IMG/VR virus record: IMGVR_UViG_3300031133_000402
DNA from: an uncultured virus (IMG/VR IMGVR_UViG_3300031133_000402)
Lineage: Duplodnaviria; Heunggongvirae; Uroviricota; Caudoviricetes
Length of the DNA: 64,000 bases
Reading direction: 5' to 3' (one strand)
The translations under genes were made by a program, and so were the position numbers. How positions within the stretch are numbered: the stretch's first letter is position 1; each line of letters starts with the position of its first letter. Below, piece after piece: positions 1 to 64,000 of the stretch. The notes under the pieces are model-generated. The model was not told where the DNA came from, did no database searches, and worked only from the letters and a program-made list of their open reading frames with translations.

Positions 1-717
1 CAGGATGTCGTTTCGCGACCCCTCGTGCGTGATGGGGATGAAGGCGAGATCGTAGCCCTGCTGGCAGTCGGTCTCGTTCATGAGACGCGTGTCCGCGCTC
101 TCGATCTGCCACCACAGGCCTTCGGACAGGGTCGGATCGACCTGGAACGTGCCCGACCACGACTTGTCGACGGTCTTGATGAACAGGTCGCCCGATCCGG
201 AGTCGTCGACGACCTTGCGCAATGCCGCCTCGATGCCGCGTTCACCCTCCACGTCGCCGTTCGCGAGCGCCATCGGCCGTCCGGCGTGATGCAGGAACGT
301 CTCGCTGGTGGCGTATCCGCTCGCGGCGCGCACGCTGCGCGCGTCGGACCCCACGACGTCCATTTCGAGCGGCACCGTCTTCATGAAGTCGTCGTTCGTC
401 CAGTGGCCGAACATCGCGCCGACGGGTGCGTCGGGACGCGAGGCCGGCACCATCCAGCCGCTGCCCGAGACGTGCACGCGGCCGCCGACCGGAAGCAGGG
501 TGAGATCCACGCCGAGCGTTTCCGCCGCATGGAGGATGGTCGCGTTCTCGATCCAGTCCTCCGGATCGGATCCTTCGGTCTCCTCCGTCGGCAGCGGGAA
601 GGGCCTGGAATCCGGAAACCGGCGCAGCCAGGTGTCGAGCAGCTCGGGCGCACGCGCCTCGATGCCGGCGGGATGCTTGTGGGTCGGATACGGCCGATAG
701 GCGTAGATGGCGCGCAT
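1..717 (-). CDS. Hypothetical protein, runs off the window edge; possibly ATP-grasp-like
   Basis: Hand-translated open frame from ATG 717 (MRAIYAYRPYPTHKHP...DLFIKTVDKSWSG...) with no stop before base 1; not in the ORF track. The fold guess is weak. Confidence 0.7.
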   Translation of the reverse strand, partial: MRAIYAYRPYPTHKHPAGIEARAPELLDTWLRRFPDSRPFPLPTEETEGSDPEDWIENATILHAAETLGVDLTLLPVGGRVHVSGSGWMVPASRPDAPVGAMFGHWTNDDFMKTVPLEMDVVGSDARSVRAASGYATSETFLHHAGRPMALANGDVEGERGIEAALRKVVDDSGSGDLFIKTVDKSWSGTFQVDPTLSEGLWWQIESADTRLMNETDCQQGYDLAFIPITHEGSRNDIL

Positions 718-738
718 GGTTTTCGGCTCCCAGGATTA

Positions 739-768
739 TCAGGTTGATGAGCCGGAGCTCCAACCTGA
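739..768 (-). repeat. Subterminal hairpin at the 3' end of element 1 (candidate omega/reRNA scaffold end)
   Basis: TCAGGTTG...CAACCTGA with inner GAGC-CGGA-GCTC stem. Confidence 0.6.
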
Positions 769-777
769 AGCCCTGGT

Positions 778-2349
778 CTACGCGACGTGTCCGATCTGAG
801 CGGCGGCCACCGTGAGGTGTCCGCTTTTCCTGGAACCCATTCGTCGCACCGCGTACCTCCTACCCGCATGGTCGAAGGGCCCGGGATCCATCGCCTGGAG
901 CGGTGGATGCGGGCGGCGCACGTCAATCTGCGCCGCTTTCACTGCCCGGTGGATCAACTTCCAGCATTCCGCCTGCGCCATGGCTTTCGCTATGATGTCC
1001 GGCGCCGCTCCATCCTTCCCTGGGAGGGGCTGCACCGTCCGCGGAACCACCGGAAGGCGGTCCTTGTCTCCACGCGACGCGGCGATGCCGCGGCGCGCGA
1101 TTTCCGCTGCGGCCGCACAGGCGTCCGGCAGGTCGAAGAGCATGTTGCCGATGGTGGTGGAGTAGCCACCCCATACGGCCGTGAGCTTTATGCCGCCAAG
1201 GGCGCAACGGCGGGCGAGGCCACCGATCAGCGCGGTCCGGCTCCAGAAGTTGATGGTCTGAGCGGCGGGCTCGCCGCGCGACTTCTTGGACCAGCGCAGC
1301 TTGCCGAGACCATCCTCGTGGAAGATGGTCTCGGCGTGCCACTTGCGGGCGAGGCCCGAGGCCATACGCGCGGCACGCGCCATGTGCGTGGCCAGAGCCT
1401 CCGAGGATGAGCCGATCGGTACGTCCATGCGGATCAGTCGGTGGTCGAGGATGCGGACTGCGTCCGCATCGCGCGCGTCTGAGCGGTGATCTATCTCGAT
1501 GACGGTCAGACCGATCCACTGAGGGTTGAGATCCACGCCGACTGCGCGCGACGTCATCGCCGGGATGGCTGGACGCCATTCCGGATGGACTGGGCGGATC
1601 GAATGGTCGACTGGCTTGATCTTGTATGCGGAATCATGCGTATCAGGGTCGTTGCGGGGCCTGCCTCGTGGCTTGTGACCCAGGGCCTCGCGTTCGGCCT
1701 TTTGAACCTGCTCCAGAGTCATGTCCGGCGGAAGTTTGCGCAGATCCATAGGATCGAAGGTGATGGTCACGCTCGAGGAGCCGAGCGTGAAGCCGATGCC
1801 GATCTCGCAGGCATTGGTCAGCATCGCGAGGGCTTTGACCAGATAGCCCGTCTTGCCGGACATCTGAGGCAGATTGAGTGTCACGGTCTTGCTGAGGAAC
1901 CCGACCGTTGCCTTGAGTCCGTCATGCGACAGTTTGAGATGTCGGTTTCCGTCGCGGGTGCGGTCTCCAACGATCTCGATGGGTCTGGACTGGCGGCGTC
2001 GCCTCCAGTCTTCCTGGCTGATGAGACCTTTTGCACGCCGTTCGAACTCGTTGCGTCCGCCGAAGACGATTTTCCCGTTTGGCTGCTGCTTGCGCATGCG
2101 CAGCGCTTCACGCGTGGCGCAGTGGATTGCCCATGACCCCAGCGGATGCTCTGGGAACAGCCTCTTCAGGAGGTTCCTGAGATCCTTCTCCGGCATGTGT
2201 CTGCCATCCGGCAGTCCCGAACGCGCATAACCTGTGCGCACGACGCATGCTTGAAGGCGCTGCCAATCCGCGATCAGCGTCTTGTCGTCGTCCGAAGCGA
2301 CATAGGGAATTGTGATCGTCTGCACGAGGAACGGATTAGCAACACTCAA
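778..2349 (-). CDS. tnpB: TnpB-like RNA-guided RuvC endonuclease (IS200/IS605/IS607 OrfB superfamily)
   Basis: RuvC-I AVGVDLNP, RuvC-II IFHEDGL, GYSTTIG, RuvC-III LPDACAAAAEIARRG; no CxxC zinc finger; true start may be GTG 2325 (VQTIT). Confidence 0.85.
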   Translation of the reverse strand: MSVANPFLVQTITIPYVASDDDKTLIADWQRLQACVVRTGYARSGLPDGRHMPEKDLRNLLKRLFPEHPLGSWAIHCATREALRMRKQQPNGKIVFGGRNEFERRAKGLISQEDWRRRRQSRPIEIVGDRTRDGNRHLKLSHDGLKATVGFLSKTVTLNLPQMSGKTGYLVKALAMLTNACEIGIGFTLGSSSVTITFDPMDLRKLPPDMTLEQVQKAEREALGHKPRGRPRNDPDTHDSAYKIKPVDHSIRPVHPEWRPAIPAMTSRAVGVDLNPQWIGLTVIEIDHRSDARDADAVRILDHRLIRMDVPIGSSSEALATHMARAARMASGLARKWHAETIFHEDGLGKLRWSKKSRGEPAAQTINFWSRTALIGGLARRCALGGIKLTAVWGGYSTTIGNMLFDLPDACAAAAEIARRGIAASRGDKDRLPVVPRTVQPLPGKDGAAPDIIAKAMAQAECWKLIHRAVKAAQIDVRRPHPPLQAMDPGPFDHAGRRYAVRRMGSRKSGHLTVAAAQIGHVA

Positions 2350-2361
2350 GCGTCTGGGGAA

Positions 2362-2403
2362 GGATTATCGGGTTGGAGACGGTCAGCTTCGACCCGATAA
2401 TCC
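2362..2403. repeat. Long subterminal hairpin at the 5' end of element 1
   Basis: GGATTATCGGGTTGGAG-N8-CTTCGACCCGATAATCC, a near-perfect palindrome. Confidence 0.75.
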
Positions 2404-2464
2404 GGAGAACCTGGTTTCCCCCTTGGTGTCGGTGTCGTGCATCCCGCCGAAGCGGAGGTGTGCG

Positions 2465-2623
2465 TCAGGCGGCCTTGGCGAGGACGATGGCGTCCCAGGC
2501 GCGGCATTCCTCGTCGTCGGCCATGGGGAGGATCGTGAGGACCGGGCTGCGCGTCTGCGAGCGGACGTCAGGCATGGGGACGACGTTGCCGCGCGGGGCG
2601 GGGATGCGACGTAGAGCCTTCAT
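2465..2623 (-). CDS. Small hypothetical protein (52 aa)
   Basis: AGAGGAAAAGAAC RBS, then MKALRRIP... Confidence 0.55.
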   Translation of the reverse strand: MKALRRIPAPRGNVVPMPDVRSQTRSPVLTILPMADDEECRAWDAIVLAKAA

Positions 2624-2652
2624 GTTCTTTTCCTCTTTGCCATGGGTAGCAT

Positions 2653-2892
2653 TCAATCCGCCTCGGTCGGATCCTCCTCCAGCAGCGCCATCAGATGCGC
2701 CAGCAGCGCGGCGTCGTCGTCCGGAAGCGATACCCAGCCCGCGGCGTAGCCGTCGGAGTGCAGACGCCAGGCGGCGTCGAGATCGGACCGCGGAGCCGTG
2801 TGGCCGTGCGCGGCCAGCACGCGCTCCATGCGGTCGACGTCGTCCGGGAAGGTCTCGCGGTGCGTCTCGCGCGCCAGGCGGTAGCGGGTCAT
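2653..2892 (-). CDS. Small hypothetical protein
   Basis: GGAG RBS; MTRYRLARE...WRLHSDGYAAGW. Confidence 0.65.
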   Translation of the reverse strand: MTRYRLARETHRETFPDDVDRMERVLAAHGHTAPRSDLDAAWRLHSDGYAAGWVSLPDDDAALLAHLMALLEEDPTEAD

Positions 2893-2920
2893 GGTCGGTC
2901 TCCTTGGAAGGCACGTCCTA

Positions 2921-3103
2921 TCAGACGCGCAACGCCTTGGAGAGCCACCAATCGCATTCGTCCGCATCGTCGAACGGCCCGGAGACCAGGCCGTTCATGT
3001 CCGCGGCGTACCAGCCGGGACCCGCGTACGATTCGTCCTGCGAGAGCGGCGAGCCGTCCTCGACGTGTTCGGCATGTGCGAACATGGTCCCCATCCCTTC
3101 CAT
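2921..3103 (-). CDS. Small hypothetical protein
   Basis: TGATG coupling to the upstream gene; GWY...GPFD motif. Confidence 0.55.
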   Translation of the reverse strand: MEGMGTMFAHAEHVEDGSPLSQDESYAGPGWYAADMNGLVSGPFDDADECDWWLSKALRV

Positions 3104-3363
3104 CAGTTCGGTATCGCGCCGGGGTAGAACTTGGGCATCCGCGGATCGCGCATGGTCGCACCACGGCGATCGAGCTCGGTCGCCAGCTTCTGGGTGGCCT
3201 GGTAGCGATTCTCGCGGACATGTTCGTCCATCTCGTCGCGATCGTGCCACAGGCGGTCCATCGCCCAGCGCAGCTGATCGTCGGTGCGACCTTCGAAGTC
3301 GCTCGACATCATGTAGGCGACCTGCAGGTCCAGGGCTGCGTCGCCCTGTGGCCGTGTTGCCAT
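3103..3363 (-). CDS. Hypothetical protein
   Basis: MATRPQGD... downstream of GGAG. Confidence 0.6.
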   Translation of the reverse strand: MATRPQGDAALDLQVAYMMSSDFEGRTDDQLRWAMDRLWHDRDEMDEHVRENRYQATQKLATELDRRGATMRDPRMPKFYPGAIPN

Positions 3364-3471
3364 TTTCACCACTCCGTGTTGCTATATGAACCACGCATCC
3401 TAGCTGTCATGCCCGGTAGGAAGGATATGGAAGGCCCCCGACGGCCAAGGGCCGCCGGGAAGATGATCTCG

Positions 3472-4314
3472 TCAGGGTGCGACCGGATCGGATTCCAGCG
3501 AGAAACCGCTGCTCGGTCCTTCCGACCAGGCGTCGAGCACGATGCGGTCGTCCAGGACGGTCGCGGTCCGCACGATCGAGCCCAGGGGTCTGCTGATGCA
3601 GGCGGCGAGCGCCGTTTCCGGAAGCGCGTCGGCGACCGTGAGGGTGGCGCCGTCGAATTTGGCGCGGCCGCCGTGCAGCTGCAGGGGGACGGTCACCATC
3701 GGCACGGGGACGCCTGCGACCCACCGTAGTCTGCCCGATGGCTGGAACTGGACGCCGGAATAGGTGAGCCGACGCGCCTCGTCGTCGCTCGGAACGCGGG
3801 CTAGCTCGTCGATGGCGTCCTCGATCAGCTCGCCCGGATCCACGCCGTGCCGCTCCCGCATCTGATCCATCGTCCATCTGTCGAGATGCACATGGGAGAC
3901 GACGCCCAGGTTTGCGCCGTCGGCGGGAAGTCCCAGCGTGGCCGCGGCGCGAGCGCGCAGCGACAGCTCCTCGAACACGCCGGCCGCGAGCGACTCCAGG
4001 AGATTGGCGGCGGTGTCGATGTCGTCGGCCGCGAGGGCGGCCAGCGTTTCGAGGCGGAGCGCCTCTCCTTCCCTGCCGTACGGCAGTTCGGTGTCCACGG
4101 GATCGCCGCACGCGGCGACCAGATCCATCTCGATCTCGAAGCGTCGATGATGGAGCGTACCGGTCAGCGCGCTGCCGCACAGGGTGATGCGCCAGTCGCC
4201 GATGTCGCGGGGACCCGACACGCTCATGATGACGTTGGTGTTGCGCATGCCGGCAGCTCGCGCCGTGGGCTGGATTCGCCTCGACACGGCCGAGAGCGGC
4301 AGGTGATGGGACAT
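3472..4314 (-). CDS. PET-GR-L paralog family member, long type
   Basis: HVHLDR; LPETALAACISRPLGSIV...LDDRIV; GGAG RBS. Confidence 0.8.
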   Translation of the reverse strand: MSHHLPLSAVSRRIQPTARAAGMRNTNVIMSVSGPRDIGDWRITLCGSALTGTLHHRRFEIEMDLVAACGDPVDTELPYGREGEALRLETLAALAADDIDTAANLLESLAAGVFEELSLRARAAATLGLPADGANLGVVSHVHLDRWTMDQMRERHGVDPGELIEDAIDELARVPSDDEARRLTYSGVQFQPSGRLRWVAGVPVPMVTVPLQLHGGRAKFDGATLTVADALPETALAACISRPLGSIVRTATVLDDRIVLDAWSEGPSSGFSLESDPVAP

Positions 4315-4356
4315 GCGTCGACTCCTGGTGGAAAGGCATCGCGGGCCGAGGACTCG

Positions 4357-4530
4357 CTATCGGGCGAGCACGTCCACCACCGCCGCGAGGGCGAGGGCGA
4401 GCGGGGCGAGCAGCACGGCGAGCATGACGATTCCGTGGATGCGGTCGCGCCGATCGCGCTCCTCCATGCGCTTGTCCGCCCGCTGGTCGAACCAGGCCTG
4501 CAGCTCGGCGCTGCGCGGGGTGGTGGACAT
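4357..4530 (-). CDS. Small membrane protein; start uncertain, may extend to GTG about 4626
   Basis: C-terminal hydrophobic helix. Confidence 0.5.
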   Translation of the reverse strand: MSTTPRSAELQAWFDQRADKRMEERDRRDRIHGIVMLAVLLAPLALALAAVVDVLAR

Positions 4531-4758
4531 GCCGGTCCGACGATATCGGTACGGGACGGCATCGTTTCCGTCGGCCCGCGCGACGTGCTTGCGGGCGATG
4601 GCGATCGCGAGGGGAAGCACGCTCACGAGACCCTGGTCTCCGTACCGTCGGGTGCCTGGACGAAGCTGGCGGTCATGTCTTTTCTCCGGATGCGTCTGGC
4701 TTGCCATGCGGATGCTCAGCCGAAGCGGTCCGTGCGCCAGGCACGGACCGCGCCCTGG

Positions 4759-5385
4759 TCACCCGAGCGCCGCGGTCAACGCGGCGGATGCGCCCTTGAT
4801 GCTCGACGTCCGGTCGACGGGCTTGCGGTGCGCGGGGTGGACGTAGGTCCCGATCCGCTGCACCGGCAGGGCCGCCGCCATGTCGATCTCCTCGTCGGTG
4901 TCGGCATCGGCGGTCACGGCCTGGACCTGCACGACGGGCGCGTCGACGTCCTCGCGCATGATCGCGACCTGATGGCCTACGCGCCGACTGTATGCGGTCC
5001 GCACGCGCTCGATCATGGCCAACGCGTCGTCGACCGGTCCGGCGCATTCCGCGAGGCCGACCGCGTCGAGTTCGTCGATGTTCGGAATGGCGATCAGGTT
5101 GAGCTTCGCCATGCCCTTAAGGCTGGTGACCGGGATGCCCATGTCGTACGGCGCGTCGGACGTGAGCTGGGCGTAGGCGATGGGATGGCCGGTGTCGGCG
5201 CGCACGAACATCGTCAGCCCGTGGTCGCCGTAGCCGGTCCGCAGCGTCTTCTCGGAGCCGTCCGCGTAGACGAAGGTGACCATGTCGGCGCCGTCGCGGC
5301 GGATGGTGGAGAGCGCGAAGCCGTTGTCGGCGACCGCGTAGTGGGTGCGGTCCGCGAGCGCTTCGATCAGCGTGTCGTCGTTCAT
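4759..5385 (-). CDS. Hypothetical protein
   Basis: GGGAGAAAACAC RBS, 208 aa, GC-rich third positions. Confidence 0.8.
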   Translation of the reverse strand: MNDDTLIEALADRTHYAVADNGFALSTIRRDGADMVTFVYADGSEKTLRTGYGDHGLTMFVRADTGHPIAYAQLTSDAPYDMGIPVTSLKGMAKLNLIAIPNIDELDAVGLAECAGPVDDALAMIERVRTAYSRRVGHQVAIMREDVDAPVVQVQAVTADADTDEEIDMAAALPVQRIGTYVHPAHRKPVDRTSSIKGASAALTAALG

Positions 5386-5442
5386 GTGTTTTCTCCCTCG
5401 TCTGCTGGATGCAAGTCGAAGAAGATCGGCATGGATGCGAAT

Positions 5443-5810
5443 GTGGGGAGCTTCTGTTGCCCGGCGCTCCCCGTACCGCTGGAATCCCTTCTGTTGCCCG
5501 GTGGGTCCGACCGCGCTGTCTTGGTGTGACCATGGGCCGCTAGGCCCATTGGTTACGCCGCGATTGCGAGTGCTTCGTTGTCGTTGGCACTTGTGTAATG
5601 GCGCTTTGCAGGGCTGCCATGCTGAACGAAAGCTAGGCTCTTCATCACCAGTCGATCCTATTTCATCCCCATCAACAGCGGCGGAGAGCTGGAGCTCCCC
5701 ACGGTGCGACCATGGACCTACTGTCCAGATCCGCCGCTGATGGTGGAGATGCCGGGGTGCTGCCCCCCGGGTCCTCGGTGATTATGTACTTCGCGTTTAT
5801 CGTCGTATCC
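5443..5810 (-). ncRNA. ssrA: Two-piece (circularly permuted) alphaproteobacterial tmRNA; outer ends approximate
   Basis: Acceptor piece ends CATCTCCACCA (CCA ends at 5741); intervening hairpin 5671-5740; coding piece starts GGGGATGAAATAGGATCGAC (5670); G3-U70 pair; tag frame 5588-5553 = ANDNEALAIAA*; two CCGGGCAACAGAAG pseudoknot-like motifs. Confidence 0.93.
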
Positions 5811-5856
5811 GGTGTAACCGGCACTGTCGCCATCCTCGCGGATGTCGATTCCGTTG

Positions 5857-6261
5857 TCAAGACCGATCGGTCGCGGCGGCGCGCGCGGCTCGACCCGCCG
5901 CCTCCCATTCGGCGTCGTCGATGGCGATCCTGGCTCTGCGCGCCGCGGCCGCCGCCGCCTCGTGATCGACGATCGCCACGATGACCGGTCGCTTGGACCA
6001 CGGCGAGGCGATGATCGCCGTGAACGACCCCGAGCGCGCGACCTTGGCGAGGTCGCGGGACAGGTCGCCTTCCGCGTACGCGTAGGCGCGCGGCCGGTCC
6101 TCGAGATCGACGCCGGGCATCGGCACGACCTCCATGTGGTAGCTGCGGATCGAGCACCGGCGGCCCCGGCTGACGCGGGTCGTGGTCTTGAGCGAGGATG
6201 CCTCCACCCTGGTGTATGTCACCAGCGCGTGACCGGGCGGGACTTCGACTGCAGGCGTCAT
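5857..6261 (-). CDS. Hypothetical protein
   Basis: GAGG RBS, then MTPAVEV... Confidence 0.65.
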   Translation of the reverse strand: MTPAVEVPPGHALVTYTRVEASSLKTTTRVSRGRRCSIRSYHMEVVPMPGVDLEDRPRAYAYAEGDLSRDLAKVARSGSFTAIIASPWSKRPVIVAIVDHEAAAAAARRARIAIDDAEWEAAGRAARAAATDRS

Positions 6262-6359
6262 GGCGACCTCGGCATTGCTGGTTTGCAGGATGGATTGAAC
6301 GGTGATTTGATTCGTGGGATCATATGCCATCGAACGCCTTCGAATGGAGTGTGGAAAGC

Positions 6360-7208
6360 ATGCGCATAGCCGATCAGATCACGCCCGTCCCCGCGGTGGA
6401 CAGGAACAGCCCGAACCTTCTGACCATGCCGATGGTCGATCACGTCCTCGACGCGACGTCGCGTCTGAAGTGGGGCGAAAGGGCCGAGGAATCGCTTTCC
6501 CGTCAGAGCGTCGAGCGGGCGGTGTACGACATCGAGCGCGTCAAGACGATGTCGGAGGCGTCGAGTTCGCCGAGCATGGAACATGCCTACCAGCACGTGG
6601 CATCCGACATGGTCAGGCGGCTGTCGGAGTCCGTCGTGCGGGCGGTCGGGGCGGACAAGGTGACCTACGCGTCGGAGAGGGACGAGGCGGTGCTGACCGA
6701 CCCCGTGCGCGTGCAGTACGAAGCGGGGCTGCAGCGCCAGGATAAGGGGCCGTCGCTCGCCCAGCCGATCTTCGCCATGCAGACGCTCGAACGCAGCAGC
6801 GGGATCATGAACACCATGACCAATCGCGTCGCCGGGCAGATGCGCGACGACGAGGGCCGCGAAGCTCTCGCAGGCGTCGACAAGCTCGACTTCGCGACCG
6901 AGGAGCGCCGTCGCTCGCCGGGCGTGGACAAGCCGCGCGAAGAGCGCACGGGCGAGGAGCAGAGGACCCTGGCCGCCTACAACGCGATCGCCACCGAAGG
7001 TCTGGTGCAGGCCTCGACGAGCCTGGTCGGAGTGGCCGGGAAGGGGCTTCTGCAGCCCGAGGAGCTCGAGATCGTCGATCTCACCATCGCCGCGGCCGGC
7101 CGACGCGTCGAGAAGGGCTCGGAATTCGATGGGAAGGCGCCCGAGCACGTCGCCGAGCGTCGCGTCCAGGTGCAGGCGGCGATGGCCGCGGCGTCCATGC
7201 AGCGCTGA
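6360..7208 (+). CDS. Hypothetical protein, one of the few plus-strand genes
   Basis: GC-rich third positions on the + strand; GGAG upstream; alternative start at 6324. Confidence 0.75.
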   Translation: MRIADQITPVPAVDRNSPNLLTMPMVDHVLDATSRLKWGERAEESLSRQSVERAVYDIERVKTMSEASSSPSMEHAYQHVASDMVRRLSESVVRAVGADKVTYASERDEAVLTDPVRVQYEAGLQRQDKGPSLAQPIFAMQTLERSSGIMNTMTNRVAGQMRDDEGREALAGVDKLDFATEERRRSPGVDKPREERTGEEQRTLAAYNAIATEGLVQASTSLVGVAGKGLLQPEELEIVDLTIAAAGRRVEKGSEFDGKAPEHVAERRVQVQAAMAAASMQR

Positions 7209-7277
7209 CGGGTCCGAGGCCCGGCGCTACCGCGCGTCGGGCCTCGGATCAATGCCTCTAGTATGTTTGGGCGAATA

Positions 7278-7964
7278 TCATGAAAAATTGGTATTTTGCT
7301 TTTTTATATGAGCTGCAACGTAGCTCTTTATATATTTTTCATCGCCATTTGCAGGTATATCCGTGTAGCGGCGACCTCTGACAACATCATTAACGGTAGG
7401 ATACGAAACACCGAACATTCTTGCTATGTTCGTCCTGCTATAGCCTATTTTATATAACGCCTTAATTACGGAGACATCGTCTTCCGTGAATTTTGAGTAA
7501 CCGTTTTTAACTCCTGAAGCAGGATTTGTCAGACCGGTCTCATGGGCATGCTTCATGTTGCCAACGGATGTAAGAAGTTCGAGATTTTTTAAGCGGTAAT
7601 TTTGTTTGTTACCGTCAATGTGATTTACCTCGAGATTCAAAGGAATAACACCTTTGAAGTGAAGCCACATTAGACGGTGACATTGAATGTGACGAATGAC
7701 TCGACATTTTTTATCGAGCTTGCTCATCTTCGGGTATCCACCCGATCCTGTGGCCCATTGGCTGTGACCAGTGGAGACATGCGTTATTATACCGCACGCA
7801 GTGAGAGTTATTTCTCCTGAAGCTATGCAAGTCAGAAAAAATGATTCGGCTTCGGTTTTGCCGTGATTTACGATTGCGATGCTGGTGGGCCCGGCCGGAT
7901 TCGAACCGACAGCCTGGCTGTTATGGGCAGCTAGCTCTACCATTGAGCTACAGGCCCTGAGCAT
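7278..7964 (-). CDS. Free-standing HNH homing endonuclease with C-terminal HTH; start unresolved
   Basis: HRLMWLHFKG...EVNHIDGNKQNYRLKNLELLT..NMKHA; IARMFGVSYPTV HTH; AT-rich relative to flanks. Confidence 0.85.
   Translation of the reverse strand: MLRACSSMVELAAHNSQAVGSNPAGPTSIAIVNHGKTEAESFFLTCIASGEITLTACGIITHVSTGHSQWATGSGGYPKMSKLDKKCRVIRHIQCHRLMWLHFKGVIPLNLEVNHIDGNKQNYRLKNLELLTSVGNMKHAHETGLTNPASGVKNGYSKFTEDDVSVIKALYKIGYSRTNIARMFGVSYPTVNDVVRGRRYTDIPANGDEKYIKSYVAAHIKKQNTNFS
7883..7957 (-). tRNA. tRNA with CAU anticodon, most likely tRNA-Ile2
   Basis: GGGCCTGTAGCTCAATGGTAGAGC...CCCATAA...GTCGGTTCGAATCCGGCCGGGCCCACCA cloverleaf with encoded CCA. Confidence 0.88.
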
Positions 7965-8153
7965 CTTTAGGAAAGGCGGACAGAACGCACGAGATCTAGT
8001 TGATCAACGTGCTTCCAGCCCGCATGCCTATGACTGCACGCGTGCCTATTGCAACACGAGGCGAAGCGGTCATTCGATGCATTAGGATACGGAAGGCCGT
8101 CATGGCCTATGTGTGCATCTTATGATTTACATCGTCAAGGCCGAATTAGTTAC

Positions 8154-8681
8154 TCAACTCCGCACGAGACTGTCGTGCAGCGCCCGCGTCTCCGGCGACA
8201 GCATGTCCCTGAACACGAACGGCACCGGGCCGCCCTCGGGGATGGCGGCGATCAGGCGATCGCGCGTCGCGCGGTCGGCGTATTCGTAGATGACGGCATC
8301 CGCCACCGTGTCGCGCATCGGATCGCTGTGCCGCACGCGCAGGACGTGGTGGGAGGCGTGCTTGACGCCCAGCCGCTTGTACGTCTCCTCGTCGTCCCAC
8401 GACACGCAGCGCTTGTCTGACGGGTCGACGATCAGGCCGGATCCGTCGTGTCGTTCGGCCCGCAGCGCGGGAATCTCGAACAGGACCCCCAACGGCGCCT
8501 TCTCGGCCACCATCGCCGCCCATGCGGCGCGCACGGACTTGGCCTGACGCGGGTGCTCGGCCTCGTAGTACACGGTGTCGCCCACGCGCGTCGGCGTGAA
8601 CTTGCGTGGAAGGAGGACGGCCGCGGCGACGACGGCGGCGAGCAGGCCGCACACGGCGGTGATGAAGGTGGAGAGATCCAT
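8154..8681 (-). CDS. Hypothetical protein with N-terminal membrane anchor
   Basis: Hydrophobic N-terminus, AAGGA RBS. Confidence 0.75.
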   Translation of the reverse strand: MDLSTFITAVCGLLAAVVAAAVLLPRKFTPTRVGDTVYYEAEHPRQAKSVRAAWAAMVAEKAPLGVLFEIPALRAERHDGSGLIVDPSDKRCVSWDDEETYKRLGVKHASHHVLRVRHSDPMRDTVADAVIYEYADRATRDRLIAAIPEGGPVPFVFRDMLSPETRALHDSLVRS

Positions 8682-8726
8682 GCGTGATCCTTCTGAGGGC
8701 GTGGTGGAGGGGGTGATCGAGAAGCC

Positions 8727-8963
8727 TCAGCCCTCGTAGGAGCGCAGCTGCTCCATGGCGTCGGCCGAAAGCGTCTGCGTCGTCTCCTCGCCGGTCAGGA
8801 CGTTCTGCGACACGAGGGTGTGCACGTCGCCGTCGGCATAGACGATCATGGTACGGCTCAGGACCCTGGATGAGGGAATGACGTCGCCGTCGAGCGTGCG
8901 CATGGCGTCGCCGGGCGAGAGGTTCTGGGTGGCGATGATGTGTGCGATGACGGACTTCGGCAT
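8727..8963 (-). CDS. Hypothetical protein
   Basis: GAGG RBS, 78 aa. Confidence 0.7.
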   Translation of the reverse strand: MPKSVIAHIIATQNLSPGDAMRTLDGDVIPSSRVLSRTMIVYADGDVHTLVSQNVLTGEETTQTLSADAMEQLRSYEG

Positions 8964-9008
8964 GATGATTCCTCGAGTGATGTATGTCGGAAGCGGATCC
9001 GGAGGGCT

Positions 9009-9701
9009 TCAGTCGGCCACTGGCGCGTAGTAGGCGATCATGGACGCCCCCATCTTCTCGAGACGGTTGAGCAGCGCGATGCCGTCGTGGTCGGTGCGTG
9101 CGCGTAGCCTGGTCCGCACCGCGTCCAGGTCGGCGTGGAAGCCGTGCTCGTCGAGCTTGGCGTTGAACTCGGCGGTGCCGTAACCGAAGGCCTGGGCGGT
9201 CGCCGGATCGGTCATGTCGACGAAGAGGCCGTCGATGCTGAACGCGCCCACGGCGGCCGTGTCGATCGAATGCACGAGCGCGCCGGACTGCGTGGTGCAG
9301 CCCCGCAGATCGTAGGCGCCGTCGACGGGTCGGATCTCGCCGCCGCGTTCGAATTCGAGCACCACGATCTCGTTCAGGTGCGAGGCGTACCGGTATGCTC
9401 GACGCTGCGCCATCTCGACGTCGACGAGGACGAGGTTCTCGAATGCGACCATGCTGTCCGATCCGACGGCGAAGCTGCGCCCGGGGCAGCCTGCGTCGTC
9501 GAGGCCCATCGGCAGGACGATCAGGGCCATGCCCTCGAATTCGGCGATGCGGGGTCCGTCGCCTGCCGGCAGGCAGATCTCGTTCATGCGGTCGGCGTCT
9601 ACGCGGGGATCGCCGACGGATCCGCTCCAGTCCTGCGCGATCAGCGCGTAGCGACCGGGAGCGACGCGGAAGCCGTCCGGGATGGTCGTGAATGCGGTCA
9701 T
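9009..9701 (-). CDS. Hypothetical protein
   Basis: GGAGAAAAGAC RBS, 230 aa. Confidence 0.8.
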   Translation of the reverse strand: MTAFTTIPDGFRVAPGRYALIAQDWSGSVGDPRVDADRMNEICLPAGDGPRIAEFEGMALIVLPMGLDDAGCPGRSFAVGSDSMVAFENLVLVDVEMAQRRAYRYASHLNEIVVLEFERGGEIRPVDGAYDLRGCTTQSGALVHSIDTAAVGAFSIDGLFVDMTDPATAQAFGYGTAEFNAKLDEHGFHADLDAVRTRLRARTDHDGIALLNRLEKMGASMIAYYAPVAD

Positions 9702-9765
9702 GTCTTTTCTCCAACGGGAGGTGGTTCGGTCACGGCCTCCAGGAAGGTCACGAAAAACGGTACCC

Positions 9766-10050
9766 TCAGCCGAGGGCTGCGGGAAGCGCGGAGGCGATCC
9801 CGGTGCTGCGCATGCTGAGCGCGAGCGAACGCGACAGTAGGCGGCGATCCGTTCTCGAGATCGGCGACCACGGGTCGTTCGACGGAGCGCGCGGAGCGAG
9901 CAGCGCTTGGTCGATAGCGCGGCTCTCGCGGGCGATGCCGAGGCGGATGAAGGCGAGGACGCCCATGACGATCAGGCGCGGAGCCTGGAGCAGGGCGGAG
10001 ATGGCGACGATCGCGCCGAGGGCGGCGATGCAGAAGTGTAGGCCGGACAT
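9766..10050 (-). CDS. Small membrane protein
   Basis: Hydrophobic N-terminal segments. Confidence 0.55.
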   Translation of the reverse strand: MSGLHFCIAALGAIVAISALLQAPRLIVMGVLAFIRLGIARESRAIDQALLAPRAPSNDPWSPISRTDRRLLSRSLALSMRSTGIASALPAALG

Positions 10051-10163
10051 TTCTTGGATTCTTTCAACTTCACTTTTCCCCGTACCCCGAGGATCACGCC
10101 TCCCTTCCTCCCGTTCTGATCTTCACATGTGCGACGGGCGGGCACGAAGCCCGCCCGCGCGCG

Positions 10164-10523
10164 TCAGTCCTCTCCGAAGCCCGTGGTCATGAGCGCGCGC
10201 TGGCCGAAGGCGAGACCGGCGGCGTAGATGACGGCCGGCACGGCGATCAGGATGACCGCGAGCACGGCCGCCAGCGGGCGCGCCAGGTGCAGGGCGGCGT
10301 CGAGCATGTTGGCGAGGTGCGTGACGAAGCCCATGCCGGGCGCCATGACGATGCCGATCGTGAACGCGATGGCGACGATCGCCAGGGCGACGAAGGCCCA
10401 GATCGGCATGATCCTGGCCATCAGGCCGAAGTACATACCGGCCATGGCGACGCCCGAGGCGTGGCCGCGTCCGGGCAGGCCGGCGTCGGGATCGGTGGCG
10501 TCGATTACGGCGAACGTGGTCAT
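10164..10523 (-). CDS. Membrane protein
   Basis: Multiple TM-like segments; GGGAAGAC RBS. Confidence 0.7.
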   Translation of the reverse strand: MTTFAVIDATDPDAGLPGRGHASGVAMAGMYFGLMARIMPIWAFVALAIVAIAFTIGIVMAPGMGFVTHLANMLDAALHLARPLAAVLAVILIAVPAVIYAAGLAFGQRALMTTGFGED

Positions 10524-10581
10524 GTCTTCCCTTTCGATTGTCGGATCCGGCATGTCGCCGGTTGGTTGTGCCCGCCTCTGG

Positions 10582-10920
10582 TCAGTTGATGTCGGGCGAC
10601 GGCAGCAGGGTGTCGGCCTTGAAGATCAGGCCGGCGACGTAGATGATCGTGGGGACGGTGCCGAACGTCAGCATGATCGCGCCGAGGGCCAGGCCCAGGT
10701 TGTCCGGCGTGGCGATCTCTTCGATCCGCAGCTGGAAGGAGCCGTGGGCGCCGGTCGCCAGCAGGACGCCGAGGTCGATGGTCTGCAGCACCGCCGTCAT
10801 GCCGAGGATGACGAACAGCGCGATGCCGAGGCCCTGGACGACGTTCGCGTAGTACGATCCGACCAGGCGCCGGGCGAGTGGGCGTCCGGCGGGCATCTGC
10901 AGCGTCGATTGATCCGTCAT
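10582..10920 (-). CDS. Membrane protein with 2 TM segments
   Basis: GGGGAAAAAAAAGAC RBS; hydrophobic helices. Confidence 0.75.
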   Translation of the reverse strand: MTDQSTLQMPAGRPLARRLVGSYYANVVQGLGIALFVILGMTAVLQTIDLGVLLATGAHGSFQLRIEEIATPDNLGLALGAIMLTFGTVPTIIYVAGLIFKADTLLPSPDIN

Positions 10921-11008
10921 GTCTTTTTTTTCCCTTTGATCGCAAGTTCCGCATCACGCGGCATTCCGGGGGATGCGCGTCCCCGTCCTTGGGCGGGGAC
11001 GCGCCACC

Positions 11009-11557
11009 TCAGCGCCAGTGGGTGCGTCGGCTTTCCTTCCAGCAGCAGCGCTTGTCGCGCCACGGCACGTCGTCGCTCACCTGCGGAAGCAGGTGGCTGC
11101 GGGTGCGTCCCACGCGCATGTGGGCGACGCCCCAGTCGTCGAGGTCGGCGGCGAGGCCGGCCTCGGCCGCGCGCATCGAGGTGTTGATGCGGAAGGCGCG
11201 GAAGCCGCGCCCGTAGCGGCGGCGCTTGCCGCTGCCGGGGATCGGCAGACCGCGTTCGCTTGCCTCCTGCGCGAGGCGCAGGCGGCGTCCGTACCAGCCG
11301 ACGCCGCGATCGAAGTCGGGCAGTTCGGCGGAGTGGACCACGCGTCCCGCGTCGTCGCGGATGATCCAGTCGGAACGCTCGGTGCGCACCTCGTGGATGG
11401 GCAGGCCGCCGCGGAAGCCCACGAAGACCCGGTAGCTGTGGACGTGGGAGGGCTGGGCGCGGAGGCGCCGGAGCGCGCGTGCCTCGTCCTCGGTGTACGC
11501 CAGGGTGGTTTCGCCGTCGCCGTGGATGGCGATGAGCGGGTAGGTGAGTTCGTCCAT
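11009..11557 (-). CDS. Hypothetical protein
   Basis: AAGGA RBS; basic C-terminus WKESRRTHWR. Confidence 0.75.
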   Translation of the reverse strand: MDELTYPLIAIHGDGETTLAYTEDEARALRRLRAQPSHVHSYRVFVGFRGGLPIHEVRTERSDWIIRDDAGRVVHSAELPDFDRGVGWYGRRLRLAQEASERGLPIPGSGKRRRYGRGFRAFRINTSMRAAEAGLAADLDDWGVAHMRVGRTRSHLLPQVSDDVPWRDKRCCWKESRRTHWR

Positions 11558-11687
11558 GTGTCTGGTTCCTTGTAGTTGAACTACAAGGCGTCGAGCGGTG
11601 CCATGCTGCCTCCTGTTTTCGTGTCGTTACGAAGCTTAACCAATGGTGTTCCCACGTGCAATCGCACCGCTGCGATGCGAGGGAGGC

Positions 11688-12545
11688 CTAGCCGCGCGGC
11701 ACGAACCAGCGCGCCATCTCCTCCCTGATCTTCGGACGCACCTCGTCGAAGCGCGCGAACGGTTCGGTCTCGTTCATGAGGCGCCGCAGAATGGCGGCGA
11801 GCGTCGCCGCGGCGTCGAGCACTAGGACCACCTCGGTCGGCAGATTGATGAATTCCTCCTTGTCGCCGGCGACCATCGGAATGCTCGCCGAGATCTCCGC
11901 GATGCGTTCCGCGGTGAGCAGATCCAGCACCTTGGCCACCGAGGACGTGTGGACGGGCAGGTCCCGGTTGATCAGGCCTTCGACCCTGATCGCGTCCATT
12001 GCGTTCATGAACGCCGTCGCGCCGATGCAGACCGAGTCGTATGCCGGACGGTCGCCGCGCAGACGCACGAGATCCGGCAGCAGCATGAGCGCCTCGCGCA
12101 TGTAGCGCGCCGTGGCCGGGCCGTCGAGCATTTCGTCGCCCACGCGCGCGATGTGCACGATGTGCGCGATCTTCGCCTTCTCGAGCGTTTCCTGCGGAAC
12201 GTCGCGGACGGCCTCCTCGACCATCATCGACAGGATCGTCGCCTCCTTGACGGAAGGCGCGATGTGGATGGGACGGGGTTTGTCGTCCTGCGGCGGCGCG
12301 CCCCAAAAGGTCTCGACGGACACGACGTCGTCGAGCAGCACCTTCTTGCGGGTGACCGTGCCGAAGTCCTCGCGGTAGACGACGGCGTCGACGTCGCCGA
12401 CGACGATGTGCGATCCGCCGACGACGACTTCGCCGGTGCAGCGGACGTCGATGAACGTCCCGCCTTCGTTCTGCACGCTGCTCACCGCGTCTAGCAGGAG
12501 CCACGTGATGAGGCGGCGGCGGTCCTGGATCTGCTGGTCGTTCAT
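11688..12545 (-). CDS. Hypothetical protein
   Basis: 285 aa, GAGG RBS. Confidence 0.8.
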   Translation of the reverse strand: MNDQQIQDRRRLITWLLLDAVSSVQNEGGTFIDVRCTGEVVVGGSHIVVGDVDAVVYREDFGTVTRKKVLLDDVVSVETFWGAPPQDDKPRPIHIAPSVKEATILSMMVEEAVRDVPQETLEKAKIAHIVHIARVGDEMLDGPATARYMREALMLLPDLVRLRGDRPAYDSVCIGATAFMNAMDAIRVEGLINRDLPVHTSSVAKVLDLLTAERIAEISASIPMVAGDKEEFINLPTEVVLVLDAAATLAAILRRLMNETEPFARFDEVRPKIREEMARWFVPRG

Positions 12546-12635
12546 GGAGCTGTGCCTCTTTCTGGGTGAAGGATGTCGTCCGACCGGAAAGGGGATTTTC
12601 CCCTCTCTCGCGATCTTCGCTCCTTCGAAGACCGC

Positions 12636-13751
12636 CTATTCGTCGTGGAGGCAGTAGAGGCGACCGTCGCGCACGACGTATGCCTGGATGTCCTCCTGGT
12701 CGACCACGCGCCGTTCCAGCAGGGAGACGAACACCTCGGAACTGCAGACCACGGTCTCGCCCTCGTCGTCGAGAATCCCTTTGGCGCAGTGTGCCTCGTC
12801 GTGGCACGCGTTGCCGATGACCTCGGCGCACATCTCGCCGGTGGAATAGTCGACGCCGCCGTCCTTCACCGCCTCGCCGTCCGGACCGACGCCGAACCGC
12901 GCGCCCGGATTGGCCCGCACGATGAGGCTCCAGATCCGGGCGCCCGCCACGTCGTTGGCGCGCGCGTAGGCGATGAGGTTGTCGATCACCACCGAGGGTG
13001 CGTATTCGGTGAGCGGATGATCCTCGGGATCGTCGTGCGCGGCGAAGTCGAACGGCACGGGCGTCACGCCGGCGCGCAGCGTCTCGTCGGTCGCGAGCGG
13101 CGTCGACGTGGGGTCGGCGGCGATCTCGTACGCCATCGGGAAGCCGACCCCGCTGATCGACGCCTGCTCCGAGGCGATGGCCGCCGCGAGGAGCGCGTCC
13201 GCCTCCAGGACGACGGCCACGTTGTAGCATTCGTGTCCGTAGGCGCCGTGCTGGCGGATCTCCCAGGGGCCCTCGGCGGCGCGCATGGTTTCGACGACGT
13301 CGTCGAGCGCCCGGCGTCCGACCAGGACGCAAAGCCGCATCGGCGTGATCACCCGGCCGGAGTCGGCGACGTGGGTGAGCGGCATCAGGCCGCGCGCGTC
13401 GAGATCGTCGAACCACGACTTGAAGGCGGCATCGTTCCCTTCGAAGAAGCGGTGACGCACGTCGGTGCCCTCTCCGCCGATCAGGATCTGCCAGTCGTCG
13501 GTGCGGGCGACCCAGAAGGGCGAAACGAAGCCATCGATGCCCGTTGAACCGATCACCAGCCGGGCGCCGTGCGATTCGCCGCGAAGCGCCGTGCCCACGG
13601 GATCGAAGTGCGAGGGGATGCCCGTCCTGGTCGCCAGGCCGATCGCGCGCCTGTGCGACTCGATCCAGGCGGAGAGGCGGTAGCTCGTCTCGTAGTCGGG
13701 CTTCGGACCCTCGTGGTCCAGCATGTCGAGCGTCAGGGGCGAGAGCGTCAT
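12636..13751 (-). CDS. Hypothetical protein
   Basis: 371 aa, AAGGA RBS. Confidence 0.8.
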   Translation of the reverse strand: MTLSPLTLDMLDHEGPKPDYETSYRLSAWIESHRRAIGLATRTGIPSHFDPVGTALRGESHGARLVIGSTGIDGFVSPFWVARTDDWQILIGGEGTDVRHRFFEGNDAAFKSWFDDLDARGLMPLTHVADSGRVITPMRLCVLVGRRALDDVVETMRAAEGPWEIRQHGAYGHECYNVAVVLEADALLAAAIASEQASISGVGFPMAYEIAADPTSTPLATDETLRAGVTPVPFDFAAHDDPEDHPLTEYAPSVVIDNLIAYARANDVAGARIWSLIVRANPGARFGVGPDGEAVKDGGVDYSTGEMCAEVIGNACHDEAHCAKGILDDEGETVVCSSEVFVSLLERRVVDQEDIQAYVVRDGRLYCLHDE

Positions 13752-13774
13752 GGAGCTTCCTTACGGGATGGTGG

Positions 13775-14056
13775 TCAGAGGTTGCCGCGCGAGACGAACC
13801 GCGCGCCGACCGTCCTGAGCGCCGCATCGGCCGCCCGCAGCACCGTGACGACGATCGCGAAGGCGCCGAAGAGCGCTAGCATCAGCACCGTCGAGACGAA
13901 CAGGATGCCGGGGACCGTGCCGCCGGTGCGCATCACGTGGAGCGTGAGGTCGGGGAGCATGCCGAGCGCGGCGGCGGTCACGACGAAGGCGAGCGCCATG
14001 ACGCCCGCGATCGCGACGCCGCCCGTCTCGGACGGCAGGGTGCTGGTGTAGGTCAC
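13775..14056 (-). CDS. Small membrane protein
   Basis: GGGAGAAAAGAC-GTG start; two TM helices. Confidence 0.65.
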   Translation of the reverse strand: MTYTSTLPSETGGVAIAGVMALAFVVTAAALGMLPDLTLHVMRTGGTVPGILFVSTVLMLALFGAFAIVVTVLRAADAALRTVGARFVSRGNL

Positions 14057-14079
14057 GTCTTTTCTCCCATGTGGATGCA

Positions 14080-14907
14080 TCACCACCATGTCATCGCCTC
14101 CCGCACCGAGACCGGATCCGGATCGAGCGTCACGACGATCTCCGGCATGCCGATGCGGCTCGCGCCCTGCCTGATCCCCTTGATGACGCGGTCGTCGACG
14201 GCGTCGTCGAGCTTCGCCAGGTCGCCGACCCTTCGTCCGACCAGCGCCTGGAGTGCGGTCTCGGGGATCTCGGCATGCAGCGTGATCTGCACGCCGTCGA
14301 AGAAGACGGGCACGCCTCCCGGGCGGGCCGTCCCGACGTGCATCCTGAAGCCGAGGAAGCTGAGCGTCTCGCCGCCGCGCGTCAGGTCGCCGGCGAACGC
14401 GTTGCCGAAGGCGTGCATGCCGTGACCCGGATGTGCGGAGAATCCGGAGTGCAGCACCCCGACCGCCTCGTCCGCCCGTGCCGCGAGCGAGTCGCGCGCG
14501 ACGAGCGCCAGACTGCGGTCGACGTGGAGATGGCCCACGGGACCGGGTTTGGTGGGCGTGAGCGGTGCGAACACGTCCAGGGGACCGGCGCGCGCCGCAC
14601 GCGCCTTCTGGCAGGCCATCATCGGCTCCATGAAGGCGCGTACGGCCGCGATCTCGTCCGCGAGCGATGCCACCGACGCTTCGATCACTCCGGTGACCAG
14701 GATCGGCAGCCGGTGCAGCGTCGGCGACCAGCCGCTCGCCGCGACCTCGATGCGGCACGAGCCGTCGGCCTCTCGGGGCATCGCCTGCAGGCACGGACGG
14801 TGCGCCGAGGTCGTCACGCCGGGCACGGTCCGCAGGATGACCCGGACGGCTTCCTCGAGCGGATCGCCGGAGGGGCTCTCCATCATTTCGGCGCACGGGT
14901 TCATCAT
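14080..14907 (-). CDS. PET-GR-L paralog family member, long type
   Basis: GWSPTLH, HLHVDRSL, IPETALQALVGRRVGDL...DDRVI. Confidence 0.85.
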   Translation of the reverse strand: MMNPCAEMMESPSGDPLEEAVRVILRTVPGVTTSAHRPCLQAMPREADGSCRIEVAASGWSPTLHRLPILVTGVIEASVASLADEIAAVRAFMEPMMACQKARAARAGPLDVFAPLTPTKPGPVGHLHVDRSLALVARDSLAARADEAVGVLHSGFSAHPGHGMHAFGNAFAGDLTRGGETLSFLGFRMHVGTARPGGVPVFFDGVQITLHAEIPETALQALVGRRVGDLAKLDDAVDDRVIKGIRQGASRIGMPEIVVTLDPDPVSVREAMTWW

Positions 14908-14929
14908 GGCGGCGTCCTCGTGCTGTATG

Positions 14930-15247
14930 TCAGGCTTGGTCGTCGGGACCTGCGGGGAGCGCATCGCGCGGCAGCCAGCCCATCATCGGACCGTCGTGGT
15001 ACGGGGTCGGAGCGCCCTTGCCCAGTTCCTCGATCTCGACCTGCGCGACGTCGTCGCCGAGCACCCAGACGGGTCCGTCGTATTCGGCGGGCGACACCGG
15101 CGTGTCCTCGCTCCAGCCGCCCGGGTGATGCCGTGCCTCGACGACGCCGTGCACGGCGTGCAGCGCGATGATCTGTCGGCCGTCGCGCGGTGCGTCGGCC
15201 ATGGCGTTCCAGCCCTTTGGCGTATCCATGTTCATGTCCTTCGTCAT
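14930..15247 (-). CDS. Phage DUF551-like small protein
   Basis: W..MADAPRDGRQII...GWLP motif. Confidence 0.6.
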   Translation of the reverse strand: MTKDMNMDTPKGWNAMADAPRDGRQIIALHAVHGVVEARHHPGGWSEDTPVSPAEYDGPVWVLGDDVAQVEIEELGKGAPTPYHDGPMMGWLPRDALPAGPDDQA

Positions 15248-15567
15248 AGTTCGACCGGCTGGCACATGCGTTCGATCTCCTCGCGCAGCGCGGCGGCCAC
15301 GGCGTCGACCGACAGGCGATTCTGCTTGAGCGTCAGCGCCCTGGTCGTCAGCTTGTTGAGCTTGCGCGCCAGGCCATCCGGCGTCAGCGCCCATTGCCGA
15401 CGTGCCGGCGTGCCCTTGGGCAGGGGATCGACGGGCAGGCCCGTCACGCGCCTGATCTCGGCCCGCAGCGTCGCCGCCATGGCCTCGCTCCTCATGCCCA
15501 GCGACTCGTGCGCGCTCGCCTCGTCGGTCAGCGCCTCGAGCTCCATCGAGAGATCGTCGATCGTCAT
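15244..15567 (-). CDS. Hypothetical protein
   Basis: ATGA coupling to the upstream gene; MTIDDLSMELE. Confidence 0.7.
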   Translation of the reverse strand: MTIDDLSMELEALTDEASAHESLGMRSEAMAATLRAEIRRVTGLPVDPLPKGTPARRQWALTPDGLARKLNKLTTRALTLKQNRLSVDAVAAALREEIERMCQPVEL

Positions 15568-16526
15568 GCGTCGTCCTTCCTCATCCATTGTCCAGGCACG
15601 GCGTTCGCGATGCCGGCGAGCTTCTCCAAGGCTTCTCCTACCACCATGTCCTGATAGTCGGACAGCGGCACGAGGACGGGTTCCAGCGTGATGGACGGAC
15701 CGGCGGACGCTCCCGTGCGGACCTGCCTGACGATGCGGCCGTCCAGCATGGGATGGATCGAGACGAGATCGCGCAGAGGTCGTCCCGACATCGCCCTGGC
15801 CAGCGTCTCGGGCAGCTCGAAGGGGTCGAGCGCGAGCGTGCCGCCGTGCAGGATGCCCTGGCACGACGTCGCCCCGGAGCCGGGCGTCCTGACGCCCTGC
15901 GACCACTCGGCGACGCGCATCTTCGAGCGTTCCGCGACGGCGAGCGACCCTTTCCGCAGGGTGCCGCCGCCCGCGTACCTGTCCGCCGTGTTGTGGAGCT
16001 GCTGGACGTGGTCGCCGATCTCGCGGATGCGCGTCCAGCACGACGTCATCGTCTCGGCATCGCGCACGCGCCGGGCCTGCTCGGGCGTCCACGCGTGCGA
16101 GCGGACCGAACCGTTCTCGCCCGCGACGACCATCGCGAGCGCGGAGGCGTCGACATGCAGGTGCATGATCGACACGAGACCGGCGCGTCCCGTGGTGAGC
16201 GGGAACGCCGAGGCCGCGGCCCCCGCCAGTTCGAGTCCGGCGGCGGCTCGAGCGCGCTGCCTGTCGAGCACGCCGTCGATCTGTCCCAGGATGTCGTCGA
16301 CCTGGTCCTGGACGTCCGCGGCGGTCGCCAGGCGCACCGGCAGTTCGATGACGATGGAGTGCAGCGACGGCGATCGACCATCGACCACCAGCGTGTAGGC
16401 GATGCGCCCCGACATCGGCACCTGCGGACTGGTCGCCTGGACGTGGGGTCTCAGCGAGCATCCCGGGATGGATCCGACGACGGTCGCCAGGTGGGCCGCG
16501 ACGGCGGCGGGAAGCGGAGGATGCAT
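15564..16526 (-). CDS. PET-GR-L paralog family member, long type
   Basis: RSPSLH, HLHVDASAL, LPETLARAMSGRPLRDLVSIHPMLDGRIV...EP. Confidence 0.85.
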   Translation of the reverse strand: MHPPLPAAVAAHLATVVGSIPGCSLRPHVQATSPQVPMSGRIAYTLVVDGRSPSLHSIVIELPVRLATAADVQDQVDDILGQIDGVLDRQRARAAAGLELAGAAASAFPLTTGRAGLVSIMHLHVDASALAMVVAGENGSVRSHAWTPEQARRVRDAETMTSCWTRIREIGDHVQQLHNTADRYAGGGTLRKGSLAVAERSKMRVAEWSQGVRTPGSGATSCQGILHGGTLALDPFELPETLARAMSGRPLRDLVSIHPMLDGRIVRQVRTGASAGPSITLEPVLVPLSDYQDMVVGEALEKLAGIANAVPGQWMRKDDA

Positions 16527-16560
16527 GGCGTCGTTCCTGTGGTCGGCTGGATGCTGGGCC

Positions 16561-17013
16561 TCAGCGGCTCTTGATGACGGTCTCGCCGTCCGACTGGAAG
16601 CCTCCGCATCGCTGCATCCCGCCCGCGGAGATCACCGGCGTGAGTTCGCCGGACTCGTCGCCGTCGGCCCAGAACCATTCGCAGCGCGTGCCCTTGTCGA
16701 GCAGACGGTACACGTAGCCGCCCGGAACGTCCGCGACCGACGCCACCGAGAAGTCGTGCCGCTGCGCGGTGCCGCACACCGGGATCTGGCGGCCCATGGT
16801 GCGTGGTCGCAGCGAGTAGGCGCTCTCGCCGTCGACCAGCAGATAGTCGCACCGCGTGGTGCGGTCGCGCAGCACCGAGATGGTCAGGAACGTGGCGAGC
16901 TTGGTCTTCTGGACGAGCTCCAGCGCATCCTGGGGCGGCTCCTCGCCGGATTCCGTCTTGGGCGTGCAGCCGACGGCGAAGAGCATGGCGAAGGCGATGG
17001 CGGCGATGCGCAT
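16561..17013 (-). CDS. Putative lipoprotein with internal duplication
   Basis: Lipobox FAVGC; repeated (R/L)DxxTRC(D/E)(Y/W) unit. Confidence 0.7.
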   Translation of the reverse strand: MRIAAIAFAMLFAVGCTPKTESGEEPPQDALELVQKTKLATFLTISVLRDRTTRCDYLLVDGESAYSLRPRTMGRQIPVCGTAQRHDFSVASVADVPGGYVYRLLDKGTRCEWFWADGDESGELTPVISAGGMQRCGGFQSDGETVIKSR

Positions 17014-17054
17014 GATGGTTTCTCCGGGTGTGGTGGACGAGGTGGGTGCGATGG

Positions 17055-17474
17055 TCAGACGGCCTGCGCGGTTCCGGCGCCCCTGGCCGCCTTGGCGAGC
17101 GCCTCGGGCGTCTCGCGCACGCCTTCGATCAGCCCCAGCGTGAACATCAGCAGGGGAACCGCGACCAGCAGGCAGCCGGCGATGCCGGCGAAGAGGGCCA
17201 GCGTCACGCGCGTCGTCAGATCGGACATGTCGAGGAGGAAGCCGAAGTCGATCGGCCCCACGATTAGGTGCCATGCGATCACGAAGGGGCTGAAGACGAG
17301 CGCGAGCGTGGCGAACCCCTGCAGGAGCCCGAAACCGGTCCCCAGGATCGCGCGGTAGCAGCTTCGCATCAGGGTCAGACCGGCCTCGACGCCGGGCGGC
17401 GTGACCTGCACGTATTCGGGATCGGCGCCCTTGATCACGGGAAGCGGTTCGCCGGGTTTCGAATTGTCCATCAT
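17055..17474 (-). CDS. Membrane protein
   Basis: TM segments, GAGG RBS. Confidence 0.7.
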   Translation of the reverse strand: MMDNSKPGEPLPVIKGADPEYVQVTPPGVEAGLTLMRSCYRAILGTGFGLLQGFATLALVFSPFVIAWHLIVGPIDFGFLLDMSDLTTRVTLALFAGIAGCLLVAVPLLMFTLGLIEGVRETPEALAKAARGAGTAQAV

Positions 17475-17551
17475 GCCTGATTTTCCTCAATGGTACGGGT
17501 TTCGAAGAGGCCCAACCGGATGGCACGGCCGAGGGCCGTGGCCGACAGGCT

Positions 17552-18130
17552 TCAGAATGGAAGGATCGAGGGGTTCCGCGCCACGAACCCGATGGTGCGC
17601 ACGCCGTCCGGAAACGGCACGTGCATCGTGATCGCGTCGTCCCGCATGGCGCGCTGCGTGTTCGAGAACGGCGTCATCTGCACGTCCACCCGGCGCGAGG
17701 CGCCGGCTTCGATGTCGATCGACCCCGTCATCGCGCCGTCCGTCCGCCGACGCAGCAGCGTACGCGCATCGTCGTTGTCCGTCCGGGCGTCGGTCAGGTC
17801 GGTGTCCGTGACGTCGGCGGCCGACGCGGGCACGGCGCGACCGGCGGGGCCGGTCATGGCGAGATCCGTCAGGTCGATGCGCACGGGGTCGCGTCCGGCG
17901 TTGGCGTAGGTGAGCATGGCCGACTGCCCGCCCATGTCCGACCAGCGCGCCGTGACCCGCACCGAAACGGTGCGCGAGACGAGCGAGGCCGCACGCCCGT
18001 CCTGATCGTCGGCCGATACGCGCACGGTCGCGGAGGCGACCGGGTCGAGCGGCCCTCCGGAATCCATTCCGCAGGCGGTGAGCAGCAGCACGGCCAGCAA
18101 CGGCGCGGTGATGCGGATGATGGTGGTCAT
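17552..18130 (-). CDS. Putative lipoprotein
   Basis: MTTIIR...LLLTAC lipobox. Confidence 0.75.
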   Translation of the reverse strand: MTTIIRITAPLLAVLLLTACGMDSGGPLDPVASATVRVSADDQDGRAASLVSRTVSVRVTARWSDMGGQSAMLTYANAGRDPVRIDLTDLAMTGPAGRAVPASAADVTDTDLTDARTDNDDARTLLRRRTDGAMTGSIDIEAGASRRVDVQMTPFSNTQRAMRDDAITMHVPFPDGVRTIGFVARNPSILPF

Positions 18131-18138
18131 GACGATGC

Positions 18139-18657
18139 CTATCGCACGAGGAGGGCGGCGCCGTAGCCGTAGCAGGCGTCCAGCACGGGATCGTGCGGCC
18201 TCGGCTCGACCAGCACGGGGACGTCGACGACGTGGAGGATGAGGCCGCGCACGTGTCGACCGCCCTTCACCCAGAACGCACCCGTGTCGGCATGGCACTC
18301 GCGCCACGACGGGTATTCCTCGTCGCAGTCGTCGCAGGTGGTGCGCAGGGGCCTCGGATCCCCGGAGGCGAGCACGTCCTCGAGCGACGCCTGGATGATG
18401 GCGGGCGGGGTCTGATCCGCGCATGCGCTCCTGTAGGCGAAGTTGGCGGCCACGCAGGGCCGGCCCCAGTACGCGGCGACCTTCTCGTCGTCGACGATGC
18501 GCCCGAAGCTGGAACGGAAGCCCTCCGCCATGACCAGCCGTGCCCGGGCAAGACTCGTGCCGTGGTAGAGTGGCCCTTCGGGCAGCGTGGCGACCAGCGC
18601 CTCCCAGGCGGCGACGCCGCCCGCGCCGATCACGGTCTCGAGTCTGAGTGGAAGCAT
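18139..18657 (-). CDS. ADP-ribosyltransferase-fold-like protein (tentative)
   Basis: LYHGTS...EGF...YWG...A.NFA pattern. Confidence 0.55.
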   Translation of the reverse strand: MLPLRLETVIGAGGVAAWEALVATLPEGPLYHGTSLARARLVMAEGFRSSFGRIVDDEKVAAYWGRPCVAANFAYRSACADQTPPAIIQASLEDVLASGDPRPLRTTCDDCDEEYPSWRECHADTGAFWVKGGRHVRGLILHVVDVPVLVEPRPHDPVLDACYGYGAALLVR

Positions 18658-18743
18658 GCCGGTCTCCGTGTGTACGTGTTGATCTGTCGTGTCGTGGCCG
18701 GGCGCAAGGCGCCCGGAGGGACGACGTCCGCCCAGGCCCCGGA

Positions 18744-19385
18744 TCAGTCGCCGAGACGCTGCGCGAGTTCGTCGTTGGCGGCCAGATCCGTCAGGTCGAC
18801 GATCGTGCCGTCCGCGAGCTTCAGTTCCATGGCGTATGCCGAGGTCTCGGGCTCATCGACCAGGACGTCGTCGTCCGGGCTCGCCGCGCCGAAGAGGATG
18901 TCGTGGTTGCAGTCGGAGCCCATGCTGCCTTCTGCATACGTCCACCACAGGTCGCGCAAGCCCTCCGACGTCGTCGCCATCTCGCCGGTGCGCTCGCGCG
19001 TCTCGCCGTCTGCCTTGCGGGTCACGGTGAGCACGTAGGCGATCGTCGCCGGAGCCGGAACGACGGGATCGAGCGGCACGCGGTTCGCCTTGGTGTCCAC
19101 CAGCGAATTGTAGCGCGTGACGCCGTCGTACTGTGTGAAGCTGCGGTAGGTGAATCCCTGGAGCTTGGTCAAGCCGGCCCGGACGTGGCGCACCGCGGCG
19201 ATCTCGGAGTAGGTCGCGGCGATCTGGCTCGCCAGGTACTGCTTGCGCAGCTCGCCGACGGCCTCGTCTCCCGTGGCGGCCAGTTCGCCGCTCATGCGTT
19301 CGGCGTCCGCCTTCATCTCGTCCATGCGGTCGCGCAGCATGGCGTCGACGTCGTCGCGGCGCACGTATGCGTTGGGATCAGCCAC
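18744..19385 (-). CDS. Hypothetical protein
   Basis: GGAG-GTG start, 213 aa. Confidence 0.75.
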   Translation of the reverse strand: MADPNAYVRRDDVDAMLRDRMDEMKADAERMSGELAATGDEAVGELRKQYLASQIAATYSEIAAVRHVRAGLTKLQGFTYRSFTQYDGVTRYNSLVDTKANRVPLDPVVPAPATIAYVLTVTRKADGETRERTGEMATTSEGLRDLWWTYAEGSMGSDCNHDILFGAASPDDDVLVDEPETSAYAMELKLADGTIVDLTDLAANDELAQRLGD

Positions 19386-19506
19386 GGGCGTTCTCCCCGG
19401 CGTCGCGCGCGCGGCGCTTGGCGGTGATGCTGGCGGCGGTGCGCTTGCGGAACGCGTCGACGCGCTCCTGGCGGGTGGGTTTGGCGTCTTCGACGGCGAT
19501 GGTCAT
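19378..19506 (-). CDS. Small hypothetical protein
   Basis: AGGAG RBS; overlaps the next start. Confidence 0.5.
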   Translation of the reverse strand: MTIAVEDAKPTRQERVDAFRKRTAASITAKRRARDAGENARG

Positions 19507-19552
19507 GGCTTGCTCCTGCTTTTCACGAAGGTATCCGGCATCTGCATCCTGA

Positions 19553-19975
19553 TCACAGACGCAGGGAATGGGTCCGCACGACGTCGTCCTTGCGCGGAAC
19601 GCGGTGGTCTCCGTAGGCGCCCGAGACCTTGCCGGTCGCGACCAGCGCGCCCCATGGACGTCGTGCGCCGTTCGTCGGGATCTGGCGGCCGCCCCAGGCG
19701 TAGAAGCCGATCCACTTGCCGCGGCGCGACAGGATGACGTGCTCGCCGTTGACGACGAAGTGACCGCCGCCGAACAGGTTCGGGTTGTCGTGCTCGTCGA
19801 GCTGGCGATGGTCTGGATCGAGCTGGACGTCCGGCTGCGTCCAGGACGCGACCGTCCAGCCCCGCGGGTGCATCGCGTCGAGCGTCCTGCGCTGCAGCCG
19901 CGACATGCCGCTCTGGCGGCGCTTGGCGACGGCGTCGATCTCGTGCTGCGCATCGCGCATCGTCGTGTCTGGCAT
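19553..19975 (-). CDS. Hypothetical protein
   Basis: GGAGGGGAAAACC-ATG. Confidence 0.7.
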   Translation of the reverse strand: MPDTTMRDAQHEIDAVAKRRQSGMSRLQRRTLDAMHPRGWTVASWTQPDVQLDPDHRQLDEHDNPNLFGGGHFVVNGEHVILSRRGKWIGFYAWGGRQIPTNGARRPWGALVATGKVSGAYGDHRVPRKDDVVRTHSLRL

Positions 19976-20183
19976 GGTTTTCCCCTCCGGGTGATCCTCT
20001 GGGTGATGACCCCCAGTCCCGAAGAAGTTGTCTCGGCCCCATGCGATTCGATGGTCGCATTCCGCGCTCAGGCGCAAGTCCACTTTGGCAGTACCCCGAT
20101 GCAGATCAGTGCGGTCGCCAATCCTGGAGAACGACGTCAGAGGGTGGCTGATCCTGTGCAACGATGCCGCCGCCGTCGGGTCC

Positions 20184-22568
20184 TCACCTCGGTCGGCACA
20201 CGGCCGAATACAGCGTCGCGCCCTGATACGTCCCGTAGTATTGAAGCGCGCCGCCGTCCGCGACGTAGGCGGCGTACGGCGTGGCGCTCGAAGCGTCCGC
20301 CTGGTACGGCGACCCCGTCGAATAGTTCACGTAGCACGTGCCGGCGCTCGTCGACTCGCAGGCCGCCTTCGAGGACGACAGGCTGGCGTACTTGCCCACG
20401 AGGCGGAAGTTCGCGTAGTTTATGATCGTGTAGTTGGCCTGCAGGGCGTCGCACGTCGACGTCATCGCGCACGTCGCCACGTCGGTCTGCCGCGATGCGG
20501 GGCACAGATTGGTGGCCACCGCTCCGACGACGCCGTCCGACACCGTCCCGCATGTCGCGATCTGGGCGGTCTTCCTGCTGCTCGTGCACACGCCGTAGGT
20601 CCCGTAGGTCGTGTTGTACGCGTTTATCGTGCACGAACGGCTCGTCGTCGCAGGCGACCCCGTGCACTTGTCGTTGGTGGCCGAACTGCCGTCTTCTGCC
20701 GTGCATTTCAGGGAGGCCGTCTGGGTGCCGGCCGTGGCGCCCTGCGACGCGGGCACGCAGGTGCCGTAGGCACCGTAGCTCGGCGTGTACTTCGGCGTGC
20801 AGGACTGCGTTATGCGCACGGCGCAGTAACCGTAGTTGGCATTGGCGTTCGCCGTCGTGACGTCGGTCTTGTCGGAACGCGTGCAGGCCGTGATCGTCGC
20901 CGTCTGCGTCAAGGTCGTCGAACTGCAGGCGCTCAGCGGGGCGCCGTAGGTGCCGGCGTAGGTGCAGCTCGAGTACACGCCCTGTGTGTCGGTCTCGGCT
21001 GGCTTTCCGCTTCCGCACAGCGAATTCGCGACCGTGACGCCGTCCTGTCTCTGGCACGTGACCACGTTGGTCCTCGTCGCCGCGCTCGAGCACGTGCTGG
21101 ACCACTGCCCGTACGCCACCTTCCAGGTGTACGAGCATCCGGAATAGTCCGTGATCGGCTGCGAATCGGCTGGCTTGGCGCCCTTGTCCGAGCAGAAGCC
21201 GTCGTTCGCGATGTCCTTGTTCGACCGCTCGCAGTACACGGTCCTCGTCTGCGTGACGGTCTTGCCGCACTGCGCGCTGCCGTTCCAGGCTCCGACGTAC
21301 CAGTCGTAGGAGCATGTGCCGTAGTCGGTGGTCGGCTCGCTCGCCGACGGCTTGTCCGCCGCTATGCAGTTGGCGGCGTCGACCGACTGGCCGTCGGACC
21401 TCCGACAGATGACGGTGCGCGTGTGCGTGCTCGGTCCGCAAGCCGGCGTCGACGCGCCGTACTCTCCGGCCCTCCACGCGAAGGAGCAACCCGTCACGTC
21501 GTAGCTCGTCTGCGTCGTGTCCGGTCTGGGCTGGGTGCAGCTCGCGCCGTTCGCCGCGGCCGGACCGTCGGAGCGCTGGCAGTACACGCTGCGCGTCTGC
21601 GTCACTGTGCCGCAGGTGGTGTCGGGAGCCGAATAGGCTCCGACCGCCCAGGCGAACGTGCACTGGCCGTAGTCCGTTGAGGGCCGGCTCGTGATGGGCT
21701 TCTGCACGGTGGCCGAGCACGCTGCGTCGGAGACGGGCTGGTTGTCCGACCGGATGCAGGTGACGGCGCGCGTCTGCGTCGTCGCTCCGCACGAGGCCAC
21801 GGGATTGTCCCACTCGCCCTCGTGCCACGAGAAGCCGCAGCCGACCGTCTCGTACGTGGTCTGGGTGGACGACGGTCTTACCGAACCGCATCTGTCGTCG
21901 TCCGCGGGGGTGCCGTCGGAGCGCTGGCACGTGACGACGCGCGTGCTCGTCGCGGGGCCGCAGGTCGAACTGGGCGCGGAGAAGCCGGTAGCCGCCCATC
22001 CGTACGTCGCGACGGGCGGAGGCGAGGTGCCGGGCGACGTCGGCGAGGTCTCGGATCCCGGCGTCGGCGCGGGAGTGGATCCCGGGGTGGGAGCGGGCGT
22101 CGTGCCCGGAGTCGATCCCGGCGTCGGCGTGGATCCCGGCGTCGGGGTGGTCCCGCCACCGGTTCCGCCCGTCCCTCCGGTCCCTCCGGCTCCGCCCGTG
22201 CCGCTGCCGGTGCCGCCGTCGGGCGCGCAGCTCCCGTACACGGTGTCGGTGGCTTCGGGCTTGGCGCCTGCGCCGTTGCCCGTGCAGAACGCGTCGTCCG
22301 CCGTGCTGCCGTCGCTCCGCGCGCACCGCACCGATCGCGTGGCCGTTCCCTGCACGCCGCAGGCGAGCGGCGGATTGACCCACTCGGTGGCCTTCCAGCT
22401 GTAGTAGCCCCTGGGCGGATTGACGGGGTCCGATCCCGGCGCGATCCTGCTTGGCGGCGCGATCACGCGACGCATGACGACGATGTCCTGCGCACGTGCC
22501 GCCTGCACGCTCGACAGGGTGGCCGCGCATGCGCTCAGCATGAGGAGGTACGACTGTCGGCGGCGCAT
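20184..22568 (-). CDS. Secreted thrombospondin type-1 (TSP1/ADAMTS-like) repeat protein, VVMRRVI family
   Basis: Signal peptide ending AARA|QDIVVMRRVI; about 7 clear and 3 degenerate W..G.(W/Y)...CG..TQTR.V.C.RSDG...C...P repeats; G/T/P linker. Confidence 0.85.
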   Translation of the reverse strand: MRRRQSYLLMLSACAATLSSVQAARAQDIVVMRRVIAPPSRIAPGSDPVNPPRGYYSWKATEWVNPPLACGVQGTATRSVRCARSDGSTADDAFCTGNGAGAKPEATDTVYGSCAPDGGTGSGTGGAGGTGGTGGTGGGTTPTPGSTPTPGSTPGTTPAPTPGSTPAPTPGSETSPTSPGTSPPPVATYGWAATGFSAPSSTCGPATSTRVVTCQRSDGTPADDDRCGSVRPSSTQTTYETVGCGFSWHEGEWDNPVASCGATTQTRAVTCIRSDNQPVSDAACSATVQKPITSRPSTDYGQCTFAWAVGAYSAPDTTCGTVTQTRSVYCQRSDGPAAANGASCTQPRPDTTQTSYDVTGCSFAWRAGEYGASTPACGPSTHTRTVICRRSDGQSVDAANCIAADKPSASEPTTDYGTCSYDWYVGAWNGSAQCGKTVTQTRTVYCERSNKDIANDGFCSDKGAKPADSQPITDYSGCSYTWKVAYGQWSSTCSSAATRTNVVTCQRQDGVTVANSLCGSGKPAETDTQGVYSSCTYAGTYGAPLSACSSTTLTQTATITACTRSDKTDVTTANANANYGYCAVRITQSCTPKYTPSYGAYGTCVPASQGATAGTQTASLKCTAEDGSSATNDKCTGSPATTSRSCTINAYNTTYGTYGVCTSSRKTAQIATCGTVSDGVVGAVATNLCPASRQTDVATCAMTSTCDALQANYTIINYANFRLVGKYASLSSSKAACESTSAGTCYVNYSTGSPYQADASSATPYAAYVADGGALQYYGTYQGATLYSAVCRPR
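22010..22225 (-). repeat. Low-complexity coding repeats (GGT)n and (TPxPxPGS)n linker
   Basis: Repeated GATCCCGGCGTCGG-like units within the CDS. Confidence 0.7.
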
Positions 22569-22748
22569 GGGGTATCCTTGGTGTGGTGACTGGTCCCTAA
22601 CCCCGATCCATCCTGAAATCAATTTCGCCGGACACGTTTCCGCCTGCGCAACGGTGCCGGGACCGTGGTGACCGCTGCAGGGTGCTGCACCTTGGGCCGT
22701 CTGAATGCCTTCCTTGTCGACGGCTCCGCCCATCGGGTGTCGCGTCCA

Positions 22749-22775
22749 CGCCACGGGGGTCTCTCCCCCGTGGCG
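22749..22775 (-). terminator. GC-rich hairpin, probable terminator
   Basis: CGCCACGGGGG-TCTCT-CCCCCGTGGCG immediately after the stop at 22783. Confidence 0.55.
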
Positions 22776-22782
22776 GTCGTCT

Positions 22783-23064
22783 TCAGTCCTCGTCCTCGGA
22801 CAGCCCCGAGTGGATCTCGAGGTCGTAGAGGAAGATGTTCTGGATCTCGTCCTGCCGGTTGCGCAGTTCGCGCTCTCCCGCGATCAGCATGAGGCAGGGG
22901 TAGCGCGTGGGCTCCGGGTCCCGCAGGACCTTGGCCTCGAAGCGGCGTCCCCAGTGGCCCGTCGACCACAGGGTGTCGAGATAGGCGATGAAGTCGTCCT
23001 CGGTGCGGAAGAGTTCGCTCTCGCAGGAGTCGGTCGAGGCGGTGAAGCGGATGTCGTTGTACAT
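22783..23064 (-). CDS. Hypothetical protein
   Basis: AGGA RBS; MYNDIRF... Confidence 0.7.
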   Translation of the reverse strand: MYNDIRFTASTDSCESELFRTEDDFIAYLDTLWSTGHWGRRFEAKVLRDPEPTRYPCLMLIAGERELRNRQDEIQNIFLYDLEIHSGLSEDED

Positions 23065-23251
23065 GGTCGTGCAGTCCTGATCTGTGCCGCATGGTTGCGG
23101 CGGCATTCGTCAGGCCCGCGAGGGTGCGGATGGCATGTCCGTGGATCGTCGCGGGCCGGTTAGGCGGTGCGAGGACCCATTGTAGATCGGTAGGTTCCCA
23201 TGTCGTTTTCCCATTCCTGAAGGCATTCGCCGATTCCTTGTCGAAGAGCGA

Positions 23252-23836
23252 TCACTCTCCGTTCCGGTATGCCTCGTGTCGGCACGTGACGATCTCGGTC
23301 ATCGTCGCATCCTCCCACAGCGGCCATGTCGCGCGGATCTGGAGATCGAACCGGTCGAGCACCGGGTGCGTCAGCAGATCGCGCAAGGGTCTGCCCACGG
23401 CGGCGGTCGTCAGGGTGTCCGGCACGCCGGAGAGCAGGATTTTGTCCTCGCGCCAGGTCATGCCCGGGCCGATGACGATCCACGTTGCATCCGCCATGTG
23501 CATGCCGATGTTGATCATGCGCGCATGGGACGATTCGATGGCGAAGGTGTGGTCCACCGTCGAAAGCGACAGGGCCAGCACGCCGTCCGGATCGAGACCC
23601 ATCGACGTCAGCAGTTCATCGAACAGCGGGGGAAGGCCGTGGCAGCCGTCGGCGTACGCCTCCAATACGACCTGGGCGACGCGCGCCCGGGTCGCGTCGT
23701 CGTCCAGCCCGTGCATGATGGTGGCGGCGGCCCGCATCGCGGCGTCGTGATCGGCGGCCGTGCCGAGAAGCGCCAGGCCCTTCTCGCACGAGATGAGTGA
23801 CGTCACGTCTTCGCGGTCCGGATGCATGTCGGTCAT
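23252..23836 (-). CDS. PET-GR-L paralog family member, short type
   Basis: GLDPDGVLAL; VPDTLTTAAVGRPLRDLLTHPVLD; ATGA coupled. Confidence 0.85.
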   Translation of the reverse strand: MTDMHPDREDVTSLISCEKGLALLGTAADHDAAMRAAATIMHGLDDDATRARVAQVVLEAYADGCHGLPPLFDELLTSMGLDPDGVLALSLSTVDHTFAIESSHARMINIGMHMADATWIVIGPGMTWREDKILLSGVPDTLTTAAVGRPLRDLLTHPVLDRFDLQIRATWPLWEDATMTEIVTCRHEAYRNGE

Positions 23837-24444
23837 GATGGCGCCTCCCCGGCTGGATGTGGTCGTCCGCGTGATACGTGGAGCTCGACCTGGTCGCCCG
23901 CCCCCGCGCGATTGCGGATGTCGTCGATGCGCAGACCCAAGGGGTCCAGCACCGGATGCGACAGGAAGCGGACGAGCGGCTCGCCTATCAGGGCGGCGCG
24001 CACGGTGTCCGGCATCGCCGCGGCCCTCACGTGTCCGGACGACCAGAACGTGTGCGGCGCGAGGCGCACGAACGAGTTGCCGAAGGACCCCGCCAGCTGC
24101 GCGAACTTGGCGACCACCCCGTCCGGCGTGCGACGTCTGACCACGATGTGGCGTCCGGGCGCGACCAGCGACAGCGCCAGCGCGGCATCCGCGTCCATGC
24201 CGTGATGAGCGAGGAGATCGGGCATGATCAGAGGGAGCCACGAATGGCTGCGTGCTATCGTCTCGGTGACCCTCGCGCGCATGACGTGATTGATGCGGCC
24301 GTTCAGCATGTCGGCGACGACGCGCGGAGCGTCATCGTGCTGCGTCCTGTCCAGGCCGAGCAGAGCGCGCCCTTCGCTATCGGCCTGGAGGATCAGAACG
24401 CGTGCGGCGTCGGGATCCAACGAGAAGACGGGTTCCTCGATCAT
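23833..24444 (-). CDS. PET-GR-L paralog family member, short type
   Basis: HGMDADAALAL; MPDTVRAALIGEPLVRFLSHPVLD. Confidence 0.85.
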   Translation of the reverse strand: MIEEPVFSLDPDAARVLILQADSEGRALLGLDRTQHDDAPRVVADMLNGRINHVMRARVTETIARSHSWLPLIMPDLLAHHGMDADAALALSLVAPGRHIVVRRRTPDGVVAKFAQLAGSFGNSFVRLAPHTFWSSGHVRAAAMPDTVRAALIGEPLVRFLSHPVLDPLGLRIDDIRNRAGAGDQVELHVSRGRPHPAGEAPS

Positions 24445-24475
24445 GGTCGTCTCCTCGCTTCCGGTATCGGTTCGA

Positions 24476-25390
24476 TCAGCCCGTGAAGGCGTCGCGCGCG
24501 AATTCCTGCGCGACCGCCTTGACGCCCAGGGCGATCTCGGGCTCGAGCATCTCGACCAGGGTGCCCATGCCGCGCGGCTCGCGTGCGGCCTGCTCCGTCG
24601 CGAACCCCAGGATGATCTCGTTGATGAGCGACCTGCGGTGCCGGACCTTGGCGGTCGCGTCGATCAGGCTGCCGAGCATCGCGTTGATGGCGTCGACGCG
24701 CTGCATGCCGGAGACGCCCGACGTCGTGAGGCGGTCCGAGAACGTCTTGACGAACGGGGCGAGGCGGGTGCCCGCGATGACGCTGAGATCGCTGCGCCGT
24801 CCGTACCACATCGTTCCCGTGGCGTACTGCTCGACCTCGGCGGCCCGGACGGAAGCGGTCTCGTAGTGGCGGGCGACGTCGCGGATCGCGTCGGCGAGGC
24901 CGAGCGCCAGCTTGGCGTCGACGTCGTAGGTCGATTCCCGCGTCCGCTTCATCATGGAGCGGTAGATGCCCGCATAGGCGGCATCGGCCTCGTTGACGAC
25001 CTGTCCGGCCACGTCGCGCGCCGCACGGATGGTCAGCGCCTGAAGCGCCGCCGCCTCGTCGCCGTCGCGCCGGCCCTCGGTCGATTGGCGCAGCGAGAGG
25101 TCGATGGAGGCGAGCGCATCGCACATGTCGCGCAGATCGTCGTCCAGGTACACCTTGATGATCGACCAGCCGCCGTCGCGGCTCTCGGCATCGACTTCGA
25201 CCTTGCCGGCGATCCGCAGCGCGGCGGGCACGCGGTCGCAGTTGTAGGGCACGTGCACCGGCGCGGACGCGAGCTCCTCTGCGTTGTCGCCGGCGAGGGT
25301 CACGCCCTCGATGGTCAGCGGGTCCCTGAGCGACATGCGATCGCCGATCGACATGGCGGGCGTCGCGCTGATGTGGAGGCGTCGGGTCAT
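24476..25390 (-). CDS. Hypothetical helical protein
   Basis: GGGAGAAAACAC RBS, 304 aa. Confidence 0.8.
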   Translation of the reverse strand: MTRRLHISATPAMSIGDRMSLRDPLTIEGVTLAGDNAEELASAPVHVPYNCDRVPAALRIAGKVEVDAESRDGGWSIIKVYLDDDLRDMCDALASIDLSLRQSTEGRRDGDEAAALQALTIRAARDVAGQVVNEADAAYAGIYRSMMKRTRESTYDVDAKLALGLADAIRDVARHYETASVRAAEVEQYATGTMWYGRRSDLSVIAGTRLAPFVKTFSDRLTTSGVSGMQRVDAINAMLGSLIDATAKVRHRRSLINEIILGFATEQAAREPRGMGTLVEMLEPEIALGVKAVAQEFARDAFTG

Positions 25391-25414
25391 GTGTTTTCTC
25401 CCTTGGATGCGGAT

Positions 25415-26041
25415 TCAATGAGCGATCGGAGCTTCCCCGGCTGCGTCTGCCTTGCGGGCGGCGTTCCAGACGATCAGCATCTCGATGCGCGAGCAGCCCG
25501 GTCGCACGTCGAGATCGAGCAGCACGTCCCCCTCCATGCCGGGGCGCAAGCCGATCACCTCGGCCTCGACGCCTTCCATGAGCGGGTGCGTGGCGAACGA
25601 GGCGACCGGGGCCGGGACCCTCGTCTCCATGGCGCAGACGACCGTCTCGGGAAGACGCGACAGACGCAGGCACCGCGTGTCCCATCGTCCGTCGACGCCG
25701 AGCGCCACGCGACAGTTCCAGCCGTCGACCACGCGGGACTTGTTGGCGAAGGCCGACACCAGGCCGTGGACCGTGCCGACCTCCAGATCCCGTTTGGCCG
25801 CCAGGACGGCGAGCGCGTGCGGATGCACGCCGGCGTTGGCCAGGAGGCGCGACGTCGCCGCGTCGAAGGGAAGGTGGGCGGCGGTCGTCGAGACGGGCCT
25901 GCGTCCGTGCAGCATGTCGAGGATGGCCAGACGCGCCTGCGCCGGCGTGACGATTTCGGACGTGGTGAGCTTCAGTGCTTCGCGTGCCCATGCCGGATCC
26001 ACGAGGTATCTGCGCACGTCGTCTTCGAGGATGTTGTGCAT
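25415..26041 (-). CDS. PET-GR-L paralog family member, short type
   Basis: GVHPHALAVL; LPETVVCAM...THPLMEG. Confidence 0.8.
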   Translation of the reverse strand: MHNILEDDVRRYLVDPAWAREALKLTTSEIVTPAQARLAILDMLHGRRPVSTTAAHLPFDAATSRLLANAGVHPHALAVLAAKRDLEVGTVHGLVSAFANKSRVVDGWNCRVALGVDGRWDTRCLRLSRLPETVVCAMETRVPAPVASFATHPLMEGVEAEVIGLRPGMEGDVLLDLDVRPGCSRIEMLIVWNAARKADAAGEAPIAH

Positions 26042-26107
26042 GGTGGTCTCCTTGCGGGAGCGAGACGATCTCGTGTCCTGAAATGCGCGTCGGCGGTGCG
26101 GTGGCTT

Positions 26108-26707
26108 TCAGGCGGCGGCGCGGTGCAGCGAGGTGACCAGCCCCATGTACGTGGGCCATTCCCAGCAATCGACGACGTCGACGATGGTGACGTCGAGATG
26201 GTCGAGCGCCGGATGGGACAGCACGCGGCGGAGAGGACCACCCACCAGCGCCGCCGCGGCGACGTCGGGCAGGCGAGGCGCCAGGATGTGCTCGTCGCGC
26301 CACGTCACGCCTTCGCCCATCCTGACCCACGTCATGTCGTTGATCTCGAGCGCGATGTTGCCGACGACCCCGTAGTCCCTGGTGTCGCTGTGCTTGTACA
26401 GCGACAGCATGAGAGGCCCGGCGGCGATGCCGAGAGCCAGCGCGCAGTCCGGATCGACACCGTGATGGGCCAGCATGACGTCCATGCCGCCGGGGAGCCG
26501 CAGATCGCTCGCGGCGATGACGTCGCGCACGCGGCGGCGCTGCGCGTCGTCGATGCGTCCGGCCAGCAGCTCGCCGATGGCGTGGCGCGCGACGGCCGAA
26601 TCCCGCAGTCCGAGATTCAGGAGATTGCGGCAGGCGGGATCGGTGCGCGCGAGCATCTGTCGGGCCGTGTTGTCGTCGATGTCTATGGCGATGGTTTCCG
26701 CGACCAT
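26108..26707 (-). CDS. PET-GR-L paralog family member, short type
   Basis: HGVDPDCALAL; LPDVAAAALVGGPLRRVLSHPALD. Confidence 0.85.
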   Translation of the reverse strand: MVAETIAIDIDDNTARQMLARTDPACRNLLNLGLRDSAVARHAIGELLAGRIDDAQRRRVRDVIAASDLRLPGGMDVMLAHHGVDPDCALALGIAAGPLMLSLYKHSDTRDYGVVGNIALEINDMTWVRMGEGVTWRDEHILAPRLPDVAAAALVGGPLRRVLSHPALDHLDVTIVDVVDCWEWPTYMGLVTSLHRAAA

Positions 26708-26733
26708 GTCTTTTTCTCCTCGGATCCGGCCTT

Positions 26734-27633
26734 TCACTCGGCGTCGAGCGGCACGTAGTCGGGTTCGAACGTCAGCGTGTACCGTCCGACCTCGTGGTCG
26801 TCCGCCCGGATGCCGCGCACGATGCGCCCGTTCAGCGCCGCGTGCAGCGAGACGAGGTCTCCCAGAGGCCGCCCGACGATGCTTGTGAGCACGGTGTGCG
26901 GTAGGATCGGCATGTTGAAGACGTCGAGCGCCCATCCGTCGAAGATCGCCTGGGTGCTGCGCACTTCGCCCTTCGCCAGGAATGAGGTCCGCAGGCCGAT
27001 CGACCTGATCATGCCGCCGGTGGCCCGGTCCAAGGTCTCGACGACGTGGTAGCCGCCGGATTCGAGACGGTCGCCGCCGTGATACCGGTCCGTGCGCCTG
27101 TGGATCTCGTCGATGCCGCAGGCCACCTCGTCTTCCACGTCCACGCCCCACTGCCGGTTGATCGCGAGCAGGGCCGCGTCGATGTGCAGATGCCTGGTGG
27201 ACAGGTGCGGGCCCGTCGTCGGGAGGCGGATGCCGTGCGCGGACGCGTCGCGCGCGCGCAGCGACTGGCGTGCGAGCACGTCGCACAGCGCCATGCCCAG
27301 ACGGCGGGCGATTTCCCCAGGCGTGCCGGAGCCGCAGTTCAGGTTGATGGCGACCGGGCGTCCGTGGAGGGAGGGGGACCAGCCGTCAAACCGCACGGCG
27401 AGATGCATGTTGGCCGGAAGATTGGGAGGGATCCCCATCTGCCGTGTCGGCATGTGGTCCATCCGCACCGAGGCGACGCCGGGGATGGCGGTGGCCGCGC
27501 TCATGGCGAAACGGCGCAGCAAGGCGATCGGATCGCGGGACCGCGCGAGCGGTGACGTCAGCAGGCCGGCCAGGCGGACGCGTTCTGCGCCGAGCGCATC
27601 CACGGCCGGGATGCCTGCGATCTCGTGTTCCAT
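26734..27633 (-). CDS. PET-GR-L paralog family member, long type
   Basis: GWSPSLH, HLHIDAAL, LPHTVLTSIVGRPLGDLVSLH.ALNGRIV...FEPD. Confidence 0.85.
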   Translation of the reverse strand: MEHEIAGIPAVDALGAERVRLAGLLTSPLARSRDPIALLRRFAMSAATAIPGVASVRMDHMPTRQMGIPPNLPANMHLAVRFDGWSPSLHGRPVAINLNCGSGTPGEIARRLGMALCDVLARQSLRARDASAHGIRLPTTGPHLSTRHLHIDAALLAINRQWGVDVEDEVACGIDEIHRRTDRYHGGDRLESGGYHVVETLDRATGGMIRSIGLRTSFLAKGEVRSTQAIFDGWALDVFNMPILPHTVLTSIVGRPLGDLVSLHAALNGRIVRGIRADDHEVGRYTLTFEPDYVPLDAE

Positions 27634-27719
27634 GGGGGTGCCTTTCGGGATCTGAAGGGATTTTCCCTCCTGACATAGGTCGAACGACCATTCCACGACC
27701 GGCACCCCGGAGGGGGGTC

Positions 27720-27742
27720 AGGGGAGGCGGACAGCCTCCCCC
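27720..27742 (-). terminator. Hairpin after nrdF
   Basis: AGGGGAGGC-GGACA-GCCTCCCCT. Confidence 0.55.
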
Positions 27743-27744
27743 TA

Positions 27745-30933
<3,189 letters not shown>

Positions 30934-30949
<16 letters not shown>

Positions 30950-31338
30950 AGTCTGTCTATCCTGGTGGTGATGCGGGTGACGTCTTCCGGCGTCCCCATG
31001 ATTTCGAAGCGGTCGATCTCCGGCACGTCGCACTTGGCGGAGATGATCCGCCCGGCGTAGGCGAAGAAGCGACCGAAGTTGGTGTTGCCGCCGGCGACCA
31101 CGCCCCTGATCCAAGCCCGGTTCTCGGGGTCGTTCAGGAAGCGGATCACCTGCTTGGCCACCCCGCCGTTGCCGTCGTCGTCGCAGTAGGTGGGCAGCAC
31201 CAGGACGAAGGGACGGCGTACGGCGGGCATTTCGTCCTTGGGGCTGACCGGGATTCGGACGTTCTCGAACGGCAGCTTCATGACGAAGCGGTGCGTGTTC
31301 TCGGAAGCGCTCGACCAGTAGACGATCAGCCCGGACAT
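30934..31338 (-). CDS. nrdI: NrdI flavodoxin
   Basis: [29 protein letters not shown]. Confidence 0.95.
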
Positions 31339-31343
31339 GTCGT

Positions 31344-31574
31344 TCAGGCCGCCAGAGCCGCGATCTTGTCGGGGCGGAAGCCCGACCAGTGGTCGTCGCC
31401 GACGATGACGACGGGAGCCGAGCGGTGGCCCAGAGCCACGACGCGGTCGCGGGCGTCGACGTCCTGGCTGATGTCGACGATGTCGTAGACGATGCCGCGG
31501 GCGTCGAAGGCGCGCTTGGTCGCGGTGCACTGGACGCAGGCGGGCTTGCTGAACAGGGTGATGGTGGCGGTCAT
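31344..31574 (-). CDS. nrdH: NrdH redoxin
   Basis: KPACVQC, WSGFRPD. Confidence 0.96.
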
Positions 31575-31624
31575 GGCGTTTCTCCGTTGTAGGATGGGAT
31601 TGTATCACCCGTATGGAGTATCAA

Positions 31625-31704
31625 CAACCATATCTTGTGGTCGTTCCGAAAAAAGAGCACAAGATGCATGATATTTCGGTGTTGACCGACGCCATATGCT
31701 GTGA
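31625..31704. promoter_or_regulatory. Tandem NrdR-like boxes upstream of nrdH
   Basis: CAACCATATCTTGTGG (31625), weaker GCACAAGATGCATGAT (31657) and ACGCCATATGCTGTGA (31689); 32-bp spacing; resembles acaCwAtATaTwGtg. Confidence 0.65.
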
Positions 31705-31931
31705 TCTCCGACGGATCGCGCCTAATCCCCCTCCGCATCCCGAAAACCATGCCTCCCAGGAAGAATGTGCGTTCCCCCGCACCTGTCCCCCGCCACCCAC
31801 GAGGTTTCCCTTCGCGGGCGGCGGGTATCCGTCGGCGTCGGCCGGCCTTCGGCAGCCGACGCTCATGTCTCTTTTTCCCCCGACCGATCGGGTCCGTCAC
31901 GCCGCATCCGTCGTCTCGACCCGGTCAGGCC

Positions 31932-32738
31932 CTACACCAGATGTTGTAGCGGCACGGGATCCGGCACCGGTCTCATCGCGTAGTGCATGACGCCGTCCAC
32001 CTCGACGGACAGCACGGTCTGCACGGGGCGCGCGTCGAGCGGCGTTCCGGTGGAGACCAGCGCGTCGACGCGTCGCCCGCTCATCGCCGCCAGCATGGTC
32101 TCGGGGATGGGGTCGCCGCGGAAGGTGAGCTGGAAGCCGTCGTACACCAGCGTCTCGTCCTCCGCGCCCAACTGGACCTTCCAGCCGACTTCGCGCAGAC
32201 CCGTCGAGGGGTGCTCGTGGAGCCTCGCGTCGTCCCCCGTCAGCCACGCGTCGAAGGAGTGCCGCGACAGCGAGCCCCTGTGCGCCCGGTGCACCATGGT
32301 TCGCGCCACGGCGATGACGTCCTTGCCGTCGTCGCGTGCCATGGCGGCCAGCGTGGCGTCGACGTGCAGGTGGTCGATGCGCGCCGCGGTCGGGTCGAGC
32401 GGCTTCCTCGTTCCCATGGTGGCGGCGCTCAACGACCTGCCGTCGAGGACCCGCGCGATGGTCGAGAACCACCGCGCCATTTCGACGAATGCATCACCTG
32501 CGCCGGTGTGCTCGTACCGTTCGAACATGTCGAGTGCATGCAGCGTCGGCGACCAGCTGATCAGCCCCACCGCCATCATCGAGGGATGCACGGTGACGAA
32601 GACGTTGGTGACGCCGGGGATGCCCCTCAGGATGGCGGACGCCTGGGCGTCGAGATGCGATGCGCGCTGGCCGACGGTCTTCGACGACATCGACCGCATC
32701 TCGTCCGTGAGCGTTCGCGTGGAGTCGCGCACGCTCAC
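31932..32738 (-). CDS. PET-GR-L paralog family member, long type
   Basis: SWSPTLH, HLHVDATL, IPETMLAAMSGRRVDALV. Confidence 0.85.
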   Translation of the reverse strand: MSVRDSTRTLTDEMRSMSSKTVGQRASHLDAQASAILRGIPGVTNVFVTVHPSMMAVGLISWSPTLHALDMFERYEHTGAGDAFVEMARWFSTIARVLDGRSLSAATMGTRKPLDPTAARIDHLHVDATLAAMARDDGKDVIAVARTMVHRAHRGSLSRHSFDAWLTGDDARLHEHPSTGLREVGWKVQLGAEDETLVYDGFQLTFRGDPIPETMLAAMSGRRVDALVSTGTPLDARPVQTVLSVEVDGVMHYAMRPVPDPVPLQHLV

Positions 32739-33592
32739 TTGAACGTCGGCCAGTCGAGGTCGGCGAGCTTGACCAGATCGGGTTCGAACGTCGCCGTGTA
32801 GAGCGTCTGCCCGCCGCCGAGGTCGTCGCGGTAGAGGTCGCGCACGATGCGGTCGTCGAGCGCCCGGTGCACGAGCGCCAGATCGCGCAGCGGCCGTCCC
32901 GGCATCGCGGCGGTGAGCATCTCGGGCAGGGGTCCGGCCTTCAGGCTCAGCACCGCGCCATCGTACGTCGGGCCATCGGAATTGGTGATCGACCAGGTCC
33001 AGCCGACCTCGCGCCGGAAGCCCTCGTCATACCGCCGTTCCACGATGCGCGCGCGGAGGGTGCCCATGTGGCTTACGCAGCTGGCGCCACCGCCTGAAGG
33101 CTTGTGCACGTCGCGGATGGCGCTCCGCGCGCCGTTGCGGCAGGAGTCCGGCACGACGATCATGCCCGCGAGAGCGCGGTCGACGTACAGGTGCGATACG
33201 TCCGGCCCGTCCCGCATCTCCATCGGCTTGGTGGCGCCGTGCCTAGCCCCGTCGTCGGCCCTCGTCGCCAGCCGTCCGATCACGTCCGCCACCCGTGGAA
33301 TCGCGGCCTGGACGGAGGCGTCGTCGATCGCCGCCCCCAGCCCCACGACGTGCGACATGGACACGAAGTGCAGCGTCGGCGACCAGCCGTCGATCGCGAT
33401 GGTCATCGTCCGGTCCGCGATGCGCGTCATGCCGCGCGAGTAGGTGATGTGCATCTTCGACAGGCCCGGCACCGCGTGCAGCGCCGTGATCAGGTTGCGC
33501 CGCAGAACGTCCTGCGCGGCGGTCCTGTCCGATGCGATGTCCGCCTCCATGGCCGCCAGGAATGCGATGGCGGTGGGATGGGAGGCCGGCAT
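32735..33592 (-). CDS. PET-GR-L paralog family member, long type
   Basis: GWSPTLH, HLYVDRAL, LPEMLTAAMPGRPLRDL..HRALDDRIV...FEPD. Confidence 0.85.
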   Translation of the reverse strand: MPASHPTAIAFLAAMEADIASDRTAAQDVLRRNLITALHAVPGLSKMHITYSRGMTRIADRTMTIAIDGWSPTLHFVSMSHVVGLGAAIDDASVQAAIPRVADVIGRLATRADDGARHGATKPMEMRDGPDVSHLYVDRALAGMIVVPDSCRNGARSAIRDVHKPSGGGASCVSHMGTLRARIVERRYDEGFRREVGWTWSITNSDGPTYDGAVLSLKAGPLPEMLTAAMPGRPLRDLALVHRALDDRIVRDLYRDDLGGGQTLYTATFEPDLVKLADLDWPTFK

Positions 33593-33614
33593 GGCGTGGT
33601 CCTTTCGCGGTTGT

Positions 33615-33851
33615 CTAGGCGGCGATCTTGAGCTTCGCCGGCTCCTCGGAGGCGCGTAGGTCGGCGGCGGTGTGTCCCGCCTGCATGTGCGTGCGCACCA
33701 GCTCCTCGACGCAGACGGTCATGTCCGCGACCTGGTACTGGCGCGACTGCGTGCCGGGCTTCGGCAGGTAGCGGCCGTACAGCCACTTGGAGGCGACGGC
33801 GTGGCGCAGCGCGGCGAGCTCGTCGACGGTGTAGGTGCGCGCGACGCTCAT
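33615..33851 (-). CDS. Small hypothetical protein
   Basis: ATGA coupled; MSVARTY... Confidence 0.65.
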   Translation of the reverse strand: MSVARTYTVDELAALRHAVASKWLYGRYLPKPGTQSRQYQVADMTVCVEELVRTHMQAGHTAADLRASEEPAKLKIAA

Positions 33852-34006
33852 GCCGGAGCCTTCAGGCCGAGCTGCTCGGTGAGCATGCGGTAGACGACGC
33901 ATGCCTCCGTCGTCGTGAGCGCGACGTCGGGTCCGAAGGGTCCGTCGTCCATGCCTGCCTTCAGCTTGACGAGGGCGTCGTTCATGGTCTGCTTGAGGTC
34001 GTCCAT
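33848..34006 (-). CDS. Small hypothetical protein
   Basis: AGGAGAAAAGAC RBS. Confidence 0.65.
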   Translation of the reverse strand: MDDLKQTMNDALVKLKAGMDDGPFGPDVALTTTEACVVYRMLTEQLGLKAPA

Positions 34007-34032
34007 GTCTTTTCTCCTGTGCGTCGGGGGTC

Positions 34033-34281
34033 TCAGGCTGCGATCGCCGCTTCCACTTCGCGCATGATGCGCTTGACCGACGACTTGTCGACCGGTCGGG
34101 TGTTGGGCATCGACGGATCGCCGCCGACGATCTGGTAGATGTTCGTCACCTTCCGCGTCGCGACGTCGATGAAGTACTGGTACGACTTGCCGCCCGCGCG
34201 CCGGTCTCGGACCGTGCCGCGCATGCTGCCGGGCATGCACATGTCCGTGGTGGGCTTCGAGACTTCGAACTTGTCTGCCAT
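34033..34281 (-). CDS. Small hypothetical protein
   Basis: AGGAG RBS. Confidence 0.7.
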   Translation of the reverse strand: MADKFEVSKPTTDMCMPGSMRGTVRDRRAGGKSYQYFIDVATRKVTNIYQIVGGDPSMPNTRPVDKSSVKRIMREVEAAIAA

Positions 34282-34290
34282 GTGCGGCTC

Positions 34291-34788
34291 CTACTGGATG
34301 GTCGTGACGTCGGCGGGCATGCCATCAGCCGGGATGAAGTCGGCGACCTTTTTCCCGTACACCTCGAAGGTGCCGTCCATCAGCCGATCGTAGATCTGCT
34401 CGGAGGTCAGACCTCGCGCCTCCGGGAGGGCCAGGCCGTCGGATGCCGGAGGACGGTCCGTGAAGCCGCCGTCCTCGAGCTGCTGGTGGATCGCCATGTT
34501 GCAGGCCAGCTGCCATACCGCCGGCACACGGTCGCCGAGGCGGTCGGCCGACAGGTTGATGGTCATCATGGCGGCGAAGCCGAGCACGTAGACGCGCTGC
34601 TCCTCGGTGTGGGCGTCCATGAACTCCGGATTGAGCACCAGCGTGCGCCCGTCCAGCGTGATCGATCCGCTCCGCGTAGCGTCCTCCACGGCGGGCACCC
34701 GCGCCAGATGGTCGGCTAGGAGTGCGTGCGAGGCGCCGAGCGCCTGCATGGCGGAGGCGGTCGTGGGGAGTGTGGCGAGCGTCTGCAT
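34291..34788 (-). CDS. DUF2201-N-like putative metallopeptidase domain, HEXXH lost
   Basis: LDGRTLVLNPEF...WQLACNMAI...GLTSEQIYD; FAAMM where HExxH is expected. Confidence 0.65.
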   Translation of the reverse strand: MQTLATLPTTASAMQALGASHALLADHLARVPAVEDATRSGSITLDGRTLVLNPEFMDAHTEEQRVYVLGFAAMMTINLSADRLGDRVPAVWQLACNMAIHQQLEDGGFTDRPPASDGLALPEARGLTSEQIYDRLMDGTFEVYGKKVADFIPADGMPADVTTIQ

Positions 34789-34841
34789 GGAATGGTCCTC
34801 GTGTGGTCTGCGTGGTTGGATGCGTCGTGTTGTCGGGTGCG

Positions 34842-35642
34842 TCAGCGCGCGTAGGAGCCGAACGGCGTGCCCACGACCGGTTCGTCGCGGATGTCGAAGA
34901 ACTCGCCCGACGGCGGCAGGCGGAACGTCTGCGTGCCGGTGATCAGGTTGGCGATGGTCAGTCGCCCGTCCTCGCCGTCGCCGGTGCTCACGCCGACGAA
35001 GCTGCCGGAATCGATGAAGTAGACGTTGCCGAGGCGCGTCGGACCCTCGACGATGGTGTGACCGCAGAAGACGCGGTCGACGCCGCGCACGCCCGCGTCG
35101 ATGCCGTGCTCGATGCGGGTGCGGCCCCACAGGGCCGACTTGGTCGTGTGCTTCTCGCCGGCCTCGATCGCCGTGGTGAACGTCCCCCAGTCCATGTCGT
35201 GTGGGACTTCGCCGTGGACCAGACCCACCAGCCCGCGCGTCGTCTCGATCTCCATGGCTATGGGCAGGTCGCGGAAGGCGGCGATGAGCGCGAGGCGCTC
35301 GTCCTTGGGCACGTCCATCCACCACGACATGCCGTTGCGGCGCGTCCAGTGGCGCAGCAGATCCTCGTCGGGATCGGCGACGTGATCGTAGATCTCGAGG
35401 AACATGTCCTCGTGATTGCCTCTTAGGGCGTGGATGCGCGGATTGCGCATGAAGGCGAGCGCGCGCCGCGATTCCGGACCGCGGTCGACGAGGTCGCCCA
35501 CCGAGAACAGGCGATCGCGGCGCCAGTCGAAGTGCACGCCCTGCAGGGCTGCGGCGACGACCGAGAAGGTGCCGTGCGCGTCGCCCATGACGAAGTCGCG
35601 GCCGGTGGTGTTCAGAGGGTGGCGTACGACGCGCATGGGCAT
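34842..35642 (-). CDS. PPP-family Ser/Thr protein phosphatase (lambda NinI/PphA-like)
   Basis: GDAHG, GDLVDRG, GNHE, VHG, GHT, IDSG. Confidence 0.92.
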   Translation of the reverse strand: MPMRVVRHPLNTTGRDFVMGDAHGTFSVVAAALQGVHFDWRRDRLFSVGDLVDRGPESRRALAFMRNPRIHALRGNHEDMFLEIYDHVADPDEDLLRHWTRRNGMSWWMDVPKDERLALIAAFRDLPIAMEIETTRGLVGLVHGEVPHDMDWGTFTTAIEAGEKHTTKSALWGRTRIEHGIDAGVRGVDRVFCGHTIVEGPTRLGNVYFIDSGSFVGVSTGDGEDGRLTIANLITGTQTFRLPPSGEFFDIRDEPVVGTPFGSYAR

Positions 35643-35662
35643 TGGTCCTGAGGTTGAAGTGA

Positions 35663-36505
35663 TCAAAGGGGAGCCGATCCTCGCGGCATCGGCGGAAGCA
35701 GGTCGTCAAGCCTTTTCCAGGCAGGTTCCAGCATCATGAGGCTTGCTCCGTCATCCGTGACGTCCGCCTCCACGCCGGTGACGATGCGGTGTCCGACCGG
35801 AGTCTCGGCCAGGACGTCGCCCAAGGGGCGACCGATGCATGCGGTCTTCACGGTGTCTGGCAGCGCATGGACCACTCTTACGACCGGCCCCGCCCAGAGA
35901 TAGCCCTTTCCGTCCTCGACCCGCAGATCGGTCGGATGCTGCTCGACGAGATCGTAGGTCACGTGGAGATGGTCCAGGAGGACGTGGATCATGCCCCTGT
36001 CCCCCCAGGCGTGCGGTGTCTTCTCCAGATGCTCGCGTCGTCGCTTCAGCGCGTCCTGGATCCAGTTCCTCGCAGCCCCCGGCGACCCCGCCCATGCGAT
36101 GATCGCGGCGATGGCGTCGCGATCGGCCACGAGGTGCGCGGTCGATTCGAGCGCTGCGCCGTGCAGGGGCTCCGTCAGCCCTGCATCATGCCCCGCCTTC
36201 ACGATTTCCGTGTCGCGCGCGACCATCTCCTCGACCAGACCGAGCCCATCCGCGGTGGAGATCCGCACCGTCTGCGTGGTGTCGTAGCCGGTCAGCAGAT
36301 GGACGCGCTGCCGCTCGAGACCCGGCCCCCAACCGTAGCCGGTGACGGAGACGGGCACCGCATCCGGCCCGAGCCGGCCGAGGTTGACGGGTGCACCCGT
36401 GCGCGTGGTCGTCGTCACGCTGATGGCGTCGATAGTCATCAGCGGGGAAAGCACTCTCGTCAATTCCCGCTCGAGATCGGCCAGATGCTCATTGGTGCCG
36501 TCCAT
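35663..36505 (-). CDS. PET-GR-L paralog family member, long type, divergent
   Basis: GWGPGL, HLVADRDA, LPDTVKTACIGRPLGDVL...RIV...EP. Confidence 0.8.
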   Translation of the reverse strand: MDGTNEHLADLERELTRVLSPLMTIDAISVTTTTRTGAPVNLGRLGPDAVPVSVTGYGWGPGLERQRVHLLTGYDTTQTVRISTADGLGLVEEMVARDTEIVKAGHDAGLTEPLHGAALESTAHLVADRDAIAAIIAWAGSPGAARNWIQDALKRRREHLEKTPHAWGDRGMIHVLLDHLHVTYDLVEQHPTDLRVEDGKGYLWAGPVVRVVHALPDTVKTACIGRPLGDVLAETPVGHRIVTGVEADVTDDGASLMMLEPAWKRLDDLLPPMPRGSAPL

Positions 36506-36552
36506 GCGTGTCCGATCCTGTTCTTCGCGTGCTGGTGGTCGGGGCCGCGTCT

Positions 36553-36780
36553 TTAGACGGCCTGCGCATCGCCGTGGATGGCGCGCGGCAGCGCCGGCTG
36601 GTTGTCGTGGTCGTCGAAGCGGCCGGCGATGATCCCGGCGCGCAGCCGGCGCGCATGGTCCATCATGGTGTGTCGTTCGCCCTGCGACATGTCGGCCAGC
36701 AGCGCGTTGGCCCGGGCGGCGTCGCCGTCCATGACGGCCAGCAGCAGGTGGCATTCGGCGTAGGTGTCGGGATTGCTCAT
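36553..36780 (-). CDS. Small hypothetical protein
   Basis: ATGA coupled, GAGG RBS. Confidence 0.6.
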   Translation of the reverse strand: MSNPDTYAECHLLLAVMDGDAARANALLADMSQGERHTMMDHARRLRAGIIAGRFDDHDNQPALPRAIHGDAQAV

Positions 36781-37406
36781 GGTCGTCCTCGCGTTCGTCG
36801 TTCGGGATAATGGCGCACCGCGACGATCTCGTCGAGACGCACGCCGTCGATGCAGGCCTGGAGCGGCATGCGCCGCCTGTCGCCCCACCACTGGTGGTCG
36901 GCGGGTGCGAGCGGATCGAACACGCGGTCCCAGGTCGGGATCATCTCCGCCTCGTACGCCGTCCGGTCCTCGTCGCCGGGGCGGGGATGACGCGTCCAGC
37001 TGTCGTCGTGCAGATCGTGCTCGGTCTCGTCGAGGAAGACCGGATGATCGTTCAGCACCGCGTGCCACATGTCGAGATCGCTGATCAGCAGCCGTCCGCG
37101 CGGCACCATCGCCGTGATGCGGACGGTGGCGGCACCCTCCCGCCATTTTTCCCGACCGTCGATGCGTCGCAGCCAGCCCCACACCGGAAGATCGCCGCTG
37201 TGTCCCGGCATGAGATCGGCCATCCTCCCGCGCATCCACTCGTAGGCCTCGGGATACTGCGCATCGGCGGGGCTGCCGCGCAGCGTGCCGTCGGCGCGCG
37301 CCTTCTCGAGCGCGGCCGGATGCTGGAACGTGTGGATGCGCACGGGCGCGTGCGCCGGCAGCGCCAGCAGCCGGGCGAGCTGCGCGCGTGTCGTGGACCG
37401 GATCAA
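36777..37406 (-). CDS. DUF3841-like protein
   Basis: AYEWM...PVWGW...LLISDLDMWHAVLN...QAC. Confidence 0.7.
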   Translation of the reverse strand: MIRSTTRAQLARLLALPAHAPVRIHTFQHPAALEKARADGTLRGSPADAQYPEAYEWMRGRMADLMPGHSGDLPVWGWLRRIDGREKWREGAATVRITAMVPRGRLLISDLDMWHAVLNDHPVFLDETEHDLHDDSWTRHPRPGDEDRTAYEAEMIPTWDRVFDPLAPADHQWWGDRRRMPLQACIDGVRLDEIVAVRHYPERRTRGRP

Positions 37407-37455
37407 GGGCGTCTCCGAATGGTGAGGGATGACGGGGAGGCAGGCGTGCGCCGGC

Positions 37456-38067
37456 TCAGCGGGTGCGAGTATGCCGCAGGTTCCAGGCGCGGTCCATCTC
37501 GTGTCTGGTCTGCGCGCGGGCGTGCGTCGACAGGATGAGCGAGTTGGTGTCGGGTGCGTCCGATTCCGACTCGACCCACATGATCGAGGCGCGCAGGCCG
37601 TCGAGCGCCGGGTGTGACAGCACGCGCTCGAGCGGAACCTCCTCGAGGTCGTCGACGTCGTCCGTGGGAAGCGCGGCGAGCATGGTCTCGGGAAGGGCCG
37701 GGATGCGCAGCCGCGAGCCGTTCCAGTGCAGACCGTCGACCGACAGGCGCACGAACGGCGGCGTGTCCATCAGGATCTCGCCCACGACCTCGCCGTCGTC
37801 CGTCTCCAGACCGATGCCGTTGGCGGCCGAAGCCAGCGCGGCGGCGGCCGCCGGATGCACCCCGAGATGAACCAGGATGGCGACGCCGATCTCGTCGACC
37901 GGCAGCAGGGTCGCGTCCTGCGGGACCGGACGGCTTCCCGCCAGCATGTCCCGCGCGACGGCGAGCACGTTGTCGACCGCGGTGCAGCCGAGGTCGAGGG
38001 GGTCCTTCCACTGGCGCACGTCGGAGCCCAGACGATCGGCGTCGTCCCTCTGGATGCTGATGCGCAT
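37456..38067 (-). CDS. PET-GR-L paralog family member, short type
   Basis: LGVHPAAAAAL; LPETMLAAL...PLERVLSHPALD. Confidence 0.85.
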   Translation of the reverse strand: MRISIQRDDADRLGSDVRQWKDPLDLGCTAVDNVLAVARDMLAGSRPVPQDATLLPVDEIGVAILVHLGVHPAAAAALASAANGIGLETDDGEVVGEILMDTPPFVRLSVDGLHWNGSRLRIPALPETMLAALPTDDVDDLEEVPLERVLSHPALDGLRASIMWVESESDAPDTNSLILSTHARAQTRHEMDRAWNLRHTRTR

Positions 38068-38082
38068 GAACCGATGTCCTTC

Positions 38083-38562
38083 CTACATGCCGATGCTGAT
38101 CCGGCGGCAGCCGAAGCGTTCGAACGCGATGTTGAGATGTCTGAGCGTGAGGCCGCTGTCCGGATCGACGTGCACGAGATTGGGCGCGTCGCAGTAGACA
38201 ACGTCGTCGTAGCCGACCCAGTCCACGACCTCCGGATGGCGCGCGAGCCAGTCGAAGGCGGCGGCCTTGCGGTCCAGTCGCGGATAGGCTGTCAGAGGCT
38301 CGGTCGGATGGAAGTGGTCGGGATCGACCCCGTGGGCGATCATCGCGTCGACGATGTCCGGCGCCTCGGGCATCGGGTCGTTGTGGGTGGAGTTGATCAC
38401 GATGCGCGCACCCGACCGTTCGCACAGCAGGGAGATCACCCTTATCGTGGTCGCCGGGAAGGTGCGGTCCCAGGCCGCCATCGGATCGCACAGCACGTGC
38501 GTGGACGGGATCATCGGTCCGTCGATGTCGAGGATCACGACCCGGGTGGGCAGGTCCGTCAT
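38083..38562 (-). CDS. HAD-superfamily protein (Swiss Army Knife RNA-repair-like HAD)
   Basis: VILDIDGP, IVINST, YDD, VDP..GLT. Confidence 0.8.
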   Translation of the reverse strand: MTDLPTRVVILDIDGPMIPSTHVLCDPMAAWDRTFPATTIRVISLLCERSGARIVINSTHNDPMPEAPDIVDAMIAHGVDPDHFHPTEPLTAYPRLDRKAAAFDWLARHPEVVDWVGYDDVVYCDAPNLVHVDPDSGLTLRHLNIAFERFGCRRISIGM

Positions 38563-38837
38563 TCCGGCGCGTTCACGAGGAAGAGGGGATCCGTCGCGGT
38601 GCCATCGCCGATCACGCCGTCCGCGTCGACGGTCCAGAGGAATTCCTCGGGGCCGAAGAAGCCGTTCTTGTGGACGGCGACGACCGTCGAGAAGCCGGCG
38701 GGACAGATGCGGTCGGTGGCGAGAACCCGGATTCCCAGCACCCCCTCGTAGGGACGCGTGCGGGTCCTGGGCGTGATGCGCTTGGCGTTGCGCGGCGCAT
38801 GCACGATGGCGAGCGGCTTGGAGGGATCGAATGTCAT
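38559..38837 (-). CDS. Hypothetical protein
   Basis: GAGG RBS; MTFDPSKP; ATGA coupled. Confidence 0.65.
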   Translation of the reverse strand: MTFDPSKPLAIVHAPRNAKRITPRTRTRPYEGVLGIRVLATDRICPAGFSTVVAVHKNGFFGPEEFLWTVDADGVIGDGTATDPLFLVNAPE

Positions 38838-38901
38838 GTCGGCTTCCTCGAGGCGTGGCGGGAATGCGGGGTCCGGACGGGCGCGTCCGTCCGGCATGGC
38901 G

Positions 38902-39081
38902 TCACCGGCGGGAGGCGCCCGGGAAGCAGGACGTCTTGGCGAGCGGCGCGTCGCCGAAGTGCGTCTTGGCCAGCTCGCGCATCATGGGCGTCGTGACCGG
39001 CTGGCCGTCGATCTCGAGGATGCGCAGCGGCAGCGGGAACGTGCCCGGAACGGATGCGGGATTCTCGGGGGGCTTTGTCAT
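38902..39081 (-). CDS. Small hypothetical protein
   Basis: ATGA coupled. Confidence 0.5.
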   Translation of the reverse strand: MTKPPENPASVPGTFPLPLRILEIDGQPVTTPMMRELAKTHFGDAPLAKTSCFPGASRR

Positions 39082-39587
39082 GCGGCGAGCCTTCGTTGGA
39101 GGTCGGGTGAGGTGGATGATGCCGCGTCGGCACGCCCCGACAGGGCTCGCATGCGCTGCGTGTTGCTGGCGACGGCGTGCGCGGCCCAGAGCCCGCGCTG
39201 CACCGGATCCATGGCGCGCCAGCGACCCTTGATGCGGATGGCCTCGACCCCGCCGAGCGATTCGACGATCTCGATGGCGCGCCCCGCCATCTCCTCGCAG
39301 TCGATCATCGCCTGCGCGGCGTCGCGGTCGTCGAGGAAGGATGCCAGTTCGGCGACGTCGCCGAGCACGGGCGCCAGACGCACGAGGCAGCCGCCGGTCA
39401 CCTCCTCGAGGACCTCGAGCACGGCCATGGTGCCGTCGGACACGGTGACCAGGCCCGCGGGATCGTACGACAATTCGTAGGGCGTCCCGTCGAGATGCGT
39501 CCTGAGGTTGGCGAAGGCGTCCGCCAGCGTCGCGCCGTCGAGCGGCACGAGGTGGATCTGGTCGAGTTCGCCGATTGGTCTTGCCAT
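39078..39587 (-). CDS. Hypothetical protein
   Basis: AGGA RBS; MARPIGE. Confidence 0.7.
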   Translation of the reverse strand: MARPIGELDQIHLVPLDGATLADAFANLRTHLDGTPYELSYDPAGLVTVSDGTMAVLEVLEEVTGGCLVRLAPVLGDVAELASFLDDRDAAQAMIDCEEMAGRAIEIVESLGGVEAIRIKGRWRAMDPVQRGLWAAHAVASNTQRMRALSGRADAASSTSPDLQRRLAA

Positions 39588-39624
39588 GTCTAGACTTCCT
39601 TTTCCTGTCCGCCACCGCATTCGG

Positions 39625-40290
39625 TCAGTTGACGATGGTGATGTCCCTGAACGCCCAGGTCGTCCCCGGGCAGTTCGCCGCCCATGTCGGCACGGGCGCG
39701 GTCGGCACCCATGGTGCCGGTTCGAGATGAAGGGCGGTGTATCTCTCGTCGCGGTGCACCGTCCCGATGCGCAATGCGCGGCACGCCTCGGCGAGGTCGG
39801 CGCGCGCCGGCGGAAGCTCGATCAGCTGGTGCAGCGGCATGCCTTCCAGATCGCCTAGCGTCTCGGGCAGCGCGAACGGCACCTCGACGATCGTCGGCAT
39901 GTCGTGCACCGTGTCCACCCAGTACGCGATCTGCGACACGTCGCCGGCATCGATGCCCTTGCCCGCCTGCGGTCCCTGTTCGCAGGAGGCCTTCGGCATC
40001 GCGAGACCGTTCATGCAGGCGACGGCCGCCGACCAGGTGACGGTCGAACCGGCACTCGCGTCGCTGCGGTCGGAGAACGGGTCGCTCGACCACCATCCGC
40101 CGGGGGCGCGGTGCTCGAGGACCGCGAGCGCCAGCGGATGGCATATCCCCGTCCACAGCACGTCGACCATGCGCTTGCTGTGGACGGGGAGCGAGGGCCC
40201 CGGCGCGTTCGTGCGCCAGAGCGTCACCTCGCGCTGGCGAAGCGCCTCCCGTCTGAGAAGCGCATCCAGTCGACCCTCGTCGGCGCTCAC
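39625..40290 (-). CDS. PET-GR-L paralog family member, divergent
   Basis: GICHPLALAVL; LPETLGDLEGMPLHQLI...LEP; GTGA coupled. Confidence 0.7.
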   Translation of the reverse strand: MSADEGRLDALLRREALRQREVTLWRTNAPGPSLPVHSKRMVDVLWTGICHPLALAVLEHRAPGGWWSSDPFSDRSDASAGSTVTWSAAVACMNGLAMPKASCEQGPQAGKGIDAGDVSQIAYWVDTVHDMPTIVEVPFALPETLGDLEGMPLHQLIELPPARADLAEACRALRIGTVHRDERYTALHLEPAPWVPTAPVPTWAANCPGTTWAFRDITIVN

Positions 40291-40949
40291 GCCGCCTTCT
40301 TGTAGGCGCCCGACATGAACGCGCCGGCCACCACCTCGTCGAAGCGGTCGAGGATCGCCTGCATCAGGGGCTCGTGGCCCTCGATGGCGTAGTAGCGCGT
40401 GCACAGGTCGCCGTAGGGGTCGCCGTGGAAGTCGCCGTCGTCCTCCTCGTCGTCGCAGTAGCCGCGGTACGAGCCGCGCTTGGGAGCGCGCTCGCTCTCG
40501 CTGCGGTCCGCGAACGTCTGCACGATGGCCAGAACCTCGGCGGCGTCGGCGATGCCGACATCGGCCGCGCCCTTGAACAGGGCGATGACGGCCTCGACGG
40601 AGGCGGCGTACCCGTTGTCGAGGTACTGGCTGAATCCGCCATTGTTGACTTGGTAGTTGAAGTTGCCGAGAACCACCGCGGCGTTCACCTTGGGCGGCAT
40701 CACGGCCGCGATCTCCGCCTGGCGCGGATCGCGCATGAACACGTAGGTGTCGGTGTCGACGTCGAATGGGAAGTGGGTGATGTCGACGCCTGCGTCTTCG
40801 GCTGCCTTGCGCACCCTGTCGTTGTTCTGCGTCACCTGCGCGGACATCTGCTTCCAGTAGTCGTAGAACAGGTTCATCAGTGCCTGATGGTCGTTCGGCA
40901 GCGGGTTCGGCAGCGTCGGCTGCGTCAGGGGGACCGTGGTCAGTTCCAT
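40287..40949 (-). CDS. DUF4375/DMP19-like protein
   Basis: NYQVNNGGFSQYLDN; acidic tract; L.TRYY. Confidence 0.7.
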   Translation of the reverse strand: MELTTVPLTQPTLPNPLPNDHQALMNLFYDYWKQMSAQVTQNNDRVRKAAEDAGVDITHFPFDVDTDTYVFMRDPRQAEIAAVMPPKVNAAVVLGNFNYQVNNGGFSQYLDNGYAASVEAVIALFKGAADVGIADAAEVLAIVQTFADRSESERAPKRGSYRGYCDDEEDDGDFHGDPYGDLCTRYYAIEGHEPLMQAILDRFDEVVAGAFMSGAYKKAA

Positions 40950-40976
40950 GATGTTTTCGGCTATTCGGATTTGAGT

Positions 40977-41003
40977 GTGAAATCAGCTTGCGCTGATTTT
41001 CAC
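40977..41003 (-). repeat. Subterminal GCAA-tetraloop hairpin at the 3' end of element 2
   Basis: Minus strand GTGAAAATCAGC-GCAA-GCTGATTTCAC. Confidence 0.65.
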
Positions 41004-42596
41004 CTGGTCCGAACTATCTCGAACCGTTCTGGATATATGAACCGGGCGGGCCGAACAGCTCACTCCTTTTCCATTCCCAAGCCGATTCACTGCGTAACCT
41101 ATACCTCCGATTTGGAGTAGGTGCCCGGGTACCATGTCCGAGGACGATGGATGCAGCCGACGGTAGCCAATCGCCGTGGTCTTGCGACCACGGCGCTGCG
41201 CCGGTTTGATTGCCCGGTGGACCGCCTGCCAGGTATCCGCGCTCGCCAAGGTATCACCTAAGGCAGTGGGCAGCTTCTCATCCTTCCATCGGCGAGAAGC
41301 CACCTGCACTGGGACGACCGGCAGACGGTCCTTGATTCCGCACGTCGAGGCGTAGCCTCGTCGTGCGATCTCCGCTGCCGATGCGCATGCGTCGGGCAGG
41401 TCGAAGAGCATGTTGCCGATTGTGGTGGAATAGCCACCCCAGATCGACATGAACTTGATGTCTGCGAGCTTGCAGCGGCGGGTTAGACCACCGATCAGCG
41501 CGTTGCGCGACCAATAGTTGACCGTTTGATCATTGCCACGGGACTTTTTCGACCAGGCGAGCTTGCCGAGGCCGTCTTCATGGACGATCAACCCGCAGTT
41601 CCAGGCACGTGCCATATTGACAACCTGCCCGGCGACATTGGCCAAGGCGCTTGTCATATTCGCCGCATCAGCGGCAAACGGAATGGCGATGTAATGAAGT
41701 CGGTGATCGAGGATGCGGACGTTGTCCGCATCCTGTGGATTCCCTGTGGCTTCTATGATGCTGACGCCTACGTACTGCGGGTTGAGATCCAGACCGAGCG
41801 CGCGCGTAGTGACGACGGGCACGGCATCACGCCATTCAGGATGAACAGGACGCTCGTTAAGATGCTTTACCCGGTTGGCAGCGTAGTGAGTCGTGGGGTC
41901 CTTACGTTTGCGTCCCTTACGGGACGCACCCTGCTCGGCGATTTTGAGATCCTCGAGCGTCTTGCCTGGTGGCAATTTCCGCAGATCCATTTCGTCGAAC
42001 GTCACGTTTAGTGTCTTGGCCGTGATGCTGAAATGCAGTGACATTTGGCCTGCGTCTGCGAGCAGTGCCACGGCGCGCAGCAGCGCGCCGTGTTTGCCCA
42101 CCATTGTCCGTAGACGGATGGAGACGGCATGGCCAAGAAACTTGATATCGCAGGTCGATGCGTCCTGCGAAAGCGTGAAGTGCCTGTTGCCCTTCCTCGT
42201 GCGATCGCCGATGATTTCCAACGCCCGCCCGTGCCGTCGCTCCCGCCACTCGTCACTGGATATCAGACCCTTCTGCCGCCGCAGCAGTTCTGACTTCCCA
42301 CCGAAGACAATCTTGCCGCTCGGAACGCGCGCACGCAGGCTCTTGGCCTCGTAGGCCGCGCAATGCGCGGCCCAACTGCCAAGCGGTTGATCGGGATACC
42401 GATCCTTGATGACGTGCTCGATTTCCGCCGCTGAGCGATCCCCGCCACCTGCGTACCCCGTCCGAACCATTGTCGCCATGACGCGTTTCCACCCGGCTAT
42501 TACGCCGCATGTAACGTCATCGGCTGACCAGGAGACGGTGATTGTCTGCACTATTCTTTCTAACCTAGCTGGTTTGAGAACAAAAGGGCATTCCAC
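40983..42596 (-). CDS. tnpB: TnpB-like RNA-guided RuvC endonuclease, diverged homolog of 778-2349
   Basis: LGLDLNP, IVHEDGL, WGGYSTTIGNMLFDLPDAC.AAEIARRG; start probably at VQTIT. Confidence 0.85.
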   Translation of the reverse strand: MECPFVLKPARLERIVQTITVSWSADDVTCGVIAGWKRVMATMVRTGYAGGGDRSAAEIEHVIKDRYPDQPLGSWAAHCAAYEAKSLRARVPSGKIVFGGKSELLRRQKGLISSDEWRERRHGRALEIIGDRTRKGNRHFTLSQDASTCDIKFLGHAVSIRLRTMVGKHGALLRAVALLADAGQMSLHFSITAKTLNVTFDEMDLRKLPPGKTLEDLKIAEQGASRKGRKRKDPTTHYAANRVKHLNERPVHPEWRDAVPVVTTRALGLDLNPQYVGVSIIEATGNPQDADNVRILDHRLHYIAIPFAADAANMTSALANVAGQVVNMARAWNCGLIVHEDGLGKLAWSKKSRGNDQTVNYWSRNALIGGLTRRCKLADIKFMSIWGGYSTTIGNMLFDLPDACASAAEIARRGYASTCGIKDRLPVVPVQVASRRWKDEKLPTALGDTLASADTWQAVHRAIKPAQRRGRKTTAIGYRRLHPSSSDMVPGHLLQIGGIGYAVNRLGNGKGVSCSARPVHISRTVRDSSDQVKISAS

Positions 42597-42673
42597 ACTC
42601 CAATCCTAATAGCCATGTTTCCCTCAATGCTGTCATCTTCGAAGGGACTCCTCCCCGCAAGGCGGGAAGGCTT

Positions 42674-43045
42674 TCAGGCGGCCAGCGGCAATGCCGCGTC
42701 GGAGTAGCTGTTCGAACGCCAGTCGTAGCCGATGGCGGTGAGGAACGCGTCGAAGCTCTCCATCCTCGTCTCGGGGATGTCGTCGATCAGGCCGTGCGCG
42801 GCATCCTGCTCGTGCGAGGCGATCGAGACCTGGGTGAAGGAGCGGCCCGGCTGGTCGTCGTCGCGCACGTCGACGTGGCGCGAGCGCTGGTCGGAACGAT
42901 CGGTCTTGCGGAAGAACAGGCGGACGCGCGCGGCGTCCGCGGGCGTGACGGGGACGATGAACCGCTGCACCGCGTCGGCGAAGTAGGGCTGCTCGGTGAC
43001 GACGATGGTGGGATCGTACGGCTTCAGCGGCGGAGGCGTGTTCAT
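42674..43045 (-). CDS. Hypothetical protein
   Basis: 123 aa, followed by a hairpin. Confidence 0.7.
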   Translation of the reverse strand: MNTPPPLKPYDPTIVVTEQPYFADAVQRFIVPVTPADAARVRLFFRKTDRSDQRSRHVDVRDDDQPGRSFTQVSIASHEQDAAHGLIDDIPETRMESFDAFLTAIGYDWRSNSYSDAALPLAA

Positions 43046-43132
43046 GATCGGCGTCCCGGGTTTCTCCGGGATCTGCGTCCCAGGAAGGTGAAGGAAAGCG
43101 CGCCCCGGACGAGGTCCGGAGCGCGTGGTTGG

Positions 43133-43507
43133 TCAGTCGCGCGCGCCCTTGGCCACCTTGATGCCCGAAGGCGCCGAGTAGTTGGCGTTGGCGGCGATCA
43201 TCGTCATCTCGCCGGCGACGAACATGAGCGCGGTGAGCGGTGCGCTGCACGCGGCGACGACGCCCTTGAGCGTGTTGGCCGCCCATAGCAGCTGCTCGGC
43301 GTCGTCGGTGGCGCTGAGCACGACCTGGCCGCGGTTGCACAGGTCGTCGAAGGCCTCCTGCGTGATGATCGGACGCAGGTCGGCGAGATCGCGCACCTGC
43401 ATGCCGTCGAGATTCTCGAAGTCCGCGCCGAGCGTGACGAGCAGCACGTGCGCGCCGGTCGATGCGGAGAGGGCGGCGATGGCCGTCTCCAGAACCATGA
43501 TCTGCAT
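43133..43507 (-). CDS. Hypothetical protein
   Basis: GGAGAAAAAAGAC RBS. Confidence 0.75.
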   Translation of the reverse strand: MQIMVLETAIAALSASTGAHVLLVTLGADFENLDGMQVRDLADLRPIITQEAFDDLCNRGQVVLSATDDAEQLLWAANTLKGVVAACSAPLTALMFVAGEMTMIAANANYSAPSGIKVAKGARD

Positions 43508-43533
43508 GTCTTTTTTCTCCGAATCGGTGGGTG

Positions 43534-43701
43534 TCAGCAAACGAGATCCAGAAGCATTCCCTGGCCCGAGAGCGCGAGGACCGTCGCCTGGTCCAGACGC
43601 GCGGGCGTGGGCAGGTTGACAGTCACGGTCTGGCGCGCGAGGTGGACCGATTGCGCGTCGCGCCGGACCGGCACGTAGGCGCTGATGGCGGCGATGCGCA
43701 T
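43534..43701 (-). CDS. Small hypothetical protein
   Basis: GGGAG RBS. Confidence 0.5.
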   Translation of the reverse strand: MRIAAISAYVPVRRDAQSVHLARQTVTVNLPTPARLDQATVLALSGQGMLLDLVC

Positions 43702-43780
43702 GAGGCGTCTCCCTGTTTTCCTCCCGCACATGCGGGCCACGGCAACCTTCAATCCATGCACCGGCTGACGCGTCGCGCTC

Positions 43781-44062
43781 TCAGCCGTCCAGCGAGCGTC
43801 GCACGACGATCTGGTATCCGCACCCCGACGCCGTCGCCTCGGTGGCGCCGCCGATCCTGCTTTCGCAGGCGGCGAACGCGCGGTCGAACGCCGCCCCCAG
43901 CGCCACCTTGTCCGGGGTCGGGCACAGATTCGAGGCGTCGACGACGCGCGCGCGCAGATCCGACGCGTCGTCCACGACGCCGAACAGGTTCGCCCGCGCG
44001 ACGACGTGGTGCTGCCCCGCGACGACGAGCGTCACGGTGTGGATGTGATCGAAGACCATCAT
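43781..44062 (-). CDS. Small hypothetical protein
   Basis: GGGAG RBS. Confidence 0.6.
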   Translation of the reverse strand: MMVFDHIHTVTLVVAGQHHVVARANLFGVVDDASDLRARVVDASNLCPTPDKVALGAAFDRAFAACESRIGGATEATASGCGYQIVVRRSLDG

Positions 44063-44078
44063 GGTCGTGCTCCCGTGT

Positions 44079-44693
44079 TCAGCTCGCGGGCGAGCCGCGC
44101 AGCTCGGCCAGTTCCTCCCGGACGCGGCGTTCGTCGGCGTCGTCACGGGCGGTGGCAGGCGTGGCGGCCGCCATCTCGTCGAGCTCCTGACGAACGCGGC
44201 GTTCGTCCGGATCGAGCGCGGTCTCGACCGTCATGCCCGAGCGGATGTCGGCTTCCAGCGCCGCGTCGAAGAGGATGGCGGTGGACACGTCGAGGCGGGC
44301 GAGCATTCCCAGCGCGATCGCGAACGCCTCTCCCTCCTCGGTCGACGATGCCTCGGCCTTGTCGATGTGGCCATAGCCTTGCAGGAAGTCGGTCAGGGCT
44401 TGGGCCGTGGCGTAGTGCGCCGCCTGGTCCTCCAGGATCGACGGCATCGCGCCCTGCAGGGCCTGGAGCGAGGGGATGCCGATCGGCAGCGCCGTGATGG
44501 CGAGCACGACCGCATGCGCCGGTCCTACGGCCGGGCCTTCGCCCTTCATGGCCGCGCCCAGATCGTCGGCGTAGCCCGTGAGCGTGCCGACGACGTCGCC
44601 GGTGTCGAAGCCGTCCGCGATCCAGTCGTCGGCGGTCCGGCGCATGTCGGCGGCCACGGCCATGATGCGTGCGTTCTCGTTCCTGTCGGTCAT
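44079..44693 (-). CDS. Hypothetical protein
   Basis: GGAG RBS; C-terminal duplicated DERRVR.EL.E unit. Confidence 0.75.
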   Translation of the reverse strand: MTDRNENARIMAVAADMRRTADDWIADGFDTGDVVGTLTGYADDLGAAMKGEGPAVGPAHAVVLAITALPIGIPSLQALQGAMPSILEDQAAHYATAQALTDFLQGYGHIDKAEASSTEEGEAFAIALGMLARLDVSTAILFDAALEADIRSGMTVETALDPDERRVRQELDEMAAATPATARDDADERRVREELAELRGSPAS

Positions 44694-44733
44694 CTGATTT
44701 TCTCCGCTATCCGCTTGTTCGAGACCATCCGCC

Positions 44734-45468
44734 TCAGTCGTAGTCGCCGTTCAGCTGCACCAGGAGCAGATCCTGTCCGCCCCAGTTCTCGGCGGTGACG
44801 CTCTGCGCCTGAAGCGCCTCGGCGAGCGCATGCTCGTCCTTCGATGGGGCGAGCTTCATGTTATGCTGCGACGCGTACGCCCGCAGCAGCTTCTTCAGAC
44901 GGCGCGTCGCCTCCTCGTTCCCGTCGATCATCCCGTGCGCCATCGACGACAGCGCCTGGGCGGCTTCGAGGCAGGTGATCACCTTGTCCATGCACATGCC
45001 GCCGGACGTGGTCCTGAAGGTGGCGATGGGCACGTGCTGGTGCATGCGTGCCGCGAAGTGGTCGAACACCGCGATCCAGACGTCGCCGGGCACGAGGGAG
45101 GCCATCGTGGCGGCCGTCAGCGGCAGCTGCACCTTCGAGAGCAGGGTCTGCGTCTGGCTCGTGCGCGCGTTGGAGGCGATGCGCTCGTCGGTGGTCATGG
45201 CCGTCCAACGCGCCACGGCCTCGCGCTCCCACTCGGGACGCGGGGGAGCCGCTGGCTTGGGCGGCGACGTGGTGAGCGTGGCCAGCATTGCCTTGAAGCT
45301 CTCGGTCGCCTCCTCCAGCACCGCCTCGGACACGTCGCAGGCGGGGTTCGACGCCCCGACTTCGTAGAGAAGCGAGCGGTGACGGCGTCGGGCCTCGACC
45401 ATGCGCGACAGGGTCATGGCCAGCGCCAGGCGCGCGGGGCGCGGCAGGTCGCGTGTGCGGATCTTCAT
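44734..45468 (-). CDS. Hypothetical protein
   Basis: AGGGG RBS; MKIRTRD. Confidence 0.75.
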   Translation of the reverse strand: MKIRTRDLPRPARLALAMTLSRMVEARRRHRSLLYEVGASNPACDVSEAVLEEATESFKAMLATLTTSPPKPAAPPRPEWEREAVARWTAMTTDERIASNARTSQTQTLLSKVQLPLTAATMASLVPGDVWIAVFDHFAARMHQHVPIATFRTTSGGMCMDKVITCLEAAQALSSMAHGMIDGNEEATRRLKKLLRAYASQHNMKLAPSKDEHALAEALQAQSVTAENWGGQDLLLVQLNGDYD

Positions 45469-45509
45469 GATTTTTCCCCTTGGGATGCGATTTCGAATGA
45501 ACGCCCTCG

Positions 45510-46286
45510 TCAGGGATTCCACGGAAGCTCCATCCACGACGTCCCGACCGGCGACGGGGCGAGCGTCGCGCGGTGTTCGTCGAGAACGATGGTCAGGCTG
45601 TTGAGGGAATCCAGCACGTGGGTCACGCGCACATGGCCTACGCCCTCCAGCAGGGGGTGCGTGACGATCTCGTCGAGCCTGCGGCCCACGGCGGCCGTCA
45701 TCATGCTCTCCGGCATGGTCTCCCCTCGCAGGATGAGCCCCGTCTCGCCGCCCATGCTCGCGGTGTAGAGCACCAGCACGTCGTCGACGTCACCCTGGCG
45801 GATGGTGAGCGTGGAGGGATCGAGACGACCGCTGCGCAGCTGGAATTCCGTCGCCGAGAGGCCGGCCAGGATCATCGCCTGCGCGAGCACGCTGACCGGA
45901 CGGATCCGCTCGTCCTCGATGCTTGAGGCGAGCAGGAGGGGGTTCACGCCGGAGTTCACCAGGATCGCGCGGAAGGCGACGTGCACGTCGATCGACCAGG
46001 CGGGCGAACCGCTCTCGCCCGATTCCTCGAGCGCGCGCTCCCGCCGCCGCATTCGCAGGGTGCGCAGAAGGACGCGGTCGATCGTCTCGATGGCGTGGCG
46101 CTCCTGCAGCAAGCCGGAGATGGAGGACCCGGAGACGGCCGAGTCCAGCGCCGAGAAGGTGATGCGTCCGCTCTCCTGCTCGAGCAGCACCAGCCGGTCC
46201 GCCGCACCGGGATCGCCGTGCGAGGTGCAGAACGCCAGAGCGTGCGCCTGCAGGGTGGCCAGGTCGGGAAGGCCGGTCATCGGCAT
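45510..46286 (-). CDS. PET-GR-L paralog family member
   Basis: SGVNPLLLA; MPESMMTAAVGRRLDEIVTHPLLEG. Confidence 0.8.
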   Translation of the reverse strand: MPMTGLPDLATLQAHALAFCTSHGDPGAADRLVLLEQESGRITFSALDSAVSGSSISGLLQERHAIETIDRVLLRTLRMRRRERALEESGESGSPAWSIDVHVAFRAILVNSGVNPLLLASSIEDERIRPVSVLAQAMILAGLSATEFQLRSGRLDPSTLTIRQGDVDDVLVLYTASMGGETGLILRGETMPESMMTAAVGRRLDEIVTHPLLEGVGHVRVTHVLDSLNSLTIVLDEHRATLAPSPVGTSWMELPWNP

Positions 46287-46573
46287 GAATCCGGCGCCCT
46301 TTCACCCGCCTTCACGCGTCGGGTGAGGGCCACCACGGTGGCCGTGTCGATCACCGCCGGACGGCCGGCCTTGATGCGCGTGGCCATCTCGCATTCCAGC
46401 ATGCGCTGATAGTCCGTGCGCAGACCATCGGGCAGCGATGCCTCCGCCTCGCGCGGCGATGCGTACGTGGGGTCAGGGGTCGCGACTGGTTTCGGCGCGG
46501 CGTCCTCGCGGCTGTCGCATGCGGCAAGCATGGCGAGCGTGCCCGCCGTCAACAGGATTGCTGCGTGTCTCAT
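46277..46573 (-). CDS. Putative lipoprotein
   Basis: Lipobox LAAC. Confidence 0.7.
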   Translation of the reverse strand: MRHAAILLTAGTLAMLAACDSREDAAPKPVATPDPTYASPREAEASLPDGLRTDYQRMLECEMATRIKAGRPAVIDTATVVALTRRVKAGERAPDSCR

Positions 46574-46670
46574 GTGCTCTGTCCCGGTTCGTTCGAGTTT
46601 CAGGATGGATTGTTTGATCGTTTGAAGCTACGCGTCCCTGCCATATCACTTCTAGGCGGAGAATTACGAC

Positions 46671-48755
46671 ATGCGGACGACGGCTGTGCTGATCGCCATG
46701 CTCATGGCCTCGGCGGCATCCGCCACCGTGGTCCAATCCGACGTCGTCGTCATGCGGCGCGTCATCACGCGACCCAATCCGACGACGCCGCCGGTCGTGA
46801 CGCCGCCGGTTTCTCCTCCCGTGTCCACCCCGACGCCGGATCCCTCGCCGACGCCCGCTCCGACGGCGACGTTCGCCTGGGAGCCGCTCCTTGCGGTCAA
46901 CCCCAACCAGTCGGCGGGATCGGGGACGTGGCTGGTCGACACCACGACGTCCCCGCGATGCTTCGACGTCGCCACCGGACTCACGGTTTCGCAGTCGTCC
47001 TGCCTGAACGTCGCCAAGCCGTCCAGCATCGCCGTGTTCGGCGTGCCGGCGACCCTGTCGCGCAATCTGCGGAGGGTCTCCATCGACCGCGCCGCCGTCC
47101 TGGCGCGCGCGCCGACGATCACCAACATAGAATCGCTCTGCGCGGATGCCGTGGTGTTCGTGAACGTCGAGGGTGTCGGGCAGCCCTGGCGCGTATCCTG
47201 CGATCCCGAGACCACGCGCGAGCACTACGAGCGCTACGCCACGACGGCGTTCGCGGTCGCCGGCCAGACCGTGCCGGTCGACGGGGTGGGCGTTCTCCAG
47301 ACCGCCACCCATCTCGCCGCCGTCGGATGTCGGGACACCGACACCGGAGGCGTCGCGTCGCCCTCGTCGCTGTGCGACCATTTTCCCAACGGCCCCACCC
47401 TCGGCTACTTCGACATCCCCATCAAGGGGAGCGTGGACCTGCACCGCATCGAATACGACTGGGACGCGCTTCTCGCCAAGGCTCCGGGTCTGGTCAACAG
47501 GACGGCCTGGTGCTCCAGCTCGCTGAGCGTGTTGCCCGAAGGGACGACGACCGCGCAGGACTGGTCCATCGGCTGCACGCCGGGATACGCCCGCAACCAC
47601 TACGAACGCTACGTGAGCACCCTTTCGTTCTCGGGCACCGACAACGTCCTTCCGTTGACGCAAGGCGTGTCGGCCGTCGGGTCGGGCGCGGCGTGCCGTG
47701 ACACCGACACGGGAACCGACGTGGCCGCCTCCATTTGCCAGTTCCTCCGGTCGACCGTGGGAGCGGGCACCTTCCGCGTGCCGGTGGCGGGCTACAGCGT
47801 CAATCTGAGGAAGGTCGCCTTCGACAGGGCCGTCATCAGATCCATGGTGTCGAACGACGCGGCCGCCACCGCGCTGTGCGGCGGCAAGACCGTTTCGGTC
47901 CGCGCCACCGCGACGGCGACGGGCACCGACTACGTGAACTACACGACGACGTGCTCGCTGGACAACGTGCGCGAGCACTACGAGGTCGTGGCCCAATCCG
48001 TCGGGTTCGACACGACGAGCAAGCTGAGGCTTCCTGGCGACGGGTTGCTTTCCATGGTCGCTTTCGCACCGGCCTGCCGCGATACCGACGCGTCGGCGAA
48101 CAACAGACTCTCGTCGTACACCGGTTGCTCCAACTTCCCGTCCAACTTCGAGGCCACGTTCGGCATCCCGTACGATCTGAGGCCGGAGTCGCACCAGATC
48201 CGCATAAGGCGGTCGGACATCAGGGCCCATGCACCCTATGCGACCAATCTCGAGAGCACCGGGATGTGCGCGAACGAAAGCCTGCCCATCTACTACGAGG
48301 GCGTCTATTCGTCCGGGTGGCAGATCGTGTGCGACGACGACGAGCCGGCCGAAGCGCAGTACGCGCTGGTGGTCACGAACTTCAAGGGGCTGACCTACTA
48401 TCCCATATCGGCGGATCGGCGCGTTCCGTTCTCGAGCGGCCTGACGCTGGCCGCCGATACGACGTGCTATCGCAGGACGGCCACGGGATTCGCCAACGCT
48501 TCGGCCAACCGCTGCCTGACGATTTCGAACAGGAGCGAGATCTCCGCGTCCGTCACGGTTCCGGTGCTGTCCTACAGCAACGTGAAGGACTCGTCGGGAT
48601 ATATGACGGTCACCATCGCGCCGCTGTCCACGACGGACTATCCCCAACTCTCCGTCAGCACGATGTGCAGCAGATCCTACCAGATCAACACCGTTCTCGC
48701 CTATTCCCAGCTTACCGGCACCTCCAGCGCATCGACCTACAAGATCAAGTGCTGA
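46671..48755 (+). CDS. Secreted Cys-rich repeat protein, VVMRRVI family
   Basis: Signal peptide, QSDVVVMRRVI, Pro/Thr linker, about 5 imperfect repeats (R[EN]HYE...CRDTD...C). Confidence 0.85.
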   Translation: MRTTAVLIAMLMASAASATVVQSDVVVMRRVITRPNPTTPPVVTPPVSPPVSTPTPDPSPTPAPTATFAWEPLLAVNPNQSAGSGTWLVDTTTSPRCFDVATGLTVSQSSCLNVAKPSSIAVFGVPATLSRNLRRVSIDRAAVLARAPTITNIESLCADAVVFVNVEGVGQPWRVSCDPETTREHYERYATTAFAVAGQTVPVDGVGVLQTATHLAAVGCRDTDTGGVASPSSLCDHFPNGPTLGYFDIPIKGSVDLHRIEYDWDALLAKAPGLVNRTAWCSSSLSVLPEGTTTAQDWSIGCTPGYARNHYERYVSTLSFSGTDNVLPLTQGVSAVGSGAACRDTDTGTDVAASICQFLRSTVGAGTFRVPVAGYSVNLRKVAFDRAVIRSMVSNDAAATALCGGKTVSVRATATATGTDYVNYTTTCSLDNVREHYEVVAQSVGFDTTSKLRLPGDGLLSMVAFAPACRDTDASANNRLSSYTGCSNFPSNFEATFGIPYDLRPESHQIRIRRSDIRAHAPYATNLESTGMCANESLPIYYEGVYSSGWQIVCDDDEPAEAQYALVVTNFKGLTYYPISADRRVPFSSGLTLAADTTCYRRTATGFANASANRCLTISNRSEISASVTVPVLSYSNVKDSSGYMTVTIAPLSTTDYPQLSVSTMCSRSYQINTVLAYSQLTGTSSASTYKIKC

Positions 48756-48785
48756 GGGCGGAGGGGGACGTCACCATCTTCCCAT

Positions 48786-48822
48786 ACACTCATGTCGTGC
48801 CTCCCAGGAACGACATGAGTGT
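48786..48822. terminator. Hairpin between convergent genes
   Basis: Perfect 13-bp inverted repeat ACACTCATGTCGT...ACGACATGAGTGT. Confidence 0.6.
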
Positions 48823-48852
48823 TCCGGACGGGGCGTGACCCGTCCGGCGTCG

Positions 48853-49161
48853 TCAGATCGCGCCTTCCAGCGCCGCGATCCAGGTATCGAGGCGCTCGAT
48901 CTCGCCCACCCGCAATGGTTCGCGCGCCTTGGCGTCGAGGCGCCCGCTGTAGGACGTGTTCGCCCATCCCCGCTTGCGGCAGCTTTCGATCAGGCGGAGA
49001 TCCGCCGTGGCTTCTTCGCGTTCCCGGCGCAGCTTGGCCAGCAGCCCGTCGTGCAGGTCGGGCGTCAGCGTCACCAGACGCGAATGGACGAAGGCGACGG
49101 GAGCCGACGTGGCGTGGATTCCGGTCTCGTCGGTGCGTTCGAGGATCGCTGCTTGGCTCAA
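48853..49161 (-). CDS. Hypothetical protein
   Basis: TTGA coupled. Confidence 0.6.
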   Translation of the reverse strand: MSQAAILERTDETGIHATSAPVAFVHSRLVTLTPDLHDGLLAKLRREREEATADLRLIESCRKRGWANTSYSGRLDAKAREPLRVGEIERLDTWIAALEGAI

Positions 49162-49451
49162 TTCTCTTCTCCGGCCAGGTTGATGCGGTGGCGCTTGCCG
49201 CGCAGGGCGACCATGCGCATGAATTCGTGGGCGTCCGTGCGCGGGCTGCCGTCGGCCGGCGCGTCGAACACGTTGCGGTTCGCCGCCACGTAGGCGTTCC
49301 AGGTCGTCGTCTCCTCGATCCTGGCGACGTCGGCCAGATGCGAGTCCGCACCGTGCGTGTCGATGGCCTCGCGTACGCGCCGCCGCGTGTCGCGGTGCCT
49401 CAGGAACAGCGTCGCCAGGGCGATCCGGGTCGTATGCGGAAGACTGCGCAT
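49158..49451 (-). CDS. Hypothetical protein
   Basis: GAGGTG RBS. Confidence 0.65.
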   Translation of the reverse strand: MRSLPHTTRIALATLFLRHRDTRRRVREAIDTHGADSHLADVARIEETTTWNAYVAANRNVFDAPADGSPRTDAHEFMRMVALRGKRHRINLAGEEN

Positions 49452-49519
49452 CTTTTCACCTCTCGAATGGAATGTCGGTTCCATGCCGTCCGATCACGGG
49501 AAGCCGCCGAGGGCGGCCT

Positions 49520-50752
49520 CTAGTCACGCAGTGCGCGCGCCGCGATGACGTCGTCCGCCAGCGTCAGGAGGCACAGGCGTCCGACGGTCGGCTCGGTCTG
49601 CGGATCCTCGCCGCGGGGCGGCTTCGACCAGAACTCGGCCTTGAACCAGAACGTGCCGGGTTCGACCGGAGTCATCGCGCCGGTCTCGTCGACGACGCCC
49701 CGGTGCGCCATGACCCGGATGCGCGGCAGACGCATGAGCGCGCCCCAGCGCGCGGCGTCGGCTTCGTCGGAGGTGCCGATGGCGTCGGAGGGGATGGCCG
49801 CGCCTTCCATGGCCAGCACGTCGTCGGCGATCGCCTTGATGGCGCAATGCGCCCAGTCGGTGCCGAACTGCGTGTTGCCGATTGTCATGAGCTCGGCGCC
49901 GAAGTGCACCTGGCCGGCCTCTTCGTACTTGCGCGCGCCGGTGGTCGCGTCGAACCCGGCGGAGCCGTGCATGTAGGCGCCGGGCACCGATGCCACCGCG
50001 CGGAAGCGCTCGGCGTCGATGCGGCGGGCCTCGGGGTCGACCTGCTTCACGGGCGCCTTCGTGGGATCGACCGGCACGGCCGTGACCACGGTCTCGCCGT
50101 CCTCGAACTCGATCGAGGCGTCGTAGCGGCGGCCGAAGAGGATGGCCTGGGCCGCCAGCATCTCGCGCTCCTCGGCGGGATCGTCGTTCTCGGCGCTGAC
50201 GACGGTGACCGTCCCGCCCATCCATTCGCCTTGCGCGGCGTTGAACGTGTCCAGGGCGAAGCGGCGCACGGCGGCCTGCTCGCTGATCTCCACGACGATT
50301 GTGGAGGTCATGGTGTCGTCGATGTCGAGGCGGCAGCGATAGGGGCGTGCGAGCGCGGCGCGCGTCATGGCGCGGTAGACGGCGACCGCCTTCATGCCGT
50401 CGTCCCAGTCGATGGTCTCGCCGGGCACGTAGTTCGCGAGGTCGGTCCGCACCCGGTCGAACGCGTCCATGCCGGCATGCACCATGGCTTCGGTGAGCAG
50501 CGGATCCGAGAACGGGCGCATGTCGTCGTCGACGGGGAGCAGCGCAAGCGTCGAGGGCACCTTGCCGGTCGCGGCGTCGATGACGCCGGTCTCGATGGCG
50601 GCCAGATGGGCCAGCGAACCGAACGCCAGCGTCTCGTCCTCGCGGGGGTCGAGCATGCCGTGCGCCTCGATGTGCGCGCCGAGCACCCGCAGCGTGGCGC
50701 CCAGGCGCTTGTGGAGTTCGGCGATGACCAGGTTGGTGTCGGGATTGTTCAT
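49520..50752 (-). CDS. Hypothetical protein
   Basis: GAGG RBS; MNNPDTN; two similar C-terminal units (F.AEL / FKAEF). Confidence 0.8.
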   Translation of the reverse strand: MNNPDTNLVIAELHKRLGATLRVLGAHIEAHGMLDPREDETLAFGSLAHLAAIETGVIDAATGKVPSTLALLPVDDDMRPFSDPLLTEAMVHAGMDAFDRVRTDLANYVPGETIDWDDGMKAVAVYRAMTRAALARPYRCRLDIDDTMTSTIVVEISEQAAVRRFALDTFNAAQGEWMGGTVTVVSAENDDPAEEREMLAAQAILFGRRYDASIEFEDGETVVTAVPVDPTKAPVKQVDPEARRIDAERFRAVASVPGAYMHGSAGFDATTGARKYEEAGQVHFGAELMTIGNTQFGTDWAHCAIKAIADDVLAMEGAAIPSDAIGTSDEADAARWGALMRLPRIRVMAHRGVVDETGAMTPVEPGTFWFKAEFWSKPPRGEDPQTEPTVGRLCLLTLADDVIAARALRD

Positions 50753-50787
50753 GTGTCGACCTCTGCGTACGGAGTGGTGGTTCGGCC

Positions 50788-51195
50788 TCAAGCGGCCAGC
50801 TTCGAGTAGACCAGGCGGTCTATGCGGTGGAATTCGATGCGCACCGTCTTCTGGCCCATGACCTCCTGCACGCGGCGCACGGTCGTCTGCACGGCGGCCA
50901 TGAAGGACTCGTGCTCGGCGGGGGCGACGTGCTCGGGATTGCAGCTTCCGGTCAGGGTGACGGCCATCTCGCCGCCGTCGGGACAGGAGTTGTGGGGATA
51001 CAGCACTCGGCTGTCGCCCATGACCGCCGAGATGGACAGACCGGTCTCGGTACGGGTCCTCGTCATGGACTCCATCCACGCGTCCACCAGCATGCGGCGT
51101 CGGGCCTCGACGTCGCCGGCGTTGCCGTGGCCGTAGTCCTCGAACAGGCCGATGGTGGCGGACCATCCGATGGTGGCCTGATTGGCGATTGTCAT
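50788..51195 (-). CDS. Hypothetical protein
   Basis: GGAAAAAGAC RBS; Y...CPDGGE motif. Confidence 0.75.
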   Translation of the reverse strand: MTIANQATIGWSATIGLFEDYGHGNAGDVEARRRMLVDAWMESMTRTRTETGLSISAVMGDSRVLYPHNSCPDGGEMAVTLTGSCNPEHVAPAEHESFMAAVQTTVRRVQEVMGQKTVRIEFHRIDRLVYSKLAA

Positions 51196-51218
51196 GTCTT
51201 TTTCCGCTCCCGCAGGCG

Positions 51219-51533
51219 TCACGCCGCCGCCGTCCCGGCGATGCGTGCCTCCTCCGTCTCGCGGCGCAGGATGGGCGCCGCGTCGAGGAAGTGCGTGATG
51301 ACCGGACGGTCCGATCCGCCGTCCGTCAGCGCGATCATAGTGCCGACCGCGTTGGGCATGCGGGCCGCCATGTAGCGCAGACGGCGCTCGTAGGGCACGA
51401 TCACCTCGAAGGCCTCCACCGGCACGCCGTCGAGGATGGCGTCGGTGCACGTGACGAGCAGATCGTGACGGTTGTCGGGAGACGCGCGGTGCGTCGCCGC
51501 TCGTGCGGTGAATCGCAGACGAGGCGCGCTCAT
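51219..51533 (-). CDS. Hypothetical protein
   Basis: ATGA coupled. Confidence 0.6.
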   Translation of the reverse strand: MSAPRLRFTARAATHRASPDNRHDLLVTCTDAILDGVPVEAFEVIVPYERRLRYMAARMPNAVGTMIALTDGGSDRPVITHFLDAAPILRRETEEARIAGTAAA

Positions 51534-51934
51534 GCCGCCTTGTCCAGCGCGACGGCCGAGGCGTCAATGCGCGCGAGCGTCATGAGCAGGCCTCCCACGC
51601 GCTCGCCGATGGTGGTGGTCGACGGGTTGACGTGCAGCGCGGCGACGATGTCGAGGCAGGCCCTCACCGCGCACGTCTGCGCGCGGTGGCCCTTCGGCGT
51701 GACGCGCACCGACGCGATCTCCGCGGCCATCTCGTCGCTCACGTCGCAGCGGCCCTGCGCCAGGGCCGACAGGCCGGTCAGCAGGCCTTCGCGGGCGGCG
51801 TGGGTGCGTCCGGCGTCGATGGCGATGGCCGCCGCGACGACCGACTTGATGATCTGGTCGGTCGTCGTGCCGTGCGCGCGGTGGAGCCGCCCCAGGCTCA
51901 TCGCGTCGAGCGAAGGTGCGATGGTCATGTCCAT
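51530..51934 (-). CDS. Hypothetical protein
   Basis: GGGGAAAAGACC RBS. Confidence 0.7.
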   Translation of the reverse strand: MDMTIAPSLDAMSLGRLHRAHGTTTDQIIKSVVAAAIAIDAGRTHAAREGLLTGLSALAQGRCDVSDEMAAEIASVRVTPKGHRAQTCAVRACLDIVAALHVNPSTTTIGERVGGLLMTLARIDASAVALDKAA

Positions 51935-51984
51935 GGTCTTTTCCCCGTGTTCCCGGTGTTCCGCTTCACAGATCCACGTCCGGA

Positions 51985-52683
51985 TCAGGCCGCCCTGCTC
52001 GCCCTGGGCGGGTAGTGCGCGTGGCGCGCCCGCTCGAGGTCCGCCGCGGTCAGCGCCCGCATGTCGACGTCGAGCATCAGCTGCGACGCGAAGCCGGGCT
52101 CGCCGACGCGCGCCTCGCGGATGACGATGTCGAAGGCGTTCAGCGCCGGATGGTCCACCAGGTCGCGCAGACGCCTGCCGGCGGAGGCGACGATCACCGT
52201 GTCGGGCACGTCGTGGATCAGAAGCGAGCCGTTCCCGTACCAGACCACCGGATCGGCTTCGTCCGTCAGCGCGATGCGCGTGGTGTTGAGCCCCGATCCC
52301 GTATGCTCGTCCACATCGATCTCTATCGTGTCGAGGAAGCGCCGCTTGATCGTTCTGACGTCGACCGACATCGCGAACCAGGCGGCCGCCAGCGGATCGA
52401 TCCCCGATTCCACCAGCAGAGCCGCCGTGACCGCGTCCAGGCACCCGACCTCGCATTGGTCGAAATTGCGCACCAGATGCTTGGCGCGCAGCAGCGGGAC
52501 GATGTCCTCGGCCTGCCTGGTCGACAGACCGCACAGCGCGACGTTGACGATGTTTATGGCGTCGCGTCTGTCCGCCAGTCCCGCCAGCCCGAACAGGGCG
52601 CTGTTCTGCGCGTCCGCGATGATCGCCTTGTGCGAGGCCGCATCCAGCTGCGAGTCCGTCCGCGTCTTGGCCCAGCTCTTCAC
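51985..52683 (-). CDS. PET-GR-L paralog family member, short type
   Basis: SGIDPLAAA; VPDTVIVASAGRRLRDLVDHPALN; GTGA coupled. Confidence 0.85.
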   Translation of the reverse strand: MKSWAKTRTDSQLDAASHKAIIADAQNSALFGLAGLADRRDAINIVNVALCGLSTRQAEDIVPLLRAKHLVRNFDQCEVGCLDAVTAALLVESGIDPLAAAWFAMSVDVRTIKRRFLDTIEIDVDEHTGSGLNTTRIALTDEADPVVWYGNGSLLIHDVPDTVIVASAGRRLRDLVDHPALNAFDIVIREARVGEPGFASQLMLDVDMRALTAADLERARHAHYPPRASRAA

Positions 52684-52946
52684 AGGCCGCCTCCGCGTGC
52701 GTAGTCCCTGCTGCAGGTGACGCACAGCCCGCCGGGTGCCGCCTCCAGATCGAAGTTCAGCGCCGTCGCGACGACGATGCCGACGCCGACCGAGGCGGCG
52801 ACGACGCCTTCGTAGAGGCCCGAGAGCGATGGAGGCGCGAAGTGCCTGCCCGCGTTGGGCACGGCCTTCATGCCGCAGGCCGTCGTCAGGCCCTGACTCG
52901 AATGGGTGGCCAGCAGATGGGTGCGGAGCGGTCGTCGTGATGCCAT
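52680..52946 (-). CDS. Small hypothetical protein, possibly zinc-binding
   Basis: H...TACG...CVTC. Confidence 0.6.
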   Translation of the reverse strand: MASRRPLRTHLLATHSSQGLTTACGMKAVPNAGRHFAPPSLSGLYEGVVAASVGVGIVVATALNFDLEAAPGGLCVTCSRDYARGGGL

Positions 52947-52948
52947 GA

Positions 52949-53365
52949 TTACCATTCCTCGACGGTGTGGATGACGGCGGAGGCCGCGAGCAGCTCCCAG
53001 GTCGGATTGTCGGAAGGCTCGCCCGCCCAGTAGCGGCGCGCGAGCTCCACGATTGCCGGATCGTCGACGGGCCATCCGTCTGAGACGAGGCAGTCCATCC
53101 TCGTCGCCCATTCCATGTCGTGACGCTGCACGTCTCCGCGGGGCTCGACCCCGAACAGCCACTCGCAGTGGGCGCCGGCGTTGTCGCAGTCCTGGGCATC
53201 GTTGCACATGAACACCGCGTCGCGGTGGGCGAGGCTGCCTTCCGGGCGCAGATCCTCGAGGATGCGCCCGACCCCGTATGCGGACCAGCGCTTCTCGTAG
53301 TCCGGCCGGGGCGCGAGGATGGTGCCGACCGGAAGCCGGACGGCGGATGCATGCCAGTGTTTCAT
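52949..53365 (-). CDS. Hypothetical protein with Arr/ART-like N-terminus (tentative)
   Basis: WHAS..LPVGTILAP...RP...R..AVF...YW.G...WE. Confidence 0.6.
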   Translation of the reverse strand: MKHWHASAVRLPVGTILAPRPDYEKRWSAYGVGRILEDLRPEGSLAHRDAVFMCNDAQDCDNAGAHCEWLFGVEPRGDVQRHDMEWATRMDCLVSDGWPVDDPAIVELARRYWAGEPSDNPTWELLAASAVIHTVEEW

Positions 53366-53387
53366 GCGTGCTCCCGTATCGGGGTTG

Positions 53388-53699
53388 TCAGGCCTGGCGC
53401 CGTTCCATGTCCTCGAACGCCGTGGCGACGTCGAGGCGCAGGAGCAGGCAGCGCATGCCGGGGCGGGGCGGGTTCGCCGGATCGCGGACCGTGCGCGGCT
53501 CGATGGTCGGCAGGCCTGCGCCTTCGAGCATGGCGTTCAGACGGGGGACGTCGTCGCGTTCGACTTCGTCGCAGGTCAGCGCGGTCCGCGTCTCGACGGC
53601 CGGGTCGTCGCTCATGTCGTCGCATGCGTTCAGCTTGGTGAGCACGCGCATGGCGTCCTCGAGCATGTCTGCCTTCACCATTCCGTTTTCCTCAATCAT
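53388..53699 (-). CDS. Hypothetical protein
   Basis: ATGA coupled. Confidence 0.65.
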   Translation of the reverse strand: MIEENGMVKADMLEDAMRVLTKLNACDDMSDDPAVETRTALTCDEVERDDVPRLNAMLEGAGLPTIEPRTVRDPANPPRPGMRCLLLRLDVATAFEDMERRQA

Positions 53700-54265
53700 G
53701 GAATCTCCACGGCCGTCGCGATGGGCATGAATCCCTCTTCGGCAGGCTGCCGCACGCGCACGGTCACCTGGCGCCCGCACGCTGCGGCCACCCCGGCGTC
53801 GATCTGGACGCTGCGGGCGAAGCAGATCAGCGGTCCGTAGGTGTCGAACTCGCCGACGACGTCGATGGTCATGATCTCCCCGTCGTCGCGGCCGCCGCCG
53901 GGACGCGGTTGGACGGTGCCGACGATCTCCTCGGGAATGGACCGTCCGCCGATGCGACGCCGAGGGCGTCCGCCGCCGGTGCCGCCGCGCCGCGTCGAGC
54001 CGAAGCCCACGGTCGAGAACGCCGTGTCGACTAAGTCGTCGAATATGTCGCCGAAACCCTTCGCCCTGGTGGGAGGCGCAGGCTCCGCCTTCTGTGCCTC
54101 GGGTGCGCCGAAGGCCCGCGTGGCCACGTCGTTCCATGTGAGCTTGCGCGTCCTGAGGATGGCCGACGCCGCGCGGAAGGCGGCGATCGCCTCGTGGTCA
54201 CCCGCCGTGCTGGTGACGCCCATCATGCCGATCGCGGCGATCAGGCGCTTGTCTTCGTCGGCCAA
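53696..54265 (-). CDS. Hypothetical protein with DUF2786-like N-terminus (tentative)
   Basis: GGGGAAGAGG-TTG start; DHEAIAAFRAA..IL...LTWNDV. Confidence 0.6.
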   Translation of the reverse strand: MADEDKRLIAAIGMMGVTSTAGDHEAIAAFRAASAILRTRKLTWNDVATRAFGAPEAQKAEPAPPTRAKGFGDIFDDLVDTAFSTVGFGSTRRGGTGGGRPRRRIGGRSIPEEIVGTVQPRPGGGRDDGEIMTIDVVGEFDTYGPLICFARSVQIDAGVAAACGRQVTVRVRQPAEEGFMPIATAVEIP

Positions 54266-54341
54266 GGCCTCTTCCCCTTCGTTGGCGTCTCGTCCATTCC
54301 CTGCCCACTGCTCTGCAGGAAGGATGCGGAAGTCGAGGCCG

Positions 54342-54560
54342 TCAGTGCGCGGTCCGCAGGTAGACCATGGCGCCGTCCACCTGCATGGCGGTAACCATCC
54401 CGTGGTCGACGAGGTCGCCCACCACCGCACCGCAGTCCTCGCCGGCGATCAGCGCCAGCTGCGCGTAGCCGATCGGGGTGCCGTCCGTCGGCAAGGCCGA
54501 CATGACGGCGATGCGCGCGGCCAGAAGGGGGCGTCCCGGCGTGAGATCCATGCGATGCAT
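54342..54560 (-). CDS. Small winged-helix-like protein (tentative)
   Basis: LVDHGMV motif, RBS. Confidence 0.5.
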   Translation of the reverse strand: MHRMDLTPGRPLLAARIAVMSALPTDGTPIGYAQLALIAGEDCGAVVGDLVDHGMVTAMQVDGAMVYLRTAH

Positions 54561-54617
54561 TTTTCCGCTCCTCAGGCTTATTTTTGCATAGAAGCCTCCA
54601 TCCGGAAAGTGCCGTCT

Positions 54618-55259
54618 TCACGCCGGGCGTGACGCCCTCGTCAGAGCTGCGAGCTGGTCGTCGTCCAGATGCGGTCCGGCACCCGACACGAGCAGCGTCG
54701 TGTGCGCCTCCGATGTCTCCTCGAGGTCCGCGACGCCCACCACGACCAGTGGCATCGCGTCGAGCACGGGATGCGCGACGAGGTCGCGCAGACGGCGGCC
54801 GCTGCATCCGGCCACCACCGTGTCGGGCAGCCTGGGCATCTGGATCAGCGTCTGCCGTCCCGTGACGACGCTCAGGTCTCCGTCGTGGATCGTGTGCACC
54901 ATCGCATCCGGCAGCAGGAGCACCACGCGATCGCCGTCCGCATCGGTCATGCCGATGCCGCGCGCGGCCTTGGCGATGCGCGCTATGCGCAGGGGATCGA
55001 CGCCGTGCCGCAGCAGCATGCGCGCGGTCAGTTCGTCGATCTCGAGACGCGGGCCGTCCGGCATTGTCTCGTGCCCCAGCAGCATGCGCCGGCAGATCTC
55101 GGCGACCATGGGCGTCTCTATCTCGGAGTGATGGTCGTCCTTGTATCGCCTGATCTTGTCGGCGGGGATGAAACGGGCGAGACCGAGCCCATCGTCGTTG
55201 GATGCGAACGCCTTGAACACGAGGCGCTCGACGTCGTCGTACTCCAGCCAGAGATCCAT
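54618..55259 (-). CDS. PET-GR-L paralog family member, short type
   Basis: HGVDPLRIA; LPDTVVAGCSGRRLRDLVAHPVLD. Confidence 0.85.
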   Translation of the reverse strand: MDLWLEYDDVERLVFKAFASNDDGLGLARFIPADKIRRYKDDHHSEIETPMVAEICRRMLLGHETMPDGPRLEIDELTARMLLRHGVDPLRIARIAKAARGIGMTDADGDRVVLLLPDAMVHTIHDGDLSVVTGRQTLIQMPRLPDTVVAGCSGRRLRDLVAHPVLDAMPLVVVGVADLEETSEAHTTLLVSGAGPHLDDDQLAALTRASRPA

Positions 55260-55269
55260 GCGCGTTCCT

Positions 55270-55926
55270 TCAGGTCGTGGGGGCGAGCGCTTCGAGGGCC
55301 TCGCGGGTCAGCGCGACGTCTCGGGTATCGAGGACGACGCCGATGTTGAGCATGTCGCCGAACTCGTCCGGCTCGGCGGTGGCGATCCTGACGTCGAGGC
55401 GGTCCATGGCGGGATGCGACACGACGTCGCGCAGGCGCCTGCCGATCATCGCGGCGAGGACGGAGGCGGGCGTGTTCCTGTGCTCGGCCCCCTCCAGCCG
55501 GATCGACGCGATGTCCATCTCCGTCCAGGAGAACCCCTCCGCGTAGACGCTGCACACGGCGAGGTCGCGGTGCGTCATTATCCGCATGTCGTCGCCGCGC
55601 ACCAGCGTCATGATGTCGATCATGCTCCCGAGCGCCGCCACGGCGACCGGATGCACGCCCTGATGCGCGATCAGTCGCGCGGCGACGGCGTTCATCGGCA
55701 TCATCGCGTGTCCGGCGGGCACCGCGATGCGGCCGTCGAGCAGCTTTCGCGTGAACGCCTGCAGATCGTCCTCGACGGACAGCGTGACGTCGCACGGCGG
55801 GGTGTTCGCCGCGAAGCCGATCGTGTCGCCGCCCGGCGAACGCACCACCTCGACGAGCTTCGCCGTCGAGAAGTCGCTGACCTCCACCGATCTGGGGCGG
55901 ACGGGCTGTCCATGCCGTGTGCTCAT
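55270..55926 (-). CDS. PET-GR-L paralog family member, short type
   Basis: QGVHPVAVAAL; PASVLAAMIGRRLRDVVSHPAMD. Confidence 0.85.
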   Translation of the reverse strand: MSTRHGQPVRPRSVEVSDFSTAKLVEVVRSPGGDTIGFAANTPPCDVTLSVEDDLQAFTRKLLDGRIAVPAGHAMMPMNAVAARLIAHQGVHPVAVAALGSMIDIMTLVRGDDMRIMTHRDLAVCSVYAEGFSWTEMDIASIRLEGAEHRNTPASVLAAMIGRRLRDVVSHPAMDRLDVRIATAEPDEFGDMLNIGVVLDTRDVALTREALEALAPTT

Positions 55927-55974
55927 GCGGGATTCCTCCGGTACGCGAGATGGCCGGGTCGTACGGCGTCGGGA

Positions 55975-56409
55975 TCAGGCCGCACCGACGTCTGCCGGCG
56001 GGCAAAGACCGGCCCGCTCGTCCATCCGCGCCATCTCGATCAGTGCGCGGCGGCGCCGGCGGTCGATGCGCCGCCGGTCCTTGGCCCAGACCTCTGGCCC
56101 CTCGCGTCGCGCCAGCAGCTGCTTGATGGCGCGCAGCGTCGGCATGTACCGGAAGTGGCGATCGCGGTACGCGACGCCGTCGACCTCGTACGTCGGGCCC
56201 CAGGTCTCGATGCCCTTGTACTCGTAGTCGACGCCGACGTGCTCGAGCGGCACGTGCAGGGTGCCGTCGCGGCCGTTGACGATGACCGCCGTGTCGCCCT
56301 CGATCCGCGAGATGCGGCCGTAGGAGACGAAGTCGCGCTCGCGCCGGTCGTAGGCGACGTCGTTGCGGCGCGGGGCGCGTCTGGGGCCGACGTCGCTCAG
56401 GAAGCGCAC
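55975..56409 (-). CDS. Hypothetical protein
   Basis: AGGAG-GTG start VRFLSD. Confidence 0.65.
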   Translation of the reverse strand: MRFLSDVGPRRAPRRNDVAYDRRERDFVSYGRISRIEGDTAVIVNGRDGTLHVPLEHVGVDYEYKGIETWGPTYEVDGVAYRDRHFRYMPTLRAIKQLLARREGPEVWAKDRRRIDRRRRRALIEMARMDERAGLCPPADVGAA

Positions 56410-56819
56410 GTCTGCGGCTCCTTGTTGCCCGACGCCTGGTTGGCGAGCAGGATCGCATGGAGACGCACGTCGGCTTCGTTCGCGCCTTCCATCGACGAAT
56501 CCGCCGCGATGGTCTCCGCCAGATCGTCGATGTGCTCCTGCAGTTCGTCGTCGTCGTAGTAGCCGGGGTGCTCGCACAGCTCGTCCGTCGGATCGGTCGA
56601 ATTCAGCGTCCGCTCGTCGAACGGGATGCCGTGCTTGCGCAGGTCGGCCGCGACCGCTGCTGCGGCCTCCTCCGGCGTATCCGCCTCGCGGGTGAACTCG
56701 ACGAACATCATGCCGCCCTTGAACACCCATTCGCCGTCGATGAGCCCGGCGTCGTAAGCCGCGTCGGCCTGGTCCTCGGGACGGCCGATCATCCAGTAGC
56801 GCACCGTATGCATGGCCAT
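56397..56819 (-). CDS. Hypothetical acidic protein
   Basis: AAGGAG RBS. Confidence 0.7.
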   Translation of the reverse strand: MAMHTVRYWMIGRPEDQADAAYDAGLIDGEWVFKGGMMFVEFTREADTPEEAAAAVAADLRKHGIPFDERTLNSTDPTDELCEHPGYYDDDELQEHIDDLAETIAADSSMEGANEADVRLHAILLANQASGNKEPQTCAS

Positions 56820-56866
56820 GGTCGTTCTCCTTATCTGATGTTGGTCGAAGTGATCTCGTATGGTGG

Positions 56867-57343
56867 TCAGGTTCGGAGCGGATGCGTGGTCCATTCCGGT
56901 TCGATGGTAAGGATGGTGCGTCCGCCGTCCTCGTCGAGGACGACCGAAGCCACCCGCGCGTGCGAAAGGCCGGGGATCGCGTCATCGCCCAGCACCTCGC
57001 CGATCGTTCTGCCCGTCGCGACCGCCATGAGCGTTTCCGGCACCAGCATGTCGCCGATGGACACGGAGGGCGGCGTGGCCGACCCCGCGAAGCGATCGGC
57101 TCCGCTGACCCAGACGTCCGTTCCCGTCAGGCGTGCCGTGGCCTCGACCAGCGTGGCCTCGTCACCGTCCACCAGAGCCATGAAGAACGGCCTTCGGCTT
57201 GGCGGCATCGTCGACCATTCGAATTCGGGCTCGCCGACGTACTCCAGCCGCTCGGCGATCTGCTCGATCGTCTCGCCGGCCCTCTCGATGAACCATCTGG
57301 AGACGACGTCGATGCGCAGACGCGTGAATGGCGGCTCTCCCAC
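56867..57343 (-). CDS. PET-GR-L paralog family member, minimal
   Basis: LRIDVVSRW; VPETLMAVATGRTIGEVL...IEPEW. Confidence 0.75.
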   Translation of the reverse strand: MGEPPFTRLRIDVVSRWFIERAGETIEQIAERLEYVGEPEFEWSTMPPSRRPFFMALVDGDEATLVEATARLTGTDVWVSGADRFAGSATPPSVSIGDMLVPETLMAVATGRTIGEVLGDDAIPGLSHARVASVVLDEDGGRTILTIEPEWTTHPLRT

Positions 57344-57475
57344 GTCTTTTCTCCGGATCGTTCATTCCACCAGGCCCACCGCCGTCTGTGCCACACGTCC
57401 TGCGTTGCGCCATACGGGTCATGCGGGGTCGTTTTCAGGATGACGTTCGACGTCTTCCGTAGTACGTATCCAGAC

Positions 57476-58717
57476 ATGATCACACGTCGTCTTCTAGTCG
57501 CCATGTCGCTGCTGGCCACCGCCTCCCCCGTGCTGGGGCAGGATCTGGTCGTCATGCGCCGGGTGATATCGCCAGCATCCATCACGAACGCACCGTCCAA
57601 GCAGGTGGGCCAGTGGAAGGAGAACGACTGGCGGTGGGCGGCCGACGCTCCGACCTGTTCCCTGGCGGCGCCCATGGTGCGCACGCCCACGTGCGTGGCG
57701 GGAGGCATCGTCGTGCCGGATGCCCGGTGCGCGGCGGCTCGACCGTCGACCACCATGAACATGGAACGTCTGCAGGGGTGCACGACGCTGTGGACCGAAG
57801 GCGGCTTCGGCGACTACTCGCCCAGCTGTTCGGCGAAGGCCGTCAAGTCGCAGACGGTCCAGTGCCAGCGCTTCGGGGACGGCATGCCCCGTGCCGTGGT
57901 CGACGACGCGCTGTGCTCCGCGCGGCCCAAGCCCGCTTCGCGAACCGAACCCGCCATCTGGTACGGCGGATGCGGCTACGACTGGTCGACGACCCGCGCC
58001 CAGTGCTCGGCGGACGGACGGCGCGCCGTCACGGCGGTGTGCGTGCGATCGGGTGGCGACACGTCGCCCACCCCCGTCCCGGACGGCGAATGCGCCGAGA
58101 TCAAGCCGGTCGACGTCGCCGATGCCTCGTGCGCCCTCACCTACGCATGGGCGGAGGCGAGCACGACGCCCTGGAGCAGCACGTGTGCGTATAACGCGAC
58201 ACGCACGGTCACGTGGCGCTGTGACAGGTCTGACGGCGTCAAGGGCGCCTCGGAGACGCTGTGCGGCGCCAAGCCGTCGCCGCAGGTGACGCAAGCCGTA
58301 TACGAGAGTTGCGAAAGTCTCATTCTTAATCCCGGATTCGAGACCTCGTCCGCTTGGACGTTGAGAGGTGGCTCATACTCTACGGATTTCAGCCACAGCG
58401 GCGCCAGGAGCATATTCATCAACGGATACGGCAACAGCGTCGGTGGCAACGAGATTCCCGTGAACATAAGGAGCAACTACATAGTCTCATTCTATGCGAA
58501 GGGTGGCCAGTTTGGTCATCCTTTGGCTTCGAGCAGCTATGTCACTACCGTGTTGAAGGGGAATTGCGCCGGGTCATTGTGTAGTGGCGGGGCATCATGG
58601 TCCTTGATCGAGATCAAGGTGAATACCGCCCTTCATAATACGATTGGCATAGGCTTTTCTGGGTGGAATGGATCTGGCGCCTATATCGACGACGTATCGA
58701 TAAGACCCGCGCCCTGA
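57476..58717 (+). CDS. Secreted TSP1-repeat protein with C-terminal carbohydrate-binding-like domain, VVMRRVI family
   Basis: Signal peptide ending VLG|QDLVVMRRVI; 4 TSP1-like repeats; LILNPGFE...YIDDVSI jelly-roll-like cap. Confidence 0.85.
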   Translation: MITRRLLVAMSLLATASPVLGQDLVVMRRVISPASITNAPSKQVGQWKENDWRWAADAPTCSLAAPMVRTPTCVAGGIVVPDARCAAARPSTTMNMERLQGCTTLWTEGGFGDYSPSCSAKAVKSQTVQCQRFGDGMPRAVVDDALCSARPKPASRTEPAIWYGGCGYDWSTTRAQCSADGRRAVTAVCVRSGGDTSPTPVPDGECAEIKPVDVADASCALTYAWAEASTTPWSSTCAYNATRTVTWRCDRSDGVKGASETLCGAKPSPQVTQAVYESCESLILNPGFETSSAWTLRGGSYSTDFSHSGARSIFINGYGNSVGGNEIPVNIRSNYIVSFYAKGGQFGHPLASSSYVTTVLKGNCAGSLCSGGASWSLIEIKVNTALHNTIGIGFSGWNGSGAYIDDVSIRPAP

Positions 58718-58850
58718 TGCCCCCACGTTGTTATGTAAAGCTTTCACGTCGATGGAATGGAAAGGGCGCCTGCATGGACGATTTTCCCATTGTGGCCGCG
58801 TCGTGACGCATGCTCCCACGCAGCGAATGAATGTGTTCAGCGTGCAGTGA

Positions 58851-59351
58851 TCAGGCCTGCGTGCCGGTCATCCAGCCGTCCCGGGCATCGTGGATCTGCC
58901 AATCCGGGTCGAGCGCCATCTCCAGCATGCCGTACTCGTTGATGAAGACGGCGGTGACGATGGCGTGACGCATGCCTGCGAGCAGTCGGCAGTCGACGAC
59001 ATCCGACAGGGGCCGACCGACCACGGCCGCCATCGTCGTGTCGGGAATCTCCGTGAACAATCGGATGCACGCGGGCGACAGCTCGCCGTCCTCGACCTGC
59101 GTGGCCATGATCTCGCCCTTGCAGGTGCGGTCCAGCCACTCGCCGCCGGATACCAGCGTCGCGGAACCGCCGTGGTGCGTGGTGATGTCGAAGATGGGCC
59201 TGGGCGCGTCGCCGCGCACGGTGAACTCCACGTCGGTCGCATGCGTGTGCATCATGCGATCCATGATCTCGGCGAGCGTCGTGCGGTGGCGTTCGATGAT
59301 GCAGCGGGTCACGACGTCGGTGCGGACCCTGGTGGGGACCGACGGCTTCAC
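58851..59351 (-). CDS. PET-GR-L paralog family member, minimal
   Basis: VRTDVVTR; IPDTTMAAVVGRPLSDVV...LDPDW; GTGA coupled. Confidence 0.8.
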   Translation of the reverse strand: MKPSVPTRVRTDVVTRCIIERHRTTLAEIMDRMMHTHATDVEFTVRGDAPRPIFDITTHHGGSATLVSGGEWLDRTCKGEIMATQVEDGELSPACIRLFTEIPDTTMAAVVGRPLSDVVDCRLLAGMRHAIVTAVFINEYGMLEMALDPDWQIHDARDGWMTGTQA

Positions 59352-59737
59352 GCCGCCTTCCGGGGCTCGTACACGGTCAGCTCGGCCATTGCCTCGACGC
59401 GGTCCTGCTCGGTCCAGCGCCGTCCCCAGTTGTTGCGTCCGCCGAAGTGGCCGTTGTACCGGGCCGAGTCCTTCTTGAGCTGGCGCAGGCTGGTGAAGGC
59501 CGACCACACGGGCTTGCGGCCGCGGTGGTTGCCCGGCTCGCGCCCCCACAGCCAGCGTCCGCGATAGTCGCTGCGCATGAGCTGGTCGTCGCGGTAGAGG
59601 GTGACGTGCTTGCCGCAGTCGATCACGATGACGTGGTTCTCGTCGACCCGCTTCCAGACGCGGCCGGGCCAGAAGCCGCGCGAGCCGTCGCGCTCGCAGA
59701 CGATGTCGTTGTGGCGGAGGTCGGGTGTCCGGCTCAA
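59348..59737 (-). CDS. Hypothetical basic protein
   Basis: AGGAG-TTG start. Confidence 0.65.
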   Translation of the reverse strand: MSRTPDLRHNDIVCERDGSRGFWPGRVWKRVDENHVIVIDCGKHVTLYRDDQLMRSDYRGRWLWGREPGNHRGRKPVWSAFTSLRQLKKDSARYNGHFGGRNNWGRRWTEQDRVEAMAELTVYEPRKAA

Positions 59738-59800
59738 TGATTTTCTCCTGATGCGAGATTCGTTTCTACCGATGCGCGAACGAGGTGAAGCCTGCATGCC

Positions 59801-60718
59801 TCATGCGGCCAACCCCACCAAGACGCCCTTGGACAGCCGCCGCGCCATCTCGATCATCCTTCCACGAACGAGGTCGTGGTCGAGCACCGTTTCCGCCGGA
59901 CGCCCCGGCAGGGCGTCGATGTACACCTCCGGAGGGCATGCCGTCATCGTGATCGACCGGGCGCTGATCGAGCATTCCGCGTAGTGCAGCGTCGCACCCA
60001 CCTGCATGCGGCGGCTCACCTTGAACACGGCCTTGGGCGCATGTTCGACGTGGGACAGCCGCACCGTGCGCGTGAAGTCGTCGTTCGCGCCGATCTCATC
60101 CGTCAGCAGATTCGAACGATGCGTCTCCATCTCGTCCACCAGACGGTCGTACGCGTCCCTCGGCAGCAGGTAGGCGACCCGACGGGAGAAGGGGGACCAG
60201 TCTATGCCCCGGGCGATGGCCGCCCGATCCTCTTCGTGCACCTTTCCCAGCCTGGCCATGGCCTCGCGGACCTGACGCGCCGGATCGGTCAGCTTCACGA
60301 TGCGCATGCCGCGATGACGGCCAAGCGAGATCTGGATGCCGTCCAGACCGACATGCACGAGGAAGTGCTCGATCGAATCCGCGCCGACGTGATTCGTGTC
60401 GATGCCGAACATCCTGGTGTCGAAGCCGTTCGCCACGGCCAGGATCGCGCCTTCGGCCGCCGCGAAGGCGACGTAGGGCGTTCCCGCCAGCAATGGTGGT
60501 TGTCCACCGCCGTGCCACTGGCCCTGGGTGGACAGGCGGTGACCCAGGCCGGCTCCGCCCATGAGACGCGACGTGGCCGTCCATTCGCGCAGCAGATGCT
60601 TGACGCTGTCGTGCGTGTTCCAGCCGGGCAGGACGACGTCCAGACCCTCGAACTCCACGCGGTAGTGCCCCTCCGCGGTGGGACCGGGACGACGCCGGTG
60701 GACTATGTCCCGCCTCAT
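59801..60718 (-). CDS. Hypothetical protein with divergent PET-GR-L C-terminal domain
   Basis: PPEVYIDALPGRPAETVLDHDLVRGRMI; ATGA coupled. Confidence 0.7.
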   Translation of the reverse strand: MRRDIVHRRRPGPTAEGHYRVEFEGLDVVLPGWNTHDSVKHLLREWTATSRLMGGAGLGHRLSTQGQWHGGGQPPLLAGTPYVAFAAAEGAILAVANGFDTRMFGIDTNHVGADSIEHFLVHVGLDGIQISLGRHRGMRIVKLTDPARQVREAMARLGKVHEEDRAAIARGIDWSPFSRRVAYLLPRDAYDRLVDEMETHRSNLLTDEIGANDDFTRTVRLSHVEHAPKAVFKVSRRMQVGATLHYAECSISARSITMTACPPEVYIDALPGRPAETVLDHDLVRGRMIEMARRLSKGVLVGLAA

Positions 60719-61995
60719 GCGGCGCGGGGCGCCTGCAGCACCGCCCAGGGCTTCGCCGTCCGCGGAAGGCCGAGGGCCTTCTTGTCGGCGCGCTTGGCGA
60801 AGTCCGGCCCGCTGTGGAAGGTCCACCGACCGGGCGTCACGTCCAGCCGCACGACGTTCTTGGAGTAGCACTGCTCGTGGTGGGCCTGCGCGACGTCCGC
60901 CCACACCTCGGCGCCCGTCCAGACCGGCTCCGCTTCGCCGAGCGCCAGGTAGCGGTCGAGTTCGGTCTGCGCGTCGGCGTTGCCGCCATTCGTGATCAGA
61001 CGGATCGCCGTGTCGCGATCGAGCGCCGTGATGCGCCAGATGTCGCACGAGATCATGCCGACTTCGGTCCAGCCCTTCAGCGTCTTGGACCGCGCCTCGA
61101 TGAAGGCGATGTCGCCGGTCTCGTCGTGGCGGAACACGTTGACGCTGGTGTTGATGGTCTGGCGGAAGGCGAGGTCGTGACGCGCGGCGTGCACGCGCGT
61201 GCGCTCGAGGCAGCCCTTCTCGGATCCCAGGCTGAGCGCACTGTAATCCTCGCGACCGAAGTCGGTGCCCTCCTTGAAGCCCTCGACGCGCAGCGTGTCG
61301 GTGAGCAGCAGGCGACCGCTCGGCACGTCGATCCCGACGGCGACCAGCGGCAGCTCGCCCACGTCCTCGGCCGGTTCCAGCCGGTGCTCGTCGTTGCGCC
61401 GCATGAGCACGCCCTTCCAGTTCTCGAAGGTCATCTCGCAGCGGTCGCCGGTCTCGGCGTCCTGCGCCTCGATTGCCCAGCCCATGTGCTGGTCGCGGCT
61501 GGTGCCGCCGTCGAGGTCGGCGCAGATCTTCGCCCAGGCGGCCCGCACCTTCTCGTCGGTCGGCGGCACGTGCACGCCCGGCTCGCGATCGTCGCCTCGG
61601 CGCATGTCGTCCATCCGCACGAAGGCGCGGGTGAACACGTTCTTCGCCAGCGCGTTGATCAGCCAGATCGTGTGGTGGTCCTCGGGTTCGTTCGCCACGA
61701 AGGCGTTCCACGCGGTCGCCGACCAGACGTCGCGTCCGGCCAGACCGCCCGTGGCCGCGAGCCGGCCTTCTGACCGCAGCGCCTCGAGGTGGGCGCGCAG
61801 GGCTGGCTGGAAGATCTTGTCGTCGTGGAGCTTCAGACGCGCCTGGTCGGCGGAATCCAGCTCGCGCGCGGCGCGCTTCTGATCGTGGGTGTCGGCGGGC
61901 GTGTCGCCGTATCCCTCGAGCTCGCTGGCGCGCCACCAGCTGGCGTCGGCCACGACGGCGAAGGATTCGAGCGGATACAGGTCTGCGAAGGGCAT
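60715..61995 (-). CDS. Hypothetical protein
   Basis: 426 aa, AGGAG RBS. Confidence 0.85.
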   Translation of the reverse strand: MPFADLYPLESFAVVADASWWRASELEGYGDTPADTHDQKRAARELDSADQARLKLHDDKIFQPALRAHLEALRSEGRLAATGGLAGRDVWSATAWNAFVANEPEDHHTIWLINALAKNVFTRAFVRMDDMRRGDDREPGVHVPPTDEKVRAAWAKICADLDGGTSRDQHMGWAIEAQDAETGDRCEMTFENWKGVLMRRNDEHRLEPAEDVGELPLVAVGIDVPSGRLLLTDTLRVEGFKEGTDFGREDYSALSLGSEKGCLERTRVHAARHDLAFRQTINTSVNVFRHDETGDIAFIEARSKTLKGWTEVGMISCDIWRITALDRDTAIRLITNGGNADAQTELDRYLALGEAEPVWTGAEVWADVAQAHHEQCYSKNVVRLDVTPGRWTFHSGPDFAKRADKKALGLPRTAKPWAVLQAPRAA

Positions 61996-62111
61996 GGGGA
62001 TGCTCCTGGAGAGAGGATGTCTTTTCCCGCGAGGCGGGTCGTCACGGATTGCAACTCCGACACGGAAAACCGTGCCGGTCGTCGTCTACCGGGCGCTTGG
62101 TCGGCGCCCGG

Positions 62112-62312
62112 TCAGGCCTGCGTCAGGCGGTAGCGCACTCCGGAGCCGGGCAGGGCGCCGAGGCGCTCGACTTCGCCTGCGTGCACCATCTCGAGCAGCG
62201 GCGATGCGAGGCCCTCGCCCGCGCGCAGCGCGATGTCGGGATAGGTCGCCTCGCCCATCTGGCCGAGCACCGTGCGGATCGCCGCCTTGTTGCGGTCGTT
62301 CTGGCTCGACAT
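62112..62312 (-). CDS. Small winged-helix-like protein (tentative)
   Basis: MVHAGEVER...YRL pattern. Confidence 0.55.
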   Translation of the reverse strand: MSSQNDRNKAAIRTVLGQMGEATYPDIALRAGEGLASPLLEMVHAGEVERLGALPGSGVRYRLTQA

Positions 62313-62316
62313 CGGG

Positions 62317-62523
62317 TCAGCCCTGCACGCGCATGGGCATGCCGCGTGCGTCCGAGGGGTGCATGGTCGAGAGCCTCACGTCGATGAACGGCGTGCCGCG
62401 GGTCGCCATGGCGACGGTCTGGGTGCGGGTCGGCGTCAGACCGCGGCGGAGCGCCGCGCGGCCCAGGTTGCGCAGCCGGATGCCACGGCGGATGCCCTCG
62501 GCGCGCTGACGGTTGGTGATCAT
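62317..62523 (-). CDS. Small basic hypothetical protein
   Basis: GGGAGAAAAAAGC RBS. Confidence 0.6.
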   Translation of the reverse strand: MITNRQRAEGIRRGIRLRNLGRAALRRGLTPTRTQTVAMATRGTPFIDVRLSTMHPSDARGMPMRVQG

Positions 62524-62642
62524 GCTTTTTTCTCCCTCAGGATGGAATTACGAAAGCTTCCCAGGAAGAACATGAAAAATCCCGTCTCCGATGTAGATCG
62601 GAGCGGGGTTGCGGCCATCGTCGCCGACGGCCGCATTGTCGA

Positions 62643-63062
62643 TCAGATTCGGTGCACCGTGATGGTCGCGCCTTCGACGCCCGAGACGACCATCGCCTTG
62701 TTCGGGAGCGTATCCGCGTGCCATCTGATGTACGGTGCCAGATCGCGCTTGCCGCCGGTGACGGTGCCGTTGGGCTGTCCGCCGCTGATCGCCCATTCCC
62801 CGATGGCCTCGTCGACGACGCCGTTCGCGCCCTTGACCTGCATGAACGTCGACCCGTCCCCGTCGAACGTCATCTCGAGGCGGTTTGCGCCGGCCTTGCC
62901 CCGCCAGGTGCCGATCACGTCGCGCGCCCTGACGGTGGGTGTGGTCGCGTCGGCAGTCACCGCGGCGTCCACCTGCGCCAGAGGAGCGTCGACCGCATCG
63001 GGCTTGCTAGGTCCGCATGCCGCGGCCAGCAGGCACAGGGTCAGGATGATCGGCTTCGTCAT
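62643..63062 (-). CDS. Putative lipoprotein
   Basis: LAAAC lipobox; IGTW beta-barrel-like motif. Confidence 0.75.
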   Translation of the reverse strand: MTKPIILTLCLLAAACGPSKPDAVDAPLAQVDAAVTADATTPTVRARDVIGTWRGKAGANRLEMTFDGDGSTFMQVKGANGVVDEAIGEWAISGGQPNGTVTGGKRDLAPYIRWHADTLPNKAMVVSGVEGATITVHRI

Positions 63063-63166
63063 GTCGGTCCTTCTGGTCGGCCCGTCGATGGCCAGGGTCA
63101 TTGTAGCGCGATGCGCCTGATCGGAGAAGCGTCGAGAGGACGTTTCCGGATGGAGGCGGACGTGAG

Positions 63167-63664
63167 TCAGCGTCGTCCGATCCATCGCCAGGCGGGCGGC
63201 AGGTCGATGAGCAGCAGCGGTTCGCCGCCGGGCATCGACGACGTGATGGTTCGCATGTAGACGATGCGGACGTCGGCCAGATCCTCGGGCGCGTCGCGTC
63301 CCATGACCTCGCCCAGCCTGCGCCCGGCAGCCGCCGCGGCGATCGTCTCGGTCACCCTGTGTCCGGGCACCGCGATGGAGGGAGCAGTATAGGATCCGCC
63401 CTGGATCCGTGCGCCCAGAAGCCGCAGACGATCACCGGGGGCATCCCACCGGCCCTGCATCAGCGTGGGGTCGTGTCCGACGATGGTGGCGACGAATACT
63501 GATTCGCCTGTCTGGTGCGCGTTGCCGGAGTTGGTCCACCACTTGTCGGTGCCAGACACCGCCTTCATCGTCGCCCGCAGCGTGGTCATGGACTGCCCCG
63601 TGCGACGCATGATGGCGCGCGTGACCTGGTCGACCCGCAGGCCGGGAGGAAGCGGTTCGGTCAT
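63167..63664 (-). CDS. PET-GR-L paralog family member, minimal
   Basis: LRVDQVTRA; VTETIAAAAAGRRLGEVMG; ATGA coupled. Confidence 0.75.
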   Translation of the reverse strand: MTEPLPPGLRVDQVTRAIMRRTGQSMTTLRATMKAVSGTDKWWTNSGNAHQTGESVFVATIVGHDPTLMQGRWDAPGDRLRLLGARIQGGSYTAPSIAVPGHRVTETIAAAAAGRRLGEVMGRDAPEDLADVRIVYMRTITSSMPGGEPLLLIDLPPAWRWIGRR

Positions 63665-64000
63665 GTCGATCCCTTCCTCGTCCGCACGCCTGCGCCATCG
63701 GGCTCGGCCGTGTCCATCCAGGCGTCGACCTCGTGGCGCCATCGGCCGTTCTCGAACACGTGGACGGTCGATGCCACCGCCATGCGGTGGCATTCGAGAT
63801 CCCAGGCGCCCGCGAGTTCGACCGGACCTTCTGGCGATGACTCCCGATCCGACGTCACGCAGTCCGCGATCGTCGGGCCGACGCTGGAGAGATCTCCGAG
63901 CGCGACCAGGTCGGCGGCGGCCGCGCGCGTGCCGTAGTGCGTGCCCAGCACCGCCTCCAGGGCGCGCCCATCGGCGACCGTGATCGCCAGGAGGCCGTCG
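63661..64000 (-). CDS. Hypothetical phage-type protein, 5' end outside the window
   Basis: Frame open to the window end; HY...LVALGDLSS motif. Confidence 0.6.
   Translation of the reverse strand, partial: DGLLAITVADGRALEAVLGTHYGTRAAAADLVALGDLSSVGPTIADCVTSDRESSPEGPVELAGAWDLECHRMAVASTVHVFENGRWRHEVDAWMDTAEPDGAGVRTRKGST

Follow-up and report, generated by a model that had tools for sequence, protein, structure and literature searches.

Cas12 descends from TnpB, whose known function is the protection of IS200/IS605 and IS607 elements, which leave a scarless donor site. The IS200/IS605 elements are described in a review as having neither inverted terminal repeats nor a target duplication (PMC13565253). 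Transposons that carry Fanzor1 as their only gene and are bounded by terminal inverted repeats (TIRs) and a target duplication (TSD) are described from eukaryotes and viruses, for example in a Spodoptera frugiperda ascovirus (PMC10711439; Bao & Jurka 2013, PMC3627910), and both the TIR and the TSD of these Fanzor1-only elements are reported to form part of the guide-RNA scaffold (PMC10711439). TnpBs that accompany DDE transposases are likewise described with inverted ends; solo TnpBs are found within the same ends, and these solo copies are presumed in that work to have been moved in trans (PMC10691335).

The DNA analysed here is a stretch of 64,000 nucleotides (the window). A 1,687-bp element with a single ORF, referred to as copy 1, occupies positions 725-2411 on the minus strand. 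Its TIRs match at 18 of 23 positions, exactly the count given in the first-pass annotation, and at 19 of 26 when the comparison is made over 26 nt. On the minus strand, the left junction sets the flank ...CCAAGGGGGAAACCA directly against the element start GGTTCTCCGGATTATCGGGTCGA... (window 2411), and at the right junction GAAAACCATGCGC comes next after the element end ...CAACCTGATAATCCTGGGAGCC (window 725), and an ATG lies at 717-715. The 6-bp direct repeat AAACCA that had been noted is present on both sides of copy 1; the true duplication, in the register used across the family, is 8 bp long (GAA(A)NNNN) and agrees here at seven of eight positions, with GGAAACCA on the left and GAAAACCA on the right. 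Copy 1 is co-oriented with the host gene that it interrupts, and it splits the SD from the ATG while breaking no ORF. The features of this insertion, in window coordinates, are as follows.

1-717, minus strand: downstream host ORF of at least 239 aa that leaves the window; ATG at 715-717; GC3 of 0.88, like a host gene
717-724, minus strand: right copy of the 8-bp duplication, GAAAACCA; the final A of this copy doubles as the first base of the host ATG
725-750, minus strand: right TIR (...CATCAACCTGATAATCCTGGGAGCC), 19/26 match to the left end
730-776, minus strand: nested stem-loop of the right end, whose 3' arms are both parts of the right TIR
778-2325, minus strand: ORF of the RuvC protein with a predicted TnpB/Cas12 fold; GTG start at 2325, stop at 778-780
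2362-2403, minus strand: left-end hairpin GGATTATCGGGT...ACCCGATAATCC with a 12-bp stem, found only in the L025/L026 subclade
2386-2411, minus strand: left TIR (GGTTCTCCGGATTATCGGGTCGAAGC), from the comparison of the ends
2412-2419, minus strand: left copy of the duplication, GGAAACCA, 7/8, with G for A at position 2
2418-2422, minus strand: GGGGG, the SD-like run of the interrupted host gene; the element now lies between it and the ATG

The downstream host ORF (1-717) has no match in Pfam, NCBIfam or PHROG. Alleles of the unoccupied site, in which the flanks are joined exactly, were found in an isolate contig (X12) and in metagenome contigs, and show that copy 1 is a discrete insertion that is missing from the same site in related strains. 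In the 10,845-bp X12 contig, window position 720 is joined to 2415 and 1,694 bp are skipped; in contigs of X8 (DNA) and X3 (an RNA library), position 723 is joined to 2419. The empty site reads GGGGGAAAACCATG in X12 and GGGGAAAACCATG in X3 and X8, and the target duplication is present in it as a single copy. These breakpoints are the ones predicted in the first-pass annotation, which had expected GGGGGAAACCATGCGC; the observed alleles are one A longer. Since the empty site GGGGGAAAACCATG places GGGGG 6 nt from the ATG, copy 1 sits between SD and ATG, which bears out the earlier proposal of an insertion between a ribosome-binding site and its start codon.

The element belongs to a family that is widespread in Alphaproteobacteria and has an inverted repeat of ~26 bp (GGCTATTCGGATTTnnGTGTGGAA) conserved at its boundaries. 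The homologous tnpB loci were tabulated, as had been suggested for this locus: 47 loci were examined, 39 had candidate ends on both sides, and 29 were retained after exclusion of duplicates (L028, L035, L050) and of loci with a doubtful left end (L012, L029, L031, L032, L037, L046, L049). The elements are 1,433-1,908 bp long and filled by one ORF, and in 14 of the 29 its stop codon is a TAG within the right inverted repeat. The ends proved to be conserved, and the duplication is perfect (8/8) in 16 of 29 loci, compared with 2 of 812 mismatched left/right pairs. Agreement at seven or more of the eight positions is seen in 20/29 loci (15/812 mismatched pairs), and the five variable positions agree 5/5 in 19/29 (3/812 control pairs). 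With the register shifted by 1-3 nt, a duplication is observed in at most 1/29 loci. This comparison indicates that the ends and duplication of copy 1 are not due to chance, as the same ends recur in the same register in its relatives. Related elements differ in the first three bases of their duplications, yet these bases agree on both sides of each element (L011, AATCTATT; L044, AATAGTTC; L058, GATAACTA), and therefore all 8 bp are duplicated target, with GAA(A)NNNN as the target motif.

The elements are demonstrably mobile, as seen from the empty allele, a burst of near-identical copies and miniature derivatives. The burst is found on an Acetobacter plasmid (NZ_CP014688.1), which holds five full copies with 97-100% identity together with internally deleted copies. 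All eight of its elements that have both ends (1,656-1,660, 1,476, 842 and 298 bp) are flanked by perfect 8-bp duplications, and a ~45-bp fusion of the left and right ends carries a 7/8 duplication. At every insertion of these near-identical copies, the five variable bases are different.

The window itself contains a second element, copy 2, with these features.

40947-40949, minus strand: ATG of the downstream host gene, which encodes a DMP19-like protein; it lies one base beyond the right duplication copy
40951-40958, minus strand: right duplication copy, GAAAACAT
40959-42614, minus strand: copy 2 element, 1,656 bp, TIRs 22/26
40983-42551, minus strand: copy 2 ORF; GTG start at 42551, as in homologues, and stop at 40983-40985
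42615-42622, minus strand: left duplication copy, GGAAACAT, 7/8, preceded by GAGG

The proteins of copies 1 and 2 share 48% identity, and the mismatch in the copy 2 duplication is at position 2, as in copy 1.

Placement ahead of a gene extends beyond these two insertions. In 12 of 31 loci, an ORF has its ATG starting 5-10 nt past the right end, compared with ~4% for the controls (551 of 12,561 random flank positions; 39 of 983 GAAA sites). Among more distant rhizobial relatives, outside the clade of the window, a start codon is in this position in 4 of 21 loci, and two of these four are probably not gene starts. The idea that translation-initiation regions are targeted is supported as a bias of the window's clade, few such insertions being seen in the distant rhizobial relatives; the feature recognised is a short, purine-rich sequence similar to an SD and its spacer. 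Placement from SD to ATG would result from this purine-rich target (RGGAAAA), given its similarity to an SD plus spacer, and may also result from better survival of insertions that spare coding sequence.

The protein encoded by copy 1 has 515 aa when counted from the GTG at 2325 (VQTITIPY...), a start shared with homologues; the longest ORF call extends to a TTG at 2349, and residue numbers follow that 523-aa form. An AlphaFold model (pLDDT 82.6) was matched by Foldseek to Cas12f, Cas12k, TnpB and Fanzor2 with E = 2e-8 to 1e-3. The top VIA-align matches were Cas12k (Z 15.8, 345 residues aligned) and Cas12f (Z 15.7), and ISDra2 TnpB aligned with Z 14.7 over 279 of 341 residues (model range 8-426). 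Across residues 8-430, the model agrees with Cas12k, Cas12f and TnpB in its predicted fold; it shows the WED-REC-RuvC fold of TnpB/Cas12, which makes the protein a remote relative of TnpB, the RNA-guided nuclease. Together with the single ORF, this agrees with the initial description of an atypical element carrying a TnpB-like gene alone. The D-E-D triad is intact: across 32 sequences, D273 (DLNP) and D409 (PDAC) never vary, and E345 (EDGLGKL) is kept in at least 90%. An extra C-terminal tail of ~90 residues is conserved in the family and does not occur in TnpB. The C4 zinc finger (TNB domain) between RuvC-II and RuvC-III is missing, the stretch YSTTIGNMLFDLPD having no CxxC pairs. This domain is typical of most TnpBs, and its loss was counted against a guide-RNA role. 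A zinc finger is described as missing from some large TnpB branches as well (PMC10691335).

The relationship is faint at the level of sequence. The copy 1 protein drew no match from Pfam (E ≤ 0.1), NCBIfam (E ≤ 1) or PHROG, and the OrfB_IS605, Cas12f1-like_TNB and HTH_OrfB_IS605 profiles gave no sequence-level match. A profile of the family, searched against PDB sequences, had its best match, to a TnpB, at only E = 0.18, and PF07282 was touched by 1 of 17 distant relatives (E = 9e-4, below the family cut-off). Clustered at 50% identity, the protein family has 468 representatives (E ≤ 0.001, representative search), some of them from low-GC sequences. It is a single-gene insertion-sequence family that is missed by the protein-family libraries searched (Pfam, NCBIfam and PHROGs).

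At the right end of copy 1, a nested stem-loop is predicted (−30.2 kcal/mol, z −2.7). Such a stem-loop appears in 11 of 14 right-end folds and stops 4-7 nt short of the element boundary; the fold z-scores are modest across relatives, from −0.3 to −3.8. By eye, the hairpin arms co-vary between clades (TTCGGA/TCCGAA, CCAGGG/CCTGGG, AACCGATT/AATCCGGTT, CCGTAA/TTACGG and CCTTGC/GCAGG). The right-end region has no Rfam family match. The stem-loop is a candidate for the end of a guide-RNA (omegaRNA) scaffold, or else for a DNA hairpin.

With regard to a partner enzyme, two scans of the window, covering 24 and 58 candidate ORFs (82 in all), found no Y1 or serine TnpA, resolvase, recombinase or other Pfam transposase, in line with the earlier observation that neither type of TnpA is present. 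The 144 flanking ORFs of 27 loci, a scan that left out 75 further ORFs of 11 loci, contained no transposase, no Y1_Tnp, no resolvase and no recurrent neighbour. The 23-nt end pattern occurs 26 times in five host genomes, compared with 2 matches in the control, and all credible matches in these genomes belong to the present elements (1.5-1.65 kb) or to one 706-bp derivative, or are truncated or solo ends. A search for a transposase gene flanked by matching ends, proposed in the first-pass annotation, gave no transposase-bearing or second element class in the five genomes and one plasmid. IS6, IS1595 and ISL3 are DDE insertion sequences with inverted repeats that start with GG and with 8-bp duplications. 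ISL3 was found in 0/5 host genomes. IS6 was found in 1/5 and not on the Acetobacter plasmid, and the end of the resident IS6, GGGCGTGTCGCAAAG, is unlike the element ends. IS1595 was found in 2/5 and not on the plasmid, with no end at three or fewer mismatches from the 13-mer; the resident IS6 and IS1595 copies of two host genomes thus differ in their ends from the present elements. The DDE families with 8-bp duplications are therefore mostly absent from the host genomes, which argues against movement in trans.

Taken together, we consider copy 1 to be, more probably than not, the TnpB-only cassette of a TIR/TSD transposon, a bacterial counterpart of the Fanzor1 elements. Integration would involve staggered cuts 8 bp apart on double-stranded DNA, of the cut-and-paste or copy-and-paste type, and not the single-strand peel-and-paste of IS200/IS605. 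A guide RNA would end in the right-end hairpin and read through into the duplicated target and the first codons of the host gene. With such an RNA, the RuvC protein would be an RNA-guided nuclease that cuts unoccupied sites and thereby keeps or spreads the insertion, a role that is proposed by analogy, since TnpB and the Fanzor1 elements that have inverted ends have been shown to play it. DDE-type excision would leave no scarless site such as TnpB homing uses, and this was counted against the guide-RNA role. The enzyme that joins the ends is tentatively proposed, at slightly less than an even chance, to be a transposase encoded elsewhere in the cell and acting in trans, as the first-pass annotation had also supposed.

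An autonomous element, in which the RuvC protein, alone or with the right-end RNA, is itself the transposase that recognises the two inverted ends and makes the 8-bp staggered insertion, comes second and is rather unlikely. In its favour, the element contains a single ORF and nothing more, and its ends are not shared by any other element class in the five genomes. Between Acetobacter (GGCTCTCCTGCAAACGGGGTTGATG) and Rhizobiales (GGCTATTCGGATTTnnGTGTGGAA), the ends have diverged in step with the protein and are still inverted repeats, and the recent burst with its derivatives took place on a plasmid without an IS6 or IS1595 transposase. The catalytic triad is conserved, as is the C-terminal extension that TnpB does not have. 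RuvC has an RNase H-like fold, as do DDE transposases and IS110 recombinases, which counts for the same reading, and an RNA with the right inverted repeat would, as read from the sequence, be complementary to one strand at each end. Against it, we know of no TnpB or Cas12 for which strand transfer has been shown, and two active sites must be coordinated to give an 8-bp duplication. In IS608 and ISDra2, TnpB is described as dispensable for transposition (review PMC13565253), and published solo TnpBs with inverted ends, as they are described, have transposase-bearing relatives. Moreover, the five genomes are drafts and the Acetobacter strain was searched on its plasmid only, so that a partner may lie elsewhere. 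More doubtful again is a specific form of this reading, in which the RuvC protein, perhaps with help from an RNA, is the transposase of a new IS family: an RNA transcribed through the right end, and so bearing the right TIR, could guide the RuvC site to both termini, and a TAM-like contact with GAA(A) would select the target and fix the stagger at 8 bp. A RuvC protein acting as transposase would explain why the elements have no partner enzyme beside them.

Site-specific recombination by a tyrosine, serine or IS110-like recombinase, with the flanking repeats as the shared 8-bp core of a circle, is very improbable. Abutted ends would resemble a core site, with an 8-bp spacer between inverted arms. 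The duplication opens almost constantly with GAA or AAA, and in four clean cases in which the two copies differ in these three bases (L025, L033, L034, L063) the copy at the right end retains GAA. However, the five variable core bases change with each insertion on one plasmid, which a carried core cannot do; no recombinase was found among the window and flanking ORFs scanned, and the protein has no Pfam IS110 or Transposase_20 match and a predicted fold of the Cas12/TnpB type. Least probable of all is the caveat of the first-pass annotation, an IS200/IS605-type (IS1341-like) element moved as a single strand by a Y1 TnpA in trans and inserted 3' of a GGGAAAC-like motif with no duplication, its repeats being subterminal hairpins: the gene is TnpB-like, a right-end hairpin occurs in all clades and a left-end hairpin in the L025/L026 subclade, and the right end closes with GCCGAAA(A), similar to the target motif, but this reading was rejected because the five variable bases are duplicated (19/29 loci against 3/812 controls, and 8/8 Acetobacter copies) and the empty site holds one copy, and it is further opposed by left ends that mostly have inverted terminal sequence only, without a hairpin, and by the lack of a Y1 transposase among the 82 window and 144 flanking ORFs.

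In this alphaproteobacterial clade, a TnpB-like gene is thus the sole content of a classical TIR/TSD transposon. A transposase acting in trans would be a well-hidden enzyme, and the elements would then be the prokaryotic counterpart of Fanzor1 cassettes. If there is none, a TnpB-fold protein catalyses transposition, and a RuvC protein working as transposase would be a direct functional bridge from RNA-guided nucleases to transposases. A compact system of ~515 aa without a zinc finger is suited to testing both ideas. The insertion also carries a warning for annotation, as it parts a ribosome-binding site from its start codon while every ORF stays whole.

Compared with known systems, the family differs from IS110/IS1111 in having no DEDD_Tnp_IS110 or Transposase_20 match, in its top structural matches (Cas12/TnpB) and in its 8-bp duplication. 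It resembles IS6, IS1595 and ISL3 in the 8-bp duplication, in inverted repeats starting GG(C/T)T and in size, but has neither a DDE transposase gene nor a Pfam DDE match, its sole ORF having the predicted TnpB fold. Cas12k of the type V-K CRISPR-associated transposons is the best structural match, is derived from TnpB and works within a transposon; however, Cas12k has a dead RuvC and works with TnsB, TnsC, TniQ and a CRISPR array, whereas the element here has an intact triad and neither a CRISPR array nor any Tn7-like gene. In contrast to IS607, TIRs and a duplication are present and a serine recombinase TnpA was not found. As in the IS1341 group of IS200/IS605, the element is small, with a single tnpB-like gene, a right-end hairpin and several diverged copies per replicon; unlike IS200/IS605, the family has TIRs and an 8-bp duplication, and no Y1 (HUH) TnpA was found. 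The DDE-1 to DDE-6 TnpB branches, as described by Altae-Tran et al. 2023 (PMC10691335), likewise have TnpB between TIRs and the 3' end of tnpB less than 250 bp from the transposon end, but no DDE gene was seen beside 27 loci, which sample part of the family. Relative to Fanzor1, the system is bacterial and shows the GAA(A)NNNN target and the SD-ATG bias; its protein is no Fanzor, as it lacks a zinc finger and has E345 at the usual TnpB place and a different C-terminal tail. It shares with the Fanzor1-only transposons, whose transposase is described as unknown or elsewhere, a sole TnpB-family nuclease between clear TIRs and a short TSD, and, as described for Fanzor1, the candidate guide-RNA scaffold takes in its right inverted repeat.

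Copy 1 of the element is 1,687 bp long and contains one ORF, and a second member of the same family, copy 2, lies elsewhere in the window in the same orientation.

Elements and flanks in the window
Left flank of copy 1, minus strand: ends ...CCAAGGGGGAAACCA
2411 to 725, minus strand: copy 1, from GGTTCTCCGGATTATCGGGTCGA... (2411) to ...CAACCTGATAATCCTGGGAGCC (725)
Right flank of copy 1, minus strand: GAAAACCATGCGC..., with the ATG at 717-715 opening a host ORF that leaves the window
40959-42614, minus strand, the same strand as copy 1: copy 2, 1,656 bp, ends matching at 22/26 positions

The ends of copy 1 match at 18 of 23 positions, the count given in the first-pass annotation, and at 19 of 26 when 26 nt are compared. 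The listed start of its ORF is a TTG at 2349; the start in homologues is the GTG at 2325, which gives a protein of 515 aa. The proteins of copies 1 and 2 share 48% identity. Both elements are lower in GC than the window (0.63 and 0.59 vs 0.67) and lower in GC3 than the host genes (0.76 and 0.67 vs 0.88-0.93), as expected of incomers. Expression of the host gene behind copy 1 may persist, judging from the sequence, because the right inverted repeat supplies a GGGAG placed 9 nt upstream of the host ATG and the element ORF is co-oriented with the host gene and stops 53 nt upstream. A host ATG also lies directly behind copy 2, which is bordered by GAGGGAAACAT on the left and GAAAACATCATG on the right. 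The host gene at that site (40287-40949, minus strand) encodes a DMP19-like product (PF14300, E = 2.7e-9), a DNA-mimic protein family; genes for DUF3841, HAD_SAK_2 and ART-PolyVal occur in arrays with two relatives of the element (L030 and L034).

The replicon has the look of a giant phage, or of a megaplasmid rich in ORFans, from a phyllosphere alphaproteobacterium. By GC3, 61 of the 67 likely genes in the 64-kb window are on the minus strand; only 8 of the 82 window ORFs scanned have a Pfam match, and most large ORFs are without a match in PHROGs. Direct repeats of 73 nt with 60-75% identity (family D2; 23352-23424, 23942-24014, 52136-52208, 54757-54829 and 55400-55472) are probably a coding motif conserved among paralogous genes of one family on the replicon.

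Pfam matches in the window
28796-31114: class I ribonucleotide reductase large subunit
27748-28725: class I ribonucleotide reductase small subunit
7281-7964: HNH endonuclease (HNH_3)
Other window ORFs: DUF2201_N, Metallophos, DUF3841, HAD_SAK_2

Public runs in which the region occurs come from phyllosphere metagenomes and from some isolates; four of them were aligned to window 300-2900. The empty-site alleles that the first-pass annotation had expected in related genomes are present in three of these public runs (X12, X8 and X3), each with one copy of the target duplication. A 10,845-bp isolate contig from X12 is colinear with both flanks of copy 1 and skips 1,694 bp at a joint between 720 and 2415, with 12 differences over 907 aligned bases. 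Contigs from X8 (DNA) and X3 (an RNA library in which the occupied form is present too) are joined between 723 and 2419. The empty sites, GGGGGAAAACCATG in X12 and GGGGAAAACCATG in X3 and X8, hold a single copy of GAAAACCA and place an SD-like run of G residues 6 nt before the ATG. The empty alleles themselves differ in the G/A run (G5A4 and G4A4).

The family is large: a word-indexed search gave 103 clusters of relatives at 90% identity, and 468 representatives at 50% identity had E <= 0.001 (191 had E <= 1e-10). Named relatives come from Methylobacterium, Methylorubrum, Bradyrhizobium, Neorhizobium and Acetobacter. For comparison of their surroundings, 24 genome loci, some from Rhizobium and Mesorhizobium, and 57 metagenome loci were fetched (L-numbers); the window's own copies, L025 and L033, sit on a 329-kb metagenome contig. 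Comparison of the upstream and downstream sequences shows a pair of ends, GGCTATTCGGATTTnnGTGTGGAA ... TTCCACACnnAAATCCGAATAGCC, whose conservation is striking; the end sequence in Acetobacter persici is GGCTCTCCTGCAAACGG. Candidate ends were found on both sides in 39 of the 47 loci examined, and the elements, 1,433-1,908 bp long, are filled by one ORF. In 14 of 29 loci (L002, L005, L009, L014, L036, L039 and others) the ORF stops at a TAG within the right inverted repeat (...GAATAGCC), two bases short of the element boundary, and the C-terminal residues (…KSG, …KSE) are the translated repeat. Solo 13-mer end matches beside ordinary genes were set aside as remnants or chance. In six loci of viral relatives with 20-31% identity, inverted ends did not rise above the AT-rich chance level in a crude search, and scanning for close relatives with P0147 gave no match.

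The bases beside the two ends are a target duplication of 8 bp. Twenty-nine loci were counted, leaving out duplicates (L028, L035, L050) and doubtful left ends (L012, L029, L031, L032, L037, L046, L049), and the control paired the left flank of one locus with the right flank of another (812 pairs). All eight bases are identical in 16 of 29 loci (2/812 in the control) and at least seven in 20 of 29 (15/812); if the register is shifted by 1-3 bases, at most one of the 29 loci reaches 7/8. The octamer reads GAA(A)NNNN, with its first three bases nearly constant, and the five variable positions are fully identical in 19 of 29 loci against 3/812. Related elements that deviate in the first three bases do so on both sides (AATCTATT, AATAGTTC, GATAACTA), and therefore all eight bases belong to the duplicated target. 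Both window copies reach 7/8, the left copy of the repeat having G for A at position 2 (GGAAAC... vs GAAAAC...; 2412-2419 and 42615-42622). In the four clean cases of mismatch within the first three bases (L025, L033, L034, L063), the GAA is kept beside the right end and the left copy departs, which could be selection on the triplet there or chance.

The same signature accompanies a recent burst on pAC1084_1, the complete 526-kb plasmid of Acetobacter persici TMW2.1084. This plasmid carries five full copies of 97-100% identity together with internally deleted copies of 1,476, 842 and 298 bp, and all eight elements that have both ends show perfect 8-bp duplications (AAANNNNN), preceded by G in seven and by A in the 298-bp derivative (L109). 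A left-end/right-end fusion of ~45 bp at L115 4040-4083 (NZ_CP014688.1, about 154840-154882), with a 7/8 duplication (AAACAATT / AAACAACT), forms the last codons at the 3' end of an annotated 618-aa hypothetical gene. Bradyrhizobium tropiciagri holds a 706-bp miniature derivative with the duplication GGAAAATG. The empty site, the burst and the miniature derivative are direct evidence that the family is currently mobile. At locus L009 of Bradyrhizobium tropiciagri (2353-2949 and flanks), the element is inserted in a canonical IS605-type tnpB gene (HTH_OrfB_IS605, E = 3.5e-13). Within genomes the credible ends cluster, with 8/8 on contig C18 (458 kb) of genome G003, 4/5 on contig C38 of G001 and 3/3 on C13 of G002; this one-contig clustering suggests that the elements hop locally or reside on a plasmid or island.

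At 12 of 31 loci an ATG begins 5-10 nt past the right end and heads an ORF of 40 codons or more; the rate is 4.4% at 12,561 random positions in the flanks and 4.0% at 983 GAAA sites. Eight of the twelve belong to the clade closest to the window (ten loci, L025-L034 and L061), and in seven of these eight an SD-like motif stands immediately to the left of the duplication. Among the remaining four, L003 and L058 resemble gene starts; in L004 and in L009, inside the other tnpB gene, the ATG is probably not a gene start. The proposal that the element targets translation-initiation regions thus holds for the nearest clade. The simplest cause of the bias is a purine-rich motif, RGGAAAA, combined with survival of those insertions that spare coding sequence.

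The element protein has nothing usable in Pfam, NCBIfam, PHROGs or PDB sequences, and a profile of 32 family members only grazed TnpB (E = 0.18), and Cas12X too, around the RuvC-II motif. The AlphaFold model (pLDDT 82.6, pTM 0.78) gave Foldseek matches with E = 2e-8 to 1e-3 to Cas12f, Cas12k, TnpB and Fanzor2, and VIA-align gave Z scores of 15.8 to Cas12k (345 residues aligned), 15.7 to Cas12f and 14.7 to ISDra2 TnpB (279 of its 341 residues; model range 8-426). With this clear TnpB/Cas12 fold and no sequence-family match, the earlier label 'TnpB' is right by fold and superfamily and wrong by sequence family. The RuvC triad is kept (D273 in DLNP, E345 in EDGLGKL and D409 in LPDACAxAAEIARRG, numbered on the 523-aa ORF form), and the interval from RuvC-II to RuvC-III lacks its usual zinc-finger (TNB) segment (YSTTIGNMLFDLPD). 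Remoter members of ~430-480 aa from low-GC sequence have the same motifs and likewise no zinc finger. After RuvC-III there is a tail of ~90 residues with invariant W, H, K, RR-H and AV positions; folded by itself it was too uncertain for a fold search (pLDDT 60, pTM 0.35).

The last ~50-60 nt of the element can form a nested stem-loop, in which the inner (TTCCACAC) and outer (ATCCGAAT) parts of the repeat each pair with upstream complements and 4-7 unpaired bases (TAGCC) separate the stem-loop from the element boundary. It was seen in 11 of 14 folds, with z-scores of -0.3 to -3.8, and by eye its arms change together between clades: CCAGGG/CCTGGG in copy 1, AACCGATT/AATCCGGTT, CCGTAA/TTACGG, and CCTTGC/GCAGG in Acetobacter. 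RNAalifold predicted zero pairs on the MAFFT alignment because the 5' arms are misaligned there. Complementarity to the own arm was little different from that to another locus's arm: out of 8, the outer arm scored 6.61 vs 6.12 and the inner 6.0 vs 5.47. Pair counts in a nine-sequence alignment were no higher than in shuffles, 45 to 372 of 500 reaching the observed values. These formal tests were limited mostly by a loop region that does not align. Rfam gave just two sub-threshold, chance-like matches in eight loci. According to PMC10711439, the terminal inverted repeat and target duplication of Fanzor1 elements are part of the guide-RNA scaffold, and the right-end stem-loop seen here agrees with that description. 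The same right-end pattern would be expected of a DNA hairpin or of repeated sites for protein binding.

The 8-bp duplication and inverted ends suggest a staggered-cut reaction on double-stranded DNA. Movement in trans is our tentative reading: in PMC10691335, DDE-linked TnpBs have inverted ends, and solo TnpBs lying in the same ends are therefore presumed to be moved in trans. A partner was sought and none was found. Neither a neighbour nor a transposase recurs among 144 flanking ORFs of 27 loci, and no transposase or recombinase is seen among 82 candidate ORFs of the window. The 23-nt end pattern had 26 matches in five draft host genomes, compared with 2 for the reversed control, and every paired match brackets a 1.54-1.65-kb element or the 706-bp derivative; the transposase or recombinase gene between such ends that the first-pass annotation had proposed looking for was not found in these genomes or on the Acetobacter plasmid. 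As partners in these hosts, IS1595 (in 2/5 genomes) and IS6 (in 1/5) were rejected, both being absent from the Acetobacter plasmid and having resident ends that are unlike, as was ISL3, with a transposase in 0/5. Self-transposition by the TnpB-fold RuvC protein is favoured by this consistent absence of a partner from the draft genomes, plasmid, flanks and window; it is rated somewhat below movement in trans, since prior knowledge speaks strongly for nuclease rather than transposase activity in TnpB-fold proteins. Other or mixed schemes take up the remaining probability. A single-strand Y1 mechanism as in IS200/IS605 and a serine recombinase one as in IS607 are ruled out by the duplication and inverted ends, neither of which occurs in these families (PMC13565253, PMC6188088).

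As a general layout, a lone tnpB enclosed by inverted ends and a duplication has already been published. No earlier description of the family itself was found in the literature searched on TnpB with terminal inverted repeats and duplications or with DDE/IS630, on IS1341 repeats and on RNA-guided transposition, the accession tables of the 2023 classification aside, and six family accessions are absent from the appendix text of PMC10691335. New are a zinc-finger-less TnpB-like family that escapes Pfam, NCBIfam and PHROGs and has its own deeply conserved ends, a GAA(A) target with an SD-ATG habit, direct evidence of current mobility, and the lack of any partner in repeated searches. The element stands outside IS200/IS605, IS607, IS110 and every DDE family tested, and in its way of working it resembles a solo-TnpB cassette of the Fanzor1 type or the DDE-linked kind.
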